Positions 1 to 64,000 of a stretch of 64,000 nt of DNA are shown piece after piece. Location: assembly GCF_009914755.1 (NCBI RefSeq), contig NC_060927.1; one strand, given 5' to 3'. The notes beneath the pieces are model-generated. The model worked only from the letters and a program-made list of their open reading frames with translations, was not told the DNA's origin and made no database searches. The stretch is from the human T2T-CHM13v2.0 reference genome, Homo sapiens. The position numbers and the translations under genes are program-made. The first letter of the stretch is position 1. Each line of letters opens with the position of its first letter.

Positions 1-293
1 TTTTCTGGAACTAGACAGTCCCATCTAGGGGTGATGGGACACAGTGACAGATCATCAGGCATCAGATTCTCATAACAAGTATGCAACCTAGATCCCTCAT
101 ATGTGCAGTTCACAGCAGGATTTGCATTCCTGTAAGAACGTAATTCCACAACTGATCTGACAGGAGAAGGAGCTCAGTCAGTAATGTGAGCCATGGGGAG
201 TGGCTGTAAATACAAAAGAAGCTTCTTGTGGTTGCCCACCGCTCACCTCCTGCTGTTTGCACCCATACCAGTCCTGGAGGTTGGAGACCCCCG
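1..293. mobile_element. MER1-type hAT-Charlie DNA transposon fragment, cut by the window start
   Basis: Resembles recalled MER1A consensus motifs (gacagatcatcaggcat..agattctcataa..caacctagatccctc; actgatctgacagga; ends ggttggagacccc). Confidence 0.7.
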
Positions 294-687
294 CTTTAAA
301 CTATTCAGGATCTAAATATGTTGCCCTCTTTTGAGCTATGACTCTTATGCTCTGTTACTTTAAGTATGTACTAAATTAATACATGATTTTTTAAACATCA
401 TTTTCAGCCCTTGTACAGAAGAATCAAGAGCAGAGGAAATAATTTCTGTATATGGCATGATCTAGAAGTTAATTAAGTGAGTGGGAAAAGGGATTCCAGG
501 ATTCTATTTCTGTGTCTCTGATTCTGGGTTTTGAAACGACATCTAACCTCACTACATGTCAATTTTCTCTCCTGCTGAATACAGTTAGAAGGAAAAAAAA
601 CACTTCTCAAAGGTGTGGTGCTGTTTCGTTAAGGATTGTGATTGTCAGATGAAAGCCCCTATCATCAGTGTTCTTTATTTTCTTCAG

Positions 688-870
688 CGGTGGTCATAAT
701 TTTTAAAAAGGAAATGGACCCAGTGACTCAGCTCTATACCATGACTTCCACCCTGGAGTACAAGACAACCAAGGCTGACATACAAATGCCATTCACCTGC
801 TCGGTGACATATTATGGACCATCTGGCCAGAAAACAATTCATTCTGAACAGGCAGTATTTGATATTTACT
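688..870 (+). CDS. ALCAM: ALCAM exon 6 (C-terminal part of Ig V-type domain 2)
   Basis: ttcag| acceptor and |gtaagt donor; 183 nt; encodes (A)VVIIFKKEMDPVTQLYTMTSTLEYKTTKADIQMPFTCSVTYYGPSGQKTIHSEQAVFDIY, matching human ALCAM. Confidence 0.97.
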
Positions 871-1479
871 GTAAGTAATTCAATATATAATTATGCTATT
901 TAATGTATTAGAAATAATATTCAAATGCTATTAATCTTTGAGGTCCCAATCCAATTACTCTTTGAATTCTGCTTCCAGTCTGCACCCCAAATTGATGGCA
1001 CCCAAATAATCTCTTCCTCTTTAGGAGACCATAGCATGAATAAACATTTATCCATCCTATAATATCTTTCACTCTCTACATTTTATCTATGAGTGTCTCT
1101 TCTGAATTCCACTACACACTAAGTTCTTTAAAGATAAGATCTATAACTTATTTTCTGGATGAATGACAGACAAATATAGACTTTAACTGGCTTTCTAAAT
1201 AAGAGATTACCATTTTAATGAAGAAATTTATTTTAATAATAAGATCAATTGCATAAGTTTGATAGGATGTTGTATTACAAGACATTTTACTTAACTAAAT
1301 TGTGTATTTGAAACAGAGTATTTGTCTACAAAGGAATCTTCATGGTCATCTGTTCTAACTTCATTATTTTAGTTAGTAAAGTGAGGCACAGAGTCTTGCC
1401 CTAAATTAGCTGTAGATATTAGAATAGAATCTTTTTCTCCATTGCTGTGCTTTCCTTGTAAGACAGGTGCCAAGATAAT

Positions 1480-1660
1480 CTAATGATTAGAAGCAAAAAT
1501 TCTGGAATTCTAGTCCCAGCATTATCAATTACCATTTCTTGAAAAGTAGCTTAATTACTCTACATCTCAGTTTTCTTACTTTAAAATGGGAAAAATATAA
1601 TACCTAACTGATAGTGTTGTTATAGAGAGTAAGTGAAATCACAAATCAAAAATAGCATGC
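1480..1660. mobile_element. MIR SINE fragment
   Basis: MIR core-like motif ctcagttttcttactttaaaatggg...aatacct; boundaries approximate. Confidence 0.55.
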
Positions 1661-2115
1661 TACATCACACATTAAATTGTCATTATTAAGTACTTTATTA
1701 TTATTATTATATGGTCATTATCACAATATAAACATAGAGCTGAAGATATTTGGGGGGAAAATGCAATAAAGGATTTTCTTCTTATTATTAATTTATCTAA
1801 AATTTTTGTGATACTGGCATGTGTTCTACAGTAACCTAGCACTTCTACATCTATTTTAGAGAAAAGCCAGGAATGCCTGCTGAGCCTTTTGAAAGAATCA
1901 CCTCACCTACATTTCTTTTTTTGGTTCCCTAGGGCACAATATCTTATATGAGAACAAAAGTGAAATTCTTCCAAAGTTGCCCTAATATTAAAAGGTAGTT
2001 TTGCCTTAAACTTGGGAAATAAGTTTCAACTTGATTTAAACCCAAGAAATTAATATTTCATTATGTATAGCTTATCTAAAATCAAACTTTTTTAGGTGAA
2101 GGCAGAATTCTTTCT

Positions 2116-2418
<303 letters not shown>

Positions 2419-2859
2419 CAGAATTCTTTCTGTTAGAAATATTCAATTGGAAATAAACCATATTAGTGTAAGTGTAGGTGTACAACACAGGAGAGAACAT
2501 CAAGATAAGTAATAAGAATTGGGAAATTGGCTTCAGAAAGAATAGAAATATCTGTGAGTATGAGGCATGCAGAGTTGGGTAGACGGAGAAGTTCTTGAAT
2601 GGATACGAAGAAAATGATTTTATCATGCTGGCTGTGTAAGGTGCACTTGTCATGGCTTTTAAGAAGCCACAGTGGGCTTCATGGTGAAAACACGAAGCAC
2701 AAAGAAGCAGTTTAAGACAGTCCTCACATTCAAGGAGTGTACTACTCCAGTAGAGAAACAAGACACCTACATCAGAAGGAAATTGCCAATGCAAGGTTGT
2801 AAGGGTAAAAGTCTTAGGAACTCAGTATTAAGAGTCTTGAGGGCTCAGGTGCCCAAGGA

Positions 2860-3047
2860 CAGTGGTTCTCAAACTGTAGTGTAAATCAGAAGAACATGAA
2901 GGACTTGTTAGAGCACAGATTACTGCACCCTGGCCTTGAGTTTCTGATTTAGTGGGTATAGGACGGTGATTGACACTCTGCATTTGTAACAAATTCCCTG
3001 ATGGTGCTAATGCTGCTGATCTGAGGACTACGAGTGGAGAACCACTG
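2860..3047. mobile_element. MER5A-type hAT-Charlie MITE
   Basis: Terminal inverted repeats CAGTGGTTCTC...GAGAACCACTG, ~190 bp, internal tctgcatt...aacaa motif. Confidence 0.85.
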
Positions 3048-5999
3048 CTCTAGGAAGACTTCAGAGAACAGAAGAAGAGTGCTAAATGGAAAGGAGAGAC
3101 GAGTCCATTTCAAGAAAAAAAAATTGGCCAATTCATCTTGAGAAAGCTTGAGAAAAATGCACCAGTCCACTCCTTTCTTACCCTATTCAATCAGTAACGA
3201 GGTTTTAGAGAATCTAGCTCTTTAATCTTTGTTTTGATCTGATTTCTGCCTTCTGACACTGCCTACGTTTATGCCACCATTCCTCATTGCCTCTATTCCT
3301 GCGATGGATTTCAAAGTAGTATTTTTCCAATGAATTGCAAAATAGTATTTCTCTTGTCTGCCCACCATTCTCTGTTCACCCCCAAATAAACTGCCCTCCA
3401 AACTGCTGCCAGAAATATTTTTCTAAAACACAAATGTGACAAAAACTTCTCAGTGACTCCCCAGAGCTCTCAGATTAATATCCTTCCCCCTCCCCCAATT
3501 GCAGTATGCCTTGAGTTCGTTTTAGCCATGGTCCTACAGTATGTCTCAACCCTCATCACTGCCTGTATCCACTGTGGTCTGTTCTACTTTCCAGATTCCT
3601 TCTGTAGAGTAATACTTACATGCCTATGCATATGCTGTCATTTTCCCACCTTTATCATTTAGCAAACACCCATTTATGTGTCAAAACCCAGCTCCAGGGT
3701 CAGTTCCTCCAGGAAGCTTCCTAGTCTCATGTAATGATGGCTACCAGGATCCCTATGCTTGTGTCATATGCAGGTTTTATGTGGTCATACTCTTAATTAT
3801 TAAGTTTGGTGTCTTTACAAATAGAGGAAAAGTTCATTGAGGCAGGGTTTTCAACTTCCTAATTCCAGCACTTAAGGCTTGCACAATATAGATGCCAAAC
3901 AAATGAATAAATGAAGAAGGACTGTAGGATAAATAAATACATGAAAAGAAAATTTCAGCAGACAGTTTTGGTTATTTTGTAGGGGTTTATGTAGCAGAGT
4001 AAGAGAGAAGACTCTCACTTGAGCTGGGTTCAAGCCAAATTGTGGATACCAGGCTAAGGAATTTTTATTTTTAATCTTCATATGTTGGGAATGTGTAACA
4101 GATTTTGAGTATCATTGTAATATTCAAAGCGCTACTTCAGAAAACAGATTCAGAGGAAATATATATGAAAGGATCAAAAGGAAGGAGACTCAAGGTGAGG
4201 AACCAAGTGAAATTTGATGGCATTGCTTCAAGTTTAGGTTAATTAGGACATGGACTAGGGAAGTGTTAGTGAGAATAGAAGGGGAGAATCAGACCCAAAA
4301 TATATTGTAAAGTATTAATCATCAAGACATGGTGACTGAATGGATAAGAGAGGGCAAAGGAGAAAGCCAGGGCAATGGGCAAAATGATGATTTACTAGTG
4401 GGCAGAGTAAAATTCAAAGTCAGGGGCAAACGCAGAGCAAGGGATCCTTAACTTTGAGGTAAACACGTTAGTGGACATGCAGAGAGTTACTGTCAAAACG
4501 CAAATGTGTTACATTAACCCTTTGATGACTCTCTAATACAAAGCGGAGCCTATTGAAAAGGGAACACAGAGAAGGGGAGTTTTAAAATAGAGAAGGAAGT
4601 CAGAGATTGCCATCCCTGGCTGTTCTGTTGTGTCAACCTTGATCAGAGATGTGCCACAGTGACATGCCACAGGCCAAACATGAGCACTAGTCAGAGAAGG
4701 GCCAAGTAAGAAAAGCAAGAGAGGCCCGGAAACGGAAGGTCAGCAGGGCACCAAAACCAGATTTTATTTACTTTTCAACCTCACCGGAAACTGCTGGTTA
4801 GGAAACTACTTCAGGCAAATCCAGAAAAACAAATAAGAAATGTATTAAATCAATCACCGTTTAACCTCAGAATGTACTGGACAAGTATTCAGAGATGCCC
4901 AAGCATAGAGAAAAGGCAAAGAAACAATCTATAACAAACTTCTAAGTTTTTTTATCTGCACTTTATCTATAGAAAGGTAAATAAATGACCGCAAGAGATA
5001 GAACAAAGCCTCCAAAAGTATAACTTACTCATTTCACTTGTTAGCTAATAAAAAAAATAGGTTTTCATAGATAATTTTTAGTGCCACCAGTTTGGAAATA
5101 TATACACATGCCTCAATAATTATTAAGTCTTGTGGAAAACATTCTATAAAACATACCTTTGCATTATATGATTTCAAAATTTATTATTCATTGTATTATC
5201 CAGCAACATAACAAATGGATAGGTTAGTGGATCATTTCTAACTGCCAGCACCACTTCATTTTATTTCCTGTTTGCTAGATATGGTTCACTGTATCCAGCA
5301 TTTAATTTCATTAGCATTCTACTATTGAGTGCTGAAGCATACCCTTTAGCCCTATTTTCTCCATAAATTGACCAAAATGGAATGAAAGTTGCATCTTGGC
5401 TCCAATGAACAGGACAAAATTACAATACACTTACAGTCCTGTTGATTGTGTCAAGGTTCTCCCTCAGTTCATAGGATTCATCTTTTTTTAAGCAGATCTT
5501 CTCTCCTGCATGCCAAAATCCTCGCTGGTGTTGTTTAGCTCATGTCTCCTCTTTTTATTTCATATGAAGTATTATCATGCAATATGAGTACAGTGGCATC
5601 TAATAGCTTTAGCTATTTGCTAGCTGATTTTTGTCCTTCCAAACTATAAGATTCATATAATATATAATTAAATTTCCCTATCATAAAGCCATGCAGTTTG
5701 ATTGTTCCTATGGTCTTTTATACATAAAATAATTACCACCATTCCTACCTCAGTTAAAGACATTTTGCTAAGAAGAAATTGATTTTTATGTAACAGGGTT
5801 TCTTTGTAGTTGGCCCTAAGATTAGTACTTGTATAGCAAGTAGCTATTAGCTTCAATCCTTCTATAAAAAGGTATATTTAAGCAATTACCATTACTAGCT
5901 TCTTGAGAAAATTATGTATAATTTAGTCATTTACATTGTATGCACAGAGTAATTCGGTACTTGACAAAAATGGTTAACTTGTGTCTGTAACTCTTACAG

Positions 6000-6127
6000 A
6001 TCCTACAGAGCAGGTGACAATACAAGTGCTGCCACCAAAAAGTGCCATCAAAGAAGGGGATAACATCACTCTTAAATGCTTAGGGAATGGCAACCCTCCC
6101 CCAGAGGAATTTTTGTTTTACTTACCA
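6000..6127 (+). CDS. ALCAM: ALCAM exon 7 (Ig C2-1, first half)
   Basis: ttacag| ... |gtaagt; 128 nt; (Y)PTEQVTIQVLPPKSAIKEGDNITLKCLGNGNPPPEEFLFYLP. Confidence 0.97.
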
Positions 6128-7653
6128 GTAAGTGCTTAAGTATTACTTCAGTTGGATGACTATCATTTTTCCTGTTGTTTGACTTCTACATGGATAGATT
6201 AAGTGAGAAAAAATGTTATTGCTGGAGACAAGAGACGCCACCTATAAAATGTCACGTGGAAGCTTTTTCTGCACCTGCCACTGTTCTTGCCTTTTTTCTC
6301 AATGCTGAGAGATTTCAAGGACAAAGAGAAAAAAAAGCCAACCACAGGAAACCATAATTGCAAAAACTTAAAGTTTAATTATCCAAATAAACTTTAAGAA
6401 TCTGCTCCTCAGAAGCAGATAACTACAAAATGAAAACTGATGACAGTGAATGAACTGATGTGGATTCTAAATCTGCCCACAACATTGCCCCAAACACACC
6501 TCTAACCCTCAGAAGTAGGGATAGTTCTGTTGCACGTTATATTTAGGATAATGCTATGGCTCTTTTTTGGTCATTATGTATAATCATGAAATGCCATTTC
6601 CTCAACTTTTCTCCATATCATAGCTGAAGGAAATGATATGCATAGAGGATACTTTGGAAAATTCCTCTCGGATGTGCTCTGCATGTCATAAGGATCTGGA
6701 AGCAGACAAGGAGAGAGCTCGCTCTGAGGATGCCTGTTTGCTCTCGCATATCTTTGTGTTTGACATCACTTTCACATTGAGGGAAGCCATAATGCAACTC
6801 AATACTGCATTTACTGCAGGGTTGTGCTTACAAATTTCATCTACCACAGTACTCAATAGTATTTAAGAATGTCATTCACTACATTATTCAGAAGACTAGT
6901 ATAAGTAATTTCTTTATGCTGACAGAAAACTTTGTTTCTCCCAATGAATTAATTGCTGTTTTTGTTTCCTTTGCGAAGGAAAATTTAAAACTAATTAGGT
7001 TTCTGCTTTGGCTATCGGGGATGACAGAGCCAAATTTGTGTCTCAGTTTTAGCAATAATACCTGCTGAATATCTTTCTTTGTTAACTTATATTATTCCTA
7101 CATCATCTATATTTTTCCTAGTCTTAATTTAATTTCTTTTTTTCTTTTGTCATTTTCTTTTTTTCTTCTCCTCTCTCTCTTCCTTTCCCCTTTCTTTCTT
7201 TCTCATTCTTCTCATTTCATCCTTTCTTCCTTTTTACTTTCCTTCCTTCCTTCTTTCCTTCCTTTTATGTTTTTTCTTTTAATCTGGATATATAGTGTAT
7301 TTCCTTTTAAGCTGCCTCAAATATTTTTGTCAAATTACATAAGGCATAAATATAAAAATAAAACATTGGACTTTTTAAAAATGCCCTTGAAACTTGAGCA
7401 AAAGCCATGCTGTCAATAAAATAAAAGTCATCAATAGAAAATAAATCAGCTCTCAAATTCCTTAGGTCCAAAATATTAATTATTTGCCCAGGAATCAGAT
7501 ATTGGTAACACAAACTGTACTCTTTTTGTGTGATCAATGAAACACATTCCCTTTTTTATCTTACTTGATAAAATGCTATCTTCATCAAGAAATACAACTG
7601 TTCTCATTGTAGCGACCAAGTATAATCATCTGACATTTTGCCTCTATCAAAAG

Positions 7654-7786
7654 GGACAGCCCGAAGGAATAAGAAGCTCAAATACTTACACACTGACGGA
7701 TGTGAGGCGCAATGCAACAGGAGACTACAAGTGTTCCCTGATAGACAAAAAAAGCATGATTGCTTCAACAGCCATCACAGTTCACT
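7654..7786 (+). CDS. ALCAM: ALCAM exon 8 (Ig C2-1, second half)
   Basis: caaaag| acceptor, |gtaagt donor; 133 nt; GQPEGIRSSNTYTLTDVRRNATGDYKCSLIDKKSMIASTAITVH. Confidence 0.97.
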
Positions 7787-10700
7787 GTAAGTCACCTACT
7801 TCTTCATCAGCAGCTTCACCTCAAAGGCTTCTAATAGCTTAATGTAGCTATCTTTTCAAATAAACTGCACGTATATCTTTCTTAAATAACTTGGTTGCAA
7901 TAGATGCAGTAGAGAGAGAAAGCATCGGGATAAGCTCAACTTTGTCCAGATTTGTACTGCAATATTGAAACCTTTCATGGCTCTGATAACCGCAACTTTT
8001 GGCAGTGGTACATCTCCATCTTCTTTCTAAGTGTCTTCAATTTGTGGTGTCAATGAACAATATTCATATAGACCTTAAAGAAACAACTCTGTATATTTTA
8101 AGAAAACATTTCCATGTTCTTGAAGTGCACCAGCTTTGCAGTTGACCCAGCATTATCATTTGTGTTACAGAATAAATTTAACACCCAAACTCAGACAATA
8201 CAAAGTTACTACAGACTCAGTTTTGGGAACAGGAAGTAGAGATCATTAGAAGTTATTTATTGGCTGAATGTACTCTATATAGAGGGGTAGGAAATTTCTG
8301 GAAACAGAACCTCTTGAAAATCACTGTGGACATAACTTTTTAACTTTTAATTTGCTTTTGATCTCCAAATACTCCAAAAATTATATTTGCCTCGGTGTAA
8401 CAGAAAAAGACACATGTAAATACCAGACATTTAACTTGAGTTCTTCATGACAGTCCATATTATTGATGTACCTGATGAATCATGGAAACAGTAAACTAAT
8501 TCATACCACACCCTGGTGACACTAGAATTCAGAGTGCTTTAAGCAAATGTCAGTCTTGCTTAGAGGTATAGTACAAACTTCCTAATAAGTCCTTTGCACT
8601 CAACAGTACCATTAATAAGGTTTCCTCTAGACATCATCCACTACAATCCCACTGAGTATAAAGAGACTTTAGAAATTGTCTTGAGTACATAGTTCTAACT
8701 CTTTCATTTGACTCATAATACTTTAAAAACATGTGGGATATGAGCTAAATTTTTGAGAGAGATACAGGGAGGTACATTGGGGAATAAAGCAACCAGATGG
8801 TTGCTTCTGATTGTCTGATGTTGGGAGTGCTCCCTTGAGAGCCCTGTAAAAATAGTGGACTGTTATGTTCACAGCTGGGCCATTTCTCCATTTACTCCTT
8901 GCTTATGTTGCTTGGGTTTGAATGTGTCTACCATCAGGGGCTAGTTACAGAGAAAGCAGTAGCTTCCAGTATAACAATATTATCCAGTCCTGTTCCATGA
9001 AAATAAAATAATGAAGAAAGAGAATATAGCCAGCAGATAGAACCATATGTGGAATAGCTAGCTCTCTATTATCATTGCTCATGATGTCTTTGGGCCAATA
9101 ATCAATAATCTAGTGCCTTAGAGATGGTGTGATGTGCTTATTTTTAAGAGATGCAAGGTACACAGGTCTCTAAAAGAAAAGGGCTCTTATTTACTTTACT
9201 TGTAGATAAGGCAGGGGAGGATAGATGGCAGACTGACAAAGCAAAAGACTTGGTTGCAGCCATATAGTGCCTACGTGTTTGGCTGTGATGGGGGAAAATT
9301 AAACAAAAGTGTGTAAAAGTTTAATTGGATTTTAGTGCATTTAATTAGATTTAAATGCATCTTGGTTTTGACAGGTAGACTCTAACACTGGGTTTTAACT
9401 CTGTTGCTGACTCTGTTCCTCCTCAAAAGCTGAAAAAAAGTATTTCAAGTAAATCAACATCTGATTCTAAATTATATGGAAACATAAAAATCCTATTTTT
9501 ACCCACTTATCTTTGATTGCTTGCTTATTTTCCAAAAACAAGATTTGTTTCCTTTTCAAACATGTCTAAAGGAAGTGTGGGTAGAGAAGCGCCAACCCAT
9601 TCTTGCACATGTTTGCAGAATAGACTGCTCATCAAGTCTCACAGCCTACAAATTCCTAGTTGCTGATGAAAGTCACTGTTTCCCTGCCAATATATGCACA
9701 CATAGAGTCTTCATCAGAGCTTTCAAAGTCCATCATTGTCCTGTAAAATTGTTTATCTCCTCTCTGGAAAATTAGCTATCCAGCTAACAAAAACTTCTAA
9801 CTCATCCAGAATAAAATTTTCATCTAAATACAATTCACCCAAATGTTCCAAGGAAACTCCACTTTTCTACATGTTGGTACATGGTTTCATATTAATGAGA
9901 AATTGAGAAAGCATGCTCCTTCCCTTCATTCATTCAATAGTAATGTTTGAGAGTCTACCATGTCTCAGCCACTGTGGATATATCAGTGACAAACCAAGTC
10001 ACAATCACTACCCTCATGGTGCTTTCAGTCTGATAGGAGAGACAAACTTTAAAAATGATGTTGCAGTCAACAAGTTGCAATTATGACATTTTAAACCAAG
10101 GAGAAACTTGGAGTGTAATGGCAAGTCTTCATACTGTAGAACAAAGACACAACTCCTAGTGTGGCAAGCATGGTCCTCTTCAGTCTGGTCTCAATGAATT
10201 GTATGAGTTTAACTTCCATGAGTTGTCACCACTTATACCCAATTACTCACCATTACAAAATCTGCCAAGCTTTCTCATCTCTTCACCTTTGCTTATGTGA
10301 CCAAAGTTTTCCTTACATCTTCCCCTATCAAAGTCCTTCTCAACCATCAGAGGCCACGAACATATAGTGTTCCCTTTACAAAGCCTTTATTACTGCTTTG
10401 AAACCCAGTTTGGCTCTGTTCTCTATACTTCCATTAAGTCTTCATTTGTACCTCTGTTTCTAGCCTGCCTTTCATCTTTCAACAAATATTTAGTGAACTC
10501 CAAATCAGTGTCAGGTTTGCTACTAGGTGCTGATTTTATGGGCTGTGTGTTATAGTCAGCATAGTACCTCTACCTCATTGACTTATAAGGTCATTATTTA
10601 TCTCTGCATCTCTCATCAGTGCTTGGGACTTAGTAGCTGTACAATAAATACTTGTTCAGTTGAGTTGGAATTTTCTCATACAGATCAGACTATGACAGTA

Positions 10701-11243
10701 AGATTTTTATAAAGATTGTTTTCCATCAACTGGATGAGAAATGGAATAGCACTTTTTAAAAATATCTGCTGCTATAGTAAATTCTCTCTGAAGAAACACA
10801 ACTACTATCTCATGGTTTTTCAATTTATCACCTGCTGTCTAAAGATGCTTGATTTTCCAACATTTATGCCTTACTGTCTCTTTATATAATATTTACCTAG
10901 TCATCATCTTTATTTTCTTCCAGAAGTGACTTAAGATTTTTTTTTCTTAAGGTGATAGGCCCTAGGGGAATATTTATATCCCCTCAAAATATCAATCACG
11001 TTAACTGCAAATAAATGGATAATCAATTAGATTGACCACTCTCTTGTCTAAACTAGTCTCAAGGCTGGCTTGAAAAACTAGGCTAATCATGCTATAGTCC
11101 AATTATTTTAGTCATATAAATCAGTTCTGAATGTTCAAATGCAGTTAGAAGAAATTTATTTTCTTTCATCTTTTCTTCTCCAAAATATTTTGACTATCTT
11201 ACATTTCAGAGTTAGCACTTTGAACAGATTTTCTGCTTCACAG

Positions 11244-11356
11244 ATTTGGATTTGTCCTTAAACCCAAGTGGAGAAGTGACTAGACAGATTGGTGATGCCC
11301 TACCCGTGTCATGCACAATATCTGCTAGCAGGAATGCAACTGTGGTATGGATGAAA
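11244..11356 (+). CDS. ALCAM: ALCAM exon 9 (Ig C2-2, first half)
   Basis: tcacag| ... |gtaagt; 113 nt; (Y)LDLSLNPSGEVTRQIGDALPVSCTISASRNATVVWMK. Confidence 0.97.
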
Positions 11357-13168
11357 GTAAGTAATATTTTTGGTACTACCCTGCTGTTTGGTTTGATTTC
11401 TTTTTAGGTTTCTTATGCACTTTATATTGTATTCAAGTAGGTATATTCATGGATGTGTTTATATACCAGCTCTCTCTCTCTCTCTGTTTCTGATAAGAGA
11501 AATAAAATAACAATAAAATTTTAGAGGTGCTCAACACGGTGACATCCATAATTGGTATTCTGAAACTTAGTTTGGGGTGTTATGTCAATTATGTGTATAT
11601 ACTAATTATACACACACCACACGCATGTGTGCACATACAAACATAGTTATATACCACAGGGCTTAATAATTTACAGTGTGTTTTTGCCCACATTATCCTT
11701 ACGTGATATTTACAACAACCCTGTGAAATACAAAGATTATTATTTTCCCCACATTCTTCATATAAAGAAATTGAAGGGAAATAAATCAGAAAGCTCATAA
11801 CTGACAGAGTAGAGACTCAAGGCCAGACCTTACTGAGTATGAATACTATGCTTTGATAAGACACCTTTTGTCTCTCTGCTGCTGAGACCACTCTTAAGTT
11901 TCTGAAAACAGGTTCCACTGGATCAAGGGCTCCTAGAAAGCAATCCCTTTTATCCCTGAGCTATAGTAGAATACCTGGAACATAGTAGGAGTTAATTCAG
12001 TATTCCCTGAACAAGTGCTTATACTCTTGTAATTGTCTGAAATGTAGGCCATTGGCTATCCTTTTAGAGTAAGGAAGTGTGACTGATAATTGGTGATTTG
12101 AGACAAGGTTATCACCAAAGGAAAAGGTTGTGATTGCGATCCCTCCACTTAAACCCTTGGCTAGTATATCCAAACTCCCAGTGCATTTGTTACCAGAGCA
12201 TGACATGTGACAAGAACCCTTAACCCATGATGGGTTCAGAAAACACACATACCATTTGAAATAGGAGTTGACAAGAATTACCTTTATAAGAAACTGTGGA
12301 GAAATATTTTTCTAGAGTTTCTTTTTGATGGAAATATATTGATGAAATTATTTTGTATTGCTTTACTGCCTGCCTTTTGATCCTTTTTAACACTCGATCC
12401 TCTGCTACTTGTTGTCTTACTCTGTGAGCTCAGTTTCTTATTGTACTCTCTTTCAGCCACAGCCTCATCACAACTTGTTCACTAAAATAAAGTGCCACTT
12501 CCTATGCTGCAATCTAGCATGATATGTTTGTAGTAATCAGTGATCACAAGGCTAGACAAGTTCTAGGCAACTAGACTAATTCATAATCATTTGAACACTC
12601 ATTGCATGTTTTACTATAGGACTAGAGAAACTAAGTTTACTGTGGTTTAAACTGTTTGTACAATCAACTGCAATCACTGTTATGAATTAACTGTCATGAA
12701 CAGCTCATGTATTCAAAATAGTGATGATCAGTATTCCCTGATTATTGGTTAGTTAATGGGGAGTGGGAAAAAATATCCTAATGGACAAAGACCACATAAT
12801 CTTAGGATTGTGTCTAGTTGCCTGCTTAGGAGCATTTCAATTCCTGACATAATAGGATTATTTTCTGTATATCAGGCTATTTTTTAAAATTAAATGATAC
12901 ATTTCCTTTGTTCATAGAAATTGGAATAGAACGCTTTCCAAATTATAAATTCAGTAAATGAAAGAGCGTGAAATAAAAATCTGACATGTCTGACTCTAAA
13001 ACAACAAAAGAAAAAGGAAATCTATTTTGAAAGCATCTGAAGTTAAGAAAAAGAAGTTTGCATTTATATTATTCCCAGAAGAATTGTTTTAGGCTTAATT
13101 ATTATCTAATAAATACACTGAGAATTTTAATTCTGCCACATGAGGTAATTTACTTTTTATTTAATCAG

Positions 13169-13304
13169 GATAACATCAGGCTTCGATCTAGCCCGTCATT
13201 TTCTAGTCTTCATTATCAGGATGCTGGAAACTATGTCTGCGAAACTGCTCTGCAGGAGGTTGAAGGACTAAAGAAAAGAGAGTCATTGACTCTCATTGTA
13301 GAAG
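13169..13304 (+). CDS. ALCAM: ALCAM exon 10 (Ig C2-2, second half)
   Basis: aatcag| ... |gtaata; 136 nt; DNIRLRSSPSFSSLHYQDAGNYVCETALQEVEGLKKRESLTLIVE. Confidence 0.97.
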
Positions 13305-13409
13305 GTAATAAAATACTTGGGCACTAATTCAAATTGTTCTTTGAGAATTTTTTACCTGGTTTCTTTTATGATCTCAGTTCAACATCTTATTTTAATTGTA
13401 ATATTTCAG

Positions 13410-13543
13410 GCAAACCTCAAATAAAAATGACAAAGAAAACTGATCCCAGTGGACTATCTAAAACAATAATCTGCCATGTGGAAGGTTTTCCAAAGCCAGC
13501 CATTCAATGGACAATTACTGGCAGTGGAAGCGTCATAAACCAA
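13410..13543 (+). CDS. ALCAM: ALCAM exon 11 (Ig C2-3, first half), ending at a non-canonical GC donor
   Basis: tttcag| after a 105-nt intron; 134 nt; (G)KPQIKMTKKTDPSGLSKTIICHVEGFPKPAIQWTITGSGSVINQ; donor CAA|GCAAGT is needed to give the known NQTEES peptide. Confidence 0.93.
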
Positions 13544-13615
13544 GCAAGTATTTGTCTTCTTGTTATATGCTGCACTTCGTCCAATGCGTTTTTTTTCCTT
13601 CACGAACCTACCCTA

Positions 13616-13684
13616 TAGGTTGGTTTGTTACCACATAAAATTTGCAGTGTGTAGGTTGGTTTGTTACCACATAGAATTTGCAGT
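13616..13684 (+). repeat. Tandem duplication, period 36
   Basis: taggttggtttgttaccacata(a/g)aatttgcagt at 13616-13648 and 13652-13684, one mismatch. Confidence 0.9.
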
Positions 13685-16146
13685 ACATGCTCAGAGGAAG
13701 CTTTTGCTAACCTCTTAATTTTCCTAGAGGAAGAACATGGCTCAAAGAGAAATTTTATCCCAGGGCCATGGAGAAGGGAAGAACCATTGTGTCATGGTCA
13801 GTATCTGTTTTTAAAAGAATATAAATTAGGTATTACTTCATGATCATTCATTCCTAAAATGTGAGTGATTAAAACATTAAGATATACACTTTCCTGCAAA
13901 ATAAGCTCATGCATCTCAGTATAAGTGAACTCTAATACTGTGCTCAACTTATGCACATTAAGGGGTGTTACTTCTTAAAACTATGTCCTCGTGTAGGAAT
14001 GGTGGAGAAGAACACAGTTACTGCTTATGAATGTGTGGTCTGACATGCCTATGCAGTGCTAGGGCCAGAATAAGGCAAGCTACATATATAGTGCCTAGGA
14101 TGTGCCCTTCTGAACAAAAGGGTCATAAACCAGACCTTAATATTTGTACCTTTTTATTTTAGTAATAGTAAAGGGTTAAGGATTTGTTAACACTACCTGT
14201 TATTTTCTTTTACTATTAAGTCTTTGACCCTCCCCTTAAAGGAAAAATGAGAATCTGGCCTACCACTAGGGATTCAGAACTGTAATCCCAGTAATTTGCC
14301 AATCTGCTTGGGTTGCTGACATACTTGCTAATTCCATTGTTCTCTACAACAGTCTTCGTGTCTCCCTCTTCTCAGTATAATCTGTAAAGGCTTCTCAGGA
14401 GCACCCAGAGGTACCACTGGATTATTTAAATCTTCTGTACTTCTCAGATTTTGACCCAGTTGAAATTTGAGAAGACATATATAAAGCAAAGAGCTGTAAA
14501 TTAATTTTAAGTTAAAATCTCCACTCTTCCTCTTTCTAGGGAAGTTGGGCCACTGTCCCAGCTTACGCCATGCAGTTTTGCAGTGCAAAGTGGATTTTGG
14601 CTCTTTCAACTATAGGTGATGCATATATAGCTGCATAACTCTAGATATGGAAAGCCCTCAAAAGAGTAGGCACACTTGAAGTGAATGACTCCTGATTTGG
14701 TTAAGTGTGATGGGGAAACACAGTAAGAAAGCATATAAGAGGAGGCAAAGAAGCTCTGGGCTCCTCAAACCTAGGAAAATGCAGTTTTCTTGATTTGGAA
14801 TAAAGACTTGAACCATCTAAATTGCTGACAATGTGCAGATCTATTTTTAGCATCAAAAATGGTGGTTTCTTTTCTACTCTATTGTTTTTGCTCTCTAGTT
14901 CAATTAAGTGATAACTGCAGCAAAAAAGAACCTTTAGGTACTGGTAATACAGACATAGAAAACAGAAACATAAGCAGACAGTAAGTTTTTGATTAATGAA
15001 AAGATATGAAGATTTAAAAGACCATCCTAGAAATGAGAAAATATATTTTGTAGAGTTTAAAGTAACAAAAACAAAGATTCCGTGAGAAAGTCAGATGAAA
15101 AATCCTAGTACGAAGTGAAAAAATAGCAGGTAAATTTACTGTGAGGATAAAAATAATAATGCCATCTTTCATTGTCAAGGAGAAAGATTGATTCTGGCCC
15201 ACTGGGTGATATGTTATTTTTCTTGTTCTGGGATTTGTGCTGATGCATCCATAATCACAATTTTATTTGTTCCCTTCTCAGATACATGGTGAATCTGTTA
15301 TTTTACAACTAGAAGATGTCTCTGCCCCTCCTCCACCCCAGCAACTAGAAGATAACCAAAACAGGAGAATAGCTCTTGTCCTCAAGGCACTTACCATGTA
15401 GTTGAGGAGAAAGCAAACAATATAGAAAGAGAAAAATGTAGGGAATGAGTTCATAAGATGACCGAGAAAAGAGTGCAAGTACATTATTTGCCTCAACCTT
15501 GTTGGGTTTAGGAGTCAAATCCTAGGGATGAGATTAAAGTAAATTGTATTTTATATTTGAAGGAATTAAATGCAGTGATTACCCTCATTAACACCTCACA
15601 AACATCAGAGGGACAGCAATCACTGAAAAATCATCCATCCTCTGTATTTACAACAGAAAACTTTAGAAAAAAATGGTTTCATGTACCCATGAGCAAATTA
15701 TACATACATACATACTTTGATATAATGGTTTAAGATAAAGGAATTAATTCCCACAGTGAAGAACAGTGACTAAATTTATAAATAATTAAATTCATATATT
15801 TATTGGTGGAAAGTTGGTGTTTAAATAGGCACCAATTAATTATTTTGAAACAAGTATCATCAGGCCAAAATGTTGACTAAACCTGAGATTCTATTTAAAA
15901 AGAAGAGTTTAATTAACTTAATTATTAGAATTCACAAAAGAAACATAAACAGAAATTTCATTATGGATTTACTAATCTTTGTAGATATTGGCATACATGG
16001 GTCTTGATCTATGATCTTACATAGCTTTTGAACACCAGAATGCTCTATAGAGCACCACGCCTATCCTATTACAGTCATCATTACTCTTTCCTATGCTTTT
16101 TAATCCATTTTGATTTCTAAACCCACCTTTTTTCTTCTTTTTCCAG

Positions 16147-16279
16147 ACAGAGGAATCTCCTTATATTAATGGCAGGTATTATAGTAAAATTATCATTTCC
16201 CCTGAAGAGAATGTTACATTAACTTGCACAGCAGAAAACCAACTGGAGAGAACAGTAAACTCCTTGAATGTCTCTGCTA
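16147..16279 (+). CDS. ALCAM: ALCAM exon 12 (Ig C2-3, second half)
   Basis: Long pyrimidine tract then ttccag|, donor |gtgagt; 133 nt; TEESPYINGRYYSKIIISPEENVTLTCTAENQLERTVNSLNVSA. Confidence 0.96.
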
Positions 16280-18163
16280 GTGAGTATTTTATTTCTGGCA
16301 TTACAAAAGTAAGAAAATTTGAAGTTATTCTTCATTAGTTTAAAATCTTCAATTCCATCTTCCTGTACTGCATTATGGTAAGTTTTATTTATTTATTTTG
16401 CATTTGGTATCATCATCATAAGGTTATTTTTTCTTTTTTCCTGTCCATTCTTGTACTATCCTTGTCTTGACAGTTAAATCATTTCATGTTTTATGGGTCA
16501 GAGGCCTTATCCTGTACAGGAATAGTTCCCAAAAGCAACAGAGAATAAAAAATAAGTTTCTCTTATTTAATTCATGTTTTATGTTCAGAGTGGAGATAAT
16601 TCAAAGATCATCTTAAAACATTTTTGTAACAGTTTTAAATTTGGTAAATTTGTAATTCCCTTTGATCTATTATTTTGCCTTCTAATTCTTTGTGGTATTT
16701 ATCCTACCCTTATGTTGTACTAGAATGCCACAAGCTTAAAGTCATTTAGTAAACTAGCAAGAGTGATTTTAGAATTCATGAATCTAGTTTACAAAACTGT
16801 TCCTTTTGTCATATCATATTTAAACTATAGCCGAAAATCAGATAAGTGAAACTATCTCAGAGAATGTGGAAAAATCTGTCGATGTTGAAATCAGGGTAAT
16901 ACATACATACCAACAACAGCTTCTTCAGAAAACAATTGTCATTTAATGTGAAATTGTCCATAATCTTCAATTCTATAGTTGTTCCTATTGTTTTGTCAAC
17001 CTTAAATCAGGACTGGCCTAGAATGAGGCTCAGTTCTGGACAGGATGCTAACTGACCTGCCAAACTTTTATTCTTCATTCAGTTGGAAACCTGTATATGA
17101 CATTAGCAGGCTAGGACTACACTAGCTGGGAATTAGCAAGAGCTAGGAGAAAATAATCATCAAAAAATAATGGTCCCTCACAGATTATGACTGGAATATA
17201 AAGGCCTAATGGATTGACAGGATAAAAGAACCAAACAAATTTAACTCTAAGATAGAAGCATTGACTTCTCAGAATGCAATTCAGTGAGTATTGATTTGTC
17301 CCACCTAGGAAGAGAACCTACCCTTTCTTCCTGAACACAAGTTTCTCTTTTTATGTTAACCCATTGAATGGTATGCTTCAGTTTTCTAGGCCTTGCAGTG
17401 ACTTTATCAACATTTAATATAGTCGTTTTCAAATTCAGTGAGCACCTCCTGAGATGCCAATTTAGCATGTATGAGGAGAGGTCCGGGAATCTGCATTTTA
17501 TCAAATGTCACTGGCAGTTCCGATGCATGCCCATGCACTTTGAAGTTTATTTATAGAGTTTAATATTAGATAATAATTCAACACAGTGGTAATTCTTAAA
17601 ATGGACAAAGAGCATGGCATTATCAGAGTCATTTGGAGAGCTTTGCAAACATCATGTATGTTGCTTCTTAATCTCGGAGGTATCCCCAGTTTTAACCTCT
17701 ACTCCTACTACTTTGAGAACATCTCTAGTGGTAAGTCCTTGACACTGGAGGATGACAATGAATTCTCCTATATCGGGCAGGAAAGTTGAGAAAAGTTGAT
17801 AAACATCACACTGTAGACTTCCTAGGTGCCGACTTGCTTCCCTAAAAAAAGAATGACTATTAAAAGGTGGTGGATAGTGGGAAAATCAATATGGATTTCA
17901 GATTAATTCTATAGGTCATCAGTTATGAAATTTTCTATGGTAGATTAATATCTTTGCAGTTGTAGCTCCTCTCCTTAAAACAAGATTAATTTCTTTGTAG
18001 GCAAGGTCATACTTTATTAAGTGTGATTTTTTTTTTTTTACTGTTAGCTATAGAATAGACATTTTATCTTTGAGTATTATTACATCATACTATAATGGTA
18101 AAGGTGACTTTCATATATCAACAAATTTTGTTTTTAATTTCATATTAACATTTTTCATTTCAG

Positions 18164-18202
18164 TAAGTATTCCAGAACACGATGAGGCAGACGAGATAAG
18201 TG
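18164..18202 (+). CDS. ALCAM: ALCAM exon 13, 39-nt cassette exon encoding the membrane-proximal stalk
   Basis: tttcag| ... |gtaggt; phase 1-1 symmetric; (I)SIPEHDEADEIS; known to be skipped in ALCAM isoform 2. Confidence 0.95.
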
Positions 18203-18487
18203 GTAGGTACTATGCTGCCGACTCTTCTTCCTTGACTATCAGCTCAAGATTTATGAAGTGTCATGGTATAAGTAATTTTCTTAGCTGTCCACAATTTTGA
18301 CTTGAATTAAAATACCAAAGACAAGATAGTAAGAATGCTAAAATTTTACCCTTTAAAAATCACAAGTTTGCATGTTAATTACTGTAGTGAGCTTTAGTCA
18401 TTTTTAATACAAAGTAATAGCTAGATTGACTTTCTGAAAATCCTTGGCATTGTCTGTAATTGCATGGACTTTTCTTCTTTGTTGCAG

Positions 18488-18605
18488 ATGAAAACAGAGA
18501 AAAGGTGAATGACCAGGCAAAACTAATTGTGGGAATCGTTGTTGGTCTCCTCCTTGCTGCCCTTGTTGCTGGTGTCGTCTACTGGCTGTACATGAAGAAG
18601 TCAAA
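18488..18605 (+). CDS. ALCAM: ALCAM exon 14 (transmembrane helix)
   Basis: ttgcag| ... |gtgagt; 118 nt; (D)[38 protein letters not shown]. Confidence 0.97.
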
Positions 18606-20070
18606 GTGAGTTGTGGAAAAAAGATCTTCATCGTTCATTGACTTTCACTGGGAGAAAATACAATGTGCTAATTTTGCTCACTCCAGTCGTGCATATAATT
18701 TATACAATAAGGAAGATGTATCCCCAAATCAGGTTGATTATATATTTTGTTTCAACTAATTTTGACTACACTGCCTTTGTCAGGGACATGGCTTGGGATA
18801 CTGTTTCACATGTGTCCGTTTATTTGTCTCAATCAATAGCCTGAATTCAATTATTTGATTTTTTCAGTGCTTGAGTGAATTTTTTAAAGCGTATACTTCC
18901 TAAAGGTCAACAACCATAGACTTTTTGGTTGAAGTTGGAGAAGATTCATTAAAAGTACCTAGTACATCTTGTAGGGACTGCCAGGTGTCTTTGCAGTGAC
19001 ACATCTGGCCAGCAATGAAACTGCTGCTGAGGTAGGAATATCTTATTGTTATTACTCCCATATTCTAGTTAGTTGACTTTGATCCATATAAGAGTCTATA
19101 TCAGAGAAAAACATGTCATTATGTCAACTTGAGTTTTTAAAAATGGATTAAAGTACCAACACTACATTAAAAATGCTTTAGAGATGTTAAACATTATTAG
19201 TTATATGATATTACAGATAGTATGAACCTTACAAATTATCTAACAGTGGTTTATAAGGAAAATCCGATGAACCAGCGAAGATTCTTAACATACACACATG
19301 TCTTATACTTCTCATCATCTCACTCCCAACCCTAGATTCAGATACCATTGATAGGGGTGGGGTTCCAGCATCTGCACTTTTAAAAAGTTTCACTGGTGAT
19401 TCTGCGGCATGCTGCTAGTTTCAAACATGGGTTTTAAACCACCTTATCTTATAAATGTGTAAATTAAGTTTTGCAATGGGATGTCTATAGCTAGTGGAAC
19501 TTTGGACTTAATTTTATATTATGTCTGATATGTCCCCTTTAAAAAACGTAAGAAAGTTGACTTAAAAGAGAATCAAAAGAAAAATCAGATTTAAATCAGG
19601 ACCCATGATCTCACCTTGTAAAGATGCCAGTTCCAATGAAGCAATATTCAAATGGAGCTGCCATCCAAGGGAGGCAGAAGCTCTGAAATTTTGAAGTCAC
19701 ATAGCAGCATGAGCATGTATTGAGCTCATGTTCTCACAACACATCTATAAAGTACACACCATTATTATTCATATTTTACATTTTAAAAATCTGAGGCAGA
19801 GAATGGTTAAATGACTTGCCTAAGGTTACATAGTTTGTAGGGCACAGAATTGTTATTTGATTTAAGGCAGTGATGTTTTAGAATCTTTGTGTTGAAGGAG
19901 TAGACCATACTTTCTCTCACTTGCTTTATTTTGTGCCACATTAGGCAGAAACATTTCTCCTGTTGTGTGTTGTCACTGATGCACACGATGTCCACTCTCA
20001 CATGATGGCACAACTGCTCCTCATCTTGGCCTTTCTCTCCTTAGTCTTAAGCAGCCCACACCAATACTTG

Positions 20071-20603
20071 GTATACGAGTCAGGATTCTCCAGAGAATCA
20101 AACCAGTAGAGGGTGTGTGTGTGTGTGTACAAAGAAAGTTTTATTATAAGAAATTGACTGACATGATTACGGAGGCTGAGAAGTACCAAAATCTGCAGGC
20201 AGGAAGCTGGAGACACAGTAGAGTTAATGTGTAGTTCCAGGCTATGTCCAAAAGCCTGAGAACCAGGAAGGTGTAAGTTCCAGTCTGAAACCCACATGGG
20301 CTAAAACCCAGGAAGAACTAATGTTTCAGTCCCAGACTGGAAGCAAGAAAAAATGTCCCAGTTCAAGTGGTCAAGTAAGAAGTTCCCTCTTACTAAGCCT
20401 TTTTTGTTCCATTCATATCTTCACTGATTAAATGAGGCCCACCCACATAGAGGAGGGCAATCTGCTTTACTTAGCCTACTGATTCGGTTCAAATATTAAT
20501 CTCACCCAGAGATACCCTCACAGACACAGCCAGAATAATGTTTGACCAAATGTCTGTGTACCACATGACCCAGTCAAGTTGACACATAAAATTAACCACC
20601 ACA
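20071..20603. mobile_element. MLT2-type (ERVL) solo LTR
   Basis: gagtcaggattctccagaga start, internal (TG)n, terminal gtcaagttgacacataaaattaaccaccaca typical of MLT2. Confidence 0.8.
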
Positions 20604-23600
20604 ACTTGGTAACAAATATGTTCTTTTTCTCAATGAACATTTTACCTATAAACACTTCACATGGGTTTGTGTCCATGGCATCTATAGAAAATTCGGAAGA
20701 CCTGTGCTATGTAAGTGAAAGGAAAAGCAAACAGTTGCCCAGAGGCAACATCCATTTTATAGAAGTTCTCCTTCTGTGTGTACAGGTTTCCTGATATTCA
20801 AATCTTATCCTCCCTTTATAATCCATGATAATTTACTCACAAATCCAACAGCTTGCGTTCTAGGGTATTTTCATTTTATTATGACTTCTGAATACTCCAC
20901 AGTAATTTTACTTCTTAAAACAATGAAAATAAAATTTCCCTGTACCTTGAAAATTAGCTGGAAAAAAAAACTATAATTCTTTACATTAGGGTCAAATAAA
21001 TGTTAAATTCTTGGAGCACCCCCAACATCCAGTATCTCATCAGACACCATTTGTCCCTCTATGAATAAAATAAATTTGTGTGTGTGTATGTGTTCTTTCC
21101 TTTGTTTCTTCATGTGGTAACCCCAAATTAAAATGATGGATAAATATATGCTGGACACTGACTTCATGGTGTCTTTAGGTGAGAGCCTCAAGCATTTCCT
21201 TTAAAATATTTCATTAAATTAAGCTCAACTTCTACCACCTGATCTGAACATTCATCTAAATAACTGTTACCTAATCGAAAAGTTCACCAACTCTGACAGA
21301 GTTGATATTATTGGTAATCAAAGTAATAAATTGCAATTCTCATCTGAAGCATCAAGGCTTTTTATTAAGAATTTGTGGAATACTTCAGATTTGCTGAGTG
21401 CTTTGCATTCCTGGTTAGTTATTCCTTGCTTGTGCCTTCTGAAATAAGCAGGCATTTTTGGAATATGAATTAGTCTTCTTAACCCTTCAAGCTGCTCATG
21501 CAGAGTAAGTTCAGATTCATAATAAGATCTTTCAAGTTAAGAATGTCTAACGCCATTTTTGTGATACAGCTAGCAAAGCAGTGAAATTTTAGCAACATTT
21601 AGCTAAGTTCTTTGCATTGATAATTTTAAAAGTCATTGGAGAAAGATAAGAGAAACAATCTTTTATTTCTAGTAAAATTTAAGAGTGCATTTGCTAATAT
21701 ACCTAGTGGCTATTTAGCCAGCATTCACTCCTTATTCCACTAATAGAAGCTAAATATTTTTATTATAATTTTCAAAAATGGAAAACTGGAGCAAGAAAGA
21801 CTTGGCAATTGTGTTCTTTTCCCATTGTGAAATGACATATTCATTTAGGAGTAAGGACTCATGACTTTTTTGCTGCTTTAATCCATATAACTTCCCAATG
21901 GAAGTTTTTTGTTAAAAAAAACTGAAGGTGCTTTGATGACGAGAATAGATGACTCTGATTTTTTTCCATGTATGTAGGGTATTAACTATCAGAGTCAGGA
22001 AAAGGCATTAATTAGTCCACCCTATATCTAGTTGTTTAACAGGTAGAAAAGCATTGAAGAACTAGAGATATTTCAGTGGTTACCTTCTACTATGTTTTCC
22101 ATTTCTCTCATCCCTGTCCTCCAAACATGGTTTTTAGTTCTACAGGAAGTTAAATGTTACTATTTAAGATTCATTCCTATCTTGCATATCTCATAGTACA
22201 AGAACTAATGAAAAATTAAAAGAGCTGAAGTTAAAGGAAAAATGTAAAGGCAGAGTGATGTAGCCACAAACTTCTTCACAAGTATATTAGGACCATAATT
22301 TCAAGGTTGGTTGTATTTAAGAGACTCTGACCTCCATAATTCCTATAACTAAACTGGAAGCAAGTGTTAACCAAACATCTGTAATCTCAAAATAGTCATT
22401 GTGTAAATCTTGGAAACTTACTGAGAGATTTACCTTTTGCAGCTATGGAACTCAAGACTATTTTCATGAAAATTAGTGTGTAATATAGAAATAATCCGAA
22501 AATCTAAAAGTCAGAAATACCCTTTGTTAGTTCTGCCTTATACGATGCTTTATTATTCCAGTACTTTCTTGGAAGAAAACAGAGACAATCCTAAATTGGC
22601 TGAAGGGCTAAAGAGGACTTGCCTACAACACTGAAACCTCAATAAACAATGTTATGTTAACATTGTTAAAATTAACAATGTTAATTAAGCCTTTCTAGAA
22701 TCCTTCCTGTTGGTGTCTCTTAATATATGGAACACGATCTTGCAAAAAAGTTGATTTTAACTGAATTCTATTTCCCAGTCAATACTCAGCTAAAAGCAAA
22801 TATATGTTCTCAGAAGAGGGACTCCTCACTGAATAAATTGAAAAGATAGTGCTGGAGGACCACTTAAAGCACATTTTAAGTGACTTTTCTCATTTATCAC
22901 TGCATGAGAACCTACCGTTTTTCTCTTTTTTTGGTTATTTTTTACTGAAATCCTCAACAATTTAATGAGGTACATACAATTAACCCCATTTTGTAGTATC
23001 TAAGTCTCAGTGGGAGTAACCTGCTCAAGATATCATAAGTAGTATCTTGTTCCAAATTCCATATAGTATTTTCAAATCTATTTTGCTGCCTTACCAGGCC
23101 TTTTTTGGAATTAAAATTTTAGCTCTGACTTTGATTGGCTACTGGCATTTAATTGGTACTATGGAGGAAAGGGTATGATCTTAAGGGCAGGCTGACACAG
23201 CCTCTCTCTCCACTTGTATGAGAAGTCAGACTAATTCAAACGTTGACTTCTCTCTTTTCTCTACCCATGACCTAGCAGGCTGCCAGAAGGAAGAAAAGAA
23301 AATACCTCACTATCTTATCAAACCATAAATAATAGAGGGGACTTGATGGGAAATAAAACAATGTGGAAATGCCAGAGTCTCCATCTAGTCAATCACAGGG
23401 TCACCGGCCACTCAGAGGGCAGCACCATCCATGGCCCTCTCCTCTTCTGCTGCATGTGACCTGAAAGTTTCCACAAGGAAGAAAGGGCTTGCATCAAAAT
23501 ATAATGTGTTCATATTTCAAAATCCCCTCTCTATATATTCGTTTCATTTTTTTAAAAAAGATCACACTTGTTTTAAATATATTTTCCAAAGGCTAAGGAA

Positions 23601-23836
23601 CAAAAAAGTCCCATTCTCTGGCATGAGCCAGGCTGTATGTGTCCCATCATCTACCCTAAAGAAACATTTTGAGCTGTGATGCTGAGTGCATGCAGGTGGC
23701 TTCCTGTTTTCATGCACATTCAGTACAGTTGTGTTTTTTCTGATCCCTCAGCCTTTTACCTAATGGTTGTCATATTCACTATTGACCTAGATGGAAAAGC
23801 CATTTTCTGTTTTCACTGAGGACACACGCATTCCCT

Positions 23837-23916
23837 ATTTCTTTGTAGAGTCTTAGAAATTCTAAAGACATAAAATTTTCATGAGGAATTTCTTTGTAGA
23901 GTCTTAGAAATTCTAA
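23837..23916 (+). repeat. Direct repeat of 29 bp, period 51
   Basis: atttctttgtagagtcttagaaattctaa at 23837-23865 and 23888-23916, identical. Confidence 0.9.
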
Positions 23917-25184
23917 GGTTATAAAATTGTAAGTTGTAGTAATAAGACCAACTATTTATTCTTCTCTATTTCCTTCTTCAATCAAGAAATTGCTCATAAC
24001 TCTCAGTGGGGATTAGTGTCCTGCTGTCCTCCTCTAGTTTTTCATTAAACTTGGCCCAAGGGGAGACTCCTTCTACTGAGCTGTGACCAAAGAAGGGGAA
24101 AAAATAACCATACTCCTGGGCATGACCCTAACTACCTGCACAGGTGTCAATGGCCGGTTTGCTGGAAGTGGTAACTCTACACTGCCAAGATGCCAGTCCT
24201 AAATACCAACAGCTGTGGTACCTTCTGTGGTGTGAGGCAGGGATGCTCACGGAAAACACTCCTCTAACTAGCAAGAAATAAGGATGCCTCACACCCGCTC
24301 TAAGAGAATTTTCAATTTGTTATACAAACTGAAAGCCTGCTTGGAAAACCTAAAATCTCATGTACTCCTTTATGTGTGAAATATTTTAAGTGAGTATTGC
24401 TTTGGTTTTCTAAATATAAAATTCTATTATAGTATTTTATTGGACTTTTCCAAATGATACCAGCCAGATTGTGATTTACTGGCTGCACCTACCACTGTCA
24501 TCCCCTTCACTTGTCCTGCCTCCTCCATCCTCTCACTATGCTATTGTTCAGTTAAAGGCATACTTACGGGATACCCCCAAAGCAGTCCCCTACCCCTTTT
24601 GAGATTTCAAAACAAGTGTAGAATATTGGGAAAATCTCACCAAAAAAGGTCTTAAATCTTCTGAAAAGTTATTTGAAAGTAACTTTAGCCCTTTAAATGC
24701 ACTGCGCTTAAGGGAAATTACACAGAATGAGGAGTTGAGACTTAGATTTAAACTCTCTTCTGCTGCTCTTGGCCATCAAGCTCCCTGACTCACCTTCAAT
24801 TTGGTGAGTCCCTGCATGTAACCTGCCAGCTGCTTTCACATACACTATCACATTTATCCTCACACCAGCTCTACGAGGAAATCCTGTTGTTTCCCCTATT
24901 TATAGATGAACAAGCATGCTTAAGAGGAGGGGTTGTCTAAGATCTTGGAGCTCAGAATTAATACATGAGGATAAAAACCCAGGCTTGCAGACCCCAAGGC
25001 CAAGACCCCTCTCTGCCTTGCAGCTTAGACTAGAGGGTCACCTTTAGCACTTCTTCCCACGGTAACTTACTATGATCCTGTAATTTAAATTTTCTCTCAT
25101 TTAAGGTTATTAAAAAGAGGCACCGATGAGGAAAATTTAAAATAAATAACCATCATAATTTATATTTTATAAATTGTAAAATAA

Positions 25185-25350
25185 ATGTATATATATTATA
25201 TATACATGTATACTTATATAATATATACATATATTACATATATACATGTATACATGTGTACGTATAACATATATATACATATTTATATATACATATACAC
25301 ATATATAATATATACATATATTATATATATACACATATATGTAATATATA
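25185..25350. repeat. (TA)n/(TACA)n low-complexity tract
   Basis: Alternating purine-pyrimidine tatatacatat... run. Confidence 0.9.
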
Positions 25351-25663
25351 TGCTATTATAACAAAATACCATAAACGGGGTGGCTTTAAAAAAAAACAAA
25401 ACAAATTTATTTTCCACAGTTCTGGAGACTGGGAATTTCAAGATCAAGGCACCAGCAGATCTAGTGTCTGGTAAGGACCCACTTTCTAGTTCATAGAGGT
25501 GCCTTCTTGCTGTAACTTCACATGATGGCAGGAGGCAAGAGAGCTCTCCAAAGTCCCTTTTAGGAGGGCACTAATCTCATTCGTAAGGGCTCCACCTTTA
25601 CAATTTAATCATGTGATGGTCATATCATCTATTTCAGGGGGACACAAACATTCAGTATATAGC
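25351..25663. mobile_element. MLT1A-type (MaLR) LTR
   Basis: tgctattataacaaaatacca..., cacagttctggagactggga..tcaagatcaagg, ends gggacacaaacattcag..tagca. Confidence 0.75.
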
Positions 25664-25669
25664 AGTGAC

Positions 25670-27520
25670 TACTACTCCCTTCAAGATAAAGAGCATTACA
25701 TCACCCCCAGAAAGTTCCCTTAGACTTCTTTTTTGTCCAGCCCCATCATCCCTGTCTCCTTAGGAAACCACTGGCTAATTGTTATGACCAGAGATTGTTT
25801 GCCTAATCTTGAACTTCATACAAATAGAATTATAGAAAAGGTACTCTTTTATAATGGGCTTCTTCCCCTTAACATGTTTTTGAGATTTATTCATGTTGTT
25901 ACACCTATGAGTGGCTTCTTTTTTTATATTGCTGATAGTGTTTAATCATTAGAATATGCCATATCTTTAAAATCCATTCTCTTCTTGGACATTTGGATAC
26001 TTTCCAGTTTGGGCTACTGCAAATAGTATGGCTAAAATAAACATTTTTATACAAGTGGTTTTTGCAGACATATGTTTCTATTCTCTTGGGTAAAAACCTA
26101 GGAGTGGAATTGCTTGATCTTCCAGCAGACATTTGTTTATGGGAAATAAACAAATAGTCATCCTGCTTACAACTCCCACCAGTCGCATATGAGAGTTTTA
26201 GTTCCTTCCCATCCTTGCCTAAATCTGGTGTTATTCTGTTGAATTTTAGCCATTCTAGGAGGTGTGAATTAATAACTAGTTTTGGTTTTAACTTATATTT
26301 CCTTGAGATCTAATAATTTTAAGCTCCATAAATGTATAGGCTATCTTATATCTTCCTTTGTGAAGCGACTATTCAAATCTTGTGCCTATGATTTTTATTG
26401 GTATTTGTCTTTCTGTAATTGATTTGTAAGAGTTCTTAACATATTTTGCATTAAAATCCTTTGACATATATAGATATATTTGAACATTTTTTCCCAGTCT
26501 GTAGCCTGGTTTTCCTGTTCTTAATGCTGTCTTTTGATAAGCAGAAATTATTCCTTTTGATGAAGAACAGCTATCAATTTTTCCTATTATGTTCGTGCTT
26601 TTTGTGTCTACTATATGAAATCTTTGCTTATCCAAAAATGGCAAAGGTATTTTCCTATGCTATCTCCTAGAAACTTCTAAACTTTGACATTGAAGGGTAT
26701 GATCTATCTAAAATTTCGTGTCTAGTGTGAGATAAAGGTGGGATTTTGTTTGGTTTTTGGGTTTGCTGTATCTATTTATCAAGCCATTCCAGCACTTGTT
26801 AAAAGGACTTCCTTTCAGCCGTAACACATTTGTCAAAACTTAATTTACCATAATAGTATGAGACTTTCAACTGTAATAATCTTCTGGTTGTTTCAGAGGT
26901 CTTATTTCTTTGCATGTTCATATAAATTTTAGCAACTTGCTAATTTCTGTGCCACAAAAAGTTTTGTGGAATTAGCGTTGCTTTTAATGTACAAATGAAT
27001 TTGGGTAGATTTGACAACTTACTAATATTTGGTCTTCAAATCCATGATCATATATCTCCTCATTTACTTGGCTCTTTTCAATTTTTTTCTGAGTAATATT
27101 TCAAATTTTAAATGTAGACATTTGATATGTCCTTAAAAGTTTATTCCTGTATGTTTATACATTTTGCAGCTATTATAAATACAATTAATTTTGTAATGTT
27201 TCCAATTGTTCCTAGTAGTATGTGAAAGTGTGATTAATTTTTCATGTTGAAATGTATACTGACATCTTACTAAATTACCTTGTTAGTAGTTATATTCGTT
27301 GTTTTGTGGATTCCTATGTAAACAATGATTGCATCTGCAAATGGAGATAATTTTACTCCTTCCCTTCTACTCTATATGCCACATATTTCTTTTGCTTGCT
27401 TTTTTGGCACTCATAGGCACCTCCAATACACGGCTGAATAGAAATGTTCAGAATGGACACCTTTGCGTGTTTCCAGTCTTAGAGGGGAAATTGCTCAATA
27501 GTTACCATTATGTATGATGT
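25670..27520 (-). mobile_element. Old L1M (L1MC/L1ME-like) fragments, antisense
   Basis: Degenerate L1 3' and ORF2-like sequence (ggacatttggatactttccagtttgggct; cctaggagtggaattgct; gcatctgcaaatggagataatttt); decayed L1-like peptides in minus-strand ORFs. Confidence 0.7.
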
Positions 27521-27526
27521 TAGCTG

Positions 27527-28311
27527 TATGTCCCTACCCAGAGTTAGTCAAACTGCAGAGTTAAGGGTATAATCCTCCAGATTACCTAGTCTGCCCAAGA
27601 ATTCTGACTCCACCTGCAAGGAGTTAGGGTCCGACCACAAAGTAAGAGGGAAGAGTACACTCAAGATCACCCTTACTTCTGACACCAAATGCAAGTTTTG
27701 GTGTTTCCCAAAAGAATCCTCAGGTTTGATAATTCACTGGAAAGATTCACAGAACTTACTAAAATTTTTATATTCCTGATTATATTTATTACAAGAAAAT
27801 GTTACATTAAAAATCAGCCAAGGGAAAAACAAATAGGGCAGAGTCTAAGAGGATTCCAAATGCGAAGTTTCCATTGTCCTCAGGAATACATTATTCTACC
27901 AGCATCGATGTGTAACAAAAGCATGGAGTATGGCCAACCTGAAAGGCTCACCCAAACTTTAGTGTCTACAGTTTTCACTAGGCATTATGACATAGGCATG
28001 ATTAATTGGTTGAACTTAACCTCCAGCCTGTCTCCTCCTCAGGTCAGGCTGATATCACATAGCTCAAAGTTCCCTCCCTAAACTATGATTGGTCTTTCTA
28101 GTGTCATTATACCCCACCCTAAGACTGACTAGTGTAGAAGGCCCTGCCCTGAGACATCTCATTAGCATAAGCTATCAGGTGTAATTTAAGGGAGCAGCAT
28201 AGATAAGAAAACCTGTGTAACTCATAAAATTCCAACTGTTTAGATGTTGCCTCCCAGAAACTGAAAACAAAGGTCAGATATCTCTTTGGATGAAGCAAAT
28301 TCTTTACTACA
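27527..28311. mobile_element. MER21-type LTR inserted into the old L1
   Basis: cttctgacaccaaatgcaag..., ctcaggtttgataattcactggaaagattcacagaact, attagcataagctatcagg resemble MER21; L1 sequence resumes on both sides. Confidence 0.65.
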
Positions 28312-28825
28312 AAGTATCCTTTATCAGGTTGAATAACTTTTTTACTATTCCTAGATTACCAGTAGTTTTTATCACAAATTGTTGGATTTTCTCAAATGTT
28401 CTTCTATATCTATTAAAATAATCATATTGTTTACTCTGTTAATATAGTAAATTACATTCATTGATTGTTGAATGGTAAGCCAGTCTTGCATTCTTGAAAT
28501 ACATCTTAGTCTATTATGATGTATCATAATTTTTATATATTGATGGATACTATTTACTGACATTTTATTAACAATTCTTTTGTCTATGTTCATGAGGAAT
28601 ATTGGTCTGTAATTTTGTTTTCTTATAACATTCCCATCAAGTTTTGGTACTAGAATAATGTGGATCTTATAAAATGGATCAATAAAAGGGCCCCATCCTC
28701 TTCTTTTTCCAAGTTTGTTAATTCGTTAAATATTTGATAGAATTCAATAATGAAACTAACTGGACCTTGAGTTTTCTTTATGAGAACTTGCTTCAAAACA
28801 AAATGTAAATTTTTAAATTAATTAA

Positions 28826-29126
<301 letters not shown>

Positions 29127-29691
29127 AAATTTCAATTTATAGATACAGGGTTGATTCTTTTTGAATAAATTTTGGCAGGTTGCTCAATAATTTATCCATT
29201 TCATTTAAATTATTGACATTTTTGCAAAAAAAAAAAAAAGCCGGTAGAATTTTTTATCCCTTTTATGCCTATGGGTTCTATAGTGATAACCCTTTTTTGT
29301 TATCTGATATTGCTAATTTATTTTTTCTTTTATCTTTCTTAGTCTTTATAGGGTGTTATCAATTTTCAAAATGACCTCAAATAACTTTTTGCTTTTTTTT
29401 ATCTCTATTGCTTATTTTTTATGATTTTGCTCTTATCATTACTACTTTTTTCTTTACATTTCCACTTTTTCTCCTTTCTCTGATTTCTTGAAATAAAAAT
29501 TTTGATTCTTAGTATTAGACTTTCTTCTTTTATAAGACAAGCATTGAAATTATAAATTCCTCTCAGCACTGTTACCTGTGTTCCACAAATATCGGTATGT
29601 TGTGTTTTCTTATTCATTCAGTGAATGTTTCCCTGTGGTTTCTTCCTTGAAGTCAAGTGACTAGACCTGTATGAAATTCCAAGCATTTCTT

Positions 29692-30005
<314 letters not shown>

Positions 30006-30733
30006 CATTTCTTATTTAATTCTTTTTTGTCAACACAACCTACTACATAATCTTTTAGTCTTTGAAGTACATTGAGATTTATTTTTTGGCCTAGCATGCA
30101 GTTTTTCCTTGTGAATACTCCACGGACATTTGAAAAAAAAAAACTTGTTGGGGGCTTATGGGTGTAGTGTTGTATAATTGTCATTTAGGATTAGGTTAAG
30201 GTGAATCATAGTTTGTTTAAATATTCTTACCCTTACTTACTTCTTTTAAATTATACAAAATCACTTCACATGTAATGTAAGAAGGTAACAAGCATACACT
30301 TCTATTTCCCTTTCAGGTATTTTGTGCCATTGTTGTTATTTATCTTCTAAGTACTAAGCCTCACAACACACTGTCATTATTTTATGCTCTGCAGTCTATT
30401 ATCTGTTTTAAAAATTAAAAATTATGAGAAAACTTTCTTTTGTATCTACTTATTTACTCCTTCCAGCACTCTTCTTATTTTTAGTGGATCTGAACCTTTG
30501 TCTATCACTTTCATTCTGAAAAACCTCCTTTGACATTACTGGGAGTGCATGTCTACCGCCAGTAAATTCTGAGTTTTCATTTTTATGATAATGTTCTTAT
30601 TTCATTTTTAATTTTGTTTGCTAATTTCATGGGTACAGATTTCTAGGTTGATACTTCTTAGAATATTGAGTACCTTAAAGATGTGCCATTGCTTTCTGGC
30701 TTGTATTGTTTTTAATGAGGAGTAGTTGGACTT

Positions 30734-31180
30734 TGGCCAGGTGTGGTAATGCAAACCTGTAGTCCTAGCTACACAAGGAGATCAGCCAGGTGGGTGGCTC
30801 ACACTTGTAATCCCACCACTTCGGGAGGCCGAGGCAGGCAGATTGCTTGATGCCAGGAGTTTGAAATCAGCCTGGCCAACGTGGCAAAACCCTGTCCCTA
30901 CTAAAAATACAAAAATTAGCCAGGCATAGTGCCACACGCTTGTGATCCCAGCTATGCAGGAGGCTGAGAACCTGGGAGACAGAGGTTGCAGTGAGCCAAG
31001 ATTACACCACTGCACTCCAGCCCGGGCAACAGAGCAAGACTCTGTCTGGAAAGAAAAAAAAACAGAGGCTAAGGTGGGATGATCGCTTGAGTCCAGGAGT
31101 CCAAGGCTGCAATGAGCTATAATTGTACCACTGAACTCCAGCCTGGGCAACAGAGCAAGACCCCATCTCTGGAGAAAAAA
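30734..31180 (+). mobile_element. Old Alu monomer (FLAM/FRAM/AluJ arm) split by a full-length Alu at ~30785-31062
   Basis: ggccaggtgtggt...gtagtcctagctac is interrupted by a complete Alu with A tail and resumes gaggctaaggtgggatgatcgcttgag. Confidence 0.8.
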
Positions 31181-32184
31181 GAAGTAATTGGATATTATTT
31201 TTCACTGCTTTTGAAAATTTGGAAAAAATTTCAGCAATTTTTTTACATATATGTTTACCCTCCTTTCTTCATAAGACTCCTGGTATACATATATTAGACT
31301 GCTTGAAATTGTCCCACAGATCCTGTCTCAATTTTTATTGCCTTTACTGTTTTGAAAAGATTCATGTTGCATAATTTCTATGTCTATAACTTAATTGTCA
31401 CTGATTTTATTTCAGTTGCAATATCTGATCTTCCAGTAACCCCATACATGAAATTATCATTTCTGATCTGTGTTTCTCAGTCCTAAATATTCAACTTTAT
31501 TTTCAGTCTTCTCTTTCTATTATTATTATACTAATGTTTTCCTCTAAATTCTTATAAACTTCTGTAATTCCTATTTTACAATCCTTGCCTACTAATTTAA
31601 TTATTTGTAGGGTTTTATTAATTCATTTTTTCTCCCAATTATAGGTCACATTGCTCTATTTCTTTGCATGTTTAGTAATTTTTGTTTGGATGTTGGAAAT
31701 TTGGATGTTATATTGTTTTGAATTTTGTTTGACAGGTAGCCAAGTTACTTATGGATCAGCTTAACTTTTTTTGGAGCTTGGTTTTAAACTAGATTATGAT
31801 GGATGTATCCAAATTAGTACTTGAAGAAGGAATCAAAGGAATGCTTATGTAAATTTCTCATGCGCTTTTCTTTGCATAACTCTACCTCTTTCCTGCAATT
31901 TTCATCATCTCCTTCCAGCCAAGTATGATTTCTGCCTTCTCAACTCAGTGAAAACTCTTTTCTGCTTGGGTCCTTATTTTTGGCACCACCAGAAAATACT
32001 TCCAGGCACAAAGCCTGGATTGTCATCAAGTGCAACTAGTGGCTTTTCCCTTAGAAATCACACAGATCAGAGTACTTTGCTACCTGTTGTCCAATGACAG
32101 AAAATACTTGTTCTTTTATTCTTTTTCTTAAAAATACATGTTTATGGCAAGAGAGCTAGCCCAGTGAAGCAACTGGAACATATG

Positions 32185-32248
32185 TGGATTTTGGTATTCA
32201 AGAGAGGTCCTGGAACCAGTCCACTGCTGATACCAAGGGACAACTGTA
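32185..32248. mobile_element. MER2/Tigger terminal fragment
   Basis: tggatttttggtattc...ggtcctggaacca...gataccaagggacaactgta end motif. Confidence 0.55.
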
Positions 32249-34046
32249 CTATTTACTTCATCAGGATCATACATATTAAATGTTGGTACAATTGTCTTAC
32301 CAATTATTGAGAAAGTGATATCGAATCATTCAATAAAGATTGTACATTTATTTATTTCTCCCTTCAGTTCTGTCAGTTTTTACTTTATACTTTTATTAGG
32401 TACATATACTTACAATTGTTATAACTTCCTTATATATGAAACCTTTGTAATTACAAAATATCTCTCATTATCTCTGATAATTATCAATTATATGTAAGAC
32501 CACCTCCCTATCTGTTTTCTAGGAATCTTCTGTCCTTCCATCCTGCCTTCTTTTGAATTACTTAATTAAGTTTTAGTATTACATTTTAATACCTCTACTG
32601 GCCTTTTAACTATACCTCTTTGTGTTCGTTTACTGTGGTTGCTATAAGGATTACAATAAGAACTCAAAACAGTCTACTCATGTTAAAAATCTAAGATTTT
32701 TGAAGCATAATCCCATTTAACTTCCTCTATCTTTGTTGCTATTATTGTCACATCTGTTTTATCTGCATATATTATAAAGATCAACTGTGTTTTACATATA
32801 TATGCATATAAAGCATATATATTAAACTGTTAGTTGTCTTTTAAAATATTTTACATATCTACAATCTGTATTTTTTTATTCTTTCTTACGTATCTGAATT
32901 CCCATCTGGTGTTACTTCCCTTCGAAGAACTTCCTTTAATGCTTCCTTTAGGAAAGGTCTGCTGGTGATACTTTTTTCTACTTTCTTTTCATTTAATTTA
33001 ATATGTCTTTCTTTTGCCTTTAAGTGAAGGATCTTTTCACTGATATAAAATTTTGGGTTTAAAACTTTTCCTTTCAGCATTTTAAAGATGTTTAATTATC
33101 TCTGGTGTGCACTTTTTTTCTGATGAGACATCACCTGTTATTTATGTTATTGTTCTCCTGAACAAATTTTCTGTGGCACTTTCAAACATTTCTTTTTATA
33201 TTTGCTTTTGGTTAGTATGTCTATGATTAACTTGAGTGTGTTTTTCCTTTTGCATTTCCTCCTTCCGGACTTCTGAGCATTTTGGATCTTCAAGTTAATG
33301 GGCTTCATCAAACCTGGGAAATTTTCTCATTGTTTCTTTAAATATAGTTTTGCCTCATTCTCTTTCTCTTCTGTTTGACTTCAAATATATGTATGTCAGC
33401 ATATGTTAGCCTGCTCACTATCATCTCACAGGCCACTGAAGATCTGCTCACTTTTTTTTTTTCCACTGCCCTGGACTCCACCATCTCCTCACTTTTTTAC
33501 TGTTTTCTTTCTCTCTGTTTTCCAGAATCTGTGACTTACAATTTTGTTCCTAGGTTCACTAATGCTTTCTTGTGCCACCTCTAATCTGATGTTAAGAGCA
33601 TTTAGTGAATTGTTCAATATCAATATTCTAGTTTTCAGTCATAGAATTATTTTTGTTCACATTTTTTGCTGCTGATATTTCCATCTGCTCTCTCATTGTT
33701 ACCAAATTTTCCTTTAAGCCATTAAGTGAGTATTATATAATTGACTTAAAATTCTTGCCTGCTGATTCCAAAATCTGTAAATCTGCATCACCTAAGGACA
33801 TTCCCTGGACTTTGTGTTACATTTTTCTATTCAGTGTATGTATTGTAACTTTTTTACTATATAATGGATTTTGTGGGTGATATGTTTTAGATTATAATTT
33901 CTGTTATATTTTTCTAAAGGATATGAGTTGCTTTTCCTAGCAGACAATTAGATTACTGGCTAATTACTCTACTGTCACCTTGCGCTTGTGATGGTTAATT
34001 TTACGGTTTGTATTCCATGTCTGTCTTAGGATGAATGTCTAGTTCT

Positions 34047-34409
<363 letters not shown>

Positions 34410-37128
34410 TGTCTAGTTCTGACACATAGTCTTTCTTGTTTTTTCTGGGGTTTCAGTACCAAGACTGATGTGTTTGCTAAGCACTTCTGGCTTGGTGAAG
34501 TTCAACTCCAAACTGTGTGGGTAGTACCTAAAAATCTATCAGGCTTCTAAGCCTTCTGGTATTGCTTTCCACTAAGCTCTTTGAAATTTCTCCCACATAT
34601 GCTATTCAGGGGGTCATCCAAGGAGCTTATCATAGTGTATACGCAAATTTGGAATTCTTGCCACCCTGTGGCTGTCTCCTTTCTAAGATTTTTCTTCCTT
34701 GATTTCCAGCTTTTGGTCTACTTAGACCATGCCTCCCAAGCTGAGAAGTGCCCTCAGAGGAAAAGCCATGTAAAATTTTCTTTCAATTTCTACTTTATTT
34801 TTGTCACTCTCAAATACATTCACATACTTCATTCTGTACTTTTCTGAGGGTTTATAATTGTTATAAATATAAGAGTTAACAAAGTACACTTGGTGTTTTG
34901 TTTTTTTTTCAGTGTTACTCAAAACAGAACTCCTTGTAGTCCATGCTTTATTTTAAGGTTGTGAAATCATTTGCACACTCAATGAGAATATGGCTTTATT
35001 CTTACCATACAGGTCAAGGCAGATTAAAAAACTTAAAATTGCAATTTATATTATAGTAGTCACTGTCCTGATGTATTACATTGTTGTTTTTTTTTTAATT
35101 TTATTTTTTAGGATTTACCAACTGAATGTTGACTTCTTTATGTATCACTCTCTAGTTGCTCCAAACAAGTTATGATTCTTACTTTAGATGAAAGGAGTGG
35201 CAGTTAATGAAGTGAGTTTAAAAGAAAACAGACAAAAAGAGAAAACAAAAGGAGAAGTAGAAAGAAAAAGAAAGGAGGAATGGAATGGAGAAAAAAATTA
35301 GAGGACTGAGAGAAGACAAGGGGAAGAAAAAAGAGAGGAGAGAAGAGATTTTGGGGATTATGTGGCTTTTTTAAATTGCCACAATATCTTACTGATTTAT
35401 AGAAATTATAGTTATTAGGATATATAGTTAGTAGCTATTAGAATAATCAAAGACCTGTTTATGAATATAATTTTGTGCAGAACTATCTGGAAAGGTTGGA
35501 TTAAGAATCACTCAAGTTCTGTCATTTCAATGTAGTATTTTGTCAACTTGCTTATAAAAAAAGCAGCTGGGTATGTATGGACTTCATATTGGTGAACACT
35601 AATATATTAAGGAACAGTGGAAGGAAATAGACATAAAGGATCATGTCAGTTCAACTTAGTAGAATAATGATCTTTTGGATGCCTACCATGTTCTAGTCAC
35701 TGTATTATGTGCTATGGATAAAATATAAATAAAACATGGCTATTATTCTCAAAGAGTTTGTGGTCAAGTCAAGGAAACTAAAGAGATGTCTCACATCTCA
35801 GTGTTTCCTTGGGGCAGATGGATGGAGAAATGAGCTAAGAGCTTGAAGGGAAAAGCTGGATTTCTTTGCATTTTTTGAGCTAAAGAAAGGGATACTTTCT
35901 AGGATGTCAATTAGAAGCCTGAAAGAACCATGCCTTAGGAATAGGAGCAAGCCAAAGGTAGACCAAATTTTACTAAAATTGCAGTGGGGCTCCAACAAAG
36001 GTCAATAACCTGATAGAATTGTGTAATCAGCCCCTTAGCCTAACAAAGGAAAGGGGGAGCCATAGCTGATAGAAAATAACATTCTGTAGGGTCTCTACAG
36101 TTCTTTTGTTCATAGGGTCAGCAAAATTTAAAAGGACAAGATATTCAAAGAGTCAAGAAAATACAATCAATAATCTAGAGAAAAAGTAGGTAAGATAAGC
36201 AAACAATAACTGAATTATTTGAATATTGTAGTTAATAGATAAGGCAATGAAAATAACTATAAATATATAAGAAAATGTGTAAGAAAAGATACTCAAAAGA
36301 GATAAAAGGAGTAGAGAATTCAAATGCAATAATTGAAAAGAGAAAAAGAATTATATCTTTCAGTTCCAAAATGTCAATTTGATTTTAAAGGATCAAATTG
36401 ACATTTGGGAACTGAAAGACATAATATTAAACACTGTGTTTTCAGTGGATGAATTTAACACAGATGGGCCACAGCAGAGCACAGGAAAAGGAAATTGGAA
36501 TACACATCGATAGAAGACACACAGACTGAAGCACAGAGAGGAAAAAGAACAGCCAAGACCAACAAGAGCATAAGAAACATGTGGACACACACATGTCTAA
36601 GCTATGTATAGAATTGAAATTCCAGAAGAATGAAAGAGCAAGAATAGCAATCACCGGTAAAATAAATAAATACATTGTGGTTTATTCACCCTATGACATC
36701 CTATAGACCAATGAGAATGAACAATCTATAATCATATGCACCATTATACATGAATGTCACAAACTTAAGGTTGAGTTTAAATAAAAGGCAAACACAAATG
36801 AATAAATCTGAGATGATTCCATTTATATACAAATTACAATAGCAGGTAAAACTATTATGTGAGAATTCAGGTTGTAGTAGCCTTTGGGCAGGAAGTAGAC
36901 TGCAAGGTCATATAATGGTCTGCAATTGTCTCTTATTCTGGATGCTGGGAGGAAAGGAAGGAAGGGAGGGAGGGAAGGTGGAAGGGGTGCACTCTTGGAC
37001 ATACAGCTACCATTTGTTCTGCTTTCTCCTAGTTAGCCACAAACCCTTAATTGTGTAATTAAGAAAATCTGATTTAATGTCTTAAAGAATAAGAGCCTAG
37101 GCATGGGTAATCAAAGTAGCCGCTAAGG

Positions 37129-37320
37129 CATTGGTTTTCAAACTGTGGCAGGCAGTGGAATCACCTGAGGAGTTGTTTAGCAGAGATCGCAGGTCCCATC
37201 CCCACAGTTTCTGTTTCTGTTTCTGTAGTTCTGGTATAGGGCCCGAGAATTTGCATTTCTTGCAAGTTCACAGGGGATGCTGATACTGCTGGTCTGGGGA
37301 CCATAATTTGAGAACCAGCC
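37129..37320. mobile_element. MER5A-type MITE
   Basis: cattggttttcaaact...gaatcacctgaggag...gaatttgcatttct...ttgagaacca. Confidence 0.75.
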
Positions 37321-37867
37321 ACGTTAAAGTTGCTATAGCTTCTGTTGTCGATGTTCTATCATAAACTTGGTCTCAATAATCTGGTTGTTGTTGTATTCAG
37401 TAAAACAGAATATTCATAAAGATAGACATAGGGTGTTAGCTCAACTGGGATACATGATAGGGAACACCAGAAGGGAACGCGCCTTCATGAAATGTCCTTA
37501 AGAAAATTTTTTTGGAGAAAATTCGCTTAGAACAAAAATTTACACTATCAAATGAGTTACTTCCCAGAAAGTGGAGAGAAAAATAACCTAGCTAAAAACA
37601 TGATGCACAAAGTGTTGTATAGTCTGTTTTCAAAATAATTGATTTTTTTTTCTCTTAGCATACATTTACTGGAACCCCATCACCAAGCTAATTTCAGTAG
37701 AATGTGCTCCATTATCAGTCAAGGCTCACAGATATGGAAATTTTTGCCTAGCGGTTTGCTGTAAAACATTTGCTTTTCAAAGACACATTAATTCAAATCT
37801 TAAAATTAAATATAAAAGTTGAACATGTATGTGTCAATATGATGAAGTTTATTTAATTCTCTTACAG

Positions 37868-37955
37868 GACTGCATCAAAACATGTAAACAAGGACCTCGG
37901 TAATATGGAAGAAAACAAAAAGTTAGAAGAAAACAATCACAAAACTGAAGCCTAA
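37868..37955 (+). CDS. ALCAM: ALCAM exon 15 coding part (cytoplasmic tail and stop); the exon continues to 37980
   Basis: ttacag|; (K)TASKHVNKDLGNMEENKKLEENNHKTEA*; TAA at 37953-37955; donor ccag|gtgagt at 37980/37981. Confidence 0.97.
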
Positions 37956-38099
37956 GAGAGAAACTGTCCTAGTTGTCCAGGTGAGTAGTCTGTACGAGGT
38001 TCATAGAAATAATTCCCTAGCAAGTAGGAAACATCCTTAAAGATGAAGTCCTTTATGTTAAGATGCTCCATAATTACAGCTTTCAAAACAGGAAGAGAG

Positions 38100-38750
38100 G
38101 GGTTTTTTTTCTTTTTATTATGCTTTAAGTTCTCAGATACATGTGCAGAACGTGAAGGTATGTTACGCTGGTATAAACGTGCCATGGTAGTTTGCACGCA
38201 TCAACCCATCATCTACATTAGGTATTTCTCCTAATGCGTCCCTCCCCTAGCCCCCCACCCCCTGACAGGCCCCATTGTGTGGTGGTCCCTTCCCTATGTC
38301 CATGTGTTCTCACTGCTCAACTCCCACTTATGAGTGAAAACATGCAATGTTGAGTTTTCTGTTCTTGCGTTAGTTTGCTGAGAATGATGGTTTCCAGCTT
38401 CATCCATGTCCTTACAAAGGACATGAACTCGTCCTTTTTTATGGCTGAATAGTATTCCATGGTGTATGTGTGCCACATTTTCTTAATCCAGTCGATCACT
38501 GATGGGCCTTTGGGTTGGTTCCAAGTCTTTGCTATTGTGAACAGTGCTGCAATAAACATACATGTGGATGTGTGTTTATAGTAGAATGATTTATAATTCT
38601 TTGGCTATATACGCAGTAATGGGATTGCTGGGTCAAATGGTATTTCCGGTTCTATATCCTTCAGGAATCACCACACTGCCTTCCACAATGGTTGAACTAA
38701 TTTACACTCCCACCAACAGTGTAAAAGCGTTCCTATTTTTCCACATTCTC
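38100..38750 (-). mobile_element. 5'-truncated primate L1 (L1PA7/8-like) 3' end, in intron 15
   Basis: Antisense L1 3'UTR plus ORF2 C-terminus ([17 protein letters not shown]...); TSD TCAAAACAGGAAGAGAG at 38083-38099 and 38751-38767. Confidence 0.92.
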
Positions 38751-39054
38751 TCAAAACAGGAAGAGAGTTTTTCGAAAGGAAACTTTCGTGACTCAGAAAG
38801 TGTTTTCGGAAGAATGGAAACTTACCAGTTTCCCCCACTCCCTCCTCAAAATAATCATTATCTTCTGAATAATAAAAACCAACTATGAGATGTTAACATT
38901 CAATTATCATTTTATATTTTAATGCAAAAACTTTAAGTGCAAAGAAGCTTTATTTTTTGAATTGGTGTTTGGGTTCAGTAAGAACAGATGCTAATACCTT
39001 AGATTTGTTTTAAATAAATGATTATGAAAATAATTTTAAAATATGAAAATTTTA

Positions 39055-39371
<317 letters not shown>

Positions 39372-40492
39372 TTAATCTAGATATTTAATAAAAGCGTGAG
39401 TGTATTTATACAGCCAATATCCCAAATCATTTTAATGAAAAGCATAACAAACTTGTGCACGTGTGTATACATATACGCATATGCTTTTATAGGTAGTATA
39501 TGTATGTGTATGTGTATATATGTATCCATGTATCTATATGCACATATGTAGAGGCATATGACTGTTATATTTAACATATAAAATAGCTGTGTGTGATTTT
39601 TAAGACAATCTCAAAAGAGGTATGTTTCCATGGCATTGCCACCTGCAATTTGAGGTTTTTCTTTTTATTTGTGTTCCCTTAAACCAAGCAAATAGAAGAG
39701 CCATTTGGACTATTAATGTGTCCTTTAGAATAACTGTTACTATAGCTTACCGATATGATATGACAAGCCCCAACCGCCACAGTAAACCTCGGGTTCATTA
39801 TAAATAAACCACAAGTCACAATTTGAGTGGGTCATCCAAGTTAATCCCATAGTAAGGATGGAGCGTGAGAAAATACTGAATTTAAAAGGATGCACACAGG
39901 GGAGAACAATAGAATAATTGAAACAAGACTTGGTTTTTAAAATCTGAAAGCCAGGATTTTAAACTGATGGGGTGAAAGGAATCAGAACTGGATTGCTTCT
40001 CTATCTCACCTTTCATTGGAGGTCAAGTATGCAGCATTCCCACATGACTTTTTTTGTTTGTTTTTTCCACTTCTCTAGGGTTCTTTTCCCCAGTCCTTTG
40101 TAAACATAGATTTTAACTACTGTTTTCTTCAAAATCGTATAACTTCTCAATGAAAAACTGTACTTGAAGACAAATCCCACGAAATAGTGTGATTTGAAGA
40201 AATGAGTGTACTTTTAACCTAAAGAGAAATGCAATGAAATATTTTCTTGAAAAAAAACTTGTAATATTAGTATTAATTTTACAAAAAAAGAAAACTCTGA
40301 ATAATTCCAAAAACTATTTGTAGAATGGATGAAGCAATGCCTGAGATTATAGATGGGCTTGGGGACAATGGAGTTTTATAAAAGGCCCTCCTGTAAAGTA
40401 ATTTACTAAATTACTTTTAGTACAAAGTATCTGTTGATGTTAAAAAATTATTGCTTTGGAAGCTTATCTAAATTATTTTTTTTTCATTTCAG

Positions 40493-42916
40493 AGATAAAA
40501 ATCATATAGACCAATTGAAGCATGAACGTGGATTGTATTTAAGACATAAACAAAGACATTGACAGCAATTCATGGTTCAAGTATTAAGCAGTTCATTCTA
40601 CCAAGCTGTCACAGGTTTTCAGAGAATTATCTCAAGTAAAACAAATGAAATTTAATTACAAACAATAAGAACAAGTTTTGGCAGCCATGATAATAGGTCA
40701 TATGTTGTGTTTGGTTCAATTTTTTTTCCGTAAATGTCTGCACTGAGGATTTCTTTTTGGTTTGCCTTTTATGTAAATTTTTTACGTAGCTATTTTTATA
40801 CACTGTAAGCTTTGTTCTGGGAGTTGCTGTTAATCTGATGTATAATGTAATGTTTTTATTTCAATTGTTTATATGGATAATCTGAGCAGGTACATTTCTG
40901 ATTCTGATTGCTATCAGCAATGCCCCAAACTTTCTCATAAGCACCTAAAACCCAAAGGTGGCAGCTTGTGAAGATTGGGGACACTCATATTGCCCTAATT
41001 AAAAACTGTGATTTTTATCACAAGGGAGGGGAGGCCGAGAGTCAGACTGATAGACACCATAGGAGCCGACTCTTTGATATGCCACCAGCGAACTCTCAGA
41101 AATAAATCACAGATGCATATAGACACACATACATAATGGTACTCCCAAACTGACAATTTTACCTATTCTGAAAAAGACATAAAACAGAATTTGGTAGCAC
41201 TTACCTCTACAGACACCTGCTAATAAATTATTTTCTGTCAAAAGAAAAAACACAAGCATGTGTGAGAGACAGTTTGGAAAAATCATGGTCAACATTCCCA
41301 TTTTCATAGATCACAATGTAAATCACTATAATTACAAATTGGTGTTAAATCCTTTGGGTTATCCACTGCCTTAAAATTATACCTATTTCATGTTTAAAAA
41401 GATATCAATCAGAATTGGAGTTTTTAACAGTGGTCATTATCAAAGCTGTGTTATTTTCCACAGAATATAGAATATATATTTTTTTCGTGTGTGTTTTTGT
41501 TAACTACCCTACAGATATTGAATGCACCTTGAGATAATTTAGTGTTTTTAACTGATACATAATTTATCAAGCAGTACATGAAAGTGTAATAATAAAATGT
41601 CTATGTATCTTTAGTTACATTCAAATTTGTAACTTTATAAACATGTTTTATGCTTGAGGAAATTTTTAAGGTGGTAGTATAAATGGAAACTTTTTGAAGT
41701 AGACCAGATATGGGCTACTTGTGACTAGACTTTTAAACTTTGCTCTTTCAAGCAGAAGCCTGGTTTCTGGGAGAACACTGCACAGCGATTTCTTTCCCAG
41801 GATTTACACAACTTTAAAGGGAAGATAAATGAACATCAGATTTCTAGGTATAGAACTATGTTATTGAAAGGAAAAGGAAAACTGGTGTTTGTTTCTTAGA
41901 CTCATGAAATAAAAAATTATGAAGGCAATGAAAAATAAATTGAAAATTAAAGTCAGATGAGAATAGGAATAATACTTTGCCACTTCTGCATTATTTAGAA
42001 ACATACGTTATTGTACATTTGTAAACCATTTACTGTCTGGGCAATAGTGACTCCGTTTAATAAAAGCTTCCGTAGTGCATTGGTATGGATTAAATGCATA
42101 AAATATTCTTAGACTCGATGCTGTATAAAATATTATGGGAAAAAAAGAAAATACGTTATTTTGCCTCTAAACTTTTATTGAAGTTTTATTTGGCAGGAAA
42201 AAAAATTGAATCTTGGTCAACATTTAAACCAAAGTAAAAGGGGAAAAACCAAAGTTATTTGTTTTGCATGGCTAAGCCATTCTGTTATCTCTGTAAATAC
42301 TGTGATTTCTTTTTTATTTTCTCTTTAGAATTTTGTTAAAGAAATTCTAAAATTTTTAAACACCTGCTCTCCACAATAAATCACAAACACTAAAATAAAA
42401 TTACTTCCATATAAATATTATTTTCTCTTTTGGTGTGGGAGATCAAAGGTTTAAAGTCTAACTTCTAAGATATATTTGCAGAAAGAAGCAACATGACAAT
42501 AGAGAGAGTTATGCTACAATTATTTCTTGGTTTCCACTTGCAATGGTTAATTAAGTCCAAAAACAGCTGTCAGAACCTCGAGAGCAGAACATGAGAAACT
42601 CAGAGCTCTGGACCGAAAGCAGAAAGTTTGCCGGGAAAAAAAAAGACAACATTATTACCATCGATTCAGTGCCTGGATAAAGAGGAAAGCTTACTTGTTT
42701 AATGGCAGCCACATGCACGAAGATGCTAAGAAGAAAAAGAATTCCAAATCCTCAACTTTTGAGGTTTCGGCTCTCCAATTTAACTCTTTGGCAACAGGAA
42801 ACAGGTTTTGCAAGTTCAAGGTTCACTCCCTATATGTGATTATAGGAATTGTTTGTGGAAATGGATTAACATACCCGTCTATGCCTAAAAGATAATAAAA
42901 CTGAAATATGTCTTCA
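40493..42916 (+). other. ALCAM: ALCAM exon 16 (terminal, 3'UTR only)
   Basis: Acceptor ttttcatttcag|agataaaaatc; no recognisable interspersed repeats over ~2.4 kb of AU-rich sequence; ends shortly after AATAAA 42894-42899. The 3' end is approximate. Confidence 0.85.
42894..42899 (+). terminator. Distal polyadenylation signal AATAAA of ALCAM
   Basis: gatAATAAAactgaaatatgtcttca followed by GT/T-containing sequence (tgtctgactcttgtct). Confidence 0.75.
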
Positions 42917-44691
42917 CAGGTCTCCCACAGCTGTCTGACTCTTGTCTAAAGTAGAATGTTCATGTGTGGAAAGTGATTGTCTTTATCAAATAGTGGAAAA
43001 CTCACTGTGACTCTCCATCTTTCCAGAGAAGGAGTGCAGAAAAATAAAATTCACCATGCCTTCCTACTAGGTCAGGTGGGCTACCTTAGCTAGTCCCTAG
43101 ATTTCACCAGTGATAGATTCTATAATGCATCTGTCTTCAAAGATAGGATCATACTTACTCTTGGGTGTCCCATGTAACTCTCCTAGGACCTTAATTACGA
43201 GAACATTTTCATATTTGTTCACTTCTGCCAATAACATTCTATTCAGATTGTCATTTGGAATTACCCAGGCCTGAACTTTCAGAAAATATATTCCCTCCAA
43301 AATAAGGTAAAGCCAGCTGTGTACATAAGAGAAGGAAATTAACATTTATTGAGCCCATACTATGTGCTAGGGTCATTCATACATTAACGCTTAACAGTTA
43401 ACAGTTGTAAATAGTACTAAATATCCCCCTCATTTAACAGCTGAAAACCTGAGGTTTAGAGAAACTTCATAATTCCCAAATGCCCTTAGCTTCAAAGTAG
43501 ATAAGTTGGGTATCAAACTAGATCTGAATCCTTGCCCCAACCTACGTACTTCCCTAAGTTCCTCTAAAGAATGCTCCTTTTCATAATATGTAAAATTGGA
43601 AAACGTTAATTGACACATGGACGGGTTATACCATTGATAAAAGGATTATTCTGAGATATTTAAATCATTCAGAAGGGCAAAATTGCATAATTTTTCTACA
43701 GTACTTAAACATATTAGACATGTTATTAGAATGTATAATATATTCCACATCATATTTTTAAACTTCACATATGTTATTACATACTAAGTGCCTATTATGA
43801 GACAGTACTGTATTGGTGCGTGTTTTAAATAATGTTTCATTGAATTTCTCTGATAGGAGAGGTGTGATGCCTATTTTAAAGATGAAGACTCAATGCATAT
43901 AACTTTGTCACAATTCCAGATACAGAGTGGTTGAGCCAGGACCCATGCTCAAGTTGCTGAAGTTCAGGCTCGATTCATTATATTGTTTATCATCCCATTA
44001 TAAGAATATACATCCGTCTACACTTGGAGAGACTAACAAAAAGATATATTAGCATTAAATAACCTATTTGTTTTTCTAGTAACTAGTGCCATTGATATTC
44101 AAGGTAATATGATTAAAATAAGACATTAAAACTGCTTTGAAAATAATAAATGATGGTGTAAATGTTAGCTGCATTTTAATCTTATATCTAAGGAATTAAA
44201 TGGAACTAACTACTATTTGAAAAGTCAGTGCAGTATATTTGGCTGTATAAACATTATACTTTCACAGTGGGAAATATTTCAGTTAAACACTGAATATATA
44301 TTTCTTATGTAGGCTTCTTCACTAAAACCTTCTTAAAAATACTCTGTATTTTTACATGAAGCCAGAAAACTGGGGCTCATTTTTTTTCTTAGCACTCTAT
44401 CATCACCTGTTCATCCTCATTCTAATCAAATTTCTTTTTATCCTAATTCTGCTTCTCATATTTTTTCCTGATAAATGATTTTCACATGCACAAATATTCA
44501 CTGGAAAATTAATACCTAGGCACATGACTCCAAAAGCAGATCTCATTCTCAAGTTATTTGTCTTATCCATTTTTATTGTCTGTCTCTGGGAAAGGTTTTA
44601 CCCTGTAATGATCAAGCCTCTAAATGAGAGAAAAGATCTTCAATTGGGTATATAGATGCATGCGCATGCACACAAATACACAGAGGCAGAC

Positions 44692-44692
<1 letters not shown>

Positions 44693-44734
<42 letters not shown>

Positions 44735-44742
44735 GCACACAC
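44693..44742. repeat. (CA)n microsatellite
   Basis: About 19 uninterrupted AC units plus a short extension. Confidence 0.95.
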
Positions 44743-45119
44743 ACTATGGGCTATTTTATCCCTTTTTTTTTTTTGAAGAGAGAACACAGGATTTGCTTAT
44801 CAGAAAAGAAATCGAAGGACTACAAAATATTTGTCAAAAATAGAAAGCCGCTAAGAGGTGGAAGTATTCATGATGCTTTGATGGGAGGCATTCATAAGTC
44901 AAAGGTCCAATAGTGTATTAGACCCAATAGTTGCAACAAAATTTGTTTGAGTAAACCTAATCATATAATCTCTATGCTACCAAGAAACAAGTAAGAGCCT
45001 TAATATCACAGAGGCTCAAAATAATGTTTTTACATTCTTTGAAAGACCACATATTATCAGAGAGCAAAAGCTATAGTCGCCAGAAAGTACAGTATTTGAT
45101 TAAAAAAAGAAAAATCTGG

Positions 45120-45403
45120 GGCTAGGCACAGTGGCTCATGCCTGTATCTCCAACACTTTGGGAGGCCAAGGTGGGAGGACTGCTTGAGCCCAGCCTGGGC
45201 GACATGGTGAAACCCAATCTCTCCATCTCTACAAAAGACACAAACAATTAGCCAGATGTTGTGGCACAAGCCTGTAGTTCCAGCTACTTGGGAGGCTGAA
45301 GTGGGTAGATCACTTGAACCCAGAAAGTGGACGCTGCAGTGATCTCTCCACTGCACTCCAGCTTAGGCAACTGAGCAAGACCCTGTCTCAGGGGGGGAAA
45401 AAA
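45120..45403 (+). mobile_element. Alu (AluJ-like), sense
   Basis: ggctaggcacagtggctcatgcctgt...gaggactgcttgagcccag...gaccctgtctc. Confidence 0.88.
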
Positions 45404-47215
45404 GTACTTTTGGATGCTGTCAGCAACTCAATTTGGACTATTTTGGAGTTAATAATCAAAATAAAATTTTAAGATCTCCCAAAAATATCTTTCTTTTGAT
45501 TCTACTTTCTCAGGTAGGCCATAATAATTTTAGCTTCAATTAGCAGTTTAAATTCACGGCTTGATTCACATAACATCTGAGAGGCTCACTTGCACAGAGA
45601 TAGCAGTTTTGGACAGCTCTGTGTAATTCTTTGAATTCTCATCAGTAAGGAAGCCACATTTTTTAGTTAAATAAGATGGGGTTACTGCTTGAAAACTGAT
45701 TCACAACCCTCCCTGGAATGACTTATTAAGGAAATGGAATATTTCTGTTACAAAAAGGTTTATATCTAAGCATTAGAGTCATTCCTTGTATGCTAAACCT
45801 TTTCTAAAAACCAAGTTTGCTCTGAAATTTTGGGCTTCTACATTGTTGGTAATCACTAAATTTCTTTTTCTTAGCTTGATTATAATTGTCTACGAATATC
45901 CTTAAAATAGTCTTTAATTGAAAGCAAATAGTCATAACCTATTGTTGAATCTGATTCCAAGAAGAAGGACTATTTGAAATATTTGTAGGTTTATTTACCA
46001 CAAATATTTTAAGTTACTACAAAAAGTAGTAATCTTTTTATAACATTTCTTAATTTAGAGAGCTTTTTGTTTAAATCTAATAGCAGCATACAAGCTGTGT
46101 AAAAGATGATGGGTTTTTGGTCACAATGGAAACACCACCACATAAACAACAGATCCATCTGCCCCCATGTTCCTAACTGATGAATCTGTTTACAGAGAAA
46201 TGTCATTAAAAGATTGCCTGTAGTGGCTTTGTTACTTTTCTGTTAATTTGAGTTTAACCTTTCTTGAATGTAATAAAATAAACTCATTAAAATATCAAAT
46301 ATGTACTTCACAGTTATCACCACAGCACTTAACTATATGTTTTGTTGTCCTGATAACAATAGTAATGTATGTAATCAGTGTTCATTTCAAACGTTTACAT
46401 TGATTGAGGAATATAGTTGATTTCATGAAGTTTCTATAGCGTTGATGGAGTGAACTTTACATTGGTCTCTTCAGCATCGTTGCCCAGTAGTACCTGGCAT
46501 TGCACCAAAGAAAACCCAGTGCAGGGGCGGGGCAGCTTTTGTTGGTTCAGCTTCATCATTCCTCACTCTTATTATTGGATATCGCATATGAATGCTTGTA
46601 TAAGTTGTGAATGGGAAATCTGCTTCTCAGTTTCTCCTTTAAAAGATTTTTCCAAGCTTTTGATCCAATGGGGAAATCCTGTGGTTGGGAGCAAAATCAA
46701 GTGGGCTTTACCAAAATAATTTGCATTCCATTTTAAAAATTAAAGTCCAGAATGGAGCAGCTGAGGTTTGGAAACTTGGATGAGTATGGGGAGCGGTTCA
46801 GTTATGATTTGGGTCTCCAAATCAGCTTGAATTTCCAGATTTAAACCACATGTATTTATAATAGCAATTAACTGAGCATTTGCTGAAAGATGCCTTTGTG
46901 TAATGACGCATGTGACTAACTATCAGCACCAATCAAAACAGTTGGTTTTATCCCTGGTTCACATTTTCTTCTTAGAGAAGAAAATTTTCTTCTCTCCGTT
47001 TCCCTCCCAGGGCTTCTACAAAAGTGGGAAGTTTGTGTTCAGTTTTAAGGTGAGTCCCATGCGGGCAGGGATGGCTCTCTGGACTTTGGAGGCAGCAGCT
47101 TCTTAGAGGAAGCTACCACAGTGTAAGTCTTTTCCCTCCATCCCTGTTTGTGCAGGTACCAGAAGATGCCTCCTTAAGTTAAAAGCTTTTGCAAAAAGCA
47201 TCCTGTTGTTTCTTT

Positions 47216-47750
47216 GATGATCCATTTGTTGCATTAGTTGCCCTAATTCTTTACCCTTACTTATATCCATATCCTTTGCCATGTGACTTTGCAGCTCCTC
47301 CCACAAAAGTGCCAGAGCATCATTTCCCATCTCTTGATCCTACATTGGGCCATATGATTTGCTTTGGCCAAGAAAATCATATGGAAGTGACAGTCCACTA
47401 GTTCTGAGCCTCAGCCTGAAACTGCCTACTGTGTTTCCTCTTGCCCTTTTGTATTTGTCACTGCCATGAGAAAAACAGAAGCAAATAACCCTGCTAATGC
47501 CAAGAGGAGGTTGAGAGACACAGAGAGCAGATCTGTACCACATAAGGTGCCTCATTCAAGGCCAGCCTGGAGCAGAGCTCCTAGCCAATCCACAGGTACA
47601 TGAGCAAGTCCAGCCAATGTCACTAAAGCCCAATCTGTACCAGCTGTCTCTCAGACAATCCACAGACATGTGGGCCACAATAATAAATAATTGTCGTTTT
47701 TAAGCCATTGCACTTTTACATTGTTATCATGCAACAATAACTAACTAGTA
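47216..47750. mobile_element. MLT1 (G/H-like) MaLR LTR
   Basis: ctttgccatgtgactttgcagctcctccca..., gatttgctttggccaa, ends ttttaagccattg...gcaacaataactaactagtaca. Confidence 0.65.
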
Positions 47751-48982
47751 CACCTTTTCACAGGCAGCTGAGTTCCTGATTGACTTATTGGTTATGGTAA
47801 TATCAAGAACAGTCATTCCATAAAAATTCAGAGACATTTTATTAAAACTCCACTGATAAGTCTTTTGTGCTATCAAAATGCTTCCTTCCTCCTTGAGCTT
47901 TCTGGGACCAACATTCACGACCCAAAACCCTCAACGTATAGAAATATGCTATTGAATATACTTTAGTATCAATAAATAAAAATCTATTGTAGTAATGCCA
48001 GGTAGCAATTTAGAGATCATTGTTAAGTATACAAATCACACACAAGTCTCTTGACAGACCGGGCATGTGATGTGTTTTGCCTGGGCTGGGCCACATTTGC
48101 CCGTTTTCATTGTTCCAAAAGTTCATCGTTCAAGATAGGTTCGTACAATTGCTCTTTCTTTGTGCCCACATAATTACATGCCAGTACCTTTCCTCAAATT
48201 AGAAATTATATTCAGGCAAGGGATTCTGCTGACACCACATTCCTCACCAAATGTCAGAGTCTCTTAAAAAATACTGTAAGCTCAAAAGGCCTAATTAGGT
48301 TTTCAGTAATTCATGTCATTGGTCATTAGGACAATCATACAAATCAGCAAGCACTCAGGTGTCCAGACACTAAATGGAGACACGAATCTAAAAGATCACC
48401 GGCAACAGCCCTAAAAGAAATCAAAAAAGTTTTCTCACTGCTTTCATTAACCTTTTCCTTACGTTTTCACATTTCAGGCACTTATTCTCTAGACCTATAA
48501 AACTGCTCAGCAACAAGGTTCGGGGAAAGGAGGTGGAAATAATATGGATTGTCTATTTAAATGACATGTACTTGGGAAGTAGTTATTAAACATACTTACA
48601 GATGCATACATCCTCACCCATTTTGCTGCAAGCTTTCGGATTCTGACTGTCCACCATATCCTGGATGAAGCAACAGTAACAACGATGAGAGGGGAGACAG
48701 GCGTACTTTGTTCTTATGTTCCCAAAGGGCACAGGGCATTCTTGAGGGACAGATGAACTTAATGATTTAATAGAAATACCATGACCTTTAGAAATAAGCA
48801 GACTCTGATTGGACTTCTAAATGAATACTATGGATCTACAACTTATTAGAAGTGAGGCCTTGAGCATAATACCTAAACCCCTGAGCCTCAATTACATGAT
48901 CTGTAGGATGGCAGCAATATTAATTGTATCAGAGCTTGTTGCTCTTTAAAGGATAAAATGCACACATTAAAGAGAAAATGGG

Positions 48983-49266
48983 GGCTGGGCATGGTGGCTC
49001 ATACCTGCAATCCCAGTATTTTGGGAGGCCGAGGTGGCAGGATTTCTTGATGCCAGGTGTTGAAGACCAGCCTGAGAAACACAGCTAGACACTGTATCTA
49101 CCCAAAAAAAAAAAACAAACAAAAAACAGGTATCATGGTGTACATCTGCAATCCCAGCAACTCAGAAGGCTGAGGCAGGAGCATCACTTGAGCCTAGGAT
49201 TTTGAGGCTGCAGTGAACTATGATCACACCAATGTACTCCAACCTGGGCAACAGAGCAAAACCTTA
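48983..49266 (+). mobile_element. Alu (AluJ-like) with its 3' end interrupted by a THE1 LTR
   Basis: Alu body ends agagcaaaacctta; an A-rich tail resumes after 49626. Confidence 0.85.
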
Positions 49267-49626
49267 TTATATAGTTCGACTGTGTTGCTACCCAAATCTC
49301 ACCTTGAATTGTAACAATTAATCCTCAATGTGTCAAGGGCAGGGCCAGGTGGAGATAATTGAATCATGAGGGCAGTTTTCCCCATACTCTTCCATGGTAG
49401 TAAATGAGCCTCACGAGATCTGATGGTTTTATAGATGGGAGTTCCCCTGTGCAAGCTCTCTTGCCTGCTGCCATGTAAGACATGCCTTTGCTTCTCCTTT
49501 GCCTTCCGCCATGATTGTGAGGCCTCCCCAGCCATGTGGAACTGGAAGCCCGTTCAGCCTATTTCCTTTATAAATCACCCAGTCTCAGGTATGTCTTCAT
49601 GAGCAGCATGAGAAGAGACTAATACA
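49267..49626 (+). mobile_element. THE1-type (MaLR) solo LTR
   Basis: cccaaatctcaccttgaattgtaa, cacgagatctgatggtttta, ccatgattgtgaggcctccccagccatgtggaactg, ends gactaataca; ~360 bp. Confidence 0.88.
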
Positions 49627-50035
49627 CACTGTTAAAATTATAAAAAACGGAAATGACTGTGGGACCCACTATTAAGTACAGATTAGATTACTGCATAGCA
49701 GAGAAACCCAATTCAACAGAAAGGATAATGTTCCAAATTAGAGACAGTAAACAAAAAAAATTGTTGTCTGTTTGTTTGTTTGTTTTTTAATGACAGTCAT
49801 AAGCAGTATCTTTTCCCATCTTGGGAAAGCAGTTTCTGAGAGCTGCTTACTTGCTGGTGGTATTTGGTCTAATAGATTAATCTTTATGCAAATACTGGCC
49901 TAGCTGTTTCTAGTCACTCCTGGAAATTATCTCCACATATATGAAGCATTTCTCATTTTAGCTAAAGTCAAATCTGTGCTTCTGTCAGCAGGGTAGATTG
50001 CAATGTCAAAATTTATCATAGGCTAAAGATCACAG

Positions 50036-50703
50036 TGATACAGAATGGTTGGACTCCTGGCTAAACACTACCCTTAATCCTGGAACTGCAGCCCTACGTG
50101 AAAATAGCTGACCTCATTTTTCCACCCAAATGTTGCTTTTTTGGCCTGCCACACCCCTAGCCTGTGCCCATAAAAAGACTTCAGCTAGCAGAGTAATACA
50201 AGCAGCTTACAGGCAGGGATACAAGCTGCTGAGCATCGGGGATACAAGCTGCAGAGTGGTGAGCAGAGAAGCAGCAACTGAGCATCAGAGACTATGGATA
50301 GACATGGCTACCTTCAGACAGTGAGGCTTCAGGGAAAGATCACCTTCTTCCCACACCATCCCCTTTCCAACTCCCCATTCCACTGAGAGCCACAACCATT
50401 GCCCAATAAATTCCTCTGCATACCCTACCCTTCATTCCATTCACATGACCTGATTCTTCCTGGATGAACAAGAACTCAGGTGCCAAGAGGGTGGGGGCTT
50501 GGCCACTGCTGCAGGGCTCACACAGAGCCTGCTCCCACCAGAGAGGAGCGACCAGCAGATTCCTGCATACATTCCCTCTGGTTCCCACACTTGCTGTGCA
50601 ATTGCATGCTCCCTCTCTCAAGGAGTGGCAAGTGGCAGGCTGAGTAAAACAAGCCATCCAAGTTCCCACCCACAAAGGGTGTCAAGGGAACTATCCTGTC
50701 TCA
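50036..50703 (+). mobile_element. ERV1 solo LTR (LTR1/LTR27/LTR28-like group)
   Basis: TG...CA termini (tgatacag...ctgtctca), 4-bp TSD ACAG at 50032-50035 and 50704-50707, internal cataaaaa and caataaa. Confidence 0.8.
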
Positions 50704-52587
50704 ACAGTTACCTCCTACACAGCAGGCACTCAATGTATATGAGTACATCTTACTTATCCTTGTCTACAGCAGTTAAATAATGTGGACACAGGTGGCTCAG
50801 TACAGCTAAGATTGACAGTGTGACATTTAGGTGACATCACCTCTTTCAATTTTCAATTCAGTTTAGTTACTTGCTTTCTTTGTATCCTAGTCTATTTTGA
50901 CTATATAACCTGGCATGCTATGTTGGGAGAAAAAAATTAAATAATTTAATGAAAGAGCTTTAAAGATCCTCACCGATCAGAGATTTAGAGGGCATCATCA
51001 AACAAGAATCTTCGTACCTCCCACTATTTTCCCTTCTCCTTCCTTATGCTTCAAGTTGAGAGAATCAAAGCTGCAGATGCAAAGCAAGCACTGGGAGGGA
51101 ATGGAGAAAAAGAGCAGTCAGATCTCACTTCTGTCTCCAAGCCTTAGTTATAAGAAATAAAAAAAAGAAAAGCCACACCTTACAATGAAGATTGGATTGT
51201 TGATTAATAGCTCAGACACCCTTATTGAGTTGAGTCCATGTTTTGTGATTTTAAGTGACTATAAAACTGTTTATTATCTATGAGTGGGCTAGAAACTTAT
51301 GAATTCTGCCCCAGTTCCCATCCAGGGGCAGGGAACTTAAAAATAAGGCCCTTTTTGCTTAGGGATCTGCTTCTTTAGATTGAAAGTCATTGAGTGAACA
51401 ATACAGCAACAAATTTAACAATTGCTAATTTTTGCCACATTATTACTTTTATGCCTACGCTTAACAAAGGAAAAATCACCTGCTATATGGAGCCATAAGT
51501 AACATCCGTTAGAATGCCAAAAGAAATTAGGCAATTGTGGAGAAGAACTGTTAGTGGTAATTTCTTTCTTACCTTTCCTCCTGTTTTTCTTCTCTTATGC
51601 AAGTCTTACACACAAACCAAGTAGTGGATGGCACAAATTATCCAATCGCCATTACAACTAATGAGATGAGCTTTCTATCAGCTTTCTATTGTATTCAATT
51701 ACTATTTTGTAAACAAATCCATCTTCCATTGTGTCCTGGTACAAAACTTAGTAAACGGCCTTATAGAGTCCTTTTAATTATTGCCAGTGATAGTGGATTT
51801 AAAGGATTTGAGGTCATCTATCTAAATTAATGCATGGGCTGATTACAAAGTACGTCGCAATGCAATTTGTTTCTTAAAGGATCTTTTCTGAAATTAAAAT
51901 AACACATGATTAGACTATCATTTCCTTGAAATTCCTCTGCATCCCAGCCAGCTTATAATTAATATGCAAGGATAATCATTCCAAATGCAACTTTTAATAC
52001 CACTGACATGTTCCTCCCTTAGAAGCTAGCAATTTCTAATCCCTTTATTATTAATTTGATTAATGCAAACTACTATATGTGGCTGTGAAGGAACAGAGGC
52101 AAATCAAAGTTAGCACACTAACTCATTTAAATTTAAATTGCTGAGAAATGATATGCTCTTTAGCCTGTGATCTCAAGCAAAAGAAAAAAATATCTCTCGT
52201 ACCAAATAATAGATTTTTTTCATATATGAAGAATCCAAAGCAATACTTCAAGTTCAAAATGACTCTGAATTCTGGAATGACATATTCATATTCTCTGTGG
52301 ATTTAAGGAGGAAAAAGAAAATTCAGAACACACCTGAATGACAGTAAAGTAACTCCAAAAGCAACTTGGTTAAACAAGAACTCATGTGCTGAATGAGAGG
52401 GTCATCCAGGCTACAAACAACACCTTAGAGAAATATAACCAAGATAATTTTATAAACCTCATCTAAATTTCATTTTCCATGCTAGTGTCCTTTTTGCATT
52501 TCACTGATCATCATTTTAGGCAGTTTTTCTTGTTCACCTTGAAGAATACATGATATTCTATAGACGGTAGCTTCATCTGCGTTTAGG

Positions 52588-52590
<3 letters not shown>

Positions 52591-52637
<47 letters not shown>
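52591..52637. repeat. (TG)n microsatellite at an Alu tail
   Basis: About 23 TG units, then (GTT)n and poly-T. Confidence 0.95.
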
Positions 52638-52638
<1 letters not shown>

Positions 52639-52650
52639 GTTGTTGTTGTT

Positions 52651-52972
52651 GTTTTTCTTTTTTTTTTTTTTGAGATGGAGTCTCATTTTGTCACCCGGGC
52701 TGGAGTGCAGTCGCACCATCTCGGCTCACAGCATCCTCTGCCTCCTGGGTTCAAGAGATTCTTCTGCCTCAGCCTCCCAAGTAGCTGGGATTACAGGCAT
52801 GCACCAGGACACCCGCACCGGGCTAATTTTTTTGTTTGTTTCTTTGTATTTTTAATAGAAACAGGGTTTCACATGTTGGCCAGGCTGGTCTCGAACTCCT
52901 GACCTCAGGTAATCCACCTGCCTCAGCCTCCCAAAGTGCTGGGATTACGGGCGTGAGCCACCGTGCTCAGCC
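52651..52972 (-). mobile_element. Alu (AluS-type), antisense
   Basis: gagatggagtctc...caaagtgctgggattac...cagcc. Confidence 0.92.
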
Positions 52973-53584
52973 TGTATTTAGATTTTAAAGTATAATGCAC
53001 ACCTATAAACACACACACAATCTATTCATGTAAATAAGGAATGTGAAGCTCAGAAAAGTACTTTCTGAAGAGTCTGTATTCCACAGTATGAAAAAATATT
53101 TTTTATTTCAACGTTGTTGACTTACTTGCAATAGCCCATTCACCTAAAATGCCTTTGTTTTTCCCTGTAATTATCCAAATACTTCTCTTTTTTTTTTTTT
53201 TCCCCAAAAAGTAGTTTATTCAGGAATAGCAAGGGATTGCAATCTGGGACATATGCATGCTATGGTGAACCATAGACACATCCAAAGGGGTTGGGGAAAG
53301 GGGGAAGCTTTTAAAGATAAAAAGGAGAAATTCATGTAAGCCATTTTCTTTTTTTTTTTTTCTTTTTTTTTTTTTTTTATTATACTCTAAGTTTTAGGGT
53401 ACATGTGCACATTGTGCAGGTTAGTTACATATGTATACATGTGCCATGCTGGTGCGCTGCACCCACTAATGTGTCATCTAGCATTAGGTATATCTCCCAA
53501 TGCTATCCCTCCCCTCTCCCCCCGACCCCACCACAGTCCCCAGAGTGTGATGTTCCCCTTCCTGTGTCCATGTGATCTCATTGT

Positions 53585-56373
<2,789 letters not shown>

Positions 56374-56412
56374 AGACCATCGAGACTAGGAAGAAACTGC
56401 ATCAACTAATGA

Positions 56413-58227
<1,815 letters not shown>

Positions 58228-58314
58228 GACTAAAATTCAGCTGAATAAAGTTGTGATCGTTATTTTATTTTCTAATGACCTCCATGCACCTATACTTAGA
58301 AATATCTGGTTCAT

Positions 58315-58715
<401 letters not shown>

Positions 58716-59395
58716 TCACAGAACACATAGTAATTGAGGAGACCATGTAACTCAACAATCTACTTATTACGCTAAAGAATTTTTTCCCCATGCTTATGAT
58801 GTTTAAGCAAATTGTTTTTATAACTACCATATTTCAGCAATGCTAAGGTCTGCCTTTTTCTTTCTCATATTTTACCTTCTCTATAACTGAGACGCAAGTT
58901 ATGCTGACGAACCCTTACTTTGCCTGGCAGCAATCATAATATAGTTATCATTTTGTTAAAAAAAAAAAAAAAACAACAAAAGCTCCAGCATCGAAACTTG
59001 CAAAATTAAGTTTCAGAATGTTGGAGGAAAATTAAGGACACTCTTTTAATCTATAAGATACAAATGTTGTGGGTGGAGATGAGAAGGGCATGGATCAAGC
59101 TGGTTGAGCAAGTTCCAAATGAAATTCTAAGGTAGAATCTCTCGAAATCATTGTAAAATTGACTTAAGAGCCCAGCACCCATGGTCTTTAGTTATAGGTT
59201 GGCCCTTAATTGGACAAAGAAAAATGTGTGGAGAAGCGTAGACCTTGGTGACTGTCAACTGAAAAGCAATGTGGAAGAGTCATATTCAGAATTGTGAGAA
59301 ATTCTAGGAATTGTTAATCAACATAGTTTACTAATATTGTTGATTTGTATGGCAAGAGTAATATATATAATTAAAAACTAGTGTCTAAATAATAC

Positions 59396-60175
59396 TGAAA
59401 CGGGAGAGTTCCCTGATTCTCCTAGCAGGACGTGCGACAGGGGTGTGGCTCGCCTGTTCAGTCGCCCAGCAGCTCAAACCCCTAGGGAGAGCATGCAGAC
59501 TGGCAGGTGCAGAGGCCTGGCCAGGATTTCGGCTCCAGCTCCGTGGTAGTGTCTAGGGGTGGGTGCCTGCAACCCCAGTGTTACAAAGCTCTTTCAGCTT
59601 TGCTGTCCACAGGTGGCTTGAGCGTTAACCAGCTCAATGGTCCCTCTGCCTTTTCGCAAGAGCAGAGGGCCAGTGTGACAGTTTTCTGTATCCTGTGCTC
59701 TTGTCCAGTGTCCCAGAAAAATCGGGTCACACACAGACTCGAAGGATGAATGTGAGGTTTTATTGAATGGTGGAGGTGGCTTTCAGCAGGATGGACGGGG
59801 AGCCAGAATGGGTGGATGGAGTGGGAAGGTGACCCTCTCCTGGAGTTGGGCTGCCCAGCGGCCGGATTCCTCTCTGACCACCCCTAGCTGAAATCCTCTC
59901 AGTGTTCAGATGTTCCTCCTCTTCTCCCTTTCTCTGCCTCATTGTTCTGCTGTCCATCTGCTGGTCGGCTGGCTTGCTGGTCTGCTTCTGGAGCTTAGCG
60001 TTTGGGGTTTATATGGATGCAGGAAAGGGGGCATGGTGGACCAAAAGGCAACTTTTTGGCATGAAAACAAGAATGCCAGTCCTCATTTAGGGCCACAGGT
60101 CTTCAGGCTTGAGGGTGGAGCCTTTGCCGGGAACTGCCCTCTTCTCCCCAGAATTTCCATCTCCTGTCTGTATCA
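59396..60175 (-). mobile_element. ERV1 solo LTR (LTR1-like), antisense
   Basis: TG...CA termini, TSD ATAC at 59392-59395 and 60176-60179; minus strand starts tgatacagacaggag...gaagagggcagttcccggcaaagg. Confidence 0.8.
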
Positions 60176-60394
60176 ATACCATCAGAGCTCTTTCAATAGG
60201 TAGAAAACAAAAATTCTAAGTGATAAATAAAAGAATGTGTTATAGCTTGATTTACAACATTTTTCTTTCCTACGGCATAAAACAATTGTGTCTTACAATT
60301 GGCATTCTGAGTCAATGAAATATAGTATATAAAAAATAAGCCAAGGATAAATCACAAAGAATGATTCACATTAGCTAGAAAAGTATAAGAAATA

Positions 60395-61722
60395 CAGTTG
60401 ACTCATGAACAGTGGGTGGATTAAGTGCACCAATCCCCACCATTGATGGAAAAAGTGAAACTCTGTAAAATATTTGAAGAGATGTATTCTGAACCAAATG
60501 TGAGGACTGTGACCTGTGACACAGCCCCAGGAGGTTCTGAGAACATGTGACCAAAGTGGTGAGGTTACAGCTTGGTTTCATTTGGTTTTATAGTTTTAGG
60601 GAGACATAAGACATCAATCAATACATGTAAGGTGTGCATTGGTTTGGTCCAGGAAGGTGGAACAACTTGAAACAAGGGAGGCTTATAGGTCATGAATGGA
60701 TTCACAGATTTTCTGATTGGCAGTTGGTTGAAAGAGTTAAGTCATTATCTAAAGAACTGGAATCAATAGAAAGGAATGTCTGGGATAAGATGAGGGACTA
60801 TGGAGGCCAAGGTTCTTATTAAGTAAATGAAGTCTCATTAGGGACTGCCTTTAGAGGCAATAGATGGCGAATGTTTCCTATTCCGACTTTCAATAGGTAC
60901 TAGATTTTCAGCTAACCTCTTCAGGATCAGTAAAAGACCTGAAAAGGAAGGGGATTTTCTTCAGAATGTAAATTTCTCCCACAAGAGACAGCTTTGCAGG
61001 GCCACTTCAAAATACATAAAAGAAATATATTTTGGGTTAAAATGTTTTATTTCTTTCAGGGCCTGCTATCTGTCCTGTGATGCTATACTAGAGTCAGTTT
61101 GGAATTTGGTATCTTATTGCTACAGTTTGTTTTGTCAGTCTAAAGATCTCTGTTTTAATGTTACTGTTGGTCAGCTGTGCCTGAATTCCAAAGGGAGGAG
61201 AGTATGAGGCATGTCCAACCCCACCTTCCCATAATGGCCTGAACTAGCTTTTCAGGTTTCTTTTGGACTCCCTTGGCTGAGAAAAGGGGTCCATTCCATC
61301 AGCTGGGGGGCTTAGAATTTTATTTTTAGTTTACACCGCACAGTCCAAAATCTACCAATAACTTTTGATTCCCCAAACACTTAACTACTAATGGCCTACT
61401 GTTGACTGCAAGCCTTACTGATAACATAAAGAGTTGATTAACACAGATTTTGTACACTATGTTTATTGTATACAGTATTCTGACAATAAATAAGATACAG
61501 AAAAGAAAGTATTATTATGAAAATAGTAAGAAAGAGAAAATATACTTACTATTTATTGAGTAGAAGTGGATCATGATATAAAGGTCCTCATCCTCGTCAT
61601 CTTCAGGTTGAGTAGGCAGAGAGTGATGAGGGTCTTGCTGTCTCAGGGGAGGCAGAGGCAGAGAAAGTCAGTGTGTAAGTGGACCCATGCAGTTCAAACT
61701 TGTATTTCTTGAGAGTCAACTG
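60395..61722. mobile_element. Tigger2a-type DNA transposon split by a MER4 LTR
   Basis: TIRs CAGTTGAC...GTCAACTG; internal ttaactactaatggcctactgttgact. Confidence 0.75.
60441..61335 (-). mobile_element. MER4-group ERV1 LTR nested in the Tigger element
   Basis: aaactctgtaaaatatttgaagaga...gggggcttagaattttatttttagtttaca; TSD ccac/ccgc. Confidence 0.78.
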
Positions 61723-63535
61723 TTCTCTCTTCAGTGAATTTGCAATTCTACAGTAGAGAAAGCAATGACATTGAACCTTTGAAACCATCTCTGTGTTTAA
61801 GTGTTGGGTACCCAAGGCTAAGCTATTTTACTTTTCTGAGGCCTCAGGTTGTCCATTTATAAAACAATTAAAATAATGCCTCCCACAAAGGATCGTTGTA
61901 AGTAAATCAGTACAACAAACCCAACTCCTGGTTCACAGAAAGCATTTAAAAGTGGTTACTGTTAATTTCATTTATTTATGTTACACATTTCTCAGCCAGG
62001 CATTCAAGGGCTTCCAAAACACAGCCTCAATGTCTATTACTTGCCACAGAAACTATTTGCTTCTTCTTTGCCTCTGTGGTTTGGTTCCTACCTCTAATGC
62101 CTTCCCCATCAACCATCCGTCCTCATGTCAAACTTCAAATCCTGCTTCTCATTCCATATTCAACCCATTTGTTACCCTGTATTCCCTGTTAACTTATAGT
62201 TTTGGATGCTTAACTTGATTTAGTTTCAATTATTTAGGTAAAGATCCTCGATAGGTGGTAATACCTAGTTTCCTTCGTATCATATCAGAAGGCATATGAT
62301 GTTTGATTGTCCCACTTTTAGTGACAACTAGATTTGGGGTTTGAGATGCTGTCAGACCGATCATTCCATCATGAAGATTTCCATTAACCTTTTAACTAAC
62401 AGTTTAGCATACACTGATGACTTCCATTGATAATTCAGTGGTTGAAATATGCCATTTTCTAATTCCATCATTCTTTCTGCACGTATTAAAGGAGATTCTT
62501 CCATAAAGAAGAGCATGCACAAGTTAATTACTTGGTTACCTGAAACACAGCTTGCATAGGAACAGGAAATGGATGTTTGGTTCTTCCTCTATTAATTTTT
62601 AGAGTAAAGAGATTGGATCTAGAGAGCCCCAAATGGAGACCAAGGAGTATTTTTTTCTTGAGATTCTTACTAAACAAATGGAATCTTATATATTTTGTGT
62701 GTTATATGATTTGCAGTAATTATTATTGTTGATGCTCAGTTGTCCTATTGTAGGCCAATGGGAGGGAGCCCTTCCCATTTGGTTTCTGTTTTTTTGTTCT
62801 ATGAGATCACTGGTCTAGATAAATTCCTTATTTCCTATTACAATAAGATGTCCCAGGTTTATCTTCCCATTTTTTGCCCTAGGCCTAATTAAGATCAGCT
62901 ACTTCACCAAAATTGCTAGAATATTTTAGTGGAAATCATATTTAGAAAACGTAAGAATTCTCCTTGCTACTGGGCACTTTCTGTCAATAGAGTCAGGAAA
63001 CAAAAGTTTTTTTAAGAGAAAAAAATGAATTTGTCATTCAAATTCAAGACTGAAGATTTTTATTTAATCTAGTTTACTTTATATAGGTATCTGTTTTCAA
63101 TTTTCTCATGCTGAAAATCTCCTTCCTTAAATACATCAATGTAATTACTTATTCATTTTATCTTAAACATACCTATAATAGTTTTAAAGTAACAATATAT
63201 GTACTACTAAAACTTGACACTTGAAATTTTTTAACCTGATGTGACTTTTTTCTGTGTTATTATCCAATGGTTGAGTTTATATTTGTTTTTAATTTTTTCT
63301 TTCCATTTATTTTTCTTTCTATTCATTTCTATTATTTTTTAAATAAATTTTTTAATTTATTAAATATTTTCTATTTATTTTTTCTTATATAAAACATTTA
63401 CATGGTTTCAATGTCAAAATTACAACACAAGTTTATACTGCAATCTGTCTCCTGCTTCCTTCCCTGATACGTAACCATTATATTGGAAGTTTTTAGTTAC
63501 TCTGCAATTGTTTCTATTTGAAAATATAACAAATA

Positions 63536-63601
63536 ACATGTTTACCTATATAACAAACCTTCACATGTACCCTCAAACATAAAATAAAAGTTTCAAAAGA
63601 A
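63536..63601 (+). mobile_element. Very short L1 3'-end insertion
   Basis: catgtttacctatataacaaaccttcacatgtaccc...aaaataaaagtt flanked by TSD GAAAATATAACAAATA at 63520-63535 and 63602-63617. Confidence 0.82.
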
Positions 63602-63654
63602 GAAAATATAACAAATACATGTGAGATGTGTGTGTATGCATGTATCTGCATGTT

Positions 63655-63790
63655 ATTATGTATGTATACACATGTGTACACATATATATGTATATATACA
63701 CTTGTGTAGACATATATATGTATATATACACATGTGTAGACATATATGTATATATACACACATGCAGATACATACATACATATACACGTA
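63655..63790. repeat. TA/CA-rich minisatellite with a 30-bp unit
   Basis: c(a/t)tgtgta(c/g)acatatatatgtatatataca, three copies at 63671-63760 with degenerate flanks. Confidence 0.85.
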
Positions 63791-64000
63791 TTTTTGTATG
63801 TTCTTGTTTCCATATTTCCTCCTCTTTTATATAAAGGATAGCATAATCTTAATACTATTCTGCCCCTTGTCTTTTTTCAACTAATAGCATATCCCAGCAA
63901 TCACTTCATATAAGTATGTAGAGATCAGCCTCCTTCATTTTTACAGCTGCATGATACCCCGTTCTGCGATCATGTTACAGCCCAGTGGATTCTTCTTGCT

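What the first reader, a model, noticed from the sequence alone, without database searches (positions are those of the whole stretch)
53188..53381. L1HS 3' transduction: 147 bp of non-L1 DNA between two poly(A) tails, inside the TSD
Seen: the left TSD copy (AAATACTTCTCTTT, 53177-53190) does not abut the L1 tail. It abuts a separate T14 tract (53188-53201), then 147 bp of non-L1 sequence (53202-53348), then the L1's own T13CT16 tail (53349-53378). On the L1 strand the extra segment has AATAAA (53215-53220) 13 nt before the second poly(A). Established: this is the signature of transcription reading past the weak L1 polyA signal and carrying downstream flank of the source element. Inference: the segment is a tag that identifies the parent L1 and any sibling insertions.
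Basis: partly seen in the sequence, partly recalled or inferred. Interest (0 to 1): 0.85.

Follow-up and report, generated by a model that had tools for sequence, protein, structure and literature searches.

The report
L1 insertion carrying chromosome 2 flank
This is an ordinary young human L1 retrotransposon copy that carried about 145 bases of DNA from beside its parent element on chromosome 2, so its parent locus can be named.

Summary

- **Source found.** The 147-bp segment matches one other place in the assembly at 99% (145 of 147 bases): chr2:178,461,794-178,461,938. The other 38 hits are 71-86% identical.
- **Position of the match.** It starts at the 3' target-site duplication of a full-length L1HS-Ta and follows that element's A-rich tail directly.
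- **Mechanism.** A transcript of the chr2 L1 read past its own signal. It was cut about 11-14 nt after an AATAAA that belongs to an ancient LTR-like repeat, then inserted at chr3.
- **Correction 1.** The inner T13CT16 tract is a copy of the source's genomic tail, not a tail the new copy received itself.
- **Correction 2.** The L1 is 5'-truncated and 5'-inverted (twin priming), with a 33-36 bp overlap between the two arms.
- **Correction 3.** No sibling carrying the tag was found in this assembly.
- **Correction 4.** The chr2 element here has both reading frames broken by mutations of its own.

Private divergence of about 0.27% on each copy suggests an insertion roughly 1-3 million years old. 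This is a textbook phenomenon of low interest. Empty alleles and ape orthologues could not be checked.

The parts
53177..53190 (+). Left copy of the 14-bp target-site duplication (AAATACTTCTCTTT). Its last 3 T cannot be told apart from the start of the tail.
   Evidence: 2 exact matches in the window, 0.13 expected.
53188..53201 (-). Terminal poly(A) of the inserted RNA: 11-14 A on the L1 strand. This is the only tail added after transcription.
   Evidence: The chr2 source has no A run at this place (alignment).
53202..53203 (-). Two G (on the L1 strand) between the transduced DNA and the tail, with no template at the chr2 source.
   Evidence: The one search match covers query 1-145 of 147..
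53204..53348 (-). Transduced chr2 flank, 145 bp: the source's 3' target-site duplication (53339-53350) followed by 135 bp of an ancient LTR-like repeat. It includes the AATAAA at 53215-53220.
   Evidence: 99% to G000 C2:178461794-178461938, E 1e-66; one substitution; the hexamer is kept in 8 of 10 aligned copies.
53349..53378 (-). Copy of the source element's genomic A-rich tail. It reads A16-G-A13 here and A17-G-A3 at chr2.
   Evidence: The interrupting G is shared, and it is followed in both copies by the same G-AAAA-TGGCT.
53379..55669 (-). L1HS-Ta 3' arm, not inverted. It corresponds to about bases 3732-6007 of the chr2 element and carries the ACA trinucleotide at 53470-53472.
   Evidence: matches L011 6498-8939, minus strand. 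(99% to many young L1 copies). ACA read and its meaning taken from PMC7026601.
55670..58211 (+). L1HS-Ta 5' arm, inverted. It corresponds to about bases 1221-3767 of the chr2 element. Its last 33 bases (58179-58211) repeat 55637-55669 in reverse complement.
   Evidence: 99.53% to L011 3987-6533, plus strand. last row (33-bp inverted self-match).
58212..58225 (+). Right copy of the 14-bp target-site duplication. Its first 3 A are shared with the L1 sequence, giving microhomology at the internal priming site.

Best explanation
This is a 'partnered' L1 3' transduction combined with a twin-priming inversion.

1. A full-length L1HS-Ta sits at chr2:178,455,766-178,461,772 of this assembly. It was transcribed past its own weak polyadenylation signal.
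2. The transcript ran through the element's genomic A-rich tail, its 3' target-site duplication and 135 bp of flank.
3. It was cleaved about 11-14 nt after an AATAAA that belongs to an ancient LTR-like repeat, and was then polyadenylated.
4. L1 endonuclease nicked the window's + strand at 5'-CTTT/AA-3'. The T-rich end primed reverse transcription on the new poly(A) tail. This produced the tail, the transduced flank, the copied source tail and the 3' half of L1 (53188-55669).
5. The second-strand nick lay 14 bp away. Its 3' end annealed through AAA inside ORF2 and primed a second cDNA, which became the inverted arm (55670-58211).
6. The two cDNAs were joined with a 33-36 bp overlap.

The product had no 5' UTR and a split ORF2, so it was dead on arrival.

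Shown: the sequence relationships, the boundaries and the direction chr2 to chr3. Inferred: the RNA steps, the order of nicks and the age of roughly 1-3 million years.
For: - **Unique source.** The 147-bp query gave 40 scored matches: itself, chr2 at 99% over bases 1-145, and 38 others at 71-86%.
- **Arrangement at chr2.** The match begins right after an L1 3' end plus A17-G-A3. The L1 there is full length, with a body of 6,007 bp, flanked by AAGAAAATGGCT on both sides.
- **Same tail architecture.** Both copies have an A run, one G, an A run, then G-AAAA-TGGCT.
- **Direction.** The chr2 flank continues in homology with the old repeat family for about 45 bp past the cleavage point, to the family's end (...GGTTGACA). 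The window copy stops there and has A14 followed by the target-site duplication.
- **One duplication encloses everything**.
- **Signal position.** AATAAA lies 13 nt before the tail. This is inside the 10-30 bp range quoted in PMC13009371 (passages).
- **Inversion.** The two arms match the chr2 element in opposite orientation, over L011 6498-8939 and 3987-6533. There is a 33-bp exact inverted duplicate.
- **L1 bodies are compatible.** There are 28 substitutions over 4,833 bp. Against 11 other young copies per arm, 13 are private to the window, 13 are private to chr2 and 2 are ambiguous. The two copies share uncommon states at L011 6305 and 8600.
Against: - **The L1 body does not single out chr2.** For the 3' arm, chr2 is not among the 40 best-scoring copies. 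For the 5' arm it ranks with about 20 others.
- **The shared uncommon states are not exclusive.** The 8600/8629 haplotype is also found at 3 or more other loci. At least two of these are older subfamilies (ACG and GAG types), so it is probably an ancestral state. The 6305 state is found at 5 or more other loci.
- **The chr2 element cannot be active as it stands in this assembly.** ORF1 is open for 146 aa and ORF2 for 872 aa. All the disabling changes are private to chr2, so they probably came later.
- **Small mismatches.** Two terminal G have no template, and the inner A3 tract is A13 in the window.
- **Not examined.** No empty allele or ape orthologue was examined.
Confidence: 0.9

Rival explanations
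1. Indirect descent. The immediate parent was not the chr2 element but an earlier offspring of it that already carried the same tag and poly(A). That offspring is absent from this assembly or lost. Re-transcribing it and re-using the transduced AATAAA would give the same structure.
For: Three observations could reflect an extra generation:
- The window copy has A13 where chr2 has A3, plus two untemplated G at the tag's end.
- 6 of the 13 window-private substitutions are transversions.
- The body does not rank chr2 as its nearest relative.
Against: No third copy of the tag exists among the 40 scored hits; the next best is 86%. A 5'-truncated offspring could not serve as a source, so the intermediate would have to be a full-length copy that has since vanished. 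The A-tract length and a few substitutions are explained just as well by ordinary decay.
Confidence: 0.07
2. A DNA-level event rather than retrotransposition of a read-through RNA. This could be gene conversion, ectopic recombination or segmental copying between the chr2 and chr3 L1 elements that dragged chr2 flank along.
For: Two young L1 copies share more than 99% identity and could recombine.
Against: The copied flank ends 11-14 nt after an AATAAA and is followed by a pure A run. That A run abuts a 14-bp target-site duplication at a CTTT/AA site. A DNA-level copy would not create these features. It would also be expected to carry chr2 sequence beyond the cleavage site, which is absent.
Confidence: 0.02
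3. Two independent insertions. A poly(A)-bearing retrocopy of the old repeat landed first, and an L1 later landed exactly at its 5' end.
For: The segment belongs to a repeat family with many copies.
Against: Only one target-site duplication encloses both parts. The same L1-tail-flank junction exists base for base at chr2. The family copies elsewhere are 71-86% identical, not 99%.
Confidence: 0.01

Closest known systems
L1 3' transduction, 'partnered' type. Goodier 2000, Pickeral 2000 and Szak 2003 were seen only as entries in a reference list. The CHM13 catalogue in the Hoyt et al. preprint 10.1101/2021.07.12.451456 was read as passages. PMC13009371 was read as passages.
   Same: All the hallmarks are present:
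- the L1 3' end and its A tract;
- non-L1 DNA identical to the flank of a full-length source;
- a canonical signal 10-30 nt before a second poly(A);
- one target-site duplication around everything.

The length of about 145 bp is typical of short transductions.
   Different: Nothing in kind. Three particulars stand out:
- the signal used is the conserved AATAAA of an ancient LTR-like repeat;
- the source in this assembly now has both reading frames broken;
- two G at the tail boundary are untemplated.

Whether this event is among the 183 highest-confidence L1 3' events of the CHM13 catalogue could not be checked, because the preprint's supplements are closed.
Twin-priming 5' inversion of L1. 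Ostertag and Kazazian 2001 was seen only as a reference-list entry. Rates and overlaps come from PMC12016303, read as passages.
   Same: The 5' part is inverted inside the same target-site duplication. There is 3-nt microhomology at the internal priming site, and the two cDNAs overlap. Inversions occur in 18.4% of germline L1 polymorphisms (165 of 897).
   Different: The overlap here is 33-36 bp. That is above the reported upper quartile (median 12 bp, quartiles 4-17 bp).
L1HS-Ta subfamily
   Same: The ACA trinucleotide is present in the 3' UTR at 53470-53472. It is L1Hs-Ta-defining according to PMC7026601 (passages). The copy is 99.2-99.6% identical to other young copies.
   Different: The copy is truncated and inverted, with one frameshift. 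It is not a potential source element.

Membership tests
L1 3' transduction | L1 3' end with its own signal and A tract, followed by DNA that is not L1 | tested here: met
   The segment hits about 40 loci in the assembly rather than thousands.
L1 3' transduction | A second poly(A) at the far end, preceded by a polyadenylation hexamer 10-30 nt upstream | tested here: met
   AATAAA at 53215-53220, 13 nt before A14. The 10-30 nt range is taken from PMC13009371.
L1 3' transduction | A single target-site duplication enclosing the L1 plus the extra segment | tested here: met
   14-bp exact repeat at 53177-53190 and 58212-58225. Chance expectation 0.13 matches.
L1 3' transduction | The extra segment is near-identical to DNA immediately 3' of another L1 (the source), starting at that element's tail | tested here: met
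   99% over 145 bp at C2:178461794-178461938, directly after a full-length L1HS-Ta and its A17-G-A3 tract.
L1 3' transduction | L1 endonuclease-type nick site (TTTT/AA-like) | tested here: met
   The reconstructed site is 5'-CTTT/AA-3' on the + strand, one mismatch from TTTT/AA. It is not one of the three strict motifs counted in PMC12016303 (TTTT/A, TTTT/G, TTTC/A).
L1 3' transduction | An empty allele or orthologous site lacking the whole unit | not testable with these tools
   Only this one human assembly is searchable. No ape or other human genomes are held.
Twin-priming inversion | Two L1 segments in opposite orientation within one target-site duplication, with the inverted one covering more 5' L1 sequence | tested here: met
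   window 53204-55669 matches L011 8939-6498 (minus), and window 55668-58214 matches L011 3987-6533 (plus).
Twin-priming inversion | A small duplication or deletion at the inversion point, and microhomology at the junctions | tested here: met
   33-bp exact inverted duplicate, or 36 bp by BLAST ends. AAA is shared between L1 and the duplication at 58212-58214. There is a 2-3 nt overlap at 55668-55670.
L1HS-Ta | ACA trinucleotide in the 3' UTR (ACG = pre-Ta, GAG = L1PA2 or older) | tested here: met
   ACA in the window and in the chr2 element. The rule comes from PMC7026601. For contrast, L036 has ACG and L037 has GAG.

The most novel reading that the evidence does not exclude
The two G between the transduced flank and the A14 tail (53202-53203) have no template at chr2 or in the old repeat family, which reads GGAAAG there. 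They could be non-A residues that were present at the start of the RNA's tail and were fixed into DNA by reverse transcription. That would make them a genomic fossil of non-canonical tailing of an L1 read-through transcript. The alternatives are two adjacent later A-to-G changes or a lost source allele.
Probability: 0.12. Interest if true: 0.3.

Novelty: already known. Interest (0 to 1): 0.15.

Why it matters
The finding names a parent-offspring pair of human L1 elements (chr2:178.46 Mb to chr3:108.31 Mb in T2T-CHM13) with near certainty. The L1 bodies alone could not do this: the chr2 copy is not even among the 40 closest matches for the 3' arm.

It is a clean worked example of three textbook features in one insertion: read-through to a downstream signal, here donated by an ancient LTR-like repeat; copying of the source's own tail and target-site duplication; and twin priming.

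It also shows a source element that has decayed since it fired. Nothing here challenges current understanding. The insertion lies in intergenic DNA about 10 kb beyond the ALCAM 3' end, and no functional consequence is indicated.

Tried and rejected
- **Sibling insertions.** The whole-assembly search with the tag found none. Of 40 scored hits, only the window itself and chr2 exceed 86%. I also read the 3' ends of six L1 copies that share uncommon body variants with the pair (L013, L015, L021, L036, L037, L038). 0 of 6 carry the chr2 flank.
- **Using L1 body variants as independent proof of parentage.** Rejected. The shared states recur at 3 or more and 5 or more other loci, and the searches score only 40 of 471 and 40 of 247 candidates, so these counts are lower bounds. 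The window's own locus was not among the 40 scored.
- **Finding the upstream part of the old repeat in the chr2 5' flank.** BLAST gave no hit. Local alignments to 6 of the 8 fetched family copies scored within or barely above the shuffled range: 2 of 6 slightly exceeded the shuffle maximum, at non-collinear positions.
- **Naming the old repeat family.** Not possible, because no Dfam or RepeatMasker library is held.
- **Literature on this specific locus.** Searches and passages from five papers gave nothing on this chr2-chr3 pair. Szak 2003, Pickeral 2000, Ostertag 2001 and the journal version of the T2T repeat paper are not held.
- **Earlier findings of this scan.** Not open.

Full report
**1. 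Observation**

- The 14-mer AAATACTTCTCTTT occurs exactly twice in the 64-kb window, at 53177-53190 and 58212-58225. At up to one mismatch, 0.13 matches are expected by chance, and 0 of 100 shuffles gave two.
- Moving right from the left copy there is a T14 run (53188-53201, sharing three T with the duplication), then 147 bp (53202-53348), then T13-C-T16 (53349-53378).
- From 53379 onward lies the reverse complement of an L1 3' end.
- On the L1 strand, AATAAA sits at 53215-53220, 13 nt before the outer A run.

**2. The source**

A search of the window's own assembly with the 147 bp returned 40 scored matches:

- the window itself;
- chr2:178,461,794-178,461,938 at 99% over bases 1-145 (E about 1e-66);
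- 38 others at 71-86%.

Reading the chr2 locus shows an L1 3' end carrying the Ta-type ACA. It is followed by A17-G-A3 and then, without a break, by the same sequence as the window's segment. Beyond the point where the window switches to poly(A), chr2 continues with unrelated-looking genomic DNA.

Fetching 9.5 kb of this locus (L011) shows that the chr2 L1 is full length.

- It starts with the usual 5' end at L011 2767, and its body ends at 8773, giving 6,007 bp.
- It is flanked by AAGAAAATGGCT at 2755-2766 and 8793-8804.

**3. What exactly was carried**

The window reads A16-G-A13-G-AAAA-TGGCT on the L1 strand. Chr2 reads A17-G-A3-G-AAAA-TGGCT. This has two consequences:

- The inner 'tail' of the window copy is the source's genomic tail, transcribed as part of a read-through RNA.
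- The first bases of the '147 bp' are the source's 3' target-site duplication.

After that come 135 bp of chr2 flank with one substitution. The final two G (53202-53203) have no template at chr2. Only the outer A11-14 is a true post-transcriptional tail.

**4. The signal that ended the transcript**

The 38 weaker hits show that the flank is a fragment of an old interspersed repeat.

- I aligned eight of them with the chr2 flank and the window copy.
- The family runs about 45 bp beyond the cleavage point and ends in ...GGTTGACA, an LTR-like terminus.
- The AATAAA is kept in 8 of the 10 aligned sequences.
- Other copies extend 110-280 bp further upstream.

The L1 read-through transcript was therefore terminated by the still-functional polyadenylation hexamer of an ancient LTR-like element. 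A T/G-rich stretch lies downstream in the chr2 DNA. I could not name the family because no repeat library is held.

Alignment A1 also fixes the direction of transfer. Chr2 has the complete 3' end of the repeat, whereas the window copy is cut at the cleavage site and carries A14.

**5. The L1 is inverted as well as truncated**

BLAST of the window insertion against the chr2 element gives two blocks:

| Window | L011 (chr2 element) | Strand | Identity |
|---|---|---|---|
| 53204-55669 | 8939-6498 | minus | 98.2%; the gaps are mostly in the A tract plus a 14-bp indel |
| 55668-58214 | 3987-6533 | plus | 99.53% |

- The insertion therefore comprises about L1 bases 1221-6007, with the 5' part flipped.
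- The two arms share L011 6498-6533. independently shows a 33-bp exact inverted duplicate (55637-55669 against 58179-58211).
- At the right end, the L1 sequence and the target-site duplication share AAA. This is the microhomology expected where the second-strand 3' end primed inside the RNA.
- The reconstructed first-strand nick is 5'-CTTT/AA-3'.

All of this fits twin priming. That mechanism is seen in 18.4% of germline L1 polymorphisms (165 of 897), with a typical overlap of 12 bp and quartiles of 4-17 bp (PMC12016303, passages). The overlap here is longer than usual.

**6. Do the L1 bodies agree?**

They are compatible, but they are not diagnostic.

For each arm I compared the two copies with 11 other young L1 copies. 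These were the first 11 loci returned out of 40 scored hits, from 4,461 and 5,177 candidates respectively.

| Class of difference (4,833 bp compared) | Substitutions | Indels |
|---|---|---|
| Private to the window | 13 | one 1-bp deletion |
| Private to chr2 | 13 | a 2-bp and a 14-bp deletion |
| Ambiguous | 2 | none |

- Chr2 is absent from the 40 best matches to the 3' arm. For the 5' arm it ties with about 20 others.
- Two states shared by the pair were found in 0 of the 11 comparators (L011 8600 and 6305), but they are not exclusive.
- The 65-mer around the first is identical at 4 of 40 scored loci. Two of these are pre-Ta or older elements (ACG, GAG), so the state is probably ancestral.
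- The 65-mer around the second is identical at 7 of 40 scored loci, including the window and chr2.
- None of the six relatives I read carries the chr2 flank.

The transduced tag is therefore what identifies the parent. That is the purpose for which such tags are used.

**7. State of the two copies and age**

- In this assembly the chr2 element has ORF1 open for 146 aa and ORF2 for 872 aa. From memory, the intact lengths are 338 and 1,275 aa.
- All the disabling changes are among the chr2-private differences, so they most simply arose after the element fired.
- The window copy lacks the 5' UTR and most of ORF1. Its ORF2 is split by the inversion and has one frameshift.
- Excluding CpG transitions, 12 substitutions are private to the window and 8 to chr2, or 0.25% and 0.17%.
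- With a recalled neutral rate near 1e-9 per site per year, this puts the event very roughly 1-3 million years ago.
- That age would make the insertion fixed or common rather than a recent polymorphism. This is inference. Some of the differences could be reverse-transcription errors: 6 of the 13 window-private changes are transversions.

**8. Comparison with what is known**

This is the classical L1 3' transduction, of the 'partnered' type.

- About a quarter of L1 insertions carry one, and canonical hexamers lie 10-30 bp upstream of most transduction ends (PMC13009371, passages).
- The T2T-CHM13 repeat study catalogued 183 highest-confidence L1 3' transductions in this same assembly (preprint passages).

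All the defining features that could be tested were met. The empty-site test is the one that could not be run.

**9. Verdict**

The phenomenon is well known and the instance is ordinary.

Loose ends:
- the two untemplated G at the tail boundary;
- the A3/A13 difference in the copied tail;
- the fact that at chr2 the old repeat fragment begins within a few bases of the L1 target site.

Noticed in passing
L011 2400-2766 versus L011 8795-8985 (chr2 source locus): The ancient LTR-like repeat fragment at chr2 starts within a few bases of the L1 target site. The DNA upstream of the L1 shows no similarity to the part of the family that lies upstream in eight other copies. This could be coincidence or an older truncation.
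   Followed up: partly
L013 (G000 C12, about 3.505 Mb), 3' end: This L1 is the best match to the window's 3' arm (99.39%) and shares two uncommon body states with the pair. Its tail reads A14-G-AAA-GG-A10..., which resembles the A17-G-AAA-G of the chr2 source. It may be a close relative of the source lineage. This was not tested.
   Followed up: no
L038 (G000 C5:111649506-111650106), 3' end: This L1 3' end is followed by A12, then 15 bases that are not A, including AATAAA-like repeats, then A13. It could be a very short transduction or a heterogeneous tail.
   Followed up: no
window 52585-52975: A long (GT)n microsatellite, then (GTT)n, then T-rich sequence runs straight into an Alu in reverse orientation. 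It lies about 200 bp left of the L1 target site.
   Followed up: no
window 58309-58634: An Alu with an interrupted A-rich tail lies about 85 bp right of the L1 insertion. It sits outside the L1's target-site duplication and is therefore a separate event.
   Followed up: no
window 59400-59800: A G+C-richer stretch that is unlike the A+T-rich surroundings. It was seen only while reading the flank and was not analysed.
   Followed up: no
window 53306-53348: NCBI's repeat mask starts at 53306, inside the transduced segment rather than at the L1 end (53379). This fits the segment being part of an old repeat plus A-rich tracts.
   Followed up: partly
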